Of a DNA stretch of 64,000 bases, positions 1 to 64,000 are shown piece after piece. This DNA is from an uncultured Candidatus Binatia bacterium (lineage in GTDB: Bacteria; Desulfobacterota; Binatia; UBA9968; CAXXLF01), in contig OZ244621.1 of NCBI GenBank assembly GCA_965218425.1, positions 128,001-192,000 of the forward strand, written 5' to 3'. The position numbers and the translations under genes are program-made. Every line of letters begins with the position of its first letter. Position 1 is the stretch's first letter. Below the pieces are notes generated by a model. The model searched no databases and was not told where the DNA came from. It saw only the letters and a program-made list of their open reading frames with translations.

Positions 1-84
1 AACAAGATGAGATGCTCGCGGGGAAGGCTTCCTGACGGTTGTCAGGTTTAAAGGGAAAACACGAAACGCTACTCTGACTGCGGA

Positions 85-246
85 CTAACAAATTCCCCCA
101 ATTTTCAAGATCATGAATTCGAGAAGAGTACTCACAATGGCTAGGACATAAAACCCAACACCTGTAGCCATACCGATGCCGCACACGAACCAAATGGTTG
201 CGGCCGATGTCAGACCCTGAATTTCCTTCCGGGTTCGAAGTATGGT
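85..246 (-). pseudogene. MgtC/SapB family C-terminal fragment
   Basis: Manual translation TILRTRKEIQGLTSAATIWFVCGIGMATGVGFYVLAIVST matches the MgtC GLTTAAxIW..GMAxGxG motif; no N-terminal half or start codon. Confidence 0.7.
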
Positions 247-659
247 TCTCTCTTCCTTCGAGTAGCGGTGAAAATTACTTATTCAGTTAAAATGGCCCAT
301 GGAAGTAATCTATCTTGGCATTCCGGATCATACCCACCCTCGCCCCACCCCACCTTGGGCAGCGCAACTACTGACGGTTAGAAATATCACGAGGTTCAAG
401 TAGGATGATCCGACTTGGAATTAACACTATTCCTTCTCCTCACCGCCAGGGCTAACCAAGAAGTTGAGCAAAACTAATACCAACGTGCCCAGTGACCTGC
501 TCCCCTTGAAAATCCACAATAGTCCATATTCGTTGCAGCCATTCAATATGTAATAGTCCAACATTAAAATACAAGTCCATTCGGTTCTTGGACACGAATT
601 ATGCCAATTTGCTTTTGACTATGGCTTTTTATAGTCTCTCCACCGGGAGACTGGAGAGA

Positions 660-1895
660 TTGAAGGCATTTTTTAAGGTTGTCACTCCACAGGAAGCCAT
701 ACGCCTCCTTCTGGATGTAAGTCAGGTGGAAACGGAGCGTATCAGAACTACTGAGGCACACGCTCGAGTGCTGGCCGCAAACCTGTATTCGCCAGTGGAC
801 CTTCCTCATTTCCATAGGGCGGGTATGGACGGATACGCAGTGAAGGCCCAGGACACCTTCGGGGCTAGCACCAGTCTTCCAGCCTATCTAGAGCTCGTTG
901 GCTTCGTTGAAATGGGACAACAGGTCACGCAACCTTTGGCCAAAGGAGAGGCCATGCGTATTTCCACCGGGGGCATGTTGCCTCCCGAGAGTGACGCAGT
1001 GGTAATGGTGGAGTACACGGAAGAGGTGGGACATCAAAGGGTTGAGATCCAGAGGGGAGTGTCGCCTTGGCAAAATACCATCCAGATCGGCGACGACATC
1101 AAGAAGGGAGAGTTGGTCTTCCGTCGCGGCCGGCGTCTCAGAGCTCATGATGTGGGTGCCCTGACGGGAATCGGGATCTCGAAACTGACGGTGCACCGTA
1201 AACCGCGAGTGGCCCTCATCTCTACGGGAGATGAGATAGTGGAGGCCGAGCAAATACCTCTCCCGGGACAGATACGAAACATCAACCAACATTCCCTGGC
1301 GGGCCTCATTGCTGAGTGCGGTGCAGAGTTACAAGACCTGGGGGTCATTCGGGATCAAAAAAATAGCCTTTTCGCGGCATTGACGCAGGCCCTGGGATCG
1401 TCTGATCTCGTGCTCATTTCCGGCGGAAGCTCCGTGGGTGCCAGAGATATCGCCTTGGATGCCATTTGTTCCCTCCCTGAGGCCACAGTAATATTTCATG
1501 GCATTTCAGTGAGCCCCGGGAAACCCACCATCTTTGCCAAGGCCGCGGGTAAACCTCTGCTCGGTCTCCCGGGCTATCCCGTTTCAGCTCTGGTGATATT
1601 TGATCTCTTTGCCGCGCCCTTGATTGGAAAACTCGGCGGTGAGGATATCGCCGCGTCGTCTCATTTTCAAAAGACCTCTCGAGCAATTCTCAAAACCAAC
1701 ATTACCTCCCAGACGGGCCGTGAGGATTATATTCGCGTATGTCTGACAAGAACCAACGGCACCCTTTACGCTGAGCCCCTCCCGAGCAAATCAGGCGCGA
1801 TCTTTACCTTGGTGAAGGCGGACGGAATGATCAGGGTGGACCTAAACCAGGAGGGAATCGAGCAGGGGGAAGAAGTGGAAGTGATCCTCTTTTAG
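660..1895 (+). CDS. moeA: Molybdopterin molybdo/tungstotransferase MoeA
   Basis: Motifs MDGYAV, ISTGG, STGDE, SGGSSVG, PGKP, GLPGYP; likely TTG start at 660 after GGAGAG. Confidence 0.93.
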   Translation: MKAFFKVVTPQEAIRLLLDVSQVETERIRTTEAHARVLAANLYSPVDLPHFHRAGMDGYAVKAQDTFGASTSLPAYLELVGFVEMGQQVTQPLAKGEAMRISTGGMLPPESDAVVMVEYTEEVGHQRVEIQRGVSPWQNTIQIGDDIKKGELVFRRGRRLRAHDVGALTGIGISKLTVHRKPRVALISTGDEIVEAEQIPLPGQIRNINQHSLAGLIAECGAELQDLGVIRDQKNSLFAALTQALGSSDLVLISGGSSVGARDIALDAICSLPEATVIFHGISVSPGKPTIFAKAAGKPLLGLPGYPVSALVIFDLFAAPLIGKLGGEDIAASSHFQKTSRAILKTNITSQTGREDYIRVCLTRTNGTLYAEPLPSKSGAIFTLVKADGMIRVDLNQEGIEQGEEVEVILF

Positions 1896-1908
1896 CGGAC
1901 CTAGTTCA

Positions 1909-3840
1909 ATGGCGCGAAAAAGATATTTGAAGAAAACTCCCCTCAGAGAAGCTCGGGAACTCATTCTAGCCGCCATCGACCCGTCATCCCTGGACAACGA
2001 AACCGTCCCCGTTCAGGATGCACTCCATCGGATCACATGCGAGCCCATCTTTGCCAAGATTTCCTCCCCCCACTACCATAGCGCCGCCATGGACGGTATC
2101 TGTGTTCGCGCACAGGACACCTTTGATGCAACGGAGTTTTCGCCCAAGCGATTAAGCCTCACTTCATCCGATTCGGCACCGCAGAACTGTTTTCGCTACG
2201 TCGATACGGGTAACGCCCTGCCCTCCTGGTCCGATGCCGTCGTCATGATCGAGAAGGTTAGGCAACTGAACGCAACAACAGTGGAGATCTTGGAATCCTC
2301 CACCCCCTGGCAAAATGTACGCCTGGTGGGTGAAGATGTGGTGGCCACAGAGCCCCTACTCCCCCGTTGCCACCGCCTTCGCTCCTATGATCTGGGAGCT
2401 CTTTTGGCGGCGGGTCATGTGACGGTGAAGGTCCGGTCTCGTCCCAGGGTTGCCATTATTCCCACAGGGGATGAGCTCATCCTGCCTGGGGAAGAGGCAG
2501 GGCCGGGACACATCATTGAATTTAACTCCACCGTGTTGGCAGCGCTGATTCGAGAATGGGGAGGAGTCCCCACGGTGCTTCCCCCAGTGAGCGATGACCC
2601 CGTCAAGCTAAAACTGGCCTTAGAAACTGCCCTGAAAGAAAACCACATAGTCAACATCATCGCAGGATCCTCAGCGGGAGAACATGACTTCACCGCCCAA
2701 ATCGTCGAAGAGGCGGGAAAACTCCTGGTCCATGGTATCGACATCATGCCGGGGAAACCCGCTGTGTTGGGTTCCGTTGGGGGCAAGCCCGTGGTTGGCA
2801 TCCCGGGGTACCCGGTATCCGCCATTGTGGTGGCACGGGAGATCATGCAGCCCGCCCTGGAAAAGTTCCTCGGAGCACGTTTGACTCCCCAGCTAAAGGT
2901 TCGGGCCATAGTGCCAAAAAAACTCCCCTCCCCCCTCGGTCTAGAAGAGTTCGTTCGAGTTAATTTAGGTCGAGTGCAGGAACACTTAATGGCCGTACCC
3001 TTGAGGCGTGGAGCAGGGGTCATCACCACCATGGTCCAGGCCGACGGATTGTTGCGAATCCCCAGTCTCACAGAAGGCATCAACGCTGGTGAGGAAGTGG
3101 AGGTGGAGCTCTTACGTTCTCCCGAGGATATAGAAAACACCATCCTGTGCACCGGCAGTCACGATCTCTCCATTGGAGTTCTCGAAGACCAACTCAAGCG
3201 CCGCCATCCGGCACTAAAGATCGCCTCCACAAACGTAGGCAGTTTGGGCGGGCTATTCTCCCTCCAACGAGGTGAGACCCACATGGCCGGCACTCACCTA
3301 TTGGACCCGGAGACAGGGTCATACAATATTCCCGATATCAAACGGACCCTCCCCGGCCTTCCTGTGACCCTGGTTCACTTGGTCCAACGGCGGCAGGGTC
3401 TTATGGTCCAAAAGGGAAATCCCAAAGGGATTCGGGGGCTGGGAGACCTAGCGCAAGACAATGTTCGCTTCATCAATCGCCAGCCAGGCTCAGGCACCAG
3501 GGTCCTGCTCGATTTCGAGCTCAAGCGAATGGGCGTTGAGCCTGCCACCATTCAGGGATACAACCGGGAGGAGTTCACTCACATGGGGGTAGCCGTGTCC
3601 ATCAGCAGCGGCCTTTCGGACGTGGGCCTGGGGGTCCGATCCGCCGCCAATGCCCTTGACCTGGAGTTCATTCCAGTGGGACAAGAACAATACGACCTTC
3701 TCTTGCTGCGAGGATTCCTCGAAACCGGAATGGGGCAAAGGCTGCTGGAGATTATTCGATGTGACGAATTCAGACGGGCAGTGGAAGGCCTGGGGGGCTA
3801 CGACGCAAGCGCAAGTGGGGAGATCCTTTTTTCACAGTAA
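1909..3840 (+). CDS. moeA: MoeA fused to a C-terminal PBP/LysR-substrate-binding domain
   Basis: MoeA motifs (AMDG, PTGDE, PGKP) followed by GSHD, VGSLGGL, NRQPGSGTR of the PBP domain. Confidence 0.92.
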   Translation: MARKRYLKKTPLREARELILAAIDPSSLDNETVPVQDALHRITCEPIFAKISSPHYHSAAMDGICVRAQDTFDATEFSPKRLSLTSSDSAPQNCFRYVDTGNALPSWSDAVVMIEKVRQLNATTVEILESSTPWQNVRLVGEDVVATEPLLPRCHRLRSYDLGALLAAGHVTVKVRSRPRVAIIPTGDELILPGEEAGPGHIIEFNSTVLAALIREWGGVPTVLPPVSDDPVKLKLALETALKENHIVNIIAGSSAGEHDFTAQIVEEAGKLLVHGIDIMPGKPAVLGSVGGKPVVGIPGYPVSAIVVAREIMQPALEKFLGARLTPQLKVRAIVPKKLPSPLGLEEFVRVNLGRVQEHLMAVPLRRGAGVITTMVQADGLLRIPSLTEGINAGEEVEVELLRSPEDIENTILCTGSHDLSIGVLEDQLKRRHPALKIASTNVGSLGGLFSLQRGETHMAGTHLLDPETGSYNIPDIKRTLPGLPVTLVHLVQRRQGLMVQKGNPKGIRGLGDLAQDNVRFINRQPGSGTRVLLDFELKRMGVEPATIQGYNREEFTHMGVAVSISSGLSDVGLGVRSAANALDLEFIPVGQEQYDLLLLRGFLETGMGQRLLEIIRCDEFRRAVEGLGGYDASASGEILFSQ

Positions 3841-3891
3841 TCTTTAACATCCATTGACACCAACGGCATCAAGAACGGGGGAGTTGAGACC

Positions 3892-4845
3892 ATGGCCAAA
3901 CCAACTGATTTCAAAATTGCTGTTACGTCGCGAGGGAGAACGGAGATTGCCGTCAGGCTATTACCCTCCTTCTATGATCTGGTACCGGATCCTGCCAATA
4001 CCCACGTCACCCTTGTGGTTGGAAGCGGTGACTCTGAGATTGGTGGAATCGGGACGCCCATGATCGTGGGAAACAAGAAATTTCACTTCGGTTTCTGCAA
4101 TCCGGCCGCGGTCGGTCGCATGGCGGTTCTGGGCAGGGGGTTTTATAAAAAGAATATTCCCCTCAGGGCCATTGGAGTTTTTCCCTCCTGGGACCGATTG
4201 GTCTTCGCTGTACACAGGGACACGGGAATTCATTCCCTGGAAGAAATCAAGGAAAGAAAATACCCTCTAATCGTCTCCACCCGGTTGCTCGGAAAATACC
4301 GGGGCACCGTGCTGGCCGTTGAAGAGACTTTAAAAGCATACGGCTTTGGCCTGGCGGACATCGAAAAGTGGGGCGGCAAGATTCTTCGAGTCACGAATCC
4401 CGGTTCGCCGCAGCGCGCCAAACATATTTCCGAAGGTCAGGCCAATGCTGTCTTTGACGAGGGAATAAAAAACTGGGGGTCTCGAGCGCTCAACTCAGGA
4501 ATAAGGTTTTTACCCATCAGTGACAAGGTCCTGAACCGGCTGGAAAAGATCGGTTTTTCCAGGAGCTCACTGAGCCCGGAGAATTTTCCGGAACTGGGTC
4601 AGGAGGTGCCCACGGTGGATTTCAGCGGTTGGCTTTTGTTTTGTCACCCACAACTGCCGAGCCGGATCGCCTATGCCATGGCAAAGGCGGTTGATCTTGA
4701 GTGCCCAAGGATTCCCGTTGATCATTTTCACAAACGAGCCATGATCATGGAAGAATTCTGTCAGGGGGGAGAAGGTGGGCCTTTGACCCTACCACTCCAC
4801 CCCGGGGCGAAGAAGTATTATCGGGAAAAAGGCTATTTACCCTAG
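3892..4845 (+). CDS. TAXI-family solute-binding-fold protein with no signal peptide
   Basis: C-terminal PLHPGAKKYYREKG typical of TAXI receptors; RBS GGGGAG; no hydrophobic N-terminal stretch. Confidence 0.75.
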   Translation: MAKPTDFKIAVTSRGRTEIAVRLLPSFYDLVPDPANTHVTLVVGSGDSEIGGIGTPMIVGNKKFHFGFCNPAAVGRMAVLGRGFYKKNIPLRAIGVFPSWDRLVFAVHRDTGIHSLEEIKERKYPLIVSTRLLGKYRGTVLAVEETLKAYGFGLADIEKWGGKILRVTNPGSPQRAKHISEGQANAVFDEGIKNWGSRALNSGIRFLPISDKVLNRLEKIGFSRSSLSPENFPELGQEVPTVDFSGWLLFCHPQLPSRIAYAMAKAVDLECPRIPVDHFHKRAMIMEEFCQGGEGGPLTLPLHPGAKKYYREKGYLP

Positions 4846-6732
4846 TTAATCCAGCTGACTCCAGTCGCGAAATTCTTCCAACCCTAACTTGGCCAGGGTA
4901 TCCATATAAGGACGACCCGTTTTGGGATGTCTTCCCGAAAGAGTGTAGTATTCCTCAACCATGGCCGGGAGCCACTTGGCGATGGTAAAACCCTTGTACT
5001 TTCCGTCTGGGACCGGCTCGAGGAACCTAGGACCTACATCCTTCCAGTCTTCCTCGGCACTCCAGCCTCTCTGCAATGCAAAGATGGATTGCAAGACCAC
5101 GCTCCTGAAACCCGCATCGAGACCTTCATCCAGGTCAAAATTCCACCCCGTGGTGGCGTTCAGGGAGTCCACCACGCTGTTTAGGGCATCAGGCCGGGCA
5201 TGACTCACGGCAAACCAGCAACCTCCAATGAGGCCGGTGAACTGACGGTGCCATTCGGATAAGACCTGAGACCAGGGCCAACCCGCGGGATCATCCCGGT
5301 CCAGCGGACCCCAATTTTCGCGATACCGAAGATCTGGAGATGGTTTGTCGGACCCTCCCCCTTGGGGCTTCATTCCCCCACTGGCAACGATCTCGCGGAG
5401 CATCTGTCCAAAGTGGGGCCGCCAATCATGCAGGGCGGGTGTCCCCTTTTTCGTGTGCACCACCCACTGGCGGGCCTCTCCCCCAATGGCATCAGCCACC
5501 TGGGTGGGTCCGTCAGCAATGAGATTTCCCCAGCGGCCCTCGCGACGGGCTGCCATATCCAGCAACCGTGAGATGGTCTCGACGTCGCCCCACTCAAAAC
5601 GAAGTCCCTCGGTTTGATCAGGCCCCAGGAGGCCCTTTTCCCAAGCCTCGAAGGCCACAGCCACTCCACAGGAAAAATGACTGCACTCGATCCCCACGTC
5701 ATTGATTCTCTCAGCGAGGTAAAGAGCGTCGCTTCCCTTGACGCCAAGGTTAAAGAAGGAGTCCATCCATTCGCTGCCTGCGTTGAAGTGCCCAACCACC
5801 CCTGGATGAGAACCGTTTCTGAGCTCAACATCCTCGGGACAACATGCCTGGCACTGGAAGCACGGCCGTAACGTTATTCGATTTTCATCAAACCCGCGCG
5901 CGTGATCAGAAATGAGGGTGCTACGATAGTTCAGGTTGGGTACTGCTTCTAAATGCACCGCGTGACCGGCGGAGTCCATTACCCCGGAATTTCTCCTAAG
6001 CACCTTGCGCCACCGAAGCCCCGCCTCAATGAGTTTTCCCTTGTCCCGGATGGGCGGTCTCATGGTCCCGCTCACCACAATGGCCTTGAGTTTCTTGGAG
6101 CCAAAAATTGCCCCGCCGCTGTGGGAAGCGCTGTGGTTGTAGTCGTTGCATAGCATCGCGGCGCCGTTAAGGTTCTCACCCGCCGGCCCGATGCACAGCA
6201 CCCTGGCATCCTTGATCCCCACCTCCGCCCTCAGAAGATCCTCCGTATCCCTGGAGCCCTTTCCCCACACCCGGCTGGCATCTCGAAGCTCGGGTTTCCC
6301 GTCATTGATGAATAAGTAAGTGGGCTTGTGTGAAACCCCTTCCACGATTAAGCCATCGTAGCCTGCGGACTTCAGATAAACTGCCCAGAAACCGCTGGCA
6401 GCGCCCCGACCCAGGGTATGTCCTGTGAGTGGACTGAGAAAGATGGCCGTTACTTTGGTTCCACCTGGCGTCAGGCCAGTCCCCGTGATGGGCCCTGTCA
6501 TCAGCACTACTTTGCTTTCAGGACCTAAAGGCTTCGCGTCCAGGGGGAGTTCGTGGAGCAAGGTGTACAGGGCCAGGGCCTGTCCGCCAAGGAGCTTCCT
6601 GAGCACGGGCTCTTCCGGCAGATTTTCATCCTTCATGGTCCCGGAGGTCAGGTCCACACGTAGGATCTTGCCCATGTATCCGCCCGGCAATACCGTCTTA
6701 CGTTCACGAGGGAATAGTTCACCATCGAACAT
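4846..6732 (-). CDS. Aldehyde:ferredoxin oxidoreductase family (AOR/WOR) catalytic subunit
   Basis: GYMGKILRVDLT, SPLTG, LKSAGYDG, CIGPAGEN, GSKKLKAI, CxxCxxxC and a C-terminal GGCWF cysteine. Confidence 0.92.
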   Translation of the reverse strand: MFDGELFPRERKTVLPGGYMGKILRVDLTSGTMKDENLPEEPVLRKLLGGQALALYTLLHELPLDAKPLGPESKVVLMTGPITGTGLTPGGTKVTAIFLSPLTGHTLGRGAASGFWAVYLKSAGYDGLIVEGVSHKPTYLFINDGKPELRDASRVWGKGSRDTEDLLRAEVGIKDARVLCIGPAGENLNGAAMLCNDYNHSASHSGGAIFGSKKLKAIVVSGTMRPPIRDKGKLIEAGLRWRKVLRRNSGVMDSAGHAVHLEAVPNLNYRSTLISDHARGFDENRITLRPCFQCQACCPEDVELRNGSHPGVVGHFNAGSEWMDSFFNLGVKGSDALYLAERINDVGIECSHFSCGVAVAFEAWEKGLLGPDQTEGLRFEWGDVETISRLLDMAARREGRWGNLIADGPTQVADAIGGEARQWVVHTKKGTPALHDWRPHFGQMLREIVASGGMKPQGGGSDKPSPDLRYRENWGPLDRDDPAGWPWSQVLSEWHRQFTGLIGGCWFAVSHARPDALNSVVDSLNATTGWNFDLDEGLDAGFRSVVLQSIFALQRGWSAEEDWKDVGPRFLEPVPDGKYKGFTIAKWLPAMVEEYYTLSGRHPKTGRPYMDTLAKLGLEEFRDWSQLD

Positions 6733-6744
6733 TCTAGATTCCTC

Positions 6745-7578
6745 CTAAGCTACCGTCCGCCACGGCCAGTAACGATAGAGAAGCCGGCCCGGGTGAATGA
6801 TGGCCAGGTAAAGCGCCCTCATCTTTCCCTTCATACCACAACGGGGAGTGAAGAGATCCTTGATCATCAGACCAAGAGGGATTCTATGTTTAGGATACCT
6901 CTCGCTGCCAACCGTGGGAGTACCGTAATCCTCTTTCTTCTCCTTGAGGACATATATCACCTGGGTTCCCCCGGCCTCTTTGTCCCCGTAGAGATAACCT
7001 CCCACCTCTTCTGCGCGTTGAGTCGCCTTTGTGGCCATATCTTCCCTCAGACCAAAGTCCAGGGCATCGGCCGGACAGGCCTGCACGCAAAACGGATTTT
7101 TATCCTCTTTGACCCGGTCACTACACATGGTGCATTTGCTTGCCTTGCTGGAAGTCCCGTCTTTTGAAATGACACTGTTGATATCATTCTCCGACAGGGC
7201 GCCCCAAGGACAGGCATAGACGCAGTATTCGCATCCGATGCAGACCTCCTGGTCGATCACCACGGGCCCTTCGTCGTATTTGGTAATGGCCTCCACTGGA
7301 CAAACCGCTGCACAGCTGGGGAACTCACAGTGCATGCAACTGTTTCTTGCCCAGATGGGCGAAAGGCCTTCCAGTACGGGCGGCTGCATGGTGATCCAAT
7401 TGGTACTCGACATTTCGTAGACGCTCGTCCGCGGGTGGTCGTTCCAATCCTTGCAAGCATGGACGCACTGGCGGCAGCCGATGCATTTAGTAGCATCGAA
7501 TAGAATGCTGCGTGGCTTCCCATCGATCAGCCTGCCCGTTGGAATCAAATTGCCGTACTTGTGGTTCATTGTGCTCAC
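6745..7578 (-). CDS. 4x[4Fe-4S] electron-transfer subunit (FdnH/HybA-like)
   Basis: CIGCRQC, CMHC..C..VCP, CIGCEYC..ACP, KCTMC..CVQACP, YLYG..EAGGT. Confidence 0.9.
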   Translation of the reverse strand: MSTMNHKYGNLIPTGRLIDGKPRSILFDATKCIGCRQCVHACKDWNDHPRTSVYEMSSTNWITMQPPVLEGLSPIWARNSCMHCEFPSCAAVCPVEAITKYDEGPVVIDQEVCIGCEYCVYACPWGALSENDINSVISKDGTSSKASKCTMCSDRVKEDKNPFCVQACPADALDFGLREDMATKATQRAEEVGGYLYGDKEAGGTQVIYVLKEKKEDYGTPTVGSERYPKHRIPLGLMIKDLFTPRCGMKGKMRALYLAIIHPGRLLYRYWPWRTVA

Positions 7579-7605
7579 TCCGTTTTAAATTCAAAAACTT
7601 TGGTA

Positions 7606-8682
7606 TTATGCGTCGTAGGGTCTGGCAAACCTTTGTGCAGCGGCTGTGCCTTTAAGAGGTCTTCCCGTATAGGCTGAGATCACATTGCCAATATCATAGG
7701 CATCCGAGGGACGGTTTCTCTCCTTCTTCGTGTACCCTCTGCCGGCGCCGTGGTCGACACCCTGTGGCGTGAACAAAAAATTACCCATTTTGGGACCCGA
7801 GAGGATATATCTCAGCTCATCTCCATCAGGATTTCTATGAACCGGCGCATTGCCACTTCCACTCCCCGAGAGGTGGAGGGTCCATGCGCGATTGTGCTTG
7901 TTATCCAAATAGGCGGCCCTAATAAATGCCACTGGAGTCGGGCCTAGCCGTTCAATATCCCCCACACCGAATTTGAATACAGGTAGCTCTCCATCGATCA
8001 TCTCAGCGTCAAGGGGGTAATAATCGTAGAAAATAGAGCTTGTTTCACCCAAGGAATCCGAAAAGGCACCATGATACTTCACTCGAACCTCGTATTCTCC
8101 ATCCATGGTTGCTTCTCTCAGGATCTGAGGTCGCTGAACCTTTTCCGGCATCACCGGCGGTTTCCCCTTACCATAAAGGTGATCCACCATTTCCGCCGGC
8201 ACCAAGAACATCTCCGGCCCAGACTCGTAGATGAGTCGCAAAGTATCCTGTGCACCCCGTAGTAGGACACGGTAGGTTACTCCCTTGGGAATCAGCAGGA
8301 TTTCCCTTTCTCCTACCGTAATTATTCCGCAATCTGTTTCATAGGTCATTCTTCCCCGACTGACGAGATGGAGTTCATCAGCGTCACAGTTGCGAAAAAA
8401 GTAAGGCATGGACTCCTTTCTGCGTGAAAACCATACGGTCAGATCCTCACTGTAAAACAATTTTTCCGGTTCGCCGTATGCAGACTCTGCATCCGCCGGT
8501 ACAACTTGGGCGGTATCGATTTCCCAATTCTGGTAATTCCCAACAATCCGCTTCCAGGACATGGGATGATTCTTCCTGTATAGCACCGTATCCCTTCCCC
8601 ACTGTACCCTTCTCCCATAATGATGCCTTACAAGATCGTACCGTTCCATCTGCTTCAGTGTTAGGCGTTCGGGCTTGTTCAT
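7606..8682 (-). CDS. Homogentisate 1,2-dioxygenase-like cupin
   Basis: FFRNCDADEL, IPKGVTYRV, HRNPDGDE and HG metal-ligand motifs. Confidence 0.75.
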   Translation of the reverse strand: MNKPERLTLKQMERYDLVRHHYGRRVQWGRDTVLYRKNHPMSWKRIVGNYQNWEIDTAQVVPADAESAYGEPEKLFYSEDLTVWFSRRKESMPYFFRNCDADELHLVSRGRMTYETDCGIITVGEREILLIPKGVTYRVLLRGAQDTLRLIYESGPEMFLVPAEMVDHLYGKGKPPVMPEKVQRPQILREATMDGEYEVRVKYHGAFSDSLGETSSIFYDYYPLDAEMIDGELPVFKFGVGDIERLGPTPVAFIRAAYLDNKHNRAWTLHLSGSGSGNAPVHRNPDGDELRYILSGPKMGNFLFTPQGVDHGAGRGYTKKERNRPSDAYDIGNVISAYTGRPLKGTAAAQRFARPYDA

Positions 8683-8768
8683 TTTGATCCCTCCTCAGGG
8701 TCCTTTTATAACGCCATTCGGTCTGCAATCGGGGACCCCCGGCACAAAACAGGGGGCTTCGTCGCTCT

Positions 8769-9470
8769 TCACACGTGTTTTTTCAAGAAACTCAACGTTC
8801 TGGGCCAGGACGCTTTATCGGCATCCGGACAGTAGGACTTTGCGCTAAAATTCATAAAGGCATGACCGGCACCCCCATAGGAGTAAAACTCATGGGGCTT
8901 ATGGTATTGGGTTAGCTTAAGGTCGAACTTGCGCACCTCCTCCGGGGAGGGATTCTCATCCTCCTCTCCGAAATGCCCCATCATGGGACAATGTATTTCC
9001 TCCGTTCGTTCGAAGGGGGACCGACCGTCTCCACGAGCAGAAAAAGTGTTTCCGCCATAATAAACGACAGCGGCCTTGAAGCTGGAACTCGCCGCGGCCA
9101 TGAGATAACACCCCCTTCCTCCCTGACAGAAGCCAACGATCCCCAACCTTCCCGGCTGAACCGACCCGTGCCCTTGAAGATAGGCAAGCGAGCTGTTCAC
9201 ATCCTTGATAATGTTCGCATCTAGAATTCGATTTGCACGAGTGGGTCCGTCATCCGTACAATCCGGACCATCCCTATGATAGAGCTCGGGTGCAACCGCT
9301 ACGAACCCTTCCCGGGCGAGTCGCCTGGTCATTTCTTGCACGAACTCGTCCACTCCTTCCCGATGCTGCAAGACAACCACCGCAGGAAACGGCCCGGTTC
9401 CTTCAGGTACGCTCATGTATATTCCCATGGACCCATCTTCCACCTTTACCTTCTCCCATGCTGATTCCAT
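8769..9470 (-). CDS. Dienelactone hydrolase family
   Basis: GFCQGG nucleophile, G.ED, GHAF; start chosen after GGGAGG. Confidence 0.9.
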   Translation of the reverse strand: MESAWEKVKVEDGSMGIYMSVPEGTGPFPAVVVLQHREGVDEFVQEMTRRLAREGFVAVAPELYHRDGPDCTDDGPTRANRILDANIIKDVNSSLAYLQGHGSVQPGRLGIVGFCQGGRGCYLMAAASSSFKAAVVYYGGNTFSARGDGRSPFERTEEIHCPMMGHFGEEDENPSPEEVRKFDLKLTQYHKPHEFYSYGGAGHAFMNFSAKSYCPDADKASWPRTLSFLKKHV

Positions 9471-9532
9471 TGAAGTAGCCTCCCGGATCAAACCTTCCAA
9501 TGGGCGTCCTTCGGGTCACACGCCAAGGATGC

Positions 9533-10279
9533 CTATATATCTCGGCAGATAACGGACTCCGGCCTCTTTGCACAGAATTCCGCTAACTGTCGTTTGCGTT
9601 GCTCCTCGATCTGCTTGGCTTTCCCCAGCAGTTTGTTGATCTCCCGTTTCCTCTCTTCCTCTAACTGTCTTGCCTTAGCCAGTGCCGCTTCTTTTTCCTT
9701 ACTCAACTGCCGTACCACTTCTCGGTACTGTGCATCGGACCGCTCTCCTTGCTTCTGCAACGTTTCCATCAAGGCAAGCCACCGTTTTTCCTCCTGTTTC
9801 ACCTGCTTCTGTGTAGTCTCCTGTTCCTCACGCAACGCCTTTACCAGCTCTTGCCACTGTTTTTCCGCTCGTTGATGCTGCTGGTGAGCCGCCTCTAGTT
9901 CCTTGCTGACCACCGCAGATAGCTTCTCCCATTGCTTTTGATCTCGTTGCCGCATGGTCTCGGACCATTTCTTCATAGCCGCATCGAACTCCGACCTCTG
10001 GGCCTTTCTAACTATGCTATTGGTTTTGGCCAACAACGGCTTCTCCAAGGCTTTGACCCATTTCTCCACGTTGGAACGAACACTCCCACTCACTTTGCGA
10101 ATCTCTTGTTCGGTTTGTAGGAGCGAGGCTCGTATCTCCTTTAGAGTTTCCTCTTGCGCAGCAACCATTTGATTCACAGGGCGGACAATCTTATGTGTCT
10201 GCCATGAAGTAAACCCTACCCCACTAATAATCAACACCGACACGGAAGCCTCAAATACAAATAATCCTTTGGGAGTCAT
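9533..10279 (-). CDS. Membrane-anchored coiled-coil hypothetical protein
   Basis: N-terminal hydrophobic helix, long E/K/Q-rich heptads. Confidence 0.65.
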   Translation of the reverse strand: MTPKGLFVFEASVSVLIISGVGFTSWQTHKIVRPVNQMVAAQEETLKEIRASLLQTEQEIRKVSGSVRSNVEKWVKALEKPLLAKTNSIVRKAQRSEFDAAMKKWSETMRQRDQKQWEKLSAVVSKELEAAHQQHQRAEKQWQELVKALREEQETTQKQVKQEEKRWLALMETLQKQGERSDAQYREVVRQLSKEKEAALAKARQLEEERKREINKLLGKAKQIEEQRKRQLAEFCAKRPESVICRDI

Positions 10280-10467
10280 ATGATCTATCCTCGTCCCGCC
10301 TCGATTTCCTGGATCACATCACCTCGATAATTTGGATCTCAGCCCGTCCTTAGCCTTGTGCCTTGCCAACCCCGCCGCTCCCGAGCACTCTTGTGACGAG
10401 ATGAAACTGTTATGGAAAGGCAGCTGCCCTTTAGGCTTGTATTCCAGGGGTCACAAGTTGTCAATGG

Positions 10468-10917
10468 CTAGGAGGCCGTTTCCCCTCGGAGGGTCATCTT
10501 GCGGTGTGGAATTCCCGCTTCCGAAAAGGTTCTTCCCACGCAACAAAACCCCATCCTTTCATAAAATCCAATAACAGGAACCTGAGCGTTTAAAAAAATT
10601 GCCTTCACTTCCTTTTTTTTGGCGAGACTCACAGCCCGGCGCAGCAATGCCTTCCCCACCCCCCGGCCACGATAGCTTTTTAGGACCGCCATGCGTCCGA
10701 TCTTTGCTTCTCTCCGTTGAATCACCACCCTGGTAGTGCCAACGGCCCTTTCCCCAATGAAGGCCAGATAGTGAACGGCTCTTCGGTCATCCTCGTCCAA
10801 CTCCATTTCCCTCGGAACACCCTGTTCTTCAACGAATACACGAAGTCGAATGGAAAAGGCCTTTTCGAGCTCCCGTCGCGTGTCGAGTTTCTTCACTCTG
10901 GTGTAGTGGGCTAACAT
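10468..10917 (-). CDS. GNAT acetyltransferase (ElaA/YjcF-like)
   Basis: IRLRVFVEEQ, IGRMAV..YRGRGVG, NAQ..FYE..GF, EAGIPH. Confidence 0.9.
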   Translation of the reverse strand: MLAHYTRVKKLDTRRELEKAFSIRLRVFVEEQGVPREMELDEDDRRAVHYLAFIGERAVGTTRVVIQRREAKIGRMAVLKSYRGRGVGKALLRRAVSLAKKKEVKAIFLNAQVPVIGFYERMGFCCVGRTFSEAGIPHRKMTLRGETAS

Positions 10918-11286
10918 GGCGCGGCCGAGGCGGTGGTTGTAGCTTACAGGGAAACGAGGCTTCCCCAACAGAGGGATTCATCAATCCCGAGACTATTTCG
11001 CCGGCGATAGCGCGAAGGAATTTTTCCACTCTTCGGATGCGCTTTGTTTCCTGCTGTGATCTGTCTCTATGCCGTACTGTTGGGTTAGCTCGTGATACTT
11101 TTCAATGATGGTCTGACCTAATCAGTTAGAATCGCGTTTTAAGGTTTCACAGTCTTTTCTGCTTTCCATATCCATGACAGCTTTTTCAATTTCCTTTGCG
11201 GATCCCACCGCGATGTCTTTGTGACCATTTTCATGATCTACGAGTTTTTTGAAAAACCAACTCAACAAATATCTCGCCGAGCAAGT

Positions 11287-11565
11287 TCAATCCAGTCCAA
11301 TGGAAAACATATCATCCAGGTCGTGACGGGAATAGGCATGAAAGGCGAGCATCGTCTCTGTGCTCAGAATGCCAGCGACCTTTCGCATGTGATTGGTCAC
11401 CGTCTCCGCCAAGCCATCGTTATCTTTGACTCGCATGATAGTCACCAGGTCATATCCGCCACTCACCGAGTAGACCTCCGATACCCCTTTCACCTCCACC
11501 AGTGCGTTGGCAACATCGTTTACCTTATCACGTTCCGCTTTCAACAGAACGATTGGGTTGACCAC
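11287..11565 (-). CDS. Lrp/AsnC ligand-binding domain protein
   Basis: EVYSVSGGYDLV, GILSTET; GTG start after AAAGGAGG. Confidence 0.88.
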   Translation of the reverse strand: MVNPIVLLKAERDKVNDVANALVEVKGVSEVYSVSGGYDLVTIMRVKDNDGLAETVTNHMRKVAGILSTETMLAFHAYSRHDLDDMFSIGLD

Positions 11566-11678
11566 GGCTGAACCTCCTTTGAACCTGGGCTTCATCCACC
11601 ATTGCAGCTATCCCATACCTCCAATGCCCGGCTCATCGTAACGAAACGGCCCGGTGTTCGGTTCCGAATCTATTAATC

Positions 11679-11960
11679 CTAGTCGGTGCGACTTGTGATC
11701 TCGATGAGATGATATCCAAAGTCAGTCTTGATGGGGCCATGGACTTTCCCAAGCTCGCCAACGAAAACAACTTCATCGAATTCTCGAACCATATCGCCGC
11801 GACTGAATTCACCTAAATCTCCGCCTTGTTTACCAGAAGGACACTGGGAATGGCTTTTGGCCAATTGAGCGAAATCGGCTCCCCCCTCTATCTGCGATTT
11901 GAGATCCTCGCACGTCTCATTGGAAGACACCAAAATATGACGGGCCCGCGCCTTTGCCAT
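11679..11960 (-). CDS. ppiC: Parvulin peptidyl-prolyl isomerase
   Basis: ARHILV, SQCPSG..GGDLG, FGYHLI; 93 aa. Confidence 0.92.
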   Translation of the reverse strand: MAKARARHILVSSNETCEDLKSQIEGGADFAQLAKSHSQCPSGKQGGDLGEFSRGDMVREFDEVVFVGELGKVHGPIKTDFGYHLIEITSRTD

Positions 11961-12136
11961 AAAGCTCTCCTTTCCAAACACCAGCACTTATGGATTTGGA
12001 TTCGATTCCGAGATTTTTGGAATACCAAGCAACTGTATTTAATCTCATGGAGGATAGCAAGACTAAATTTTCGAAACAGGGGTGTTCGTCCCGGTTAAAA
12101 ATTGAAAAAATACAACGGCGACTATAGAAGTTTAAA

Positions 12137-12331
12137 ATTCAGCCCCTCGGATTCTTTTCAACCGATCCAAAGAAGCGGGAAGACCAGAAAAAGGCCCAAA
12201 GCAAGGAACTGCTATCGCAGGTCATAGAACGCGCCAAGATGATTCAGACCCACTGGAAGGATGTGCCCAGCATCTCCACAGTCAATAAGACCTCAGCCGA
12301 GGCCGAAACCGCCGAAGAGGAAGTGGCGTAG
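12137..12331 (+). pseudogene. Orphan 3' gene fragment (IQPLGFFSTDPKKREDQKKAQSKELL...EEEVA*)
   Basis: Protein-like open frame preceded by an in-frame stop; family not recognised. Confidence 0.3.
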
Positions 12332-12338
12332 ATCCATC

Positions 12339-12680
12339 TCAGCCGCCCCGGCGGCTCGTCCCGCATTGCCAGCATTCAGTGAATTGAGCCTCTAGTGTCT
12401 CGCCGCATCCACTGCACTGCCAAGTTTCGGTTGTGCCAAGTCCTGACTCCTGGTTCGAATCATTCGTGAGCTTCCCATGAAGTATCTCCCTGGCTAATTC
12501 CATATCTTCGCTGGACACCATGAGTCGGACCCCATGACTCAACTGAAGATGAGGCCTCATACCACCCACATCGTCTTTAGACACGAAGGCCTCGATTCCC
12601 GACGCTTGCAGTTGCGCCCTGGAAATTTCGGCCTCTATTTCGCTATTGAATACTTCTAATACCGTGAAACGATTCGCCAT
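12339..12680 (-). CDS. DUF2007 protein with C-terminal RanBP2-like zinc ribbon
   Basis: EAEI.RA.L.ASGI, GVRLMV; WQCSGCGE..F.ECWQCG. Confidence 0.8.
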   Translation of the reverse strand: MANRFTVLEVFNSEIEAEISRAQLQASGIEAFVSKDDVGGMRPHLQLSHGVRLMVSSEDMELAREILHGKLTNDSNQESGLGTTETWQCSGCGETLEAQFTECWQCGTSRRGG

Positions 12681-12802
12681 AACTCAACCCAAGGCAACGG
12701 CTCCCAATCTGCCATCCGTAGTGTCTCGCTTTTCCTTATTTACCTTTCCGTGGTACCCCAAAAGGCCCGGATAATATCTCATATAATACTTAAGGATATA
12801 GC

Positions 12803-13039
12803 TTATAAATCTAAGTCCCGATGGCGATCATCTCCCGCATTAGATGCCGTCACAATCCTATGGTCCATTTCCTCGAGATAGAGCAACGGAGTGGTTCAGA
12901 ATCGGTTACTCTTTCTACCCAGAGTTGTGAGTAACAGAACCGGCGCCCCAACATTGGCGCCAAGCAATCCTCCCGTGAACCTGTAAAGGGCCAGGTGCAG
13001 TGCGGACATCGCCCAAATTAATGGACGATTGATAACCAA
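12803..13039 (-). pseudogene. F420-dependent nitroreductase (Ddn-like) pseudogene
   Basis: Manual translation HLALYRFTGGLLG..APVLLLTTLGRKSNRF*TTPLLYL..IVTASNAGDDRH; in-frame TGA at 12896-12898 and 3' truncation. Confidence 0.75.
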
Positions 13040-13126
13040 GTCTCTCCAGCCTCCAACCCGCTACCCTCCTGCCATCACTCCGGGTGAATCGAATCTCGCA
13101 AAAAACTCATCCATAGAGGTACTCGT

Positions 13127-14005
13127 CTATATCGACTCATGCCGCTTCTTCCTGGATATACATAGGGCACTTACAACTTCCGCAAGTGCCGGAGGTGGTT
13201 CGCTGCGATCCTTGAACGACTGCAGTCTCTCATAAATATCTGTGGCGGCCATGTGAAAACCCGACGGCAAGCCAGCAGCCGCAAAGGTGGCCGCAATTTC
13301 TTTCATCTCTCCCACATAACGCCATGCCTTCGGGGCTGAAGACTCCGCAGCTTTAACGCTCCTGTCAGATAGCTCAATTTGGGAGAGGGACCATTCTTGC
13401 ACCAGAGCCTCCTCAACCCCTTCCACGGACGCTAGCGCTCGGATTCCCAAAATCAGCGCGTCGCTACACTTGGTCCATGCGGCGTAGGTCATCTTGAGTG
13501 CGGAGGCACTGCCGGGTTGGTTCCCCAGGACCCTGGCGTCAAGCAGGCTGCCCTCAAACATGGCGGCCACTTCTGCGGCTCCGACGCCCGAGAGATAAAG
13601 ACGCGTGGTGCCCGTCCGTCTCACGGGCGGCCCGATGATACCACCATCCACGAATCTTGCCCCACCCTTTGTCACCGTCTCTGATATCTGCATTGCTGTA
13701 ACCGGTGAAACGGCATTGGCGTCCAGGTATACGCCGGTAAAGTTTGCCTTCATCACGGTTCGGGCAACTTCCGGTGCCGCATGGGGCGGGCACACCGCGA
13801 GGATGACATCGCTGGCCCGAACCAAATCGGTTAGGTTTCCGGTATCAGTCAACCCCGCCCTATTCGCCCGATCATGAGTTGCTTTGCTACGTCCCTCGGA
13901 AACCCAAATCACGCTGGCACCACCCGCGGCCGCAGCCGCACCAACGGCAACTCCCATATTACCCGGGTGAATTAATCCGGCAGTTTTTGCATTCACGACG
14001 CACAC
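13127..14005 (-). CDS. NAD(P)-dependent oxidoreductase, 6PGD-like with DUF1932
   Basis: HPGNMG, DANAVSP, VDGGIIGPP, ASALKM, KAWRYVGEM. Confidence 0.88.
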   Translation of the reverse strand: MCVVNAKTAGLIHPGNMGVAVGAAAAAGGASVIWVSEGRSKATHDRANRAGLTDTGNLTDLVRASDVILAVCPPHAAPEVARTVMKANFTGVYLDANAVSPVTAMQISETVTKGGARFVDGGIIGPPVRRTGTTRLYLSGVGAAEVAAMFEGSLLDARVLGNQPGSASALKMTYAAWTKCSDALILGIRALASVEGVEEALVQEWSLSQIELSDRSVKAAESSAPKAWRYVGEMKEIAATFAAAGLPSGFHMAATDIYERLQSFKDRSEPPPALAEVVSALCISRKKRHESI

Positions 14006-14256
14006 CTCCTCAGGGTAAATGGGAACCCATACATCCTAGCGGGAACCGGACATTCCCCTCGGTTCTGTTCCGAAACACCTACACGATCGAGAGGATAGTA
14101 TAAAGGGCAAAAACCAATAAAAGCGCTTTGTAGCAAGGTGACTCCCAACAAGCCGGGTACCAGTAATCAAAGAGGATCGATATAATATGACAGTAGAGCA
14201 GCAGCAGTTAGTACGGTACCGGCAATACCATCGTACAGGCGTATTTTCATCTTCAT
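13993..14256 (-). pseudogene. DUF2892 (YgaP-like) membrane protein with internal stop
   Basis: MKMKIRLYDGIAG..YIDPL*LLVPGLLG..LQSAFIGFCPLYY; TGA at 14167-14169 where Trp is expected; RBS GAGGAGG. Confidence 0.7.
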
Positions 14257-14407
14257 GGCGCCTCCTCTGATTTCAAGCACTAAAGATCGTCTCATTCGGT
14301 AAGATCATAAATGCCGCTAAAGCCAATGACCCCGGCAAGGGCATTCGGAGCCATTCCATGATGGGACAAGTAGCTTTCATCCAGGGCGATCAAAGAGGCC
14401 AAGTGGC

Positions 14408-14578
14408 CGCCGGCAATCGTCCACATTCAAGTTAGTCACCGGCATCAGCACCGGGGCTTTGATTGCTCCCTTCGCTTTCCCGGGACCCAACTACGATAAA
14501 CAGTTGACCAGCGTATACACGAAGTTCAGCCAAGGACGTTTTTGAAAAAAGAAGCGTGCTCGCGGCATACTACAACAA
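14408..14578 (+). pseudogene. Patatin-like phospholipase internal fragment
   Basis: FKLVTGISTGALIAPFAFPGPNYDKQL (GxSxG), frameshifted on both sides. Confidence 0.7.
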
Positions 14579-14580
14579 GG

Positions 14581-15873
14581 TCAACCCTTTTCGGAAAGAA
14601 CGGAATTAACGGCCGAGGCCGCCTCAAATAGACGGTGGTCCTGATTACGGTGACCTATGAGCTGGGTCCCCACCGGCAGACCCGAAGGTCCCGTAAAAAC
14701 GGGCAAGGTAACACAGGGGGTATGGGTCCACGTGGAGAGGATGTTGAACGCAGTATCACCCGTACTTGTCAGTCCTTTCGGAGCCTCGCCGACGGCACTG
14801 GGTGTAAGCAGCAAATCAAAATCCTTCATGGTTTGATCGAGGTTCCGCCTGCATTCCACTATTACGGCGTGGGCCTCTCGGTATTGTTCGTAGGAGACAT
14901 TCAGCATGGCTCCTTGCTTGTTCTTCTGAAACTCGCTCAACAGTTTCCAGTGATGGTTCCGCTCCCAGGAAAGGGCACGGGAGGACTCATAGTCGTTGAT
15001 GCGGCGCCCCATGGGCTCGAAATCCGCAAAGGGGCCAGCAAGCCCGATTTCAGAGACTCTGGCACCCGCCTTGGCAAGCTGCTGCGCAGCAGATTGCACT
15101 AGGGTTTTGGTGTAGTCCTGCGCTCGGTCCCAGTTCATGGTCCGGCACAGACCGATCCTGAGTTCCCTCGCTCGAACAGGAGCCAGAGATTGGGGGGCAA
15201 AGCCCGTCACCGCGGCGCGAAAGATTGGAAGGTCCTCCACAACGCGACCGAACAGCCCGATGGTGTCAAAGGAACCGGTATTCTCCTTCACGCCCATGGT
15301 GCTCACCTCACCGTAGCTTGGTTTGTATCCGACGCAGCCACAGAACGCTGCAGGGCGTATGATCGACCCCACCGTCTGGGTACCAAAGGCCATGGGAACC
15401 ATGAAATCGGCCACGGCAGCGGCGGACCCGCTGGAGGAACCACCAGGGGTGTGTTTCGGGTTGTGTGGGTTTGTGGTTTTTCCCCAAGGATGCCGACTCG
15501 CAAACTCCGTGGTGACCGTTTTTCCTAACAGAACCCCTCCCGCAGCGCGGGCTAGTGCAACGCAGACCGCGTCCGCAGTAGTGCGATTGCCTTTATAGAT
15601 GGGAGAACCGTACTCGGTGGGCATATCAGCCGTATCCATAATGTCCTTGGCAGCGAAGGGGATGCCATGTATAGGACCACGGTTTGCAGCACGGTCGCAC
15701 TTTCGGGCTTCGGCCAGGGCGTAATCCCGGTCGAGGTGAACCCACGCCTTAACCTGGGATTCGCGTGATTCGATCCGTTCGAGACAGGAACGAACCAAAG
15801 CTTCGGAGGTAAGGTTTCCTTCGCGAATGCGTGTTATCGCTTCGCTGGCTGACAGTTTGAATAAGTCCGCCAT
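14581..15873 (-). CDS. Amidase signature family
   Basis: KD, GKTVTTEF, TPGGSSSGSAAAVA, GTQTVGSIIRPAAFCG. Confidence 0.93.
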   Translation of the reverse strand: MADLFKLSASEAITRIREGNLTSEALVRSCLERIESRESQVKAWVHLDRDYALAEARKCDRAANRGPIHGIPFAAKDIMDTADMPTEYGSPIYKGNRTTADAVCVALARAAGGVLLGKTVTTEFASRHPWGKTTNPHNPKHTPGGSSSGSAAAVADFMVPMAFGTQTVGSIIRPAAFCGCVGYKPSYGEVSTMGVKENTGSFDTIGLFGRVVEDLPIFRAAVTGFAPQSLAPVRARELRIGLCRTMNWDRAQDYTKTLVQSAAQQLAKAGARVSEIGLAGPFADFEPMGRRINDYESSRALSWERNHHWKLLSEFQKNKQGAMLNVSYEQYREAHAVIVECRRNLDQTMKDFDLLLTPSAVGEAPKGLTSTGDTAFNILSTWTHTPCVTLPVFTGPSGLPVGTQLIGHRNQDHRLFEAASAVNSVLSEKG

Positions 15874-15951
15874 AGGATTCTCGTTCCTGACCAGGGTCAG
15901 ACGTTACACCAGATGCCTTGCCTGGGACTCCGGCTCTTTCGGTTCTAAGAC

Positions 15952-17520
15952 TCAATTCGCCTTAATCTGGTACTTCCCTTCTCCATCCTGAGTGATCTTT
16001 TCTCTATCGTTCAAGACACCAATGGCCCTGGCGATCCTGTCGTATCCCTCACCGGAAAAGAGGTCGAGAAGCTCCGCAAAAAACCTGTGACCCTGAGCCA
16101 GGGCTTTATGAATCTTTTCTGAAAGTGCCTCCACGTCCCCTTCCCCACCCTTCTGCTTCGATGCCCGCTGGGTGCCCTTTTTCCCATTCACATAGTCCTC
16201 AAGTCGCACCTTTCCCTCGTTGAAATAGACGATGCGCTGGTAGCGCTCCCTCGGGACGTTTTCGGGAATCGTGGCATCGACCCCCATCTTGGCCGTAGTC
16301 GGAACACCCTTGACGGGTGGAAGGGAGGGATCCAAGGGCTTGGACCGGGCATTTGTTATAATCATCACATCTCGGTCCGCCTGCACGCGGGTCGCAATGG
16401 CCCACTCCACCTCCACCGGGTCGAAGATGTCAATGTCCTCATCGGTCACCACCACATGCTTGATATCGGCGATGGACAGTAGTGCTGCGATGGCGTTCTT
16501 TCCGTCCCCCGGCACTTTTCTGATGGCGGCAATGATATGCCAATGACAACAACCTCCAGGAGTCACATAGATGGCCGTTGCTTTGACACCTGCTTCCCCC
16601 AGAACGCGCCAGGCGGCTGCCTCATAAATGGGCGCACTCATCCAGATGTTCTCCCACGGCATGTGAAGCGCGTAGTAAATAGGATCGCGCCGATGGAGCA
16701 CTGCATTGATCTTGACTCTAGGGTTGTGATGGATTCCTCCCATGAGACGAGTAAACTCTCCGAAGGGTCCCTCCGGTTGAGTCCACCCTTCGGGGATGAT
16801 CTCTCCTTCCAGTACGATTTCAGCCTCTGCAATGCATGGAACAGGAATCGTAACTCCGGAGGTTAGTTCCAGAGGCTCGCCGCGAAGACCGCCGGCGTAG
16901 GTCAGCTCATCTGTGCCGAGGGACGCTTTGAAGGTTGCCGCCACCATCTCAAAAGGATGAGTTCCAATGGAAATAGAGATGGGAAGGGGGCGTTTGGTTG
17001 AGAGGGCACGCTCGGCAAACCTCCTCAGGTTATTGGGTGTCACGATATCGATGCTGGAGATGTTTCTTCCTTTGAGCATCAGACGGTACATGCCGGCATT
17101 CATCCCATACTCCGGGTCCCCGGCAATTACCACCGCTCCAGAAATTGTGGGCCCACCATCCAGAGTCGAAAAGATGGGTACAGGGAGTTGAAAGAGGTCC
17201 ACCTCGGTCTTTTGCACCACTACCTCTTTCACCGGACCGTCATGGACCGGTTTAGGTTTGATGGGCCGTTCCATGGCCTGTTGAAGCTTTTCCTGAATCT
17301 TTTCATAGGGAACCCCCATGGCAAGCGCGAGACGGTTCCTCGACTGGAGGAGGCCGGACACCACCGGCAACGAGTACCCTACAGGATTGCTAAAGATCAG
17401 CGCCTTGTCTGACTGCGGGACCAGGGCTGCAACATTTCTTAGATCAATGGGCTTGGAAATTTCGAGCAGCTCATCGTTCTCACGCAGTACCTGCAAATAG
17501 TCTCTAAAGCTGACACCCAT
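15952..17520 (-). CDS. UbiD-family (prFMN) decarboxylase with C-terminal extension
   Basis: NAGMYR, EGPFGEF, DEDIDI, WAIATR, LDPS, KMGVDAT. Confidence 0.92.
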   Translation of the reverse strand: MGVSFRDYLQVLRENDELLEISKPIDLRNVAALVPQSDKALIFSNPVGYSLPVVSGLLQSRNRLALAMGVPYEKIQEKLQQAMERPIKPKPVHDGPVKEVVVQKTEVDLFQLPVPIFSTLDGGPTISGAVVIAGDPEYGMNAGMYRLMLKGRNISSIDIVTPNNLRRFAERALSTKRPLPISISIGTHPFEMVAATFKASLGTDELTYAGGLRGEPLELTSGVTIPVPCIAEAEIVLEGEIIPEGWTQPEGPFGEFTRLMGGIHHNPRVKINAVLHRRDPIYYALHMPWENIWMSAPIYEAAAWRVLGEAGVKATAIYVTPGGCCHWHIIAAIRKVPGDGKNAIAALLSIADIKHVVVTDEDIDIFDPVEVEWAIATRVQADRDVMIITNARSKPLDPSLPPVKGVPTTAKMGVDATIPENVPRERYQRIVYFNEGKVRLEDYVNGKKGTQRASKQKGGEGDVEALSEKIHKALAQGHRFFAELLDLFSGEGYDRIARAIGVLNDREKITQDGEGKYQIKAN

Positions 17521-17707
17521 AATTGCTGATTCCTCTCACCACTACATTCCACTACAGGGGCATGCCTGGATTATCCCGTTGATATCTCGACCCGGGCAGC
17601 ATAGAAGCAGGGACGCAAAACCCTGGGCAGAGCTTCTATCAGGTGGGTTTGAGACAGTCAAGCTGAGCGTAGTTGTTAGTTGTCAACCTTCTGCTATTTG
17701 TAAATCG

Positions 17708-17955
17708 GCAATGAGCACTGAGCGATGACGATTGAGCTAGGCGGCAAAGCGCAAGGAGCATAGCAAAAAGCGTTAGGAGCTATCAGCTTTCAGCCAGGAA
17801 GCGTTGAGTGTTAACTCTCCAGTGCTACGATTCTATTTTCATCGAGTGTTCGAGCTACTTCTTTCTCCCGCTCAACACTTTACACTTAACGCTTTCTTCC
17901 TTGGACTCAACCCCCTCCCCGCTCAGTCCTCAGCATTCATCACTCATTGCTCTGT
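17708..17955. repeat. Degenerate 7-nt-period repeat tract
   Basis: gcaaagc gcaagga gcatagc aaaaagc gttagga gctatca gctttca; ctcagtc ctcagca ttcatca ctcattg. Confidence 0.7.
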
Positions 17956-18176
17956 TCAGTGCACGCCCCCTGCGCCCGTTACTCACGTTGCAATGATCAG
18001 TTAATCACTGCTCTATTGCTCGCGGCCGTAGGATCGCTCCCAGAGGAGCAAAGGTTCAAAGAGACCCCTCGCACTGCATTTCATGAAGGAGAGTCTCCAG
18101 TGACTTGACGCCCTTTATGTGACGATTTATGATCCCGCTTACTCCAACAACACCGGGGAAAAAGGAGAACACATTC

Positions 18177-18971
18177 ATGCTCGAACACTACCAGGGCGAC
18201 GGATCGGTCTGCGCACGAAAAGTTCGGCTCACGCTTGCGGAAAAGGGCATCACGGACTGGGTGGGTCACATGCTAGACCTCGGCAGGGGCGATCAAAACA
18301 AGCCAGAGTATCTTAAGCTAAATCCAAAGGGCGTGGTGCCCACCTTGGTTCATGACGGTCACATTATCACCGAATCCACCGTTATCTGCGAATATTTGGA
18401 AGACGCTTTTCCCGAGCCTCACCTGCGCCCGGCGGACCCGGTGGGGGCCGCCATGATGAGAAAATGGGCCAAGATCCCCGACGAAGAAATCCACCCTGCG
18501 TGCGCTGCCATATCGTCTGCAGGCCTCCTGGGCCGCGGCCGACGCAAGAACCTCCAGCAATTTCTTTCACGGCTTAAAGACGCACCAGACAAGGCCCGGG
18601 CCGAACGGGGCCGCGGGTGCACTCTCGAACGCTGGCAATACCCTGAGGTCAGGGCAGCTGTCCTCGTCCACGAGAAGCTTTTAGAGAATATGGAAAAAGA
18701 ACTGGCAGCAAACGGCCCCTGGCTGGTGGGCGAGATGTATACCATCGCGGACATCGGCCTCACACCCTATGTCTACCGTCTCATGGAAATGGGATTGACG
18801 GGCATGTGGGCTCAGCGCCCCCACGTTGCGCACTGGCTCAAGCGAGTGATGGCGCGACCTAGCTTCGAATCCGCCATCACCAAATACCCCGGCCGTTACA
18901 TGAGCGACGCGGACAAAGAAGAAGACAGGCGTGACTGGGCCGCCGTGCAAAACATCATTGCCGCCGCTTAG
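18177..18971 (+). CDS. Glutathione S-transferase family
   Basis: SVCARKVR, LNPKGVVPTL, TESTVICEYL, TIADI; RBS AAGGAG. Confidence 0.92.
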   Translation: MLEHYQGDGSVCARKVRLTLAEKGITDWVGHMLDLGRGDQNKPEYLKLNPKGVVPTLVHDGHIITESTVICEYLEDAFPEPHLRPADPVGAAMMRKWAKIPDEEIHPACAAISSAGLLGRGRRKNLQQFLSRLKDAPDKARAERGRGCTLERWQYPEVRAAVLVHEKLLENMEKELAANGPWLVGEMYTIADIGLTPYVYRLMEMGLTGMWAQRPHVAHWLKRVMARPSFESAITKYPGRYMSDADKEEDRRDWAAVQNIIAAA

Positions 18972-19012
18972 CCCCACCGCCTAATCGTAATCATCGCCTG
19001 TTAACGTAAACC

Positions 19013-19168
19013 ATGGATTTGATCAGAATACTAGTCGCGATTTTACTTCCACCCCGGGGCGTTTTTCCTCAAGTGGGCCTGGGCGGACAGTTCTGGCTAA
19101 ACATTTTATTGACCTTGCTGGGTTGTATTCCCGGAATTGTTCATGCAGTTTGGATTATTGCCAGGTGA
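19013..19168 (+). CDS. YqaE/Pmp3 small membrane protein, possibly decaying
   Basis: MDLIRILVAILLPPRGVFPQVGLGGQFWLNILLTLLGCIPGIVHAVWIIAR; absent from the ORF track; unusual R/P in the first helix. Confidence 0.8.
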   Translation: MDLIRILVAILLPPRGVFPQVGLGGQFWLNILLTLLGCIPGIVHAVWIIAR

Positions 19169-19200
19169 TGAAAATCAGAGAATGATCGCGGTCTGCCGGC

Positions 19201-19452
19201 ATGAGAAAAACAATCGGATCCAATCTTAAAATTTGTTTGGGCTTCAGTCTGTGTCTGCTCCTATTCGGGAACATAAGCTGCGGCGAAGAGGCCGAGAAAT
19301 TGTTTGAAATCGCCGAGATGGAGGAACAGCGAAACAACGATAGCGATGCCCGGAAGTTGTATAGGAGGATCATTGAAATAGACCCAAAGGGTTACTTTGC
19401 GACAAAAGCGAGAGAACAATTGGCAAAACTGGATAAGAAAGGGACCCCATAG
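19201..19452 (+). CDS. Small TPR-like lipoprotein
   Basis: Signal peptide with lipobox-like ISC; A.KLF..A..E..N...ARKLY..I. Confidence 0.65.
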   Translation: MRKTIGSNLKICLGFSLCLLLFGNISCGEEAEKLFEIAEMEEQRNNDSDARKLYRRIIEIDPKGYFATKAREQLAKLDKKGTP

Positions 19453-19487
19453 AATACCTTTGCGACCCAGCCCTTCGCCCCCATCAC

Positions 19488-20597
19488 CTAAGGGCGCAAA
19501 GCACGATAGAGAAAGGGTAGACTACGATCCATGCGGTAGTCGATGCCGGAGTGGGTATCGTCGAACTCCTCGTAAGTATGTTCGATGCGCTGTTCGCGCA
19601 GCCGCTTGGACAGGATGCGTGATCCGTACTGGATATGGTACTGGTCGCGCCAACCGCAATCGATGTAGATACCCTTCAGCGACTTGAGGTTATGTCGATA
19701 ACGCTTGACCAGGTTAATGGGGTCATGCCGTAGCCATTGCCGCCAGCGGTTTTCCAGTAGCTCACCAGTTTCGAGGTTGAAGGGAAGACGGAAACCGTTG
19801 GGTGCCTTCGGATCGGGGTCGTAGGTGGCGGCCATGCACAAACTCATTAGGCAATGCACCTCTGCACCCGAGAGTTTGTCTTTTTTCCAGATCTTCTTCA
19901 GAAAATTTTTCACCCTGCCGTCATCCAGCCCCCCATTAACCCTTCGTTCCTCCGCCAACACATTGATTGGTCCTGGCCTACGCTTACGCACCCGGTGCCT
20001 GGCCAGTTCGTTCAATGTATTCGGCCAATCACTTCGGTAGATCACATCAAAATAGGTATCCCCCGAATGATCGGCCACGGCGCCCCAGTACCGCGGGTAT
20101 TTCATCCCATGAACAATAGCACCGTAGCCGCCGGAAGATTTGCCGAAGCAACCGCGGTGCCCCCGTGATGCCAGAGTTCGAAACTCACCATCCACGAATA
20201 GAATCAGCTCCCGAGTCAGGTAGTCTGCATACCTGCCGACGGCCGAGGAATTCACGTATTGATTGCCACCCAGAGCAGTAAAGCAATCCGGAAAGACAAG
20301 AATACACGGCCCCATCTTGTCTTCATGAATGAGCCGTGCAGCCCGCTCCGGCACATTCTCATCAAAGCTTCGCCAGTTGGTGTGGGATCTCCCGGAACCT
20401 GTGTAGCCCACCAGATCGAACAGTACCGGGAACCGTTTACCGCGCCCTCCAATTGCGCCTTGGTTGTATTGGGGGGGCAACCAAACGTCGAGTCTTCTCG
20501 AACGGGGATCTCCAAGGGGATTATCCGAGAGGACACCGGACACGTGTTCCAGAGTCACAACGGATCCCGTTGACCACTTCGGTCTCTTCAGTGCCAT
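19488..20597 (-). CDS. Fes-like esterase / alpha-beta hydrolase
   Basis: NPLGDP, GGNQY.NS, GKSSGGYG, DCG..DQY, H. Confidence 0.88.
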   Translation of the reverse strand: MALKRPKWSTGSVVTLEHVSGVLSDNPLGDPRSRRLDVWLPPQYNQGAIGGRGKRFPVLFDLVGYTGSGRSHTNWRSFDENVPERAARLIHEDKMGPCILVFPDCFTALGGNQYVNSSAVGRYADYLTRELILFVDGEFRTLASRGHRGCFGKSSGGYGAIVHGMKYPRYWGAVADHSGDTYFDVIYRSDWPNTLNELARHRVRKRRPGPINVLAEERRVNGGLDDGRVKNFLKKIWKKDKLSGAEVHCLMSLCMAATYDPDPKAPNGFRLPFNLETGELLENRWRQWLRHDPINLVKRYRHNLKSLKGIYIDCGWRDQYHIQYGSRILSKRLREQRIEHTYEEFDDTHSGIDYRMDRSLPFLYRALRP

Positions 20598-20686
20598 TGG
20601 TTTATCTTGGCTAAAAGACAATCTGGAGTCAGATTGCTTTCTCTTTATAGTCTATATAGAGTTGTCAGTCGACGATCCAACTGGGA

Positions 20687-21658
20687 TTATCGGAGCGATT
20701 CGGGTAAGTTCGATGAAAAAAGCTCTTTCACCTTCATGGGTCGGCTAACGAGATGCTGCTCGGATGCCGCCTGCACGAAAGCATCGAGGGCCTTTCGGTT
20801 TGCCTTCAAGCCATACGGCCAAGGGTCCTCCCCTCCCATCAAATCCTTCATCTCTAACGTGGTTTCACCCGACTTCGGCGCACCGGATGAACGAACCTCT
20901 TCCCGGGATTGGGCTATTTTTTTTGCCTGGCCGTAAGCATGGCACAGGCTCTCCACCACCCAAGGCTTTTCCCTAGCGAGCTCGTTCCTCATGACCGTCA
21001 CGTGCATAATGGGAAAGACGCCGGTCTTCTCAAAATACTCCCGCTGTGCGGTGACGTTGTCGGCATAAGCGCCCACTACTACATCGTCTCCGTCTGGCTT
21101 CACATCCGCGCCGCCCCCCGGTGTAAAGATGGCCTGGATCTCTCCGGCCTCCATCAATTCTCGCGGTTTCCGACCACTGGTGTCCCGCTGTACCGTTACA
21201 CCTTGAGGGAAGTCTAATTCCTTGAGACGCTCGGGTTGAAAGGTAACCCACTTGAGCTCTTGGGCAGCAATCCCATAGAAGTCCTGCAAGATTTTTCGCT
21301 GCCATATGCATGACGACATCCAGTACTGGGGTGTCCCCGCCGTCTTCCCCCGCAAGTCCGAGAGATCGCGGATACCCGCACGCTTGGAAACCTGAAAACC
21401 GGCCTGCAAAAAACGCCGACCCGAGGTAAATAACGGCAATCCGATGAGGGGAATTCCGATCTCCCGGGCCTTGGCAAAGGTTGCGATGGCCATCTCGCCC
21501 ACATCGTATTCCAAGTGAAGGGTGCGTTTGGTAACGTCATCCAGGCTCTCCGGCTCTATAGTCTGAAGCTCTATCCCTTCAGCCTTCACCTCGCCATCGA
21601 ATAAGGGACGAGTCAAAAGAGAAGGCATTACGGAAAGTTTGATCGCTAAATCTGCCAT
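20687..21658 (-). CDS. 4,5-dihydroxyphthalate decarboxylase-like protein
   Basis: PLFDGEVKAEG, DVGEM, FPIMH, DPWPYGLKANR. Confidence 0.8.
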   Translation of the reverse strand: MADLAIKLSVMPSLLTRPLFDGEVKAEGIELQTIEPESLDDVTKRTLHLEYDVGEMAIATFAKAREIGIPLIGLPLFTSGRRFLQAGFQVSKRAGIRDLSDLRGKTAGTPQYWMSSCIWQRKILQDFYGIAAQELKWVTFQPERLKELDFPQGVTVQRDTSGRKPRELMEAGEIQAIFTPGGGADVKPDGDDVVVGAYADNVTAQREYFEKTGVFPIMHVTVMRNELAREKPWVVESLCHAYGQAKKIAQSREEVRSSGAPKSGETTLEMKDLMGGEDPWPYGLKANRKALDAFVQAASEQHLVSRPMKVKELFSSNLPESLR

Positions 21659-21689
21659 GACCTCTCCTCACAAACAATTGACTTACCAT

Positions 21690-23351
21690 CTAGTGCCCCG
21701 ACGGGAATCCTTCCGCCGGGTCGCAGACCACATCCACCAGGGTGGGCTTTCCCGATTTGAGCCCTTTCTCAATGGCCGGGTGGATTTCCTCCGGCCGTTC
21801 CACTCGAATCCCCTCGCATTTAAACTCCCGCGCGATATTTGCAAAGTTCAAACCGGGAAGGAAAGACATCTCCTCTTTCAGCGGTGAGTCCTTGATGTGG
21901 TTTTTCTCCAGCAAAAAACAGCCGTTGTTGAAGACCACGAGCACAAAACCGATGTTATAGCGGGCCGCCATCTCCAACTCCGAAATGATGCCGCACATGA
22001 GTCCACCGTCCCCTTCGAAGCAAATGACATTCTTGTTGGGTGCTCCAAGCTTAGCTCCGATGGCCATGGGCAGTCCGGTACCGATGGCACCGGTTCCCCG
22101 GGGAGTAATAAAGGTTGGGCCGGCCTCCACAAAGGTGTGGCTGGTGGCCCACATAAAGGGACTGGACCCATCGGAGACCAGTATCGTATTCGGACCCATG
22201 AACTGGCGCACCTCTCTCATAAGACGGGCCGGATGGATTGGGACCCTCTCGGAGCTTGAAGCCGCCGCGTTGTCTTCTTCCCAACGGCCAAGGAGTTGCT
22301 TGATCTCACCGGCGCGGGTTTCCTTCGGCTTGTAGTGGCTACTCTTCAAGGCTCTGCTGAGGGATTTGAGGGCAGCCTTAGCGTCGGCAACGATGCCGAC
22401 TTCGGTCCGATAGTTTCTCCCGATCTCTTCGGGATCGATATCGATATGAACAACAGTCGACTTGGGATCGGGCACCGTCCAGCGGCTGGTGGCCATCTCA
22501 TTTGTCCTGCTACCAACCAAAAGAACGAGATCGGAGTTTTTCACAATCTGCTCTGCAACTCGTGCCCTGCCAAGCCGACCCCCTACCACATTTCCGGTTG
22601 GGCCAGCGCTAAGCGGGTGACGTTCAGGGAAAGCACCTTTGCCCGAAATCGTGGTGGCCACCGGCATCTGGCAAAACTCGGCCACCTCTTTCAGTTCATC
22701 CCAGGCGCGTGAGAGATTCACCCCGCCACCTGCAATGATACAGGGGCGCTTGGCTCTTCCCAATTCATTTACTGCCTCTTTGATGGAGCGCGGGTCCGGC
22801 TCCACTCGGTGAGCGGGGCAACTTGCGTACTGCGCCTCGGCGTAGGGCTCGTCGTCGATCTGCTGTTCCGGGCTCATGATGGACCCGACGCCTCGGATGT
22901 TGAGCACCACGGGACCCGGTCTCCCTGTGGTAGCAATACGGAACGCTTTACGCAGCATCTCCGGGGCTTGCTTCAGATCGTGAATGTCTCCCAACCACTT
23001 GACCACTGGACTCACCATCTCAATCTGCTTCTGCTCGTAGAGGGAGTGCTTCCCTTCGTTTTTGGCGGCTAATCCATCCATGAGCACGATGATGGGAACC
23101 GATGAGTTCCACGCCTCAGTGAGGGCCATGATGATGTTCATGGTCCCGGGCCGATTCAAAGTTATCACTCCCGGCTTACCGCTCACCCGGGCATAGCCGC
23201 TGGCCATGAGACCCGCCGATGTCTCGTAGTGAATGTTCATGGGCTGGATTCTTCCGGGGTCCATATCGGGATAAATACGCATACCAAAAAGTTGCGGCAC
23301 TCCGTATTCGATGAGGATCTTGCTCAGGTGCGTGTAGACGTGGGCCTTCAT
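21690..23351 (-). CDS. Thiamine-diphosphate-dependent enzyme (acetolactate synthase-like)
   Basis: MASGYARVSG, GRPGPV, IIAGGG, GDGG..N TPP motif. Confidence 0.9.
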   Translation of the reverse strand: MKAHVYTHLSKILIEYGVPQLFGMRIYPDMDPGRIQPMNIHYETSAGLMASGYARVSGKPGVITLNRPGTMNIIMALTEAWNSSVPIIVLMDGLAAKNEGKHSLYEQKQIEMVSPVVKWLGDIHDLKQAPEMLRKAFRIATTGRPGPVVLNIRGVGSIMSPEQQIDDEPYAEAQYASCPAHRVEPDPRSIKEAVNELGRAKRPCIIAGGGVNLSRAWDELKEVAEFCQMPVATTISGKGAFPERHPLSAGPTGNVVGGRLGRARVAEQIVKNSDLVLLVGSRTNEMATSRWTVPDPKSTVVHIDIDPEEIGRNYRTEVGIVADAKAALKSLSRALKSSHYKPKETRAGEIKQLLGRWEEDNAAASSSERVPIHPARLMREVRQFMGPNTILVSDGSSPFMWATSHTFVEAGPTFITPRGTGAIGTGLPMAIGAKLGAPNKNVICFEGDGGLMCGIISELEMAARYNIGFVLVVFNNGCFLLEKNHIKDSPLKEEMSFLPGLNFANIAREFKCEGIRVERPEEIHPAIEKGLKSGKPTLVDVVCDPAEGFPSGH

Positions 23352-23358
23352 GGTTTTT

Positions 23359-24585
23359 TTAGCGTCCCCCCCTTCTCATGTTCTGGAGCGCTGCCAACAG
23401 CGGCGACGACGACTGATAGCGCAATTCGATTTCCCTGTGCTCCCTGGATGACTGAATCATGGCAAGACAGGCTTCCAGGCTCGCCCGTCCCCAATAGGCA
23501 TCGGGGAAGATGGGTTCGTTGCGGTCCAGGTTGGCTCTGAGCACGTCGAGCTCCGACGCCCCGCGAATATTCACATCCGGCGCGATGGCGACCTCCTCCC
23601 GTCCATTCACGGTATAAACATAAAGACCGTCCGGGGATTGGCGGATGTCACCCCTCTCACAGCTAACAATGGTAACGCCGAAGAAGTCCTGTCGACTGGC
23701 CTTCTGAGATCCAATCCGCATTCTCTCCTCCATGGCGGACAGGGAATACATGGGATGGGCGTAGCGCACCTCGCTGGTCACTGGCCCGTTGGTGCGAGCC
23801 CTAGGACCGTAGAGAAACTCATCCGTGTGCATCCCTCCGCCCTCACCGATGCCCCAGGTCATTTCGGCGACATCGAAGTAGCCGTAGCCGTTGAAGCCCA
23901 CGAGCCCAGTGGCCCCTTCCTCGAACTCGAGAAAGGCAGAATAGTTACCCTCAATGTCGAATATGGGCATATGACGTCCTACAGTAGCCCGTAGGCTCCG
24001 GATTCTCCCACCAGCCAGGTAACGTGTGATGTCCATATGATGGGGACCCTGACGAAACACCACGCCTCCACCCTTTTTCTCATCCACCTCTCCCGCCAGC
24101 ATTGGCCGAATCATCCAATCGTTGTAGATCCAGGTGTGAATCTGGATGACCCGGCCCAATCGCCCGCTGGTAATGATCTCTCCCATCTTGCGAAACGTGG
24201 GCCGAAAGATCTTGCTGTGTCCCTGGACGTAACGCACATTGTTCCTCTCCACCGCTTCGATCATCCCATTGGCCTCGTCGAGGGTAATTGCCATGGGCTT
24301 TTCGCAGACGACGTGTTTTCCGTGCTCGGCGGCGATGATGGCATGCCGCGCATGGAGTTCGTTGGGCGTGGCAACGTAGACCACGTTAATGTCCGCCTTG
24401 CGACACATTTCCTCATAATCAGAATAGGTCTCGAGCCCGAATCGCGTCTTATAGAAATTCCGCTCCTCCTCACGCAGGTCACACACCGCCACCAGCTTGG
24501 CATCTTTGCAGGCCATCAAACCCGGGATCACAATTCTCGCCGCAGCGCCGAGTCCAACCATACCGACGCGAAATTCGTAAGCCAT
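23359..24585 (-). CDS. Gfo/Idh/MocA oxidoreductase, phthalate cis-dihydrodiol dehydrogenase-like
   Basis: GLG, CEKP, GHS, YNDW..RP, GGGVVFRQGPH, GYGYFD, CERGDIRQSPDG. Confidence 0.85.
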   Translation of the reverse strand: MAYEFRVGMVGLGAAARIVIPGLMACKDAKLVAVCDLREEERNFYKTRFGLETYSDYEEMCRKADINVVYVATPNELHARHAIIAAEHGKHVVCEKPMAITLDEANGMIEAVERNNVRYVQGHSKIFRPTFRKMGEIITSGRLGRVIQIHTWIYNDWMIRPMLAGEVDEKKGGGVVFRQGPHHMDITRYLAGGRIRSLRATVGRHMPIFDIEGNYSAFLEFEEGATGLVGFNGYGYFDVAEMTWGIGEGGGMHTDEFLYGPRARTNGPVTSEVRYAHPMYSLSAMEERMRIGSQKASRQDFFGVTIVSCERGDIRQSPDGLYVYTVNGREEVAIAPDVNIRGASELDVLRANLDRNEPIFPDAYWGRASLEACLAMIQSSREHREIELRYQSSSPLLAALQNMRRGGR

Positions 24586-24617
24586 GGTAAAGTCCTCTTC
24601 TCAGATAGAGTTTTGAG

Positions 24618-25177
24618 TCAACGGGAGTTGGGACGTGCCGAGCCCCTAGGCACCTCGAACTCCTCGTGCCTGTCATCGAATATCTGTGCCGGCGGCCGCC
24701 GTTGACCCATGAAGGCATTGTCACCCGCCCCCGTGCGTCCCTCTCTAGGGGGAGTCCAGGCTTCCAGGTCGATGGATACGTTATCGCCAACGTCTCCCAG
24801 ACCAGGGCCATTGGATCCCCACCCTTTTCTACAATCTGAATTTGCTCTTTCAGCATCCCGCGAAACATAATGATCCCGCGGTCGGAAAGGCCAAGATGCT
24901 CATTGGACCGGTCGTAGAGACTGCCTTAGGTCTCCCATGCCATGCCGTCCTGGAACGCAAAGGTGCGCAGATGGTACTCTCCGCCCTTGTTCACCCAGGG
25001 CTCGTCGTAGTCCACTGGCGGTTCCTCGGGCTGTTTCACCCGGCTCCCGTCGGGAGTGGCCTTGAGCGATACCTGCAAGATCGCCGTGCCGTAATCGTCG
25101 ATGGGGACTCGCCAGTGAAGCGTGCTCATGACATCCGTCTGCCGTAGCATATTGGGAAACAGAACAAAGTTTCCCCA
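24618..25177 (-). pseudogene. Rieske oxygenase alpha subunit C-terminal remnant
   Basis: FPN..HWRVPIDD, QDGMAWET*G..DRSNEHLGLSDRGIIMFR; TAA at 24926-24928 replaces Gln, later frameshifts. Confidence 0.8.
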
Positions 25178-25588
25178 AACCTCTTCGAAAACACCGCGAA
25201 CCCACATGGGCCTCGTGGCCTGATGTCGAGGCACCCCGACCCTCTTTCCAACCAGGTCCGCAGGTCCCGTGATGCCCGAGTTCTTGTTTTTGTACATGAA
25301 GGATTGGATAAACAACCGGTTCAAAAAGACCGGTACCGCCACGATGGGTATACCCCGCTGCCGCGCCACGAGATAGTGGGCCGTGGACATCTTCGCCGCG
25401 TCGAACTCAAGTCTCAGCATGCGCCGGAAGATGGCATCCACGTTGATAAAATCGGAGAGGACGTTAAGGTTGATACCCTCGACATCGATTAGGCCATTAA
25501 TCAGCGGTTGGGTAATGTCGTAGACACCGCTTGCCAGGGTAATGGGGAGACGATTGTCATTGGGTGTAAAAGCCATCGAGATTTTCAC
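25178..25588 (-). pseudogene. N-terminal half of a second PhtC-like gene fused in frame to the Rieske remnant
   Basis: YDITQPLING.IDVEG, IFRRML..EFD, PVFLNR, DLVGKRVGVP, W.RG. Confidence 0.78.
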
Positions 25589-25628
25589 CTACTTAGAAAT
25601 TTTTGATCAGCGATCCGCCTTGCCCCAT

Positions 25629-25820
25629 TTACAACCGGGGCTCCTCTTCCCAATCGAGGGTAGAAGGTGCAAAGAGGTCGTCGACGACGGGACGCTTGTG
25701 GAGGACCCCCTGCCGCAGGCAGTATTCGATTTCTTCCTCTAGGACATGTCGGTTCCCCTTCAACCCGTAGGCCCAGAGATCACTGAAAATTTCCCTCCGC
25801 TCCGCCCACCGGTGTGCAAA
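25629..25820 (-). pseudogene. C-terminal fragment of another PhtC-like gene
   Basis: Manual translation DLWAYGLKGNRHVLEEEIEYCLRQG..DDLFAPST. Confidence 0.72.
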
Positions 25821-25903
25821 CCATATCAGGCTTGGACTCTGCTGGCGCCCTAACAGGGCTCAAGTAACCCCATTCAAAGCGCTCAGTAGTATGGGTAAGC
25901 CTT

Positions 25904-27079
25904 TTACGTATCCCGCTCCTTCGTTGGACCAACCTCCCCGGTGCACCAGGGAACGAATGCCTTCATTCTACAAGGAGCGCCGTGGGCTTTTAGGTCTTTC
26001 TCGAAGATCTCGTGGATCTCCCGGTCCTCGTCCTCGTACTCCACTTGCCAACCACCCTCCTTGATACTGGTGTTGCTCGACTCGTCGCGCTCCCGGCTGC
26101 CGGGCCCCACGACCCCTAAATTACCCTTCTTGAGAGCCAGGTAGCGGGCCCGATTGGTCCCCGTGTTGAAATGCTGGTGAAAGCAGTTGTCGTTGGGAAC
26201 AATGACCAGGGAACCGAATTGCCAATCGCATTTGACCATGTCGGAGCGGTCTTCCTTGGTCCAAACCATGGAGTATCCGCCCGTGCCGCTCAGCAGCACC
26301 AGGTGAGCGCCCGGGCCATGGCGGTGGGCCTTCTTGTATGTCCCCACGGGAAATTCCGACATGTGGTTTTTCATGTTGTTACCGGCCATCTCCAAACGCG
26401 CGTTGATCCCGCCCGCGCCTCGCTCCTTGTACCCATAGAGCGGCATGTCAGGGGCGTTGGCGATGAAGTTAGACTCCCATACCCGTCGCTTGAACAGCTT
26501 ACCATTGCCGCTAAAGTAGTCATCCTCCCCCTCATAGCGGGAGCGAAACTTAAACTCGCTATTGAACGTGAACTCCCTATCCCGAAAAAGGCGCATCATG
26601 GGGGGCGCGTTAGTCACCGCAAGGTAACGCAGGGGCTCATCGCCGCTGCCGTTGAAATTCTGGTACCATGCATTAAGCGGAATACAAAATAGACTACCGG
26701 CGTGCCATTCGAAGGTTTGCTTGTGCTTTTCATCGTTCCAGATTGTGGTTGCCCCGCGGCCTGAGACCACATAGATGGTTAGCTCGTACATATGGTGTTC
26801 CGGCTCGGACTTCCCCCCCGGCTTGATCTCAACAACGTGGCAGTCATTGTAGAGCATAGGGTTTTTTATGTGAATCACCGCACCGCTCCCCCCTTTACGC
26901 TCCCATGGCCCCAGTTCGATATTAGCGATGCTCGGGAAATAAAAGTGCTCGTAGACTTTTACACCTTCGTCCTTTAGCCAAGCCTTGTAGGTGTCCTCCG
27001 TGCTATAGTCATTGAGGCTCTCCGTGGGCATGTCGGCCGCCTTCATGTCGGTGCCTTCCATAATTCCTTCCATGGACAT
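25904..27079 (-). CDS. Bicupin protein, paralog 1
   Basis: EPEHHMYE, IPLNAWY, YKKAHRHGPGAH, FHQHFN. Confidence 0.88.
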   Translation of the reverse strand: MSMEGIMEGTDMKAADMPTESLNDYSTEDTYKAWLKDEGVKVYEHFYFPSIANIELGPWERKGGSGAVIHIKNPMLYNDCHVVEIKPGGKSEPEHHMYELTIYVVSGRGATTIWNDEKHKQTFEWHAGSLFCIPLNAWYQNFNGSGDEPLRYLAVTNAPPMMRLFRDREFTFNSEFKFRSRYEGEDDYFSGNGKLFKRRVWESNFIANAPDMPLYGYKERGAGGINARLEMAGNNMKNHMSEFPVGTYKKAHRHGPGAHLVLLSGTGGYSMVWTKEDRSDMVKCDWQFGSLVIVPNDNCFHQHFNTGTNRARYLALKKGNLGVVGPGSRERDESSNTSIKEGGWQVEYEDEDREIHEIFEKDLKAHGAPCRMKAFVPWCTGEVGPTKERDT

Positions 27080-27145
27080 GGTCAGTTTCCTCTCTCAATT
27101 AAAATCGTCGGAGCCCCTTTATACCATAGATGAGCCGCTAAAACC

Positions 27146-28611
27146 CTACTCCTGGCCGGCCTTCTGCTGCCCGGCAGCAAAACGGACCTGTTCGATGCCC
27201 CTCTTATTTCCATGGATCGGCAGCACCGTTTCGATATCCAAATTCAGCCGCTGCAGGTTCTCCCATAGGTTAGCCGTAAAGGGACTAACCTTTTTTGCCG
27301 GTGCCTTACGAACCCTGCGGCCACTGTAGGCATCTGCCACCATCATAATTTTTTCTTTCGGCAAATAACCGATCAAGAGGCCCCCATTATGGCGGTTTTC
27401 TACCAGACGGTAGAGCTCGAGGGTACGATTTCCATCGGTCATGCTATGCTTGTCACCAACCCCGACTAACTTTGCTCTTTTACCCGATGTAGCGAGGGCG
27501 TCGGGATTGATGCGGGTGGACCGTCCATAAATCTTCTTGTAGAAAGGGACGTTGTCCTCGTGTGTGACAATGGCTGCTCCCTTTGCCGCCATACCGCGCA
27601 GCCCGCCGGAATGGTCAAAATGGTGATGGGTGTTGACCACGAAACGGATTGGCTTACCTGGGATGGTCTCTGTAACCGATTTCACAAGCGCTCTTACGCG
27701 GCCGTCGTTCAGCGGCGCTTCAAACAGAACCACATGATCCTTCATTTCGATGGCAATTGAATTATGTGAGCCACCAGTGAGAAAATAAATTCCCTCAGCA
27801 ACTTCGTCCACTTTGACCCGATGACGTACCGGACGCAATCCGTCAGGCACCAAAATATCTGCGGGTACGTTCACCTTCACGGAAGTAACGTTAAGGTCCA
27901 GTGACGGAAAGCCCTCCGAAATCCTCGTAATCCTGGTGGGAAACTTCACCCCGTTGAAATCCTTATAATCGGAATAAAGAGTCACTACGCGCATGTCACC
28001 AAAAACGGGATTGGCTACGTCGGCTTCCACCCCGCGTAAAAAAAACTTCGTTTCGAGTCAAACCAGGCCAGTGCCGTGAAGGCACCCTTCTTACCGAAAG
28101 AGACGGTTTTGTACATCTTGCCGCCGGCTTCGCGCATTTTGATTTCGGCATTGGCAGCCTGTGCAGCCTTTACGACGCCATGAGGCGTGGTCCAAAGAGT
28201 GTGCTGCCCTCCGGCAGCACCACGGCTAGGCCCAACCCGTCCTCGGCGCAACCTCCAACCCTTATCACCACTGAGCCCGCTGTTGCGTTTCTGCACCCCC
28301 CTGACGGGCTGACGCCCGCCACCGAAGGGCGGGTTCTCCCATTGGGTAATGGCCTGCTCAGCGGTCATGGATGCCGTATCGTAATTGACCACCAACCGGT
28401 AGCTCTTGAGATTGAATTTTGGCCATGGCTTGCCCGGTTGACGGCTCTGGCCCACCGCGTTGCGAAATCCTGAACCGACAATCTCTATGGTCTTGACCTT
28501 ATCCGCCCCCATTGCCGTGGCGATCTCATCAAGCCCAGCGCCAAAGGCAATAACCGGAAAAACCAGCAATACCGCGACCATCCCAAATAAATGTTTTATC
28601 TCTACCTCCAA
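27146..28611 (-). pseudogene. Secreted MBL-fold hydrolase split by a frameshift at a T8 run
   Basis: Signal peptide ORF 28015-28611 and THHHFDHSGG ORF 27146-28030 overlap; the frame changes at the homopolymer 28038-28045. Confidence 0.82.
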
Positions 28612-28768
28612 TAACTTTGCGGATTCAATATTAGTATTTTGCTTTCAAAGATTACGCACTGAGAAACCTCGATGACAGATTCTACGCCCTTGGGAACAAA
28701 CGCATATCATATGCCGAGCACCGTTCAAAGGGATATATTAGAAATTTCAGATTAGGTGGAATTTTCAC

Positions 28769-28798
28769 AAAAAAACAGCGGCCCGTTGTGGACCGCCG
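28769..28798 (-). terminator. Rho-independent terminator after bicupin paralog 2
   Basis: cggcggtcc-acaac-gggccgctg followed by T7 on the minus strand. Confidence 0.7.
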
Positions 28799-28855
28799 CT
28801 TTTCTGCTCAATGATACTGCAACGTGAGTTGGTTCAACACTCGTGCCATTTAGGC

Positions 28856-30025
28856 TTATGTATCCTTCGATTTCGTGGGCCCCACTTCCCCGGTGCAATA
28901 GGGGATGAAGGCTTTCATCCTGCACGGGGCGCCGTGGGTCTTTAGGTCTTTCTCGAAGATCTCATGGATCTCACGGTCTTCGTCCTCGTATTCGATCTGC
29001 CAACCGCCCTCCTTGATACTGGTGTAACTCCCCGGTGTACCGGCACCCCCAGGTACGCCGATCCCCATGTTACCGGGGCGCAGCGCCAGATAGCGGGCCC
29101 GATTGGTTCCGGTATTGAAGTGCTGATGGAAGCAGTTGTCGTTGGGAACGACCACCATGGAACCGTACTGCCAGTCGCATTTCACCATGTCCGAACGGTA
29201 TTCTTTCGTCCAGACCAAGGAGTACCCGCCGGTGCCGCTGAGCAAAACCAGGTGCGCGCCGGGGCCATGGCGGTGGGCCTTCTTATAGGTGCCGATAGGA
29301 AACTCCGAGATGTGGTTCTTCATATTGTTGGCGCCCATCTCCAAATGGGCGTTGATCCCGCCGGCCCCCCGTTCCTTATAGCCATAGAGGGGCATGTCCG
29401 GGGCATTGGCAATGAAGTTGGACTCCCAGATCCTTTTCTTGTAGAGCTTGCCGTTGCCGCTGAAGTAGTCGTCTTCTCCAGCATATCGGGAACGAAACTT
29501 GAAGTCACAGTTGAAGATGAAATGCAGGTCCCGGTAAAGGCGCATCACGGGAGGAGCATTGGTCACCGCAAGGTAACGAAGGGGTTGGTCGCCGCTACCA
29601 TTGAAGTTCTGGTACCAAGCGTTGAGGGGAATGCAGAAGAGACTTCCAGTGTGCCACTCGAAGGTTTGCTTTTGATTCTCCTCGTTCCAGATGGTGGTGG
29701 CCCCGTTACCCGAGATCACGTAGATGGTCAATTCGTACATGTGGTGTTCCGGTTCCGACTTGCCTCCCGGCTTGATCTCCACCACGTGACAATCATTAGG
29801 CATGTTACGATTTTTGATGTGGACCACCGCACCGCTGCCGCCCTTGCGCTCCCAAGGTCCCAATTCCAATTTGGCCAGGCTCTTGACGTAAAAGTCCTCG
29901 TAGACTTTGACTCCTTCCTTCTCCAGCCATTCCTTGTAGCCGTCTTTGGTCACAAACTCTGCCAGGCCGTCCTTCGGCGTGTCCGCCACCTTCATATCCG
30001 TACCGATCATTACACCTTCGTCCAT
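28856..30025 (-). CDS. Bicupin protein, paralog 2 (close to paralog 1)
   Basis: Same motifs and long identical stretches with 25904-27079; RBS AAGGAGG. Confidence 0.88.
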   Translation of the reverse strand: MDEGVMIGTDMKVADTPKDGLAEFVTKDGYKEWLEKEGVKVYEDFYVKSLAKLELGPWERKGGSGAVVHIKNRNMPNDCHVVEIKPGGKSEPEHHMYELTIYVISGNGATTIWNEENQKQTFEWHTGSLFCIPLNAWYQNFNGSGDQPLRYLAVTNAPPVMRLYRDLHFIFNCDFKFRSRYAGEDDYFSGNGKLYKKRIWESNFIANAPDMPLYGYKERGAGGINAHLEMGANNMKNHISEFPIGTYKKAHRHGPGAHLVLLSGTGGYSLVWTKEYRSDMVKCDWQYGSMVVVPNDNCFHQHFNTGTNRARYLALRPGNMGIGVPGGAGTPGSYTSIKEGGWQIEYEDEDREIHEIFEKDLKTHGAPCRMKAFIPYCTGEVGPTKSKDT

Positions 30026-30059
30026 ATTAGAATCCTCCTTAATTTTTTTATGCCCCTTT

Positions 30060-31184
30060 TCAGGGTTCGGACGTACAACGCGGATGGAGACCGCCCATCT
30101 CGCATTTCGCTCCGGAGCGCTCAACCGCTTCCTCGAATTCGCGGTGTATGTCGGGATCTTCGTCCTCGAACTCGATCTGATCGCCGCCCTCTTTGGTACT
30201 CTTGTATACGTACGCGCCGCCGCCGCTCTTGGGTTTCTCGCTTCCCCAGCCGATGGCCAGGAAGAGCACCGGTTCGGCGCCGGTGTTAAAGTGCTGGTGA
30301 AACCACATCTCGGGGGGTACGAACATGGTCCCCACCTTCCACGGCACTTTTTGCACCGGCTCGCCCTCCTTCCACATTAGCGAGTATCCTTCGCCGCGTA
30401 ATAAAACAATGTGGATCCCAGGCCCGTGGCGATGGGCCTTCTTGTAAAAACCCACCGGCCAGGACGAGGAATGGGAACGCATGGTGCTGTTCACCATATT
30501 AAAACCGGTGCCCACCGCGCCAGGGGTACGTCCACCTCGAGCTTCCGAGGTCTCAGCGATCCTGCTGAGGGAGTTGACGTCCGACACGAAGTTGGTAACC
30601 CAGGTGCCGCGCTCGTCGGGCTTGTCCGCCTGCTTGAAGTAACCTGCCTTGCCATCGAATCGGTCGTCGAAAACGAAGGGGTTTTTGAAAACGAAGGTTA
30701 GGTTCTTGAAGGTGTCGATGACCCTAGGGGCCGCAGTCATGGCCACGTAGCGGGCGGGCTCGGTACCCGAGCCATTGTGGTGTTGATAATTGACATTAGG
30801 AGGCATGGCAAAGTAACTGCGTTCCCCCCACTCGAAGGTCTGCTTTTCCCCGCCCTCGAGCCAGACGGACGTGGCGCCGTGCCCCTTCAGGATGAACACC
30901 GTCTCCTCGTAGATATGCTTGATGGGGTTCAGGGACTTACCGGGCGGTATCTCGCAAACGTAAGTGTCGTTGAACCCGCCGGTTCCCTCTAGATTGATAA
31001 AAACGCCGGAGCCCCCGCGGGACGCCCATTGCGTGAGCTCCACGTCCAGCAGACTGGGCACGGACAACCCGCGAAGGGTGGGAAGCCCTTCCGCATCCTT
31101 CCACTGCTCGTAGGGGGATTTATAAGCCTGCGCGGCTTCATTATAAAGTTCAATCTCGGTTTTTTTCTTAGCCGTACTTTCCAT
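30060..31184 (-). CDS. Bicupin protein, paralog 3 (divergent)
   Basis: KHIYEE, YQHHN, YKKAHRHGPGIH, WFHQHFN. Confidence 0.88.
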   Translation of the reverse strand: MESTAKKKTEIELYNEAAQAYKSPYEQWKDAEGLPTLRGLSVPSLLDVELTQWASRGGSGVFINLEGTGGFNDTYVCEIPPGKSLNPIKHIYEETVFILKGHGATSVWLEGGEKQTFEWGERSYFAMPPNVNYQHHNGSGTEPARYVAMTAAPRVIDTFKNLTFVFKNPFVFDDRFDGKAGYFKQADKPDERGTWVTNFVSDVNSLSRIAETSEARGGRTPGAVGTGFNMVNSTMRSHSSSWPVGFYKKAHRHGPGIHIVLLRGEGYSLMWKEGEPVQKVPWKVGTMFVPPEMWFHQHFNTGAEPVLFLAIGWGSEKPKSGGGAYVYKSTKEGGDQIEFEDEDPDIHREFEEAVERSGAKCEMGGLHPRCTSEP

Positions 31185-31266
31185 AAGGGACCTCCGGATC
31201 GCATCCAGAAATGGTAAAATAGAGCAGCCTGTCCAAGCGCCCTATGGCAAATGCATTCTGCAGCGG

Positions 31267-31296
31267 AGACTAGCTGATCAATGGCCATTTTGTCAA
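31267..31296 (-). promoter_or_regulatory. Putative sigma70 promoter of the cupin operon
   Basis: TTGACA-18nt-TAGTCT, palindrome AATGGCCATT in the spacer. Confidence 0.45.
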
Positions 31297-31405
31297 CCAA
31301 ACTGGGGTTTAGGCGTGCTGCGAAACGAGTGGTATGGCGACTCAAGGGGATCGGTGGCCCGTCCGTTCGGCGCAGGTCGAAACCCTTAGCGGGAGCCAAA
31401 CGGAT

Positions 31406-31490
31406 AGCTATCAGCTCTCATCCTTCAGCTGTCAGCAAAGCAAGACAGCGGATCGAACTCTTCTCTACTCAGTCCTCAGCACTCGTTGCT
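31406..31490. repeat. Degenerate 7-nt-period repeat tract
   Basis: gctatca gctctca tccttca gctgtca; ctcagtcctcagca shared with the 17.9 kb tract. Confidence 0.65.
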
Positions 31491-31687
31491 CCGATGGCAG
31501 TGAGGATGAAGGGGGTGGGCATCGAACGTGCAGCCGCAGATGTTCACGGGCTTATTGTCCACGGCCTGAATACTCGCTACCCGAGGAGAGCTGAGCATGC
31601 TACGACGGGATCGCCAGCGGAGTCCCGTAGCAAATGGGCGGTCGAGAAGATACCTCAGCCACGCGTCTTGACAGAAAGCCTATGGGG

Positions 31688-31716
31688 TTGACAGCTGCCG
31701 ACTGTACCCTTAGAAA
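31688..31716 (+). promoter_or_regulatory. Putative sigma70 promoter of the liv cassette
   Basis: TTGACA-17nt-TAGAAA. Confidence 0.5.
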
Positions 31717-31768
31717 GAATGACGACGGAGGCAGGGAGCTGTCGGCTGTTTAACAAAGGAGGGTTCCT

Positions 31769-32962
31769 ATGAACAAAAAATTTCTCATTGCCGTTGCCCT
31801 TGCGGCGATGACGGCGACCGCGGCAAGCGTCAACGCTGAAAATGTAAAGCTCGGCATCATTGTCGGATTTACCGGCCCGATCGAATCGCTGACGCCGGAC
31901 ATGAGCGCGGGCGCGGAGTTGGCAATGAAGGAAGCAAGCGCATCCGGCTTTTTTCTCGGCGGCTCGACGATTACGGCCGTCAAAGCCGATTCGACTTGCG
32001 TCGATGCCGCGGCCGCGACGACTGCGGCGGAACGTCTTGTGACTGCGGACAAGGTAAAGGGCATCGTGGGCGGCGACTGCTCCGGCGTTACCGGCGCGAT
32101 CCTTCAAAAGGTGGCGCGTCCGAACGGCATCGTCATGATTTCGCCATCGGCGACCAGCCCCGCGCTTTCGACCGCGAAAGATGACGGGCTTTTCTTCCGT
32201 ACCGCGCCGTCCGACGCTCGCCAGGGCCAGGTCATGGCCAAAATAATCATGGATCGCGGCATCAAGACCGTTGCCCTTACCTACACCAACAACGATTACG
32301 GCAAAGGGCTTGCCGAATCCTTCAAGTCGGCGTTCGAAACCGCTGGCGGCAAAATCACGATCAATGCCGCGCATGAGGATGGCAAGGCCGATTATTCCGC
32401 GGAAGTCGGCGCGCTGGCCTCGGCGGGCGGAGAGGTACTCGTCGTGGCCGGCTATCTTGACCAAGGCGGCCTCGGAATCATCCGGACGTCGCTCGACACG
32501 GATGCCTTCAGAACTTTCGTCCTGCCCGACGGCATGGTCGGTGAATCGCTGGTCAAAGCCGTCGGTTCCGATCTCAGCGGCTCTTTCGGCCAGCATCCCG
32601 GAACCGACAGCCCCGGCGCAGCATTGATCGTCAAGTTGGGCAAGGAGAACGGTTTCAAGGGCGACACCCCGTTTGTTCCGGAATCCTATGATGCGGCCGC
32701 GCTCATCATTCTGGCCATGCAGGCGGCCGGCTCCTCGGACCCTGCGGCCTACAAGAGCAAGGTGATGAACGTCGCCAATGCTCCTGGGGAAAAAATTTTC
32801 CCCGGCGAACTCGGAAAGGCGCTGCAGATACTCAAGGACGGCGGCGATATCGACTATGTCGGCGGGTCGGCCGTCGAGTTGATCGGCGCCGGAGAATCCA
32901 GGGGCAACTACCGTGAAATCGAAATAAAGAAGGGCAAGATCGTCACGGTACGCTACTTCTGA
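31769..32962 (+). CDS. Branched-chain amino acid-type ABC substrate-binding protein
   Basis: Signal peptide, FTGP, SPSATSP, FFRTAPSD, NNDYG. Confidence 0.92.
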   Translation: MNKKFLIAVALAAMTATAASVNAENVKLGIIVGFTGPIESLTPDMSAGAELAMKEASASGFFLGGSTITAVKADSTCVDAAAATTAAERLVTADKVKGIVGGDCSGVTGAILQKVARPNGIVMISPSATSPALSTAKDDGLFFRTAPSDARQGQVMAKIIMDRGIKTVALTYTNNDYGKGLAESFKSAFETAGGKITINAAHEDGKADYSAEVGALASAGGEVLVVAGYLDQGGLGIIRTSLDTDAFRTFVLPDGMVGESLVKAVGSDLSGSFGQHPGTDSPGAALIVKLGKENGFKGDTPFVPESYDAAALIILAMQAAGSSDPAAYKSKVMNVANAPGEKIFPGELGKALQILKDGGDIDYVGGSAVELIGAGESRGNYREIEIKKGKIVTVRYF

Positions 32963-33039
32963 TGCCGGCGATGCTGTCACATCGAGCCAGCGGCACGGAC
33001 CGGTCCTTTTGGCCGCCGGTCCACGCATAGCGCCAGCGG

Positions 33040-33816
33040 ATGATTACCGTCCAGAACGTTTACAAGCATTTCGGGGGCGTACACGCGGTCGATGGGGTGT
33101 CTCTCGCGATCGCTCAAAACACGATCACCGGGCTCATCGGCCCCAACGGGGCCGGCAAGACGACGCTGTTCAATATCATCGCCGGGATGTACCGGCCGGA
33201 TTCGGGCAGTATACGTATGGCCGACGAGGACATCACGGGGCTGCCGTCTCACGAACTTTTCAAAAAGGGGCTTCTCCGCACATTCCAGATCGCCCACGAA
33301 TTCTTCTCCATGACCGTACGCGAAAACCTGATGATGGTTCCCGCCGGCCAGTCGGGAGAAAGCCTCATCTCGGCCTGGTTCCGCCCCGCGCGGGTAGCCG
33401 AAGAGGAACGGACCCTGGCCGCGAGAGCCGGGGAAGTCATGGAATTCCTTACCATCGGTCATCTCGCCGACGAACGCGCCGGAAACCTGTCGGGCGGGCA
33501 AAAGAAGCTTCTCGAGCTGGGCCGGACGATGATGGCGGAGGCCCGGATGGTCTTCCTCGACGAGGTCGGCGCAGGCGTGAATCCGACGCTGATGAAAACC
33601 ATCGGAGAGTCGATCGTCAGGCTCAATCGGGAGCGCGGCTATACCTTCTGCATGATCGAGCACAACATGGATACGATATCGAGTCTCTGCGATCCGGTTA
33701 TCGTGATGGCGGAGGGCAAGGTGTTGGTGGAGGGTTCGGCGAAAGAGGTGATGGCGAACGAAGAGGTTATCATGAAATATCTCGGCAGCGGGTTTTCCGG
33801 AGACGGTCCGGCATGA
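33040..33816 (+). CDS. livG: ABC ATPase, LivG-like
   Basis: GPNGAGKT, RTFQ, LSGGQ, LDE, IEH. Confidence 0.9.
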   Translation: MITVQNVYKHFGGVHAVDGVSLAIAQNTITGLIGPNGAGKTTLFNIIAGMYRPDSGSIRMADEDITGLPSHELFKKGLLRTFQIAHEFFSMTVRENLMMVPAGQSGESLISAWFRPARVAEEERTLAARAGEVMEFLTIGHLADERAGNLSGGQKKLLELGRTMMAEARMVFLDEVGAGVNPTLMKTIGESIVRLNRERGYTFCMIEHNMDTISSLCDPVIVMAEGKVLVEGSAKEVMANEEVIMKYLGSGFSGDGPA

Positions 33817-34517
33817 GCCTGCTCGTCGGAAAGAACATGACCGGAGGATACGGCGGCGTCGATATCCTCGACGGCTGCACGATCGCCGCCGAAACAGGCC
33901 AGATATCGGTGATCGTCGGTCCCAATGGAGCCGGAAAATCGACCGCGATGAAAGCGATCTTCGGGATGATCGACCTTCGCCGGGGATCGGTGCGGTTGCA
34001 GGGGGAAGACATAACCCGGCTTTCGCCCCGGGGCCGGGTGTCGAAAGGGATGGCTTTCGTTCCCCAGACCGACAACGTGTTCACGTCAATGACGGTGGAG
34101 GAAAACCTCGAAATGGGGGCCTTCCTTCGTCGCGACAACATCATGGAAACGATGGAACAGATCTACGAACTGTTCCCGGTCCTCAAGGACAAGCGGCGGC
34201 AACTTGCCGGCGAGCTGTCCGGAGGGCAGCGTCAGCAGGTCGCCATCGGCCGCGGCCTCATGACGCAGCCGAAGGTCCTGATGCTCGACGAGCCGACCGC
34301 GGGGGTCTCGCCGATCGTTCGGGACGAGATCATGTTCCGGATCATGGAAATTGTCCGCACCGGGGTCTCGATCCTGATGGTCGAGCAGAATGCGAGGCAG
34401 GCTCTGGCCATCGCCGACGCCGGCTATGTCCTCGTCCAGGGCCGAAACCATTATACGGATGAGGGAACCAATCTGCTCATCAACCCCGATGTCCGGAAGT
34501 CGTTCCTCGGACAGTGA
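33813..34517 (+). CDS. livF: ABC ATPase, LivF-like
   Basis: ATG overlaps the livG stop; GPNGAGKS, LSGGQRQ, LDEPT, VEQN. Confidence 0.9.
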   Translation: MSLLVGKNMTGGYGGVDILDGCTIAAETGQISVIVGPNGAGKSTAMKAIFGMIDLRRGSVRLQGEDITRLSPRGRVSKGMAFVPQTDNVFTSMTVEENLEMGAFLRRDNIMETMEQIYELFPVLKDKRRQLAGELSGGQRQQVAIGRGLMTQPKVLMLDEPTAGVSPIVRDEIMFRIMEIVRTGVSILMVEQNARQALAIADAGYVLVQGRNHYTDEGTNLLINPDVRKSFLGQ

Positions 34518-34520
34518 ACG

Positions 34521-35531
34521 ATGGATTTCCTGAACGCGGTCATCGTCCTGTGCAACTTCGTGATTATTCCGGCGACCGCCTATGGCTGCCAGCTTGCCCT
34601 TGGCGCGCTCGGGGTCACGCTGGTTTACGGGGTTCTGCGATTTTCCAACTTTGCCCATGGCGACATCATGGCCTTCGGCACGATGATTACGATCCTCGTG
34701 ACCTGGTGGTTGCAGGCGTCCGGCGTGTCTCTTGGCGTTCTGCCGACGGCGCTGCTCGCCCTTCCGGTCGGAATCGCCGCGGCTGCCGCCTTGTTGCTGG
34801 TCACGGATCGGATCGTCTACCGGTTCCACCGGCGCCGCAAGAGCGACGCGATGATATTCATGATCGCCTCCATCGGCGTCATGTTCGTTTTCAACGGTAT
34901 CGTCCGCCTGGTCATCGGCCCGGAGCATCAGCGCTTTGCCGACGGCGCCCGGTTTATCGTCAGGGCGCGTGAGTTCAAGAAAGCGACCGGGCTTTCCGAA
35001 GGTTTCACGATCAATGTGCCGCAGTCCATCACCGTCGTTGCCGCCGTGATCGCCGTCGCGGTCCTGTTCTGGTTCATCGGACGGACCCGCACCGGAAAAT
35101 CCATGCGGGCGATGGCCGATAACGAGGATCTCGCAAATCTGTGCGGTATCAATGCCGAGCGGGTGATCGCGGTCACCTGGATACTCACCGCGGCGCTCGC
35201 CACCACGGCCGGCGTGCTGTACGGCCTGGACAAGGGCTTCAAGCCTTTCACCTACTTCCAACTCCTCCTGCCGATATTCGCCGCGGCGATCGTCGGCGGA
35301 CTCGGCAATCCGGTCGGTGCCATCGCGGGAGGCTTCGTGGTCGCTTTCTCCGAAATATCGATTACCTACGCTTTTAAGAAATTTCTCGGCTATATTCTGC
35401 CGGAGAGCATGAGGCCCGAAAGCCTCGTCCAGATTCTTTCGACCGATTACAAGCTGGCGGTTTCTTTCGGCATCCTTATTCTCGTTCTCATGTTCAGGCC
35501 GACTGGCCTTATCAGGCGTGGATCGAAGTGA
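34521..35531 (+). CDS. livH: ABC permease, LivH-like
   Basis: GVTLVYG..NFAHG, GKSMRA, IVGGLG. Confidence 0.88.
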   Translation: MDFLNAVIVLCNFVIIPATAYGCQLALGALGVTLVYGVLRFSNFAHGDIMAFGTMITILVTWWLQASGVSLGVLPTALLALPVGIAAAAALLLVTDRIVYRFHRRRKSDAMIFMIASIGVMFVFNGIVRLVIGPEHQRFADGARFIVRAREFKKATGLSEGFTINVPQSITVVAAVIAVAVLFWFIGRTRTGKSMRAMADNEDLANLCGINAERVIAVTWILTAALATTAGVLYGLDKGFKPFTYFQLLLPIFAAAIVGGLGNPVGAIAGGFVVAFSEISITYAFKKFLGYILPESMRPESLVQILSTDYKLAVSFGILILVLMFRPTGLIRRGSK

Positions 35532-36826
35532 ACTGGAAAAACACCGCCCTGTTCGCGGCCGTCTTTGCGCTGCTCATTCTCGTCGGTCTGGTGCAGAGTT
35601 GGTCCGTTGCGCTGACGATTCTCAACCTGTGCCTGATCTCGGCGATCATGAGCCTCGGGCTCAATGCCCAATGGGGGTATGCGGGTCTGTTCAACTTCGG
35701 AACAATGGGCTTCGTTGCGCTGGGCGGCGTGGCCACCGTCATCGTTGGCATGCCGCCGGTTGGAGCGGCCTGGGCCGCGGGAGGATTGCAGGTGACCGCC
35801 GCGCTGCTGCTTGGCGGCGGAACCGTTACTGGCGCGATATTCCTCTGGAGACGGATGGCTCCCGGACGCCGGCGCTGGTTCACGCTCATTGCAATCCTGG
35901 TCGCCGGCGGTTACTTGTTCCGATCTGTCTTGGATCCGGCGGTCGCCGCCATTGAAAGGGTGAATCCCGCCGCTGCCGGTTATCTCGGCGGGCTCGGCCT
36001 TCCAATTCTTATTTCCTGGCCCGTCGGCGGGCTGCTGGCGGCGAGTGCCGCCTGGGTCGTCGGCAAGATGACGCTGGGGTTTCGTACGGATTACCTGGCC
36101 ATCGCTACGTTCGGAATCGCCGAAATCATCATTATTGTCATAAAGAACGAAGACTGGCTTGCCCGCGGCGTCAAAAACGTCGTCGGTCTTCCCCGTCCGG
36201 TCGCCTACGAGGTCGATCTTCAGAAATCGGAAGCCTTCCTCGGATGGGCGTCGCGTCTCGGCATGGACCCGGTCGATCTGTCATCGGCATATGTGAAACT
36301 GTCCTATGCCGCCCTTTTCGCCGCCGTGCTGTTGGTTCTGCTGTGGCTGTCCCAGAAAGCGCTCAATTCGCCCTGGGGGCGGATGATGCGCGCCATCCGC
36401 GACAACGAGATCGCGGCGGAAGCCATGGGAAAGAACGTAGCCGCTCGACACCTGCAGACATTCATTCTGGGCTCGGCCGTCTGCGGCATCGCGGGCGCGA
36501 TGATCACCACGCTGGACGGCCAGCTCACCCCCGGCTCTTACCAGCCTCTGCGTTTCACGTTCCTGGTCTGGGTCATGGTGATCCTCGGCGGCTCCGGAAA
36601 CAACTGGGGTGCCGTTCTCGGAGGCATGATTGTTTGGTTTTTTTGGGTAGAGGTCGAACCGGTAGGGCTGTGGCTGATGGACGTAGTTACCGCAGGCCTG
36701 CCGGAAGGCAGCGGCTTACGCGCCCACTTGCTGAGCTCGGCCGCCTACATGCGGCTGTTAACGATGGGCGTTATTCTTCTTCTTGTTCTAAGATTCTTTC
36801 CGCGCGGACTTATTCCGGAAAAGTGA
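35528..36826 (+). CDS. livM: ABC permease, LivM-like
   Basis: GYAGLFNFG, DYLAIAT, SPWGR..RAIRDNE, ILGGSG. Confidence 0.88.
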   Translation: MNWKNTALFAAVFALLILVGLVQSWSVALTILNLCLISAIMSLGLNAQWGYAGLFNFGTMGFVALGGVATVIVGMPPVGAAWAAGGLQVTAALLLGGGTVTGAIFLWRRMAPGRRRWFTLIAILVAGGYLFRSVLDPAVAAIERVNPAAAGYLGGLGLPILISWPVGGLLAASAAWVVGKMTLGFRTDYLAIATFGIAEIIIIVIKNEDWLARGVKNVVGLPRPVAYEVDLQKSEAFLGWASRLGMDPVDLSSAYVKLSYAALFAAVLLVLLWLSQKALNSPWGRMMRAIRDNEIAAEAMGKNVAARHLQTFILGSAVCGIAGAMITTLDGQLTPGSYQPLRFTFLVWVMVILGGSGNNWGAVLGGMIVWFFWVEVEPVGLWLMDVVTAGLPEGSGLRAHLLSSAAYMRLLTMGVILLLVLRFFPRGLIPEK

Positions 36827-37075
36827 AACCCGCGACAGGCAACCGAAACGTCCGCTGACAGTTCCTGTTTATTCTGCCCATAATCGCTGAGGATTGCACG
36901 GTTCGCGCCTCCGGCAGGGTCATGGTCTCGGCGTTGCCGACGGTGGCGAAGCGGATGCGGCCTCGCACCATGCGGCAGAGAATGAAGGAATCGACGACCA
37001 CTCGCTGGTCGCTTGATTGTCAGCTACGGAGCGTTGTGGAAGTTTCCTGATGACGCGGGCATCCGCTTTAAAAAA

Positions 37076-37153
37076 GCCTGCATGCCGCCGAGGATTGTAG
37101 AAGCCATCGATGTATCGGCCAATGGCAATCCCGGCGTGGCGTCTTGGCGTGAA
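37076..37153 (-). pseudogene. IS3-family transposase C-terminal remnant
   Basis: FTPRRHAGIAIGRYIDGFYNPRRH resembles the integrase-core tail YI..FYN..R.H. Confidence 0.6.
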
Positions 37154-37677
37154 AACCTTTGTTAAGGTGCCGCCGGGTCAGGTGAACCAATGCCATGAGC
37201 GCAAGTTCCTCCCGGAAATGTTGACTGTGTGTCCCCGGATTCCTTCCTGGTGATAAGCATTAAGACGCTGATGAAAGTAAGCCACCCCTGCGCCCACCAA
37301 CGCTACCAGCCAGCTCACATAGACCCAAAATCAAGAAGATTACGAGAATAACAAAACTGGAATAGAGGGCATCGTTGCGAGCCATCTTGGCAGCGAACAA
37401 GGTGAACAACACCCCCGCCAACTGCCAGAGGATACCGGCAACCACACCGCCGAATTGGTGCGCACTTGGGTGTAGGGAATGAATCTAAGGTTTCCAGATT
37501 CCTTTGAAAGATCCTCTCTCCACGTGGTCGGTAATCCATCTTTGTTAGATCCAAACGGAAAGCAGTGTGAAGGATTCCACCCCTGCTGTGACACCCATTA
37601 AAGATAAAGATCGGGGCAAGAAATATGCCAAAAATACAGGTTTGGAATGACTTGATTTCGCGGGCACCGGGCCCCTA

Positions 37678-38767
37678 TTGATCCTCGTATAATATAATGA
37701 CATCAGAAAAGGCTGGACTGTTTCCAGAAGGCGGTAACGAGACGAGGCCTGCGGCGCATTCGGCAAAGGGCCCGACGAGCATGGTGGCTGAGTTGAGCGA
37801 AGTCCTTGGCACAGAAGTTGGGCAGTTCATGATGCTTCCAGTATCCCCAGAGGTATTCGACGGGATTCAGTTCCGGTGCATAGGCCGGCAACCGTTCCAG
37901 CACCAACGCGCCTTCGGTAGCGGCAACAAAGTCCCGAACCAACCGGCTCCGGTGGCTGGGCAGTCCGTCCCACACTACCAGCAGCGGCCCGGAAACATGA
38001 CGCATCAAGTGCTTCAGGAATTCGATGATCTGGGGGCTCTTGATGGCTCCCGGATACACTCGAAAGTACAAGCGCCACCAGGTGACTCCGGCGATGGCCG
38101 ACAGACTCTTCCAGTTGAAGTGATATTGCAGCACTGGCGTCTGTCCTCGGGGCGACCACGTACGATACCGATTCGGCCGCTCGCTCAGCCCGCTTTCGTC
38201 CACGAACACTATGGTTCGCCCCTCGTTTCGGGCTTTTTTTTAATCTCCGGCCAGCGCTTCTTCTTCCACTGCCGGATCGCCTCTTCATCTCGTTCCAAGG
38301 CACGTCCCGTCGGCCGCTGGCAACTCCACCCCAACTGCCGCAATATCCGCCAAACATAGCCCGGATGGTATGTGACTCCGCAGGCTTCCCCAATCAAGTG
38401 GGCCACTCGCCTTGCGGTCCACAGGCTCGTGTCGTACCCCAGCGCTTCGGGTCCCCGTTTCAAACCGCCCTCGATCTTCTTCAGATCCGCCGGGCTCAGT
38501 CGCGGCTTGCGTCCGGCACGCCCCGCCTGCTTGAGCCCGGCTCTGCCGCTCTCGGCCAACTGCCGCGCCCATCGATTCACCGACTGGCGGTGCACTCCCA
38601 CCCAACGCGCCACCTCCGCCTCCGACAGCCCTCGCTTCAACAGCCTCCCCGCCTCCATCCGCCGCCGCTCCAATGCTTCAAAGTCCCGTCGCACTCCAAG
38701 TGGGTTTCCCATACCACCACTATACATTAAGTTCTTATCCAATGTCATTATATTATGCGGCTCTCCA
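37678..38767 (-). mobile_element. IS630-family element, copy 1 (1090 bp)
   Basis: Imperfect TIRs sharing ATAATATAATGACAT, TA duplication at 37676-77 and 38768-69. Confidence 0.93.
37703..38712 (-). CDS. IS630 transposase, -1 frameshift at A8 (38234-38241)
   Basis: HTH ORF then KKARNEGRTIVFVDESG, WDGL..H, YAPELNPVE. Confidence 0.92.
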
Positions 38768-38902
38768 TAGGGGCCCCCACCCACAAGACCCCGTGAACGC
38801 CGGTCAGGAACCGCTTCGAGACTGCAGCCAACTTCTTGGATTGACATCCACTCCTACTTGCGATAAGGACACCTTAAAAATTGAGTTGAAAAGGAGAAAG
38901 TT

Positions 38903-40102
38903 ATGAGTAGGATTCTGACAGCGATCAAGCAGAGAGGTTTTATGGGACGAGCTGCGTTGGGCGTGTTATCGCTGGGACTCGCCGCGGTTTGCGGCGCAGG
39001 ACCCGCGGCGGCTCAGGCAACTTTCGAGGAAAGGTGGCAAAAGCTGATCAAGGCCGCGCAAAAGGAAGCTGAGGTGGTGGTCAACTCGCCGGGCGGTAAG
39101 GTGCGGCCTAAGGTCCGGGCAGCCAAACCATTCCAAAAAAAGTTTGGTATAAAAGTCGTTATAAGGAAGGGCAGGGGCGAGTTGGTACAACAGATTAGGG
39201 CTGAGTATGCCGCGGGGAAACACTTGTCTGATGTCTGGGTGGGAGGTCACCGCCAAAATGCCACCGCTCTCGGACGCGACGGGATCATACAGCCCTTGGA
39301 ACCGCTGCTTTTCCATCCCGAAACGGATCGTTCCCACTTTTTTGGCCGCAAGTATTGGTGGTCTGACACGCAGCGGAAGTACTCTATGCTGTTCATCGCT
39401 ACTCCCACGACTTTGATGTCCTATAACACCAAGCTGGTGGATCCTAGCAAGTTTAATTCGTTCTGGGACCTTTTGCGGCCGGAATACAAGGGCAAGATCG
39501 CTGTCAACGAGCCCGATCCGGGTTCCAGCGCCAACGGCGTGCTGATTTTCATGTGGGCGAACAAAAACCTGGGCCCCAAGTATGTTCGCCGGCTAATCGA
39601 ATTCGCGGATGCCGGTAACGGAATCTTCGGAGAATGTCGGCAGGTCATCAACAAAATGGCCTTGGGCATCTATCCTCTGAGTCAGTTCTGCTACTCGGAC
39701 GTGTTGCGGGCACGCAGAAAGCAGGGTCTTCCAGTGAATAACCGAAGCTCAGCCAACCCATTCGTAGAAGGGTCAATCGTCACCGCCGGCGGAGGGGGTG
39801 CCCTCAGCGTTCTTGCCAAGCCACCGCATCCAAACGCTGCTAAGCTCTATGTCAATTGGTGGCTAACCCGTGAAGGCCAGACTCACTTCCAACAGGCCAC
39901 AGCGGACGGCGGTAAGTATTACACTTCCGCGCGTACGGATATACCAACAGATATGGTCGCGCCGCAACGCAGACGTGGCCCCGAAGTGCGGGCGGACACG
40001 GCTTTTTTCACCATGGCGAACCCAAACGCCACCAAATGGGGCCAGGAAGTCAACAAATTCTGGTTTAAGGTGCGGGCGGAAATGCGAGCTGAAAAGAAGT
40101 AA
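38903..40102 (+). CDS. Extracellular solute-binding protein (Fe3+/thiamine-like class)
   Basis: Signal peptide, AAQKE, YNTKLV, DLL.P.YKGKI, PHPNAAKLYVNW. Confidence 0.88.
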   Translation: MSRILTAIKQRGFMGRAALGVLSLGLAAVCGAGPAAAQATFEERWQKLIKAAQKEAEVVVNSPGGKVRPKVRAAKPFQKKFGIKVVIRKGRGELVQQIRAEYAAGKHLSDVWVGGHRQNATALGRDGIIQPLEPLLFHPETDRSHFFGRKYWWSDTQRKYSMLFIATPTTLMSYNTKLVDPSKFNSFWDLLRPEYKGKIAVNEPDPGSSANGVLIFMWANKNLGPKYVRRLIEFADAGNGIFGECRQVINKMALGIYPLSQFCYSDVLRARRKQGLPVNNRSSANPFVEGSIVTAGGGGALSVLAKPPHPNAAKLYVNWWLTREGQTHFQQATADGGKYYTSARTDIPTDMVAPQRRRGPEVRADTAFFTMANPNATKWGQEVNKFWFKVRAEMRAEKK

Positions 40103-40182
40103 TATCCTTAAACCGCAGGTGGTTACGGGTCTGGCCAGCCTCATCCAGAGGCCAGGCCCGCCCCACCGCAAGAGTGCCACCC

Positions 40183-41928
40183 ATGACTGACACCACCCTC
40201 CGGCCCGCTCTTCGTGCTCGGTTTGGGCTGCGGGTTCCTGGTTCCCGAGTGGGCCTGTTCATTATGTTCGTCCTGATCGTGATTGTCGGGACGTGGGTAC
40301 TGCTGCCGATTTCGCTCATCTTCCTCAACAGTTTCAATCTCGCCCCAGCGGGTCAAAGTCCCCAATACTCCCTTGCAAAGTGGGAACTCGCGTTTACCCA
40401 GCCTTATATCTTCCAGGCGCTCTGGAACACAATTTATGTGTGGTTTCTATACACGAGCATCAGCCTGCCCGTGTCTATAGCAGTTGCATGGCTACTGGGG
40501 AGATGTAATGTTCCCCACGCTCACTGGCTTGAGTTTGGGTTCTGGATTTCTTTCTTTTTCCCAAGCCTGACAACCACTTTGGGCTGGCTGCTTTTACTGG
40601 ACCCCGATACGGGGTTTTTGAATCAGCTCCTCGCCCTGCTGCCCTTCGTGGATAAAGGACCGTTCAACGCGTTTAGTCTTCCCTGCATAGTATGGGCTCA
40701 CCTGATGGGCAATGCCATCTCCATAAAGGTAATGCTTCTGACCCCGGCTTTTAGAAACATGGACCTCGCACTCGAGGAAGCGGCCCGCGTGTCCGGAGCG
40801 TCCAAATTAGGCGCTCTCTTCAGGGTTACGTTGCCGGTGATGGTCCCACCCATCGTGATCGTTTTTATGCTGAATTTAATCCGGATATTCCAGTCTTTCG
40901 AGACCGAATTGTTGCTAGGAACGCCTTTCGGATTTTTCAATTACGCCAGCATGATCTTTCGCATGGTCAGAATGATTCAGCCTGCGGACTTCGGAGCTGC
41001 ATCTGCAATGGGCAGCATCACCCTCATTGTGATCGCCATCGTCATCCCGTTGCAACGCTGGCTGACTCAGCGTCGGCGGTACCAGACCGTCACGGGGCGC
41101 ATGAGAACTGGATTGATAGATCTAGGCAGGGCACGCTATCCCATTTTCGTGGCCATACTGTTTTTGGTTGCACTGTTGACCATCATTCCCCTGTTCACGA
41201 TGGTGGCGGCCACCTTCATGGTACGCGCAGGTTTTTGGTACTCGACACCTCTGTTTACCTCCGAACACTGGATCTCACTCTTCGGCGACACGCTCTTTTG
41301 GGATGGTCTCAAAACCACGCTCATTTTAGGCTTGTCTACAGGTTTTCTGAGTCCTTTCTTGTTCTCGATTATGGGATACGTGTTAGCCCGGACACAATGG
41401 CGTGGCAGAGTGGCTCTGGACAGTATTATCTGGACCTCGTCAGCTGTGCCGGGGATGCTCTCGGGGCTGGGACTCATGTGGATGTTTCTGGGTGTACCGT
41501 TTCTCAGGCCGTTGTACGGCAGTATTGTCCCGCTCATATTGGTTGTTGTGTTGGGAGGCAAGCTGATTGGTGTTCAGCTTTCCAAGGCAGTGTTCTTCCA
41601 GATGGGTCAAGATCTCGAAGAGGCCGCGCGCGTATCTGGGGCAGGATGGTTCAGAGCGTATGTACGAATCTGGATCCCTTTGCTGGCACCGACGTTGGCA
41701 TTGCTTGGCGTCATTAACTTTGTGATGGCTGCAGGTACCACAAGCAGCATCATTCTATTGACTGCAGGTAAGACCACCACGTTGTCCATCCTGGCCCTCG
41801 AATGGGCGCGGGATGGACTGCTGGAAGTCGCAAGCGCTTACAATCTGATCATCGTCCTCCTCACCGTGGGTGTAGCTCTGATAGCGCGGGCATTTGGCCT
41901 ACGCGTGGGAATGACTCATAGCATGTAA
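40183..41928 (+). CDS. FbpB-like fused ABC permease
   Basis: Two LEEAARVSGA EAA loops, many TM helices. Confidence 0.9.
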   Translation: MTDTTLRPALRARFGLRVPGSRVGLFIMFVLIVIVGTWVLLPISLIFLNSFNLAPAGQSPQYSLAKWELAFTQPYIFQALWNTIYVWFLYTSISLPVSIAVAWLLGRCNVPHAHWLEFGFWISFFFPSLTTTLGWLLLLDPDTGFLNQLLALLPFVDKGPFNAFSLPCIVWAHLMGNAISIKVMLLTPAFRNMDLALEEAARVSGASKLGALFRVTLPVMVPPIVIVFMLNLIRIFQSFETELLLGTPFGFFNYASMIFRMVRMIQPADFGAASAMGSITLIVIAIVIPLQRWLTQRRRYQTVTGRMRTGLIDLGRARYPIFVAILFLVALLTIIPLFTMVAATFMVRAGFWYSTPLFTSEHWISLFGDTLFWDGLKTTLILGLSTGFLSPFLFSIMGYVLARTQWRGRVALDSIIWTSSAVPGMLSGLGLMWMFLGVPFLRPLYGSIVPLILVVVLGGKLIGVQLSKAVFFQMGQDLEEAARVSGAGWFRAYVRIWIPLLAPTLALLGVINFVMAAGTTSSIILLTAGKTTTLSILALEWARDGLLEVASAYNLIIVLLTVGVALIARAFGLRVGMTHSM

Positions 41929-42122
41929 CACGTATCGAGAGGCACAGCTATTTGGAACTGCTGCCAACTATTCGTGGTGCTCAGCAAATGACGCCTACCG
42001 TATAAGGCTGCGTCAATGCTTCTCCACCACTGGAAACTGCTTCCAAGAACCCTAGAGAAAAGGTTGTAATGGAAACCTCATCACCTTGTCCGTATGCCTG
42101 GAACTCTGTTGAACTTGTAATT

Positions 42123-42150
42123 CCCCGTGGTCTTGCCACGGGGTTCTTCA
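42123..42150. repeat. Hairpin resembling an IS200/IS605 subterminal end
   Basis: ccccgtgg-tcttg-ccacgggg followed by ttcttca. Confidence 0.4.
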
Positions 42151-42216
42151 TTTGCTAGTGCTTGTGACCCGGCGCGTGCTGATCAAGCACCACTTGGAGC
42201 GTACACCTGACTTCTC

Positions 42217-42245
42217 TTGACATCTGAAATTAATTTCAGTATAGC
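42217..42245 (+). promoter_or_regulatory. Sigma70 promoter with a palindromic operator in the spacer
   Basis: TTGACA-17nt-TATAGC; spacer contains the perfect palindrome CTGAAATTAATTTCAG (42224-42239). Confidence 0.7.
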
Positions 42246-42327
42246 GCGGCAATACTTTCAGAGTTCACCCCAAGTTAATACCTGCCCACGTGTTAACTAC
42301 AATTTTACCGGTGGATCGGAGGATCTG

Positions 42328-43491
42328 ATGAGAACGTTAAACCCAGGAAGCAGTTTAGGTTCCGTTATCCATAATACCCCTCGAGCAAACATGTCACTCC
42401 TTTTGAGGTTTCCCCTGGTAGTGCTCCTTTTTGTTGTATTTCATGCCGGGGGAGCTGCAAAATCTGGCGCACAACAGGACTGGCAGGCAATTGTAGAGGG
42501 AGCAAAGAAGGAAGGAAAAATTGTCATCATGGGCCCACCCGGGGCCAACAGCCGGAACGCTCTTACTCGCGGCTTCAGGAAGGCCTACGGCATTAAAGTC
42601 GTGTACGAAGGCGCTTTTGGCTCGAGACATGCAGCCAAGCTTCATGCCGAGCGCGGTGGCAGGAAATACCGCGTGGATATTCATGTCGGAGGTCCAACGA
42701 CACCTACGGTAGATTTTCTGCCCACTGGTGTAATTGATCCCATTCACGCTTATTTGGTTGGACCAGAATCGAGTGATTTTTCCCAGTGGATGGGAGGCAA
42801 AGCAGCATTTGTCGATGAGACGGAGAGGTACATCTTGGTTTTCACTACCAAAGTTAACCAGCCTCTGGCGTACAATCCCCGCAAGACTTCCTTAAAGAAG
42901 ATACGGTCGTGGCGTGATTTTTTGGATCCAAGATGGAAAGGCAAAATCGTTATGCACGACCCCAGGATCTCGGGACCCGGCGCAGGAGTGGCCGCTTCGT
43001 GGTACACGGCTGAAAACCTAGGTGAAAAATTCATCCGCCAAATGCTCATCCAACAAAAGGTCACTTTTTCTCGACGGTCTCGGCAGGTTCTCGAGTGGAT
43101 CGTTCAGGGGAGGTTCCCTGTTGCGATAGCACCAAGCGATCTGCGCGCAACAGAGATGCAACGTCAGGGATTGCCCATTAAGCTTCGGGGAAGTGATACG
43201 CTGAAAGAAGGAGGCTGGCTGACTTCTGCCTTCGGAAACGTGATGGTCATCAACAGGGCCCCGCACCCGAACGCTGTAAAAATATACTTAAATTGGCTGC
43301 TATCGCGGGAAGGGCAAACCGCGTGGGTGAAAGGCACAAGTTATGTTAGCAGGCGACTCGATGTGACGCGGGAAGGACTGGTTGGTGTACCTCAAGAGGG
43401 TGTGAAATATGTCGAGAGGTATCACGAGAAATATCAACGCATAAGCGGCAAAATACGCTCGCTCACCAGAACCATCCTCCAACGCCGTTAA
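42328..43491 (+). CDS. Extracellular solute-binding protein
   Basis: RBS GGAGGA; AKKEG, LDPRWKGKI, APHPNAVKIYLNWLLS. Confidence 0.88.
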   Translation: MRTLNPGSSLGSVIHNTPRANMSLLLRFPLVVLLFVVFHAGGAAKSGAQQDWQAIVEGAKKEGKIVIMGPPGANSRNALTRGFRKAYGIKVVYEGAFGSRHAAKLHAERGGRKYRVDIHVGGPTTPTVDFLPTGVIDPIHAYLVGPESSDFSQWMGGKAAFVDETERYILVFTTKVNQPLAYNPRKTSLKKIRSWRDFLDPRWKGKIVMHDPRISGPGAGVAASWYTAENLGEKFIRQMLIQQKVTFSRRSRQVLEWIVQGRFPVAIAPSDLRATEMQRQGLPIKLRGSDTLKEGGWLTSAFGNVMVINRAPHPNAVKIYLNWLLSREGQTAWVKGTSYVSRRLDVTREGLVGVPQEGVKYVERYHEKYQRISGKIRSLTRTILQRR

Positions 43492-43548
43492 GGTTGAATG
43501 TGAAGCGTAACTGTGACGAATCGAAACTTTTGAACCCACATCCTCTCT

Positions 43549-45291
43549 TTGAGTCTCGTGGATAAAACTTCTGTTGCGACGAGACCTCTTCTCCATCGGT
43601 GGTCTGTCCCCCAGAGCGCGTCCACGGCATTGATGACTCTCTTGCTGGGCCTGGTCATCCTGTTAGTGATGACGCCTCTGGTAGTGATGTTTATTGGAAG
43701 CTTTCAGCTCGGGCGACCTGGACAGCCTTCTGTTTATGGCCTCGACGGCTGGTGGCAGGCATTCGCCGACCCGACGATTTTGAACACACTGGTAAATACT
43801 GTACTTCTCGCTGTGACTCGCCAGGCCTTTGCTCTCGTCTTGGGAGTAGCCTTTGCTTGGCTCATTGCAAGGACAGACCTGCCCTGGAATGGCGTTCTGG
43901 AATTTATGTTTTGGCTGTCTTTCTTTCTACCCTCATTGCCTATCGCCCTAGGATGGCTCCTTGTTTTTGATCCCTATTACGGCCTGGCTAACCGTCTGGT
44001 TGAGATGTTTCCGTTCATCGATGGGCCGCTTTTCAATCTGTATTCGTTTTGGGGGATTACCTTTGTCCACCTTACCGCATCTACGATCGGGGTAAAGGTG
44101 TTACTCTTGACGCCTGCCTTCCGTAATATGGATGCGTCTCTGGAGGATTCATCTCGGGTCCATGGAGCAAGTACTCTAATGACGGTTTTTCGAATCACGA
44201 TGCCGGTTATGGCCCCAGCGATTCTGGTTTCTACAATCCTGGGACTGATTCGATCGTTGGAAGCCTTCGAGATTGAGCTGCTGCTCGGCGTTCCCGTGGG
44301 CTTGCACGTCTACTCAACAAAGATTCATGAGCTTGTCACGTTCGAACCCCCTGAATTTGCACCTGCTAGCGCATTGGGGTCCATATTTCTATTTGTTTTG
44401 TTGATTTTGGTTGCCGTCCAGCGAGGCTACGTTGGAGGCAGGAGCTATCATACAGTACGGGGCCAAGGCTTCTCCACGAACAAAATCCAGTTAGGTCGCT
44501 GGCGGTACCCGATTTTTGCCTTTGTACTGCTTACAGCCATAACCACCACAGTGATCCCAGTAATCTTTTTGGTATTGGTGACCTTCATGAATTCTTTTGG
44601 CCACTTCGACATCCCGGAGCCGTGGACACTGGAAAATTGGCGTGGCGTGTTGGACGATCCTATTCTTGCCAGCTCCTTTACCAACACTTTACTGGTCGGC
44701 ACGGGTGCCGCACTTGTGGGAATCTTTTTTTATTCCTTGATCGCTTACGTGGTCGTAAAAAGCCGGTTTACCGGCCGCGGTGTACTCGATTTTGTCTCAT
44801 GGTTACCCTGGGCGATCCCGGGAATTTTGCTCAGTTTGGCGCTGCTATGGACGGTTTTTCAGACACATATCCTGACAGAACTTTACGGTACCCTATACCT
44901 GCTGGTCCTCGCTATGGTTATCAAGAGCATGCCAGTGGGGGTCCAGCTCACGCGGAGCGTTTTGCTTCAGCTGAGCAATGAACTCGAAGAGGCCTCCAGG
45001 ACGTGCGGTGCAAGTTGGACACAGACATACCGCCGCATTGTACTGCCCACTCTCTTTCCCACCCTGGTTGTCGTTGGGCTACTGATCTTCGTATCCGTGG
45101 CCCGAGATATTAGCACAGTGGTACTTCTGGGGACTGGTGCCTCGCGAACGGTTGCTTTGGTTGCCCTGGACTATACGTCCGAGGGTGCTTTAGAAAAAGG
45201 AGCAGTCGCAGCCCTAATTACAGTTGTTCTCGTAGTGTTGGCGGTACTTCCGGCGAGAATCTTTGGAGGTCGGATTGGAATTACCCGCTGA
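43549..45291 (+). CDS. FbpB-like fused ABC permease
   Basis: Two EAA loops (LEDSSRVHGA, LEEASRTCGA). Confidence 0.9.
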   Translation: MSLVDKTSVATRPLLHRWSVPQSASTALMTLLLGLVILLVMTPLVVMFIGSFQLGRPGQPSVYGLDGWWQAFADPTILNTLVNTVLLAVTRQAFALVLGVAFAWLIARTDLPWNGVLEFMFWLSFFLPSLPIALGWLLVFDPYYGLANRLVEMFPFIDGPLFNLYSFWGITFVHLTASTIGVKVLLLTPAFRNMDASLEDSSRVHGASTLMTVFRITMPVMAPAILVSTILGLIRSLEAFEIELLLGVPVGLHVYSTKIHELVTFEPPEFAPASALGSIFLFVLLILVAVQRGYVGGRSYHTVRGQGFSTNKIQLGRWRYPIFAFVLLTAITTTVIPVIFLVLVTFMNSFGHFDIPEPWTLENWRGVLDDPILASSFTNTLLVGTGAALVGIFFYSLIAYVVVKSRFTGRGVLDFVSWLPWAIPGILLSLALLWTVFQTHILTELYGTLYLLVLAMVIKSMPVGVQLTRSVLLQLSNELEEASRTCGASWTQTYRRIVLPTLFPTLVVVGLLIFVSVARDISTVVLLGTGASRTVALVALDYTSEGALEKGAVAALITVVLVVLAVLPARIFGGRIGITR

Positions 45292-45338
45292 TTGATCTAA
45301 ACAGCCGCGAATAGTCCAAGGTACATTAAGAAGGGCCA

Positions 45339-46490
45339 ATGAAAATGTCGTATCGGATTATTTCTTCAGATTCGCATCTGGAAATCTCCCCGGAACGGTG
45401 GTCAAACCGTGTTCCAAAAAGTTACCGCGATCGAGCACCTCGTTTGGTGAAACTCGCAAATGGCGGTGACGCAATTGTGGTAGAGAACCGGCCACTAAAC
45501 GTAGTGGGCCTTGCGGTTACCGGGAAAGGCTACCAGGAATTTTTACCGACCGGAGTGAGCTACGAAGGGAACATTGGCACCGGTAGTCCTGAACAGCGTT
45601 TGCGGGAACAAGACACCGATGGGGTTGACGCGGAAGTGCTTTTCACGGGCCCGGGCACTGTCCTGTTTTTGCGCGGCATCGCTGACGATGGAGCGCTCAA
45701 TGCGGTCATTCATGCCTACAACGAGTTCTTAGCCGAGGAGTACTGCGCCGAGTCCCGGGACCGACTTCTCGCCATGGGGGTTATTCCGCCCACCTGCGTA
45801 GACGATGCTGTCAAAGAAATGGAGTACTGCGCCCGCGCAGGCTTGAAGGGAGTCATGCTTGCGACGTTTCCTAGTGGCCGAGGAGTGCCGAGCGTCGAAG
45901 ATAATCGGTTTTGGGACGCGGCGGTGAACCTAAACATACCGCTCACAGTCCACGTGAGACTCCTGCGAAATGAACCTTACGCTTTTATGTATAAGCGGAA
46001 ACCGTCCGAAGCAGAAACTTTCGCTACCGACCCGGTCTTTAATCTGACGCGATTTGCAGGCGAAACGGCTCTGAATGCTGTGCAGTTGATTTTGGCGGGG
46101 GTATTCGACCGCTTCCCGAGTCTCAAAATCTACTGGGCGGAAACCATGATCGGTTGGCTTCCGTACTTTCTCATGCAGCTCGACGATAACTACGAACGGA
46201 CACGGTACTGGGCAGAACGTTTCTACGGATTGGAACCGCCGCCGCGACCGCTAAGCGAATACATTCGACAGCATTGCTGGTGGGGTTTTCTTAAAGATCC
46301 CTTTGGTGTCGAGATGCGCCACCGCGTAGGAGTCGAGCATGTTATGTGGGGCAGCGATTTCCCCCATTCTGCGGGTAACTGGCCGCATTCTCGTAAGCTT
46401 ATCGAGGAAATGTTCGCCGGTGTCCCCGAGGAGGAGCGCCACCGGATGTTAGTAGGCAACTCCGTTGAATTTTTTCATCTCGAGAACTAA
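45339..46490 (+). CDS. Amidohydrolase_2 family
   Basis: SSDSH, DGVDAEV, H, GWLP, WGSDFPH. Confidence 0.92.
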   Translation: MKMSYRIISSDSHLEISPERWSNRVPKSYRDRAPRLVKLANGGDAIVVENRPLNVVGLAVTGKGYQEFLPTGVSYEGNIGTGSPEQRLREQDTDGVDAEVLFTGPGTVLFLRGIADDGALNAVIHAYNEFLAEEYCAESRDRLLAMGVIPPTCVDDAVKEMEYCARAGLKGVMLATFPSGRGVPSVEDNRFWDAAVNLNIPLTVHVRLLRNEPYAFMYKRKPSEAETFATDPVFNLTRFAGETALNAVQLILAGVFDRFPSLKIYWAETMIGWLPYFLMQLDDNYERTRYWAERFYGLEPPPRPLSEYIRQHCWWGFLKDPFGVEMRHRVGVEHVMWGSDFPHSAGNWPHSRKLIEEMFAGVPEEERHRMLVGNSVEFFHLEN

Positions 46491-46684
46491 CCTCCTGACC
46501 GCTGCTCCGATAACATTGATCACCAACAAACAGATGCCGTAATCTTTTTCCCTGTCCAGCTCAGGCGAATTCTCCAATTGAGATCCGGACTTATCCAGAC
46601 TAGGATGTGTTGACAGAAGTTTCGAATTGGTATTGGTATAGGAGAGGCTGATTTTTTCGCATACCGATTAGGAGAGAGAGCGTT

Positions 46685-47542
46685 ATGTCTAGCTCTTCTG
46701 TTTCAAGAAATTCAGGAGTTAGAGAAAGAAAAGGTAAAAACAGCAGCGTGGTTCCGCGCCGCTACTCCTCAGCGGAAGCACAGAAGATCGTTGATGAAGC
46801 TTGGGAATTTGCATTAAAGGACGCCTTCAAGCGTATCTGGGAACATCCTTTCACGCGCGAACTTGAGGCGGGTACACTCCCCATCGAGATTGTCCGTGGA
46901 TTCATATGCAACTGGTACACTGCTGCGCAAGAGATCAACGCCGCCAGTGCGTTCGGATTCTTTTTCAACCGCCAACTTTACAATCAGATACCAGACCTTG
47001 AGGAAATTCGAGCCGAGGGAACGGCAGATGAGTTCTCCGCACCTGGACCAGGTGGACACCAGCGGACCATCGAAGCCGTTGCCAAAGCCCTGGGGATAAG
47101 CCGCGAGGAACTCATTAACTACCATCTCATTCCAGAGGCACGGGCATACTTAGACAACCTGGTATGCATTTTGGCAGAGCCCGGCAGAGGTGGGGGTATT
47201 AACGTTAACGAGGAGAGGCTTTCTGAGTGGTTCAAGATATGGAGCCGAAGCTTAGTTGAGCATTACGGCCTCACTCAAACCGATGTCTACTATTTCACTA
47301 TGCATAGCGAGGCTGATTCTCGCGGTGAGCATTTTGGGGGACCCGTGATTGGTGAGGATGTCTTAGGCCACGCGGATAGAAACCGATATATTGCAAGACG
47401 AATGCTGGAGGAAGGATTAGGACCACCAGACCCATTGCGGGTATGGAATCAAATTGCGAAGTCGGGGACAAACATGTTTCTGTTGTTACTCGATGGCTGC
47501 TATGAGCGCTATCATCCGAAGCTTATGAACAGACAAACATGA
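46685..47542 (+). CDS. Heme-oxygenase-like diiron (PqqC/CADD/TenA-fold) enzyme
   Basis: HPF..L..G.L, DEF..GGH, NEE, YFTMHSEAD..H. Confidence 0.75.
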   Translation: MSSSSVSRNSGVRERKGKNSSVVPRRYSSAEAQKIVDEAWEFALKDAFKRIWEHPFTRELEAGTLPIEIVRGFICNWYTAAQEINAASAFGFFFNRQLYNQIPDLEEIRAEGTADEFSAPGPGGHQRTIEAVAKALGISREELINYHLIPEARAYLDNLVCILAEPGRGGGINVNEERLSEWFKIWSRSLVEHYGLTQTDVYYFTMHSEADSRGEHFGGPVIGEDVLGHADRNRYIARRMLEEGLGPPDPLRVWNQIAKSGTNMFLLLLDGCYERYHPKLMNRQT

Positions 47543-47634
47543 ATTGACTCGTCGTCCTGGTTCCTCGGGTTAAAGATTTTTTAAACTTAAGCGAGTAATC
47601 TCCCACATACGATAGAATCTAACCGCTAGGTCCG

Positions 47635-48402
47635 ATGGCAGAGTTTGCTACTACATCGATCTCTGTAACCGAAGAGGAAGCTCAGAAATGGGCAGAAGAG
47701 TGGGTAAACCACTGGAGCGAACTGGCCCAGGAGATTATCCATTCTCACCCGTTCATGACGAAGCTTCAAAAGGACCAACTGACCTTGGCAGGAGTGCAAC
47801 AGTTTACAGAGAACTGGTACCATTGGGTACGGGCCATGGGGATGAGCGGAGCCGGCCTATACCATCGCCACTTGACCGTGTTCAAACACCATCCAGACCT
47901 TGATGCTCACGTCCTGGACCGGATTGCCCAGGAGCTTGTACGACCAGTCAAGGCCGGACATGGACGCGCACTCGAGGCCCTGTTCCCAAGCTTGCGAATC
48001 CACAACCTCCAGAGGCAGATACCGAATCTGATTCCTGAGATGAGAGGGCTAATTGCCTTTGTACGACGTTTGCACCTGGAAGGCACATTCGCAGAGGTTC
48101 ATTCCTGCCAATACGGACCGAATATTGCTCCTTTCGCAAAGATCTGGGTGGAGGCCCTAAGTAAGCATTACGGGGTCCCCTCAAACGCGACCCTTTATTG
48201 GCGGGATTACTGCGATTATGACACCCGACCGGCGGGCGGCGGGATCCTGGGAACGCGCGAGGAAAACCTGTTTGTTTTACGCAGGATTAAAGAACTGGGG
48301 TTACTAGAAGAACGACCGGGCTGGGGGATGATATACACGGCTGAGATGAGTCTACGTATGTGGGAGCTGTTTCTGAACGGCTGTCATAAAACGTTCAGCT
48401 AA
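47635..48402 (+). CDS. Heme-oxygenase-like fold paralog with degenerate metal ligands
   Basis: HPF..L, NWY, QEL..GH, LIPE shared with the upstream gene; YWRDYCDYD replaces YFTMHSEAD. Confidence 0.65.
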   Translation: MAEFATTSISVTEEEAQKWAEEWVNHWSELAQEIIHSHPFMTKLQKDQLTLAGVQQFTENWYHWVRAMGMSGAGLYHRHLTVFKHHPDLDAHVLDRIAQELVRPVKAGHGRALEALFPSLRIHNLQRQIPNLIPEMRGLIAFVRRLHLEGTFAEVHSCQYGPNIAPFAKIWVEALSKHYGVPSNATLYWRDYCDYDTRPAGGGILGTREENLFVLRRIKELGLLEERPGWGMIYTAEMSLRMWELFLNGCHKTFS

Positions 48403-48419
48403 CCGCCAAGAGGGAACTA

Positions 48420-49508
48420 TTGATCCTCGTATAATATAATGACATCAGAAAAGGCTGGACTGTTTCCAGAAGGCGGTAACGAGACGAGGCCTGCGGCGCA
48501 TTCGGCAAAGGGCGCGACGAGCATGGTGGCTGAGTTGAGCGAAGTCCTTGGCACAGAAGTTGGGCAGTTCATGATGCTTCCAGTATCCCCAGAGGTATTC
48601 GACGGGATTCAGTTCCGGTGCATAGGCCGGCAACCGTTCCAGCACCAACGCGCCTTCGGTAGCGGCAACAAAGTCCCGAACCAACCGGCTCTGGTGGCTG
48701 GGCAGTCCGTCCCACACTACCAGCAGCGGCCCGGAAACATGACGCATCAAGTGCTTCAGGAATTCGATGATCTGGGGGCTCTTGATGGCTCCCGGATACA
48801 CTCGAAAGTACAAGCGCCACCAGGTGACTCCGGCGATGGCCGACAGACTCTTCCAGTTGAAGTGATATTGCAGCACTGGCGTCTGTCCTCGGGGCGACCA
48901 CGTACGATACCGATTCGGCCGCTCGCTCAGCCCGCTTTCGTCCACGAACACTATGGTTCGCCCCTCGTTTCGGGCTTTTTTTTAATCTCCGGCCAGCGCT
49001 TCTTCTTCCACTGCCGGATCGCCTCTTCATCTCGTTCCAAGGCACGTCCCGTCGGCCGCTGGCAACTCCACCCCAACTGCCGCAATATCCGCCAAACATG
49101 GCCCGGATGGTATGTGACTCCGCAGGCTTCCCCAATCAAGTGGGCCACTCGCCTTGCGGTCCACAGGCTCGTGTCGTACCCCAGCGCTTCGGGTCCCCGT
49201 TTCAAACCGCCCTCGATCTTCTTCAGATCCGCCGGGCTCAGTCGCGGCTTGCGTCCGGCACGCCCCGCCTGCTTGAGCCCGGCTCTGCCGCTCTCGGCCA
49301 ACTGCCGCGCCCATCGATTCACCGACTGGCGGTGCGCTCCCACCCAACGCGCCACCTCCGCCTCCGACAGCCCTCGCTTCAACAGCCTCCCCGCCTCCAT
49401 CCGCCGCCGCTCCAATGCTTCAAAGTCCCGTCGCACTCCAAGTGGGTTTCCCATACCACCACTATACATTAGTTCTTATCCAATGTTACTATATTATGCG
49501 GTTCTCAA
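48420..49508 (-). mobile_element. IS630-family element, copy 2 (1089 bp)
   Basis: Near-identical to copy 1, same orientation; TA at 48418-19 and 49509-10; A8 frameshift at 48976-48983. Confidence 0.93.
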
Positions 49509-49664
49509 TAGTGCCGGTGCCCGACCTCTGCTGGGTCACATCCGTCCATTGTCTTTCTGATACCAAAATTGCCGCCTAAAAGCTGAAATTGGTCTTTATC
49601 GAAATATTCAGTACTTATTCCAGTGTTTGCCTTGATCCAACCCCGCGCGCCTTTTTAGGGGACG

Positions 49665-50717
49665 TCAGAGCCCGTACAGAGCTTTTGGGTTATTCTCGAG
49701 GATTTTGTTAATCGACTCGCCAGCGATTTTACCATCTGCTTTTATTTTCCTCAGCGCGTTGAGTTCCGTGGCGGTATCGTCGTGCCCATAATCAGTTCCC
49801 ACGACGAGATTATCGTCTCCTACGTGCTCCAAAATATAGGGAAGGTCATCACTAGTTTGGCAGGCCACGTAGATACGGTTCTCCTTGAGGAATTCCGTGC
49901 CGGGCCAAGCCTTACCTCGCTTTCGGTAGCCGATCTCTAAGTGGTTCATCACGTAGGGGACCCACTCGGCACTGACCTCGAAAAAGGCCCAGCCCAAGTC
50001 TGGGAACTTGTTCGGCAAGCCGGCGAGGAGGACGCTGCCAAAGAAGTTGATGGGACCGAACTTGAACTGGCCTAGGCTAGATCCCCGGCCAAGGATGTCG
50101 ACCATGTCCAGGTTCCCTTGTGAGGCATGGACACAGATCGGCATCCCTAACCTACTTGCTTCTTCGTATAAAGGGAAGAAGTATGGGTCTGTTGGAAGCT
50201 TGTCTCCTTCGAGTCCTCGGATGAAGACGCCACAGGCTCCGTTCTTCTTGCCAACGTTTAATTCCTCGATGGACTTGTCAATGTAGTGAAGGGGGGGCAT
50301 CAGCACCCAGCGCAGGCGACCCTTGCCCGCTTTCCAAATATCGGCAAGCCAGCGGTTGTAGCTCATGCATAGAGCAGTGTCCACGTGGGGCAAGGAAGTG
50401 AGGGTTCGCAGAAAAAGGCTGGGATAGAGGACTTGAATTTCTACTCTTAGCTGGTCCATATGGGCTAGACGGGCTTGGACATCTTGCATCTCACGCGTTT
50501 CTGTCGCTGTGTCAAAACCGATGTTTGCGTCCTTACCGAAAACGCGCCCCCCGATCATCCAATACTCACTCGGGGAGAACCTAGTTAAAGACCTCTCTCG
50601 CTGCACTTCTTCTTTAAACACCATAACACGGGGCGCAAAAGCCCTCTCACTTTCACCCATGTATTCCCAGGTCCGTTCCCATTCGACTACGTGTGCGTCA
50701 GCATCAATGATTGCCAT
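49665..50717 (-). CDS. Amidohydrolase_2 family
   Basis: IDADAH, QVLYPS, YNRW, GTDYGH. Confidence 0.9.
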   Translation of the reverse strand: MAIIDADAHVVEWERTWEYMGESERAFAPRVMVFKEEVQRERSLTRFSPSEYWMIGGRVFGKDANIGFDTATETREMQDVQARLAHMDQLRVEIQVLYPSLFLRTLTSLPHVDTALCMSYNRWLADIWKAGKGRLRWVLMPPLHYIDKSIEELNVGKKNGACGVFIRGLEGDKLPTDPYFFPLYEEASRLGMPICVHASQGNLDMVDILGRGSSLGQFKFGPINFFGSVLLAGLPNKFPDLGWAFFEVSAEWVPYVMNHLEIGYRKRGKAWPGTEFLKENRIYVACQTSDDLPYILEHVGDDNLVVGTDYGHDDTATELNALRKIKADGKIAGESINKILENNPKALYGL

Positions 50718-50813
50718 CGCCTCACCCTACCTTTCCCGTATCTTTGCACACAACATGTTAAATCTAATTAGTACCCACGCTAATGCGATTCCGGTGAAAA
50801 GTCTGCTAACATT

Positions 50814-52370
50814 TCATCGATCTAGCCATGTACGGCTCAACCCGCCGCCGAACCACTCGTAGGTGCCTTCGCGTATGCTTGTGAAGCCTTTCACATTATC
50901 GCGCATGCCGTAGTACCGATTAATAGCTGCGAAATAAATCGTTGGTACATCTTCCGTAAACTTGGTTAAGATTTGCTTAAAAAGCTCCCGCCGAGTCGAA
51001 GGATCCATTTCTCGCTCTGCCTTTTTGATAAGCGCATCCATGTCCGGGTCGCAATAACCCGTGAGGTTATTGATCCGCCGCTTCAGGTTGCGCTCACATG
51101 CAAGCTCCCTGCCGTAGGTATCTGATGGGTCAAAGTAGGTGCCCGAAGCACCAACCCGAAAGCTAAAATCTCCTTGGCGAGCGCTTTGTCTAGAGGCTCC
51201 CGACTCGAGCGGATTGACTTTCACTTTGATCCCAACCCGCTTGAGCTGAGCTTGTATGGTGGAAGCTAAAGACTGATTCACACTTGAATTTCCAGTAGCA
51301 AGTTCGATAATTTCACCATTATAAGTAGAATCCTTAAGAAACGCCTTCGCCTTGTTCATGTCATGCAACACAGATGGAATCTCATCGAAATACCACACAT
51401 CTCCCTTTCGGTATTTTTGCAGGGTCGGCTGACCAAGGCCAAAGAAGCTGGCCTGAATCAGCTCCTTCCGGTCAAGCGCGTGGGCTACAGCCTGGCGCAG
51501 CTTTTTATCGTTAAAAGGTGGTTGGGTTGTATTGAATTGGACTCTGTAGCGGACCGTGTCTCGCATTTCGAGGTACCTTAAACCCTTTACCTTACCTTTC
51601 ATAAGACGATGGACCCATTGGCTGGGAACTCGAACTATCAGGTCGACATCCCCGGAACGTAAAGCAACAAACCGTACAGTGGAATCCGGGATAGGACGGA
51701 TTATGACTTTGTCCAAATACGCTTTGCCACGCCAATAGTCCTCATTTCTTGCTACCACAAGTTTTTGATTCGATCGCCACTCGACGAATCTGAAGGCTCC
51801 AGTACCTGGTGGGAATGTGGCAGGTTTTCTTTTCCCCTCAGTGAGCGACTCTTTTGGAATAACAGAAAATGACTGGATGGTGGCAAGCGTAGGAATAAAC
51901 GCAGGAGTTGGAGCCTTGAGTGTGATCCGTAATGTATACTTTCCGGCGACCTCTATTCGATCTACCAGACGTAACCTTGTCCGACCAGAAGCTCCATTCT
52001 TGGGGTTCAGCGTGTAGTCCATGGCGAATTTTACATCTTCTGCTGTCATCTCTTGGCCGTTATGAAACTTGACGCCTTCGCGTAATTGGAAGGTGTATGT
52101 CTTCCCATCACCAGAAATGCGCCATGACTCTGCGAGATATGGCTGAATTTTCCCCCGTTCGTCTACTTCTAAAAGGGACTCAAACATGAGCCGGCGGACC
52201 CACTCGTTATGCGAAGAGGTCCTAACCAATGGATTCATGGTTGATATATCTCTGTGGGTGGCGAATGTCAGGGTGCCGCCGTATTTGGGATTTGCGTTGT
52301 CTGCGTTGGTGAAAAACGGAGTTGCAATTACCAGAGCAAACGAAAAAAGGATTGACAAAAAGTAGATCAT
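50814..52370 (-). CDS. Peptide/nickel ABC substrate-binding protein (family 5), orphan
   Basis: Signal peptide, LAESW, LREGVKFHNG, GTGAF, LRQAVAHALD. Confidence 0.92.
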   Translation of the reverse strand: MIYFLSILFSFALVIATPFFTNADNANPKYGGTLTFATHRDISTMNPLVRTSSHNEWVRRLMFESLLEVDERGKIQPYLAESWRISGDGKTYTFQLREGVKFHNGQEMTAEDVKFAMDYTLNPKNGASGRTRLRLVDRIEVAGKYTLRITLKAPTPAFIPTLATIQSFSVIPKESLTEGKRKPATFPPGTGAFRFVEWRSNQKLVVARNEDYWRGKAYLDKVIIRPIPDSTVRFVALRSGDVDLIVRVPSQWVHRLMKGKVKGLRYLEMRDTVRYRVQFNTTQPPFNDKKLRQAVAHALDRKELIQASFFGLGQPTLQKYRKGDVWYFDEIPSVLHDMNKAKAFLKDSTYNGEIIELATGNSSVNQSLASTIQAQLKRVGIKVKVNPLESGASRQSARQGDFSFRVGASGTYFDPSDTYGRELACERNLKRRINNLTGYCDPDMDALIKKAEREMDPSTRRELFKQILTKFTEDVPTIYFAAINRYYGMRDNVKGFTSIREGTYEWFGGGLSRTWLDR

Positions 52371-52400
52371 TGTATGCCCTCCTCTGTCTGCATTAGCCGG

Positions 52401-52429
52401 GAAATACGCTTCTCAACATTCTATGTCAA
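52401..52429 (-). promoter_or_regulatory. Putative sigma70 promoter of the SBP gene
   Basis: TTGACA-17nt-TATTTC. Confidence 0.45.
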
Positions 52430-52445
52430 CATAATTACATAAACT

Positions 52446-52485
52446 AAAAAAGGCACCGGCGGCGTGATGCCTTGTCCCGGTGCCT
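52446..52485 (-). terminator. Rho-independent terminator
   Basis: aggcaccgg / ccggtgcct stem ending in a T-run on the minus strand. Confidence 0.6.
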
Positions 52486-52559
52486 GATCCTTCTGTATTG
52501 CCTCCATTAAATATATGTAAACCGCTGAATATAGGAGTATTTCTATAACCCCTTAGTCC
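52446..52559 (-). ncRNA. Candidate ~115-nt small RNA
   Basis: TTGACA(52590-95)-18nt-TAAGCT(52566-71) upstream and a terminator downstream. Confidence 0.3.
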
Positions 52560-52694
52560 GGCAAGAGCTTATTCCCAACATAGCCGACTTGTCAATAAGG
52601 GCTAATTGTCCGACTGAGCTAAGGGCGTCTTTTGGGCGTGAATAATATGAAGGGACGCTACTCCTGGCCGGGATGACCAGTCACAATTCGGCGA

Positions 52695-53010
52695 TAATCT
52701 GCGTTCATCTGCGGTTAAGTATCTTTTATTCGTAGCTGAGATGAAAGCTGACGGCCAATAGCTATTTCCCCTCTGCGGTATACCCTTTGCGCTCCGTCTC
52801 TTGCTGCCTACTGCCATCTGCTTACTGTCTTTCTGTACGCCATGCGCTTCGCTCAATGCGTGCTTCGCTCTATACCCTCTGATCTTTGCTCTCTTCCCAC
52901 TGCTATCTGTTCCCTATCCCCCCACACCCTTCCCCACTCTGTACTCAGCACTCGTGATGCAGTGCCGATTGTGCTCTGTCCTTTGCGCCGTGCGCTATGC
53001 GCTTTGCTTC
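52695..53010. repeat. Degenerate 7-nt-period repeat tract
   Basis: tgcctac tgccatc tgcttac; ctttgcg ccgtgcg ctatgcg ctttgct; atctgcgttcatctgcggtt. Confidence 0.7.
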
Positions 53011-53696
53011 TTGACTTCGGTAGCTTTCAGACATGCCGCATACATTTTCTTGCAGCGGTTGCGTAACTTCCTGATTTCAGCAACAGTCCACAAACGGTTT
53101 TCCTGAGCATTTTCCGACTCTGCGAGGTCCGCTCTAGTCAGCAGGTTGTTGACTTGAGCGAGGCCCCGTTCAAACAACGGCAGCGCATCGGCATGTTGGC
53201 CGGTCTCATGGCAGCTGACCGCCAGGGGAAGATTGGTAAAATACTGATCCGGTTGTAATTTTAACGCAAGTTTCTGTACGAACATCGCTTCCTTGTAGCG
53301 CCCCTCCTCTTGCAATCGGAAACCCAACCCTGCAAACAGGTAAGCCACGCCTCTTATGGCCGACTCCAGTTCCGTCTTAGCCGCGAGGCCGGGATAATGA
53401 TTCCGAAGATAACCGTAGTCTTCCGAAACGGAGATGAAACGCATAGTGTCTTCCATTGTGGCCAAGCGCGAAACGACTTCAGCGAGAAAAAGATGGGGCA
53501 GAGACTTCCAGTCTTTGCTGGTCGTCAGGAGTTGCATCAGGCAATCCCGCTCCGACAGCCCCTTTCTTTCCAGGGTTCGGTAGCGCCGAAGCAGCGCACC
53601 TACTCTCGTTTTGGGGTTCATCCGCCATCGTGCCAGCTTTCGGTATACGGCGATGCCGGCAAAAAAGAACGCCACCCCAAACAACCAGTATTCCAT
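52995..53696 (-). CDS. Membrane-anchored TPR-like hypothetical protein
   Basis: N-terminal TM helix; GRYKEA..LAL.LQPD..NL.LA TPR pattern. Confidence 0.7.
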   Translation of the reverse strand: MEYWLFGVAFFFAGIAVYRKLARWRMNPKTRVGALLRRYRTLERKGLSERDCLMQLLTTSKDWKSLPHLFLAEVVSRLATMEDTMRFISVSEDYGYLRNHYPGLAAKTELESAIRGVAYLFAGLGFRLQEEGRYKEAMFVQKLALKLQPDQYFTNLPLAVSCHETGQHADALPLFERGLAQVNNLLTRADLAESENAQENRLWTVAEIRKLRNRCKKMYAACLKATEVKKQSA

Positions 53697-53951
53697 GACG
53701 ATCCCACCTCTTATTTTCGGCGGAATGCGGGGGCTGCGGTTGCAGCAAGAACATCATAGGGCATATCCAGCCTACCGCTCCCCTTTATTCCAAACGCGTC
53801 AGCCGTTTTGTTGAGAAAATTAAAGATCGCCGCAACATAAACCATTTCGGCGATTTGCCGGTCGCTGTAATCGAATTGACGCGGCTCCTCAATATCCTCA
53901 AGGGTAATCCTATAGGCGATCGGGAAAGCAGCCGGTATTACCGAAAACCGG

Positions 53952-55112
53952 CTAGGGCTCTCCGAAGCATTTCGTCGCGTTGTCCCACATCATTTTTCGC
54001 ATCACCTCGCCGCCCAGGGATTGCCACGCCAGCACCTTGTTAGTGGACTCGGGAAACCGGGATTCCGCGTGGGGGTAATCGGACGAATACATCAAAACGC
54101 CGTCGCCGAGGAAGTCGGTGACCATTCGGGCCATCTTCTCGCCTTCGTGGATCACGACGCTGGCGAAGAAGCGCCCGCCGGTCATGTATTCGCTGGGCTT
54201 GCGCGCCGGATTGTCCGGCAGGGCGTAGGGCATGTAGACGGATTGATCATCCATGCGCGCTGCCCAGAACGGAAGCCAGCCAAAGCCCGACTCGAGAATG
54301 CAGTAGCGGATATCAGGGTAGCGCTCCATGATCCCGGCGCCGAAAAACGCCGTCACCGCTCTCATGGCGCCCCACGGGTGCGAGGCGGTCCGGCCGATGA
54401 ACGGGTTGTCCCAGAGATCGCGGTACCCGGGATAGCCTGAGGTGAAGCTGTGATGCAACACACAGAGCACTTCCTCGTTGGCGGCGGCCCAGATGGGCTC
54501 CAGGTCCGGGTGGTCGATGGGAACGCCTTCAGCCAGGTGGGGATGGATGCCGGCGGCCCATGGCGCGCGCGCCCATGTTTTTATTTCTTGCACCGACGCC
54601 TCGATGGCTCTGTTGCTCACCACGATGAGAGACTTCAGGCGGTGCGGGTGCTTGCTGCAGAAGTCTTGGGTAAAGCGATGGTTGGCCCGGATAAAACCCA
54701 TCTCGATCTCCACGTCGTCCGTGGCCGGGGGCAGTCCGGGAAGCATGAGCTGCGCGTCCACCCCTTCCTCGTCCATATCCCGAATGCGCGCTTCCACGTC
54801 GTCATCGGACCCCCCGGGCGTCGGAAAGCGGCTTCCCATGAACGTCGGGAAATGACGCTCAATATGCTCCCTGGGACCGGCTTCACCTAGTATACGCAGG
54901 CCCTCGCGCCAGCCGGCTCTTTTCTTGAACTGGTAACGGTGGCGGTACGGCGGTTCGAGAACCTCGCCGGCCCAGCCCACGCGAAATGGAACCTTGCAGC
55001 TCTCCCACTCGGGCAGCCGCTTGCGCATGGCGGCGTCGAAGTATGGCTCCAGGGTTTCGGCATGCGGACTGAGGTGCGTGTCCGAATCAAAAATCCTTAA
55101 ACCGTCGCGCAT
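53952..55112 (-). CDS. Amidohydrolase_2 family
   Basis: DSDTH, DMDEEGVD, LESGFGW, SSDYPH. Confidence 0.92.
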   Translation of the reverse strand: MRDGLRIFDSDTHLSPHAETLEPYFDAAMRKRLPEWESCKVPFRVGWAGEVLEPPYRHRYQFKKRAGWREGLRILGEAGPREHIERHFPTFMGSRFPTPGGSDDDVEARIRDMDEEGVDAQLMLPGLPPATDDVEIEMGFIRANHRFTQDFCSKHPHRLKSLIVVSNRAIEASVQEIKTWARAPWAAGIHPHLAEGVPIDHPDLEPIWAAANEEVLCVLHHSFTSGYPGYRDLWDNPFIGRTASHPWGAMRAVTAFFGAGIMERYPDIRYCILESGFGWLPFWAARMDDQSVYMPYALPDNPARKPSEYMTGGRFFASVVIHEGEKMARMVTDFLGDGVLMYSSDYPHAESRFPESTNKVLAWQSLGGEVMRKMMWDNATKCFGEP

Positions 55113-55458
55113 TCCTGCTCCTTACATAGCCACGAGTGTGAGGCTGCCCATGGTTATCACGCGGCATCATTTGGCAGAGGGCGCCGCGATAGTGTATTCG
55201 TGGCGCGCGGGCCATGCACGGAGATTATCCCTAAACTCATCCCGCATCAATACTGCTGCGTTCTTTGATAGTTGACAACCCCTACCCCTGTGATATTGGT
55301 ACCCGCATGGGCAGGCGGTTAGCCTCCCACTATCGGCAAAGCATCCTGCTCCATGTGTGACGTGACCAGGCCCTTCAGATCGGCGCCTACACCGCGTACG
55401 CCTTCAGTGAAATCCCGGGCCTGACAACTTTTTTAGAGTGAGAGGAGAGCGGTAATCA

Positions 55459-56658
55459 ATGGCCAAGAACGGGTTCAGGGCGTTCGACAGCGACATGCAT
55501 ATCATGGAGCCTCCCGACCTGTGGGAACGCTACATTGCCCCGGAGTTCCGCTCCATGGCGCCTCATGGCGTGACCTCCGAGAACGTGCGGGATTTGCGCA
55601 TCGCCTTTCCGGACCAAACGCCGGGCGGCCGGACGATCGGAATATCGTCAAGGCGGGGGCGCAACTACGAGCGCAACCAGGCTCTCTACCACAACCATGC
55701 CGCGCGCGGCTGGAGCGGCGAGGTGCAGCTCGATGCCATGAACGTGGAGGGCCTTGACGTTGCGGTGATGTTTCCCAGCCGGGGGTTAAACGTCCTCGTG
55801 GGCCCGGACGGCGGGGCTCGGACCCCCGATCCCCGCTTTGCCGCCGCCATCGCGAGAGCATACAACGACTGGCTATACGAGTTCTGCCAGGCCGATCCGC
55901 GGCGCATGCTGGGCGCCGGCATGATCTCGGTGTACGACATCGACGCCGCCGTCGAGGAGACCCACCGGGTGGTAAAAGACTACGGTTTCAAGGCGGTCTT
56001 CCTGCGCTCCAATGTTATCAACGGCAAAGCCTGGCACGACCCCTATTACGAACCCCTGTGGAATACCCTGGAAAGTTTGCAAATCCCCCTCGGCTTTCAT
56101 CAGGCCTCGGGTTCGAGCATCCCCCAACTATGCAAGCCCTGGTTCGGCCCGCTCTCCGGCATCCAGCGGGCTTACGGCCAGCCCGTCGGGCAGATGTTCG
56201 GCGTAGGCAGCTTCCTCTGCGGCGGTGTCCTCGAGCGGCACCCGGCCCTCAAGGTCGCCTTTCTGGAGGCCAACTGCTCCTGGCTGCCGTGGCTGCTGTG
56301 GCGCCTTGATGAAGCCTACGAGCTGGAGGGCGACCTCGACATGCCCGAGCTCACCATGGTGCCCAGCGAGTACTTCAAGCGACAGTGCGTCGCCTCGGTG
56401 GAGCCGGACGAGACTCCGGCGCGCTACACCATCGACTTCCTCGGCAACGATAACCTCGTGTACTCCACCGACTACCCCCACGGCGATTCCCGCTATCCGC
56501 ACGCCACGGAGAGCTTCCTGCAACTGCCGCTGTCCGACGAGGACAAGCGGAAGATCCTGTGGGACAACTGCGCGCGTTTCTATGCGATCGGCGATTCGTC
56601 ATTCATCGGCGCCGGCCGAACTAACCAAGCAATGACAAGCTCAGCTTCACTTCGATAG
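55459..56658 (+). CDS. Amidohydrolase_2 family
   Basis: DSDMH, FPS, AYNDW, LEANCSW, STDYPH. Confidence 0.92.
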   Translation: MAKNGFRAFDSDMHIMEPPDLWERYIAPEFRSMAPHGVTSENVRDLRIAFPDQTPGGRTIGISSRRGRNYERNQALYHNHAARGWSGEVQLDAMNVEGLDVAVMFPSRGLNVLVGPDGGARTPDPRFAAAIARAYNDWLYEFCQADPRRMLGAGMISVYDIDAAVEETHRVVKDYGFKAVFLRSNVINGKAWHDPYYEPLWNTLESLQIPLGFHQASGSSIPQLCKPWFGPLSGIQRAYGQPVGQMFGVGSFLCGGVLERHPALKVAFLEANCSWLPWLLWRLDEAYELEGDLDMPELTMVPSEYFKRQCVASVEPDETPARYTIDFLGNDNLVYSTDYPHGDSRYPHATESFLQLPLSDEDKRKILWDNCARFYAIGDSSFIGAGRTNQAMTSSASLR

Positions 56659-56674
56659 GAAGGATTTCGTAGTT

Positions 56675-57304
56675 ATGGAAACTCGCGGCAAAAACGCACT
56701 TGAACGTTTCATCGGCAAGACCCGGGAGCAGTTCGCCAATGAGCCGGACCTGGACAAACGGTGGGCGGCGCTGCCGCCGATCCTGAAGGAGCTCCTGGAG
56801 GACCCGGAGGTTCGTGAGGCCTCAAGAGCATGGCCGGTTCCCGGTTCAATCGTAAATTCGGGGGAGCGTCGTGCCGGGAATCTGCTGTTCTACGAGGATC
56901 CGGACTATGGGTTTGTTATCAACGGTCAGGTCCACGAAGCGGCCCAGCGGCAGGGCGAACCGAGACGCGCTCATGATCATGGAGCCATCTACACCGCCTA
57001 CGGCTTGTTGGACGGGCACGAGCGGATCACGCTGTATAAGCGAACCGACGACGGGTCCAAACCCGACCACGCCGAGGTGGAAAAGACTTCCGATTACCTG
57101 GCCGCGCCCGGGGATGTGCACCTGGCCAGGCCACGAGACATCCATTTGGAGGTTAACGTCGGCGAGCGAACGGCCGCCGTGATCATTCGCAGCGCAAAGG
57201 ACGGAGTGCCGACCAACCTTCACGGCCGGTACGACCTGGAAACCAACAGATACGACGAGAGTATCGGGCCGCGCCAGATACCCGCCGAGATGCTGCCCAA
57301 GTAG
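56675..57304 (+). CDS. Cysteine-dioxygenase-like 3-His cupin
   Basis: YEDPDYGF, AHDHG, G.E..Y.R.DDGS, DIH. Confidence 0.72.
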   Translation: METRGKNALERFIGKTREQFANEPDLDKRWAALPPILKELLEDPEVREASRAWPVPGSIVNSGERRAGNLLFYEDPDYGFVINGQVHEAAQRQGEPRRAHDHGAIYTAYGLLDGHERITLYKRTDDGSKPDHAEVEKTSDYLAAPGDVHLARPRDIHLEVNVGERTAAVIIRSAKDGVPTNLHGRYDLETNRYDESIGPRQIPAEMLPK

Positions 57305-57336
57305 AGGCTCCGGGTCCGAATCTCCCCGGCGCCTCA

Positions 57337-57553
57337 TGCCTTCTTGCTATTCTGGGTTTCCCCCCCTTTCGGATTCCGGCTTGTATCGTGCCAATTCTCT
57401 CTTGGAACGTCCTGTCCATCTGGACGCGGCGTTCTAAAGCATGGATGCGATTCTTTCTCGTCGATGGCATTTAGCTGGATGTATCGTTTGTGACAGTCTA
57501 ACCCGACGTAAAGCATGGGGTCTTCTCCTTTCAGGTTTGATGGCCGCTACAAC
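57337..57553 (-). mobile_element. IS110-derived miniature element, copy A
   Basis: RBS plus MLYVGLDCHKRY..AIDEK (IS110 N-terminus) joined out of frame to KNRIHAL; homologous to 59935-60150. Confidence 0.75.
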
Positions 57554-57786
57554 GATGAGGTCGGTACCGGAGGATCTCTGATGTGTCATACCGCAGCAGG
57601 AGGAGTCTGATGGGACAAGGGAGCGATAAAGAGCCGGGTGCTGGCGGGTCCGGCGGTGTCCTACTCCAGCGGTGACGGCGGGTAGCCGGAATCCAGCTGC
57701 TCGTCGAGAATGAGGGCCGAACAGACGCGGCAATTCGTTACGATGGGACGACGACTCTACAGGACGAGAGCTCGCTCGGAGGCTTC

Positions 57787-59763
57787 ATGACCAAAAACCG
57801 GTTCGCTACCGCACTCGCTGCCCTCGTGCTCGCGCCCACGCTGGCGGTCTCCCACCCGCTCGACGGGTTGACGGCGGCGGAAATTCGGCGCGTCACCGAG
57901 ATCCTGCGCGCGGCGGGCGAAGCGAACGACCGGACGCGGTACCCGCTGATCGAGCTGATCGAGCCGCCGAAGGCGGATGTCCTCGCGTGGTCCGAGGGAG
58001 ACCCCGCGCCGCGCCGCGCCCTGGTGCACCTGCTGAGCGAGACCGGCTTTCGCACCGCCGTCGTCGACATTACGGACGGCGCGGTCGAAGCCGCCGGCCC
58101 GGCCGCGGGCCAGCCTATGGTGCTGTTCGAGGAATTCACCGGCGCTATGAGAGCCGCTCTCGAGCATCCGGAGATGGTCGCCGGGCTGGCAAGGCGCGGC
58201 CTGACTCCCGCCGACGTGTTCTGCCTGCCGCTGACCGCCGGCAACTACCTGACCGCGGAGTACGAGGGCACGCGTCTGATGAAGGTGCCCTGTTACCTCA
58301 ATCCGGCAGGCTCGAACTACTACGCCAAGCCGATCGAGGGCCTGTTCGCGGTCGTCGATCTGATGAAAGGCGAGGCGACCGGCGTCGTGGACGAGGGCGT
58401 CGTGCCGGCGCCGGAGGACGACTGGGGCTACACGCAGCAGGAAGTCGCCGCTCGCCGGCCGTTGCGCCCGGCATCCAGCCCGGTCAATCTGACCCAGCCG
58501 GGCGGCCCCGGCTACGCAATCACGGGCTCGCGCATCGAATGGGACATCTGGCGCTTCCGCCTGCGAGTCGACAAGCGACCGGGCATCGTGCTCTCGAACA
58601 TCGACGTGCGTGACGGCGAGCGCTGGCGGTCGGTGCTCTACCAAGCTCATCTCTCCGAGGTGTTCGTGCCCTACATGGATCCGGCTGCGGGCTGGTATTT
58701 TCGCACCTATATGGACAGCGGCGAATACGGCTTCGGCCTGTTCCTCAGCCCCTTGACGGCCGGCGTCGATTGCCCCCGCCACGCGACCTTCATGCCGGCG
58801 TTCGTCAACGACGACCGAGGCAGACCGCTGGAGATCCCGGACGCAATCTGCGTGTTCGAGCGATCCATCGGCGACCCGGCTTGGCGCCACTTCGAGGTGT
58901 TCGCCCAGGGCGAAGCCACGTTCGTGCCGGCCGAGGGCCGGCGCGATATCGAGCTGGTGGTGCGAAGCGTCTCCGTCGTCGGCAACTACGACTATTTGAT
59001 CGACTATCGCTTCCGTCAGAACGGCGAGATCTACATCAAGATCGGCGCGACCGGCCTGGATGCGGTCAAGGGCGTTGCCTCCGCCTCGATGGAGGACCCG
59101 ACCACCGTCGCCGACACCGCCTACGGCACGTTGGTGGCGCCCAACCTCGTGGCGCCGTTCCACGACCACTATTTCAACTTCCGCCTGGACTTCGACGTCG
59201 ACGGCCCAATCAATCATCCCGCCGTCTTGGAGGTGGTGGCCGGCGAGCCGGCAACGGACAGCCCGCGCCGCTCGTTCTGGACGGTCAAGCGCTCAACCCC
59301 GGCCTCTGAGTTGGAGGCGCGCTACACCTTGAGCGCGATGGCGCCGATGTACTTCCTGGTCCTGAACCAAGCCGAGCGCACGCCGCTGGGCCATCACCCC
59401 GCCTACATGATCCATCGCGGCAGCGTTGCCTACGGTCCGTTCGACTACGCCGCCGACCCGCCGATGAGACGCAACGCCTATATCGAGTACACGATCTGGA
59501 ACACCGTCCACGATCCGGCCCAACGCTATGCCGGCGGGGAGTTCCCGATGCAGAGCGACGGCTCGGACACGTTGGCCGAGTGGGTCAAGGCGGACCGGCC
59601 GTTGCAGGGTACAGACGTGGTGACGTGGTTCACCGCGGGGTTCCACCACCTCCCGCGGGCCGAGAACTGGCCGGTGATGTCGACCGATTGGAAGACCATT
59701 CACATCATCCCGCACAACTTTTTCGCACAGAACCCGGCGCTGACGATCCGGGCGGCACACTGA
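57787..59763 (+). CDS. Secreted copper-containing (TPQ) amine oxidase
   Basis: Signal peptide, HPLD, D.GEYG, GNYDY, HDH, H.PR.E.WPVM. Confidence 0.95.
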   Translation: MTKNRFATALAALVLAPTLAVSHPLDGLTAAEIRRVTEILRAAGEANDRTRYPLIELIEPPKADVLAWSEGDPAPRRALVHLLSETGFRTAVVDITDGAVEAAGPAAGQPMVLFEEFTGAMRAALEHPEMVAGLARRGLTPADVFCLPLTAGNYLTAEYEGTRLMKVPCYLNPAGSNYYAKPIEGLFAVVDLMKGEATGVVDEGVVPAPEDDWGYTQQEVAARRPLRPASSPVNLTQPGGPGYAITGSRIEWDIWRFRLRVDKRPGIVLSNIDVRDGERWRSVLYQAHLSEVFVPYMDPAAGWYFRTYMDSGEYGFGLFLSPLTAGVDCPRHATFMPAFVNDDRGRPLEIPDAICVFERSIGDPAWRHFEVFAQGEATFVPAEGRRDIELVVRSVSVVGNYDYLIDYRFRQNGEIYIKIGATGLDAVKGVASASMEDPTTVADTAYGTLVAPNLVAPFHDHYFNFRLDFDVDGPINHPAVLEVVAGEPATDSPRRSFWTVKRSTPASELEARYTLSAMAPMYFLVLNQAERTPLGHHPAYMIHRGSVAYGPFDYAADPPMRRNAYIEYTIWNTVHDPAQRYAGGEFPMQSDGSDTLAEWVKADRPLQGTDVVTWFTAGFHHLPRAENWPVMSTDWKTIHIIPHNFFAQNPALTIRAAH

Positions 59764-59934
59764 GTGCCCGGGCACCGCACGGCGACGGCGGCTATGGCGT
59801 CCCGCGCGCCGGTGAAGCCGGCAGCCTTCTCCTTCCTGCAAGGTAGATTTCAACCGGGAGCGACCGCACCAGCAGCGCCGGAGTAATGGGGGCCAGGTAA
59901 CATGAAAAAGGGGTCAAGCTCCAACAGGATGGTG

Positions 59935-60150
59935 GTTGTAACGGCCATCGAATCTGAAAGGAGAAGACCCCATGCTTACGTCGGGTTAGACTGTCACAGA
60001 CGATACGCCCAGGTATATGCCATTGACGAGAAAGGATCGCATCCATGATTTGGCGGACCGCGTCCAAATGGACAGGACGTTCCACAAGAGAATCGGCGCG
60101 ATACAAGCTGGAATCCGAAAGGGAAGGAAACCCAAAATATCAAAAAGACA
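59935..60150 (+). mobile_element. IS110-derived miniature element, copy B (inverted relative to A)
   Basis: Collinear with copy A from gttgta.cggccatc to gaaaccca.aata.caa; 1-nt deletion just after the ATG. Confidence 0.75.
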
Positions 60151-60165
60151 ATCCTGACAGCGGCC

Positions 60166-60942
60166 TTAGAACCCGCAATCCTGGCAGACCTTGTAACGTG
60201 GTCCTCGGGCAGGATCGGTCTCGACTGCGACGGCCCCCCACGCTTGTCCTCTAGGCCGGGTGTAGGTCCCGCGCCCGGTCAGTTCACCGTCCACAAACTC
60301 GCCCTCGTAGCGGTTGCCATTGGTCCACGTATAGACCCCGCGGCCGTGCAGTTTGTCGTCCACGAACTCGCCCTCGTAGCGGTCGCCATTGGTCCACGTG
60401 AAGACCCCGCGCCCGGTCCGTTCGTTGTCGACGAACTCGCCCTCGTAGCGGTCGCCATTGGTCCACGTGAAGACCCCGCGCCCGGTCCGTTCGTTGTCGA
60501 CGAACTCGCCCTCGTAGCGGTTGCCATCGGTCCACGTGAAGACCCCGCGCCCGGTCCGTTCGTTGTCGACGAACTCGCCCTCGTAGCGGTTGCCATCGGT
60601 CCACGTGAAGACCCCGCGCCCGGTCCGTTCGTTGTCGACGAACTCGCCCTCGTAGCGGTCGCCATTGGTCCACGTGAAGACCCCGCGCCCGGTCCGTTCG
60701 TTGTCGACGAACTCGCCCTCGTAGCGGTTGCCATCGGTCCACGTGTAGACCCCGCGCCCGTGCGGTTTGCCGTTTCGTGTCTGCCCGTGATAACGGCCGT
60801 TGTCATAGGTGATTGTCTCTATCGCTGCAACAATGCTTGCGTTTTCGTTGTATGTCTGTGCCATCCCTGGAGGCGCGCTCGTCGTCACTACCAAGGCCCC
60901 GATCGAAACGAGAAACCATATCAAGTGCCTGATGGTTTTCAT
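60166..60942 (-). CDS. Secreted MORN-repeat protein, C-terminus possibly truncated
   Basis: RBS AAGGAGG, signal peptide, eight YEGEF..G.G..TW..G repeats. Confidence 0.85.
   Translation of the reverse strand: MKTIRHLIWFLVSIGALVVTTSAPPGMAQTYNENASIVAAIETITYDNGRYHGQTRNGKPHGRGVYTWTDGNRYEGEFVDNERTGRGVFTWTNGDRYEGEFVDNERTGRGVFTWTDGNRYEGEFVDNERTGRGVFTWTDGNRYEGEFVDNERTGRGVFTWTNGDRYEGEFVDNERTGRGVFTWTNGDRYEGEFVDDKLHGRGVYTWTNGNRYEGEFVDGELTGRGTYTRPRGQAWGAVAVETDPARGPRYKVCQDCGF
60262..60760. repeat. 69-bp tandem repeat encoding MORN units
   Basis: Near-identical units cccgcgcccggtccgttcgttgtcgacgaactcgccctcgtagcgg... Confidence 0.92.
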
Positions 60943-61269
60943 CACAATCCTCCTTTTCCAGTCCTGTTTATCAATCTTCAACCGAGCGAGTCAGCATCCG
61001 TGAAGATTGGGAAATTCGGCGCGATACAACCCGGCCGCCGGCCTTTGGCGGAATTTTTCGTAAATGCAATCGCTCTGCGCAATCGCAAAGATCGCCGAAA
61101 ACACAAGAGCGATTGCGCCTATTGGCTCTTTTTCTCGCACATATCTGAAAAATTCCATTGACGACTCGATTTTAGTGAGTTCATTGGAAAATTTTCAACG
61201 GCGTAGTGCAAGAGCAATTGCTTCGAGATCGGCATAGAATTATACAGAACTAGAGTCGTAAAGTGATGC

Positions 61270-61503
61270 TACACTGTCGTCGCTTGGTCAACCACCTCAA
61301 GACCGAGGCGCACACGGGCAAGCAGGGCCGAGCAGCTTAGACGGTGCGACTTTGTCATCCTCGACGAGTTCGGCTATTTGCTTTTCGCCCGGACCGGCGG
61401 TCAGTTGCCGTTCCATCTCGTCAGCAAACTCCGTGAGCGGAGCTCGATCGTCATCATCACCGACCTTGCTTTCGGAGAATGGCCGTCCGTGTTTGGCGAC
61501 GCT
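61270..61503 (+). pseudogene. IS21 IstB helper ATPase remnant
   Basis: DFVILDEFGYL.F..TGGQL.FHL.S..ERSS.IIT.L.FGEW.SVFGD; frameshifted and truncated. Confidence 0.85.
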
Positions 61504-61683
61504 CATCTCGCGGGCAACCCGCATCGTGGGATCGCCGCAGCTCTCTCTTGCCGCTCACAAGGCATCACGGTATCTTGAGTGGAACACGATGAACACACGG
61601 AGCCGGGAACAATTGAACTTTGTCGATTCAAGTGAACATGCCGGACGCCGTCCCGGACACGATGCGCCCGCGCGATTGGCGCC

Positions 61684-64000
61684 ATGACGCCGGGCGAGTT
61701 CATTGCCAAATGGCGGGCATCGGAGCTAAAGGAGCGCTCGGCGTCACAGGAGCACTTCATCGACCTGTGCCGGCTGCTGGACGAGCCGACGCCGGCCGAA
61801 GCCGACCCGACCGGCGAGCATTACTGCTTCGAGCGCGGCGCCCGGAAAGACGGCGGCGGCGACGGCTGGGCCGACGTGTGGAAGCGGCACCGCTTCGCCT
61901 GGGAGTACAAGGGCAAGCACGCGGACCTCGACGCGGCCTTCAACCAGTTGCGGCAATACGCGCTTGCACTGGAGAACCCGCCGTTGCTGATCGTCTCGGA
62001 CATGGCCCGGTTCCGCATCCGCACCAACTGGACCAACAGCGTCAGCCGGACCCACGAGTTCGACTTGGACGATCTTGCGGATGCGGCCACCCGCGACAGG
62101 CTCAAGTGGGCGATGTCCGACCCCGAGCGCCTGCGCCCCGGCGAGAGCCGGCAGGCGCTGACCGAACGCGCGGCGGCGACCTTCGCATTGCTGGCGCAGT
62201 CGTTGCGGGAGCACGGCCACGAGCCGCAGGCAGTGGCGCATTTCGTGAACCGTCTTGTGTTCTGCATGTTCGTCGAGGATGTGGGCCTGCTGCCCGACAA
62301 CATGTTCACCCGGATGCTGGAACAAGGGCGAAAGCGGCCCGGGGACTTCGCCGTCATGGCGCGGGATCTGTTCGGGGCGATGTCCACCGGAGGCCGGATC
62401 GGGTTCGAAGCGGTGGCATGGTTCAACGGCGGGCTGTTCGACGACGACACCGCCTTGCCCCTGGACAAGGCGGAGATCGAGACAACGCTCAAGGCGGCGG
62501 CGCTCGACTGGTCGGAGATCGACCCTTCGATCCTGGGCACGCTGTTCGAGCGCGGGCTCGACCCGGACAAGCGCTCGCAGCTTGGAGCTCATTACACCGA
62601 CCGGGACAAGATCATGCGGATCGTCGAGCCCGTGATCATCCGCCCCTGGCTCGCCGAATGGGAAAAGACAAAGGCCGAGGTCGCCGCGGTCCTTGAACGG
62701 GCGGATGCGGCCAAGCCGAAGGCGGCGGCGACTCGACAGCGGGGGCAGGCGAAACGGCTACTGCGTGTTTTCCTCGAACGGCTGCGGGAGTTCACCGTGC
62801 TCGACCCCGCCTGCGGCTCGGGCAACTTCCTCTATCTCGCGCTGCACGCGCTCAAGGACCTGGAGCACCGGGTGCAACTGGAGGCCGAGGCGATGGGCCT
62901 CGAGCGGGCGTTTCCGGCGGTAGGTCCGGCCAACGTCAAGGGGATCGAGATCAACGCCTATGCGGCGGAATTGGCCCGCGTATCGGTCTGGATCGGCGAC
63001 ATACAATGGATGCGTCGCAACGGGTTCAACGAATCGCGCAATCCGATCCTCAAGCCGCTTGACACCATCGAATGCCTTGATGCGATCCTCGCACCCGACG
63101 GAAGCGAGCCGAAATGGCCGAAGGCTGATGTCGTGATCGGCAACCCGCCGTTTCTCGGGGATCGGGTTATGCGGGATGGCCTCGGCCACGAATACACTGA
63201 ATGTTTGCGCCGTGCTTATCGAGGTTCGGTTCCCGCATCCGCTGATCTTGTCTGCTACTGGTTCCATAAGGTTGGCGAGTTAGTAGCCCGAAGCAAGATC
63301 GCCCGCGCCGGTCTCGTCGCGACGAACTCGATCCGAGGCGGAAACAATCGAGCGGTTCTCGACAGGATCGTCGACGACAGTGCTATTTTCGACGCTTGGT
63401 CGGACGAACCCTGGGTTATTGATGGTGCCGCCGTCCGGGTCTCGCTGATTTGCTTCGCCCCCAAGAGCACGGGCCTCCCCGTCTTTCTGAACGGCGCGGA
63501 AACAGCCCATGTTCACGCCGACCTCACGGAAGGGGGCATCGACCTTACGCGGGCGTCGGGATTGACCGAAAACCGGTCCACCGCATTCCTGGGGGTCAAC
63601 AAGAACGGTTCGTTCGATATTCCCGGCGACGTTGCGCGGAAATGGTTGCGGCTTCCCGCCAACCCGACCGGACGCCAGAATGCCGATGTTTTGAAACCCA
63701 GGATCAACGGCATGGACCTGACACGACGTTTCTCCGATCAATGGATCATCGACTTCGGTTCCTCCATGACCGAGGCGGAAGCCGCGCTTTATGAAGAGCC
63801 ATTCGCGCATGTTGTGGAGCATGTGAAGCCGGTGCGGGCGAGCAATCGGATCAAAGCGCTCAGGGATGAGTGGTGGCGGCACTGGCGCACCCGGCCGGCG
63901 ATGTGGCGGGCCGTAGACGGCATGGCGCGCTTCATCGCCACGCCGACAGTGGCAAAGCATCGACTGTTCGCCTGGTTCGACGCCCGCATCTGTCCGGATC
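61684..64000 (+). CDS. MmeI-like fused restriction endonuclease-N6A methyltransferase (Type IIL/IIG), 3' end beyond the window
   Basis: Manual translation MTPGEFIAKW..ERSASQEHF..GWADVWK..WEYK, FNGGLF, GAHYT, DPACGSGNF, GNPPF; missing from the ORF track. Confidence 0.92.
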   Translation, partial: MTPGEFIAKWRASELKERSASQEHFIDLCRLLDEPTPAEADPTGEHYCFERGARKDGGGDGWADVWKRHRFAWEYKGKHADLDAAFNQLRQYALALENPPLLIVSDMARFRIRTNWTNSVSRTHEFDLDDLADAATRDRLKWAMSDPERLRPGESRQALTERAAATFALLAQSLREHGHEPQAVAHFVNRLVFCMFVEDVGLLPDNMFTRMLEQGRKRPGDFAVMARDLFGAMSTGGRIGFEAVAWFNGGLFDDDTALPLDKAEIETTLKAAALDWSEIDPSILGTLFERGLDPDKRSQLGAHYTDRDKIMRIVEPVIIRPWLAEWEKTKAEVAAVLERADAAKPKAAATRQRGQAKRLLRVFLERLREFTVLDPACGSGNFLYLALHALKDLEHRVQLEAEAMGLERAFPAVGPANVKGIEINAYAAELARVSVWIGDIQWMRRNGFNESRNPILKPLDTIECLDAILAPDGSEPKWPKADVVIGNPPFLGDRVMRDGLGHEYTECLRRAYRGSVPASADLVCYWFHKVGELVARSKIARAGLVATNSIRGGNNRAVLDRIVDDSAIFDAWSDEPWVIDGAAVRVSLICFAPKSTGLPVFLNGAETAHVHADLTEGGIDLTRASGLTENRSTAFLGVNKNGSFDIPGDVARKWLRLPANPTGRQNADVLKPRINGMDLTRRFSDQWIIDFGSSMTEAEAALYEEPFAHVVEHVKPVRASNRIKALRDEWWRHWRTRPAMWRAVDGMARFIATPTVAKHRLFAWFDARICPD

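Follow-up and report, generated by a model that had tools for sequence, protein, structure and literature searches.

In the window (the whole stretch of 64,000 nucleotides that was analysed, part of the bacterial genome G000) two short inverted repeats stand on either side of a copper amine oxidase gene. The favoured reading, held with somewhat better than even confidence, is that they are copies of a hybrid miniature element, composed of a stub of a TIRYT terminal repeat (TIR), the left end of an insertion sequence of the IS1111 group and the tail of a TIRYT transposase gene, and that this element arose by TIR-guided insertion and deletion fusion and was likely spread by TIRYT, not by an IS110 recombinase. 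An IS1111, predicted to be guided to the TIR, would have inserted there, and deletions would have fused its front to the tail of the TIRYT gene with the full terminal repeat; the right end of the IS with its guide is now missing from the genome, the left ends remaining as passengers. The anatomy, the sequences of both parents and the missing right end are directly visible in the sequence, while the targeting of the TIR, the joining of ends by TIRYT and the recombination among copies are deduced. The copies mark the joints of the variable gene islands of this genome, and the oxidase forms one of the many cargo blocks of a 52-kb island and is not carried by an intact composite transposon.

Anatomy of the inverted pair

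The first-pass annotation had described the arms at 57337-57553 (minus strand) and 59935-60150 (plus strand) as an inverted, collinear pair, and this description holds, with 86.6% identity over 217 nt (E 5e-69). The size of about 216 bp given to them is right for the repeats and too short for the element, which measures about 283 nt, as seen in the complete right copy at 59884-60166. The left copy lacks model positions 1-48, that is, its left terminus is gone, and its outer TIR is damaged (TIR score 17.0 versus 31-50 for the 48 ends used). The stub of the right copy joins the DNA downstream of the oxidase after a G, at the position usual for the family. The features of the pair and of its surroundings are listed in Table 1.

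Table 1. Features of the two element copies and of the neighbouring genes (window coordinates)
Feature	Position	Strand	Remarks
Last core gene ahead of the island, 209 aa	56675..57304	+	no Pfam match; 89% orthologues in G001, G002
Left copy of the hybrid element	57335..57553	-	model positions 49-267; at core/island border
Y1/TIRYT gene 3' end and damaged right TIR, left copy	57335..57437	-	
Internal IS1111 fragment (KNRIH segment), left copy	57440..57456	-	residue ~139 of parent-type protein
IS1111-group recombinase start codon and first ~20 codons, left copy	57457..57516	-	
RBS, left copy	57525-57532	-	
Patch of fragments of two other island genes	57580..57681	+	upstream of oxidase
Copper amine oxidase gene, 658 aa	57787..59763	+	PF01179, E 1e-115
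TIRYT TIR stub, 14 nt, right copy	59884..59897	+	ends in AGG core (IS1111 insertion point)
IS1111 left end, right copy	59898..59971	+	sub-terminal inverted repeat 59902-59918; RBS 59956-59963
IS1111 first codons and KNRIH fragment (from 60031), right copy	59972..60059	+	1-nt frameshift in codon 2
Y1/TIRYT gene 3' end and right TIR (60142-60166), right copy	60060..60166	+	
MORN-repeat gene, next cargo block	60166..60981	-	stop codon overlaps TIR end by one base

Both arms contain the RBS and the N-terminal IS110 codons that had been recognised in them, 21 of which belong to the element, and the jump to the internal KNRIH segment is confirmed by full-length relatives, which are matched at residue 139. 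The deletion junctions had been called identical; this is true of the first one, while the second differs by about 9 nt between the two copies and occurs in two forms in the family. The 3' part of about 90 nt, earlier regarded as non-transposase sequence, is actually the end of a Y1/TIRYT tyrosine transposase with its TIR. The view of the element as a non-autonomous IS110 derivative can be kept for the 5' arm, which is of the IS110 family, non-autonomous and derived by deletion, and has to be given up for the 3' part, a TIRYT tail and not an IS110 end.

Short-read contigs of runs X1 and X2 bridge all four junctions between repeats and flanks, in the reference orientation and without differences, and contigs of run X3 do so for three; these runs may include the source of the window. 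The one contig joint on the opposite strand lies inside the repeats, with sides of 26-44 nt, and contigs break within repeats. Inversion by recombination between the 87%-identical arms is possible in principle.

The TIRYT and IS1111 parents

Right-only pieces of the element run upstream into coding sequence, and the right arm continues into an intact gene for a 324-aa Y1 HUH transposase (G000:C1:2584240-2583269, minus strand); the 3' part is therefore the last ~35 codons of TIRYT with the TIR. The gene has inverted TIRs on both sides, of which the right one contains its stop codon, and with both TIRs it occupies G000:C1:2583258-2584270. Its product carries the Y1 HUH domain (PF01797, 63 bits against a cut-off of 23) with the HVH and YIHLNP motifs, scores 72 bits with NF047646 (below the cut-off of 80), and at the C-terminus resembles Bac_DnaA_C (PF08299, E 1e-5, 25.9 bits, below the cut-off of 31.5), with NCBIfam DnaA C-terminal matches at E 2e-5. 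The TIR consensus of 48 ends includes GGGGTCAG and shows the GGGGWSAS pattern; the gene's own two TIRs are one base off each.

TIRtron/TIRYT (Di Nocera et al. 2013, PMC3733652), TnpA-Y1 subclass 2.1.2 (Quentin et al. 2018, PMC6006769) and RAYT group 1 (Bertels et al. 2017, PMC5581495) designate the same system. TIRYT was named in 2013 and described as a Y1 gene with a C-terminal helix-turn-helix and with TIRs containing GGGGWSAS, its activity being left for testing (PMC3733652), and the accessible portions of PMC3733652 and PMC6006769 hold no demonstration of transposition. By that description the present gene is alike in its 324-aa Y1 HUH product, GGGGWSAS TIRs and 3' TIR overlapping the stop codon, its C-terminus may be the DnaA-like helix-turn-helix, and, as with TIRtrons, a TIR repeat family is present in the genome. 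In contrast to the single, dimeric or grouped TIRs described for these systems, the repeats here are internal-deletion derivatives of 100-283 nt, half of which bear an IS1111 left end, and they are concentrated at cargo joints. The hybrid element is a TIRtron derivative carrying a dead IS1111 end; no description of an IS1111/TIRYT hybrid or of TIRYT-bordered cargo was found in the open literature searched.

A stretch of 2.1 kb that adjoins the TIRYT gene and takes in the 3' two thirds of it is shared with G002 at 98.8% identity, as against 84-89% in nearby core genes, so a recent exchange between genera is likely; in this near-identical copy the gene is broken. A second intact Y1 gene (G000:C1:1404077-1405068) is unrelated, with the same architecture and its own short TIRs, and blastn found no other copies of it in the genome.

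The parent of the 5' part can be approached from one left-only piece, which extends through IS110 coding sequence to residue 60, and from a metagenome scan by exact pattern, which gave seven loci. Two of these (L032 and L034) hold full-length IS110 genes of 351 and 355 aa, with the DEDD recombinase domains PF01548 and PF02371 and the same left end as the hybrid element; one more holds a frameshifted gene. The parent type has a short left end, imperfect sub-terminal repeats of 17 nt and a long downstream non-coding region, in which about 105 nt with variable guide segments are conserved. A putative -35/-10 pair, 17 nt apart and read by eye, spans the predicted circle junction, and an RNA fold is predicted for the right end, with 0 compensatory pairs in 3 sequences.

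When six right ends are aligned, variation is confined to two short segments and to loops. The first segment equals the left flank/TIR motif GGGTCAGG in all three loci concerned (L031, L032 and L034), whose left flanks bear this motif, in L034 with mismatches. The second is complementary to the right flank in L032 (7 of 7 nt) and in L034 (5 of 6); in L031 it has no complement to its own right flank and fits the TIR consensus of G000. Three relatives in G217 read CTAGCAGG (two) or CTCACAGG (one) in this first stretch; correspondingly, the flanks of six related left ends approach the TAGCAGG type to a varying degree, with mismatches in most; left and right ends of this second guide group are on different contigs, so that their pairing is inferred. 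The order of the guides in the parent type, with the top-strand complement first, is that of the IS1111 rule given in PMC11187229, and the sub-terminal repeats, the downstream target and donor matches in IS1111 order and the predicted promoter at the circle junction are likewise those of the seekRNA and bridge RNA systems (PMC11187229, PMC11208160).

Judged from these matches, the IS1111 parent would have been guided to TIRYT TIRs: it probably landed in the TIR, since the guide in the right end of its relatives matches that TIR. The left terminus of the hybrid consists of a TIR cut exactly at the AGG core, to which the IS left end is joined. IS4321 and IS5075 are said, in work attributed to Partridge and Hall in 2003, to target the TIRs of Tn21. 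The parent type is predicted to be similar to them in targeting the TIR of another transposon; it differs in that the target here is the TIR of a Y1 transposase and that only left ends survive in the genome, as passengers. The parent type apparently supplies a natural IS1111 guide aimed at the end of another element, together with a re-programmed sister guide. At one further locus (L022:2900-3330) a truncated parent-type IS1111 lies in a short palindrome, and a second whole copy of the palindrome follows directly past the break.

A donor site or guide RNA had been suggested as possibly retained in the arms. In G000, 38 left ends persist, without right end or guide: a whole-genome blastn search with three parent-type elements (word 7, E up to 1) recovered left ends and linker and gave nothing credible for the right end, and a right-end covariance model, which recovers its 3 training loci in G217, had 0 matches in G000, G001, G002 and G215, where 150 of about 400-600 candidates were scored per genome. 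No conserved fold was found in the arms, including the 3' part, for which covariance folding had been proposed; they stay within about 2.2 sd of column shuffles with 0-2 compensatory pairs (alifold energies -6.0/-3.4 for the right arm in 36 copies and -23.9/-20.1 for the left arm in 24 copies). Since neither blastn nor the covariance model yields a right end and no fold is conserved, no guide or complete donor site is kept, contrary to the suggestion.

The full-length parent that the first-pass annotation hoped to find by BLASTN did not appear in the genome either. The two intact IS110 genes of the genome were considered as parent and rejected (22% identity to the parent type, no DNA match). 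A close full-length parent was found in 0 of 201 genomes class-wide at E 1e-40, in a search run without a positive control, and the parent-type protein gave nothing better than partial or distant matches in G001 and four other genomes. At G000:C1:1030900-1031450 lies a remnant of a different IS110-family element, a C-terminal fragment with its downstream non-coding region, which model R1 does not match.

One could also suppose that an IS110 recombinase with a bridge RNA moves the element in trans as a non-autonomous IS110, in the manner of the ssr9 module in ISPpu9, and the left end with its sub-terminal repeat and core is indeed well preserved. We consider this very improbable, because the right end, the guide and the parent were not found in G000, its two intact IS110 genes are as distant as stated above, and the boundary of the mobile unit lies 14 nt beyond the IS end. 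A non-autonomous IS1111 would keep both IS ends and the guide, and the hybrid element does not. The ISPpu9/ssr9 module in REP sites (PMC12288879) is alike in that an element of the IS110 family lies in a short repeat and has non-autonomous pieces; there the guide-bearing piece is moved by the IS110 enzyme, whereas here the guide-bearing end is lost.

Copies, junctions and mosaicism

A profile built from 15 long copies found 77 pieces in the genome (70 after merging overlapping halves), namely 15 full, 23 left-only, 32 right-only and 7 other ones. They form 16 clusters, which together take up 241 kb out of 4.46 Mb. The earlier idea that the element spread after internal deletion is well supported by this number, and a multi-copy family, with about 70 copies in 16 variable islands, is the answer to the question of copy number. 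A few clusters are close to tRNA genes, and the oxidase island is not. Of the relatives searched, G001 from the same genus and G002 from the same family contain the element; the other 38 gave no match. Two-ended copies number 21, are 200-277 nt long and share 14 nt at their termini; short, non-coding, multi-copy and ending in inverted repeats, they have these attributes of MITEs.

Junction statistics were based on 86 ends, from which 32 left and 37 right ones remained without those that share flanks. Information rises at offset -8 from the core motif from 0.12 to 0.61 bits in the left ends and from 0.02 to 0.51 bits in the right ends, and is close to zero at offsets -12 to -9 in both sets. A G stands at -8 in 21/32 left and 23/37 right ends, and in only 12/23 of those in relatives. 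Among 11 flank families with an uninterrupted homologue (our own grouping, from the best six matches per end) the break falls at -10 to -5 in eight and 13-23 nt outside the end in three. The 21 two-ended copies show no target duplication (2.62 versus 2.52 shuffled, p 0.33). Target-site duplication is not expected for HUH movers. A sharp boundary at -8 without duplication is the trace that would be expected of end-specific strand transfer, for which TIRYT is the candidate: it would attach the TIR by its 5' end to new DNA, usually behind a G and without target duplication, and by treating each end singly would build and trim the cargo blocks of the islands. The left-type end retains only 14 nt of the TIR, a stub which may be too short for recognition. 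The activity of TIRYT is directly testable, because the gene is intact, 86 natural ends indicate the cut position and near-empty sites exist in relatives.

Copies share a mean identity of 0.83-0.89, which makes them look old, and near-identical paralogues are almost lacking; present-day activity is therefore doubtful. Common variants are mostly two-allelic (third-allele share 0.06-0.12) and near linkage equilibrium (r2 0.03-0.065 versus 1/n 0.024-0.043). Two simple models of our own were simulated six times each: clonal descent gave r2 of 0.26-0.74, and a star phylogeny with hotspots gave low r2, with 0.31-0.36 as the third-allele share and 0-1 sites with transversions (4-5 observed). In five of 11 shared-flank families the element is less alike than the flank by more than 0.03 (for example 0.78 versus 0.99), and in the other six there is no drop, the element being conserved as much as the flank. 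On these patterns, recombination among the copies is likely the cause of the mosaicism; between copies that are 80-90% identical it would generate mosaics and could swap flanks. Other island repeats lean toward the same mosaic pattern, and ordinary IS families collapse to 1-5 types. Short island repeats of 8-14 copies (e.g. C1:236065-236150, 691351-691480, 1172552-1172688) have two-allelic sites and fast-decaying linkage. Assembly polishing as a cause was judged unlikely for the right copy, the only one checked, whose first ~160 nt are reproduced without differences by X1 and X2 contigs anchored in the unique flank.

Passive debris is a rival explanation of all this, in which the copies, after a few old transpositions, would owe their number and arrangement mainly to homologous recombination of the host and to duplicated island segments, with no enzyme acting now. 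It is in line with the strong divergence among copies, the mosaicism and shared flanks, the common truncation (62/77 pieces without one end) and the same mosaic tendency in other island repeats. We hold it to be rather unlikely, because homologous recombination alone copies flanks along, while 32 and 37 distinct outer flanks meet the element at a sharp common boundary, and because an intact cognate TIRYT is present in the genome. A bolder proposal, which we put forward tentatively and hold to be rather unlikely, is that TIRYT ends serve as universal adaptors of cassette shuffling: one intact transposase would join ends singly at a fixed offset, single-strand exchange between mosaic copies would swap cargo across islands and genera in an integron-like manner with no integrase, and the dead end of the RNA-guided IS would ride along.

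The amine oxidase in its island

The oxidase pair itself is no special device. The product of the gene contains what we take to be the active-site motifs of copper amine oxidases. It was called GC-rich, correctly (0.67 versus 0.54 for the genome), but neighbouring genes are likewise high (0.61-0.63). The oxidase was not found in any of the four other genomes of the family, and it has matches in 2 of 400 other genomes of the phylum, at 34-36% identity; its nearest database relatives are 84-89% identical and the nearest named one, alphaproteobacterial, 73%. It is likely a foreign, horizontally acquired cargo. Homologues in four runs diverge at or just past the stop codon, so the junction was not traced to a donor. 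A promoter scan of 57200-60300 found none.

Core synteny with G001 stops at window position 57333, which makes the left copy the island border, and resumes at C1:237669, about 52 kb on. At this site G001 holds 2.7 kb and G002 about 125 nt, with TIR-like sequence in both. The empty site that was to be looked for in relatives thus exists in near-empty form, for the whole 52-kb island and not for the oxidase pair. Further pieces of the element stand between the next cargo blocks (MORN, MmeI-like, PLP enzyme, LysR). The right junction of the oxidase is at the canonical end position, and on its left side lies the patch of other island genes (Table 1), in which the beginning of a gene for a PLP-dependent decarboxylase (91-93%) is joined, with an overlap of 14 nt, to part of a gene for a Cache-domain protein (92%).

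The proposal that the pair captured the oxidase, or can flip it, would make the two copies the ends of one unit, a composite transposon or invertible cassette comparable to TIME composites. The copies are inverted with both TIRYT right ends facing outwards, the right junction of the gene is canonical, and the oxidase is likely foreign, as its absence from the four other genomes of the family and its alphaproteobacterial relative indicate. A composite transposon would nevertheless be bounded by two undamaged, near-identical ends and have core sequence on either side, which is not the case here, and it is unsupported since neither end of the left copy is intact and this copy borders the 52-kb island. 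The two copies are not mutually closest (ranks 8 of 10 and tied 4-5 of 10), the core resumes about 50 kb further and not past the right copy, the same facing arrangement is common (9/39 neighbour pairs within 6 kb), and target duplication is absent. Capture as one unit is accordingly improbable. TIMEs and TIME composite elements (Szuplewska et al. 2014, PMC4133298) are similar non-autonomous units of ~260-280 bp which flank and can shuffle cargo; they are moved by Tn3/DDE enzymes and have 38-bp IRs and 5-6-bp duplications, whereas the present elements are predicted to have an HUH mover, show no target duplication and do not form an intact pair.

Several minor observations concern the neighbouring cargo. 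The MORN-repeat gene consists of 69-nt tandem units, and its last ~30 codons are off-repeat and end at the TIR, which suggests truncation. The C-terminus of the Cache-domain protein appears autotransporter-like by eye, with no Pfam match. The MmeI-like restriction-modification gene (window 61684-64000) has an 85%-identical paralogue at G000:C1:2934372-2937342, beside another copy of the element. A different short repeat with a TIR-like start (L049:4820-4890 and 5560-5650; G000:C1:239869-239984) sits between core genes in G000, G001 and G002, among other places at the entry site of the island.
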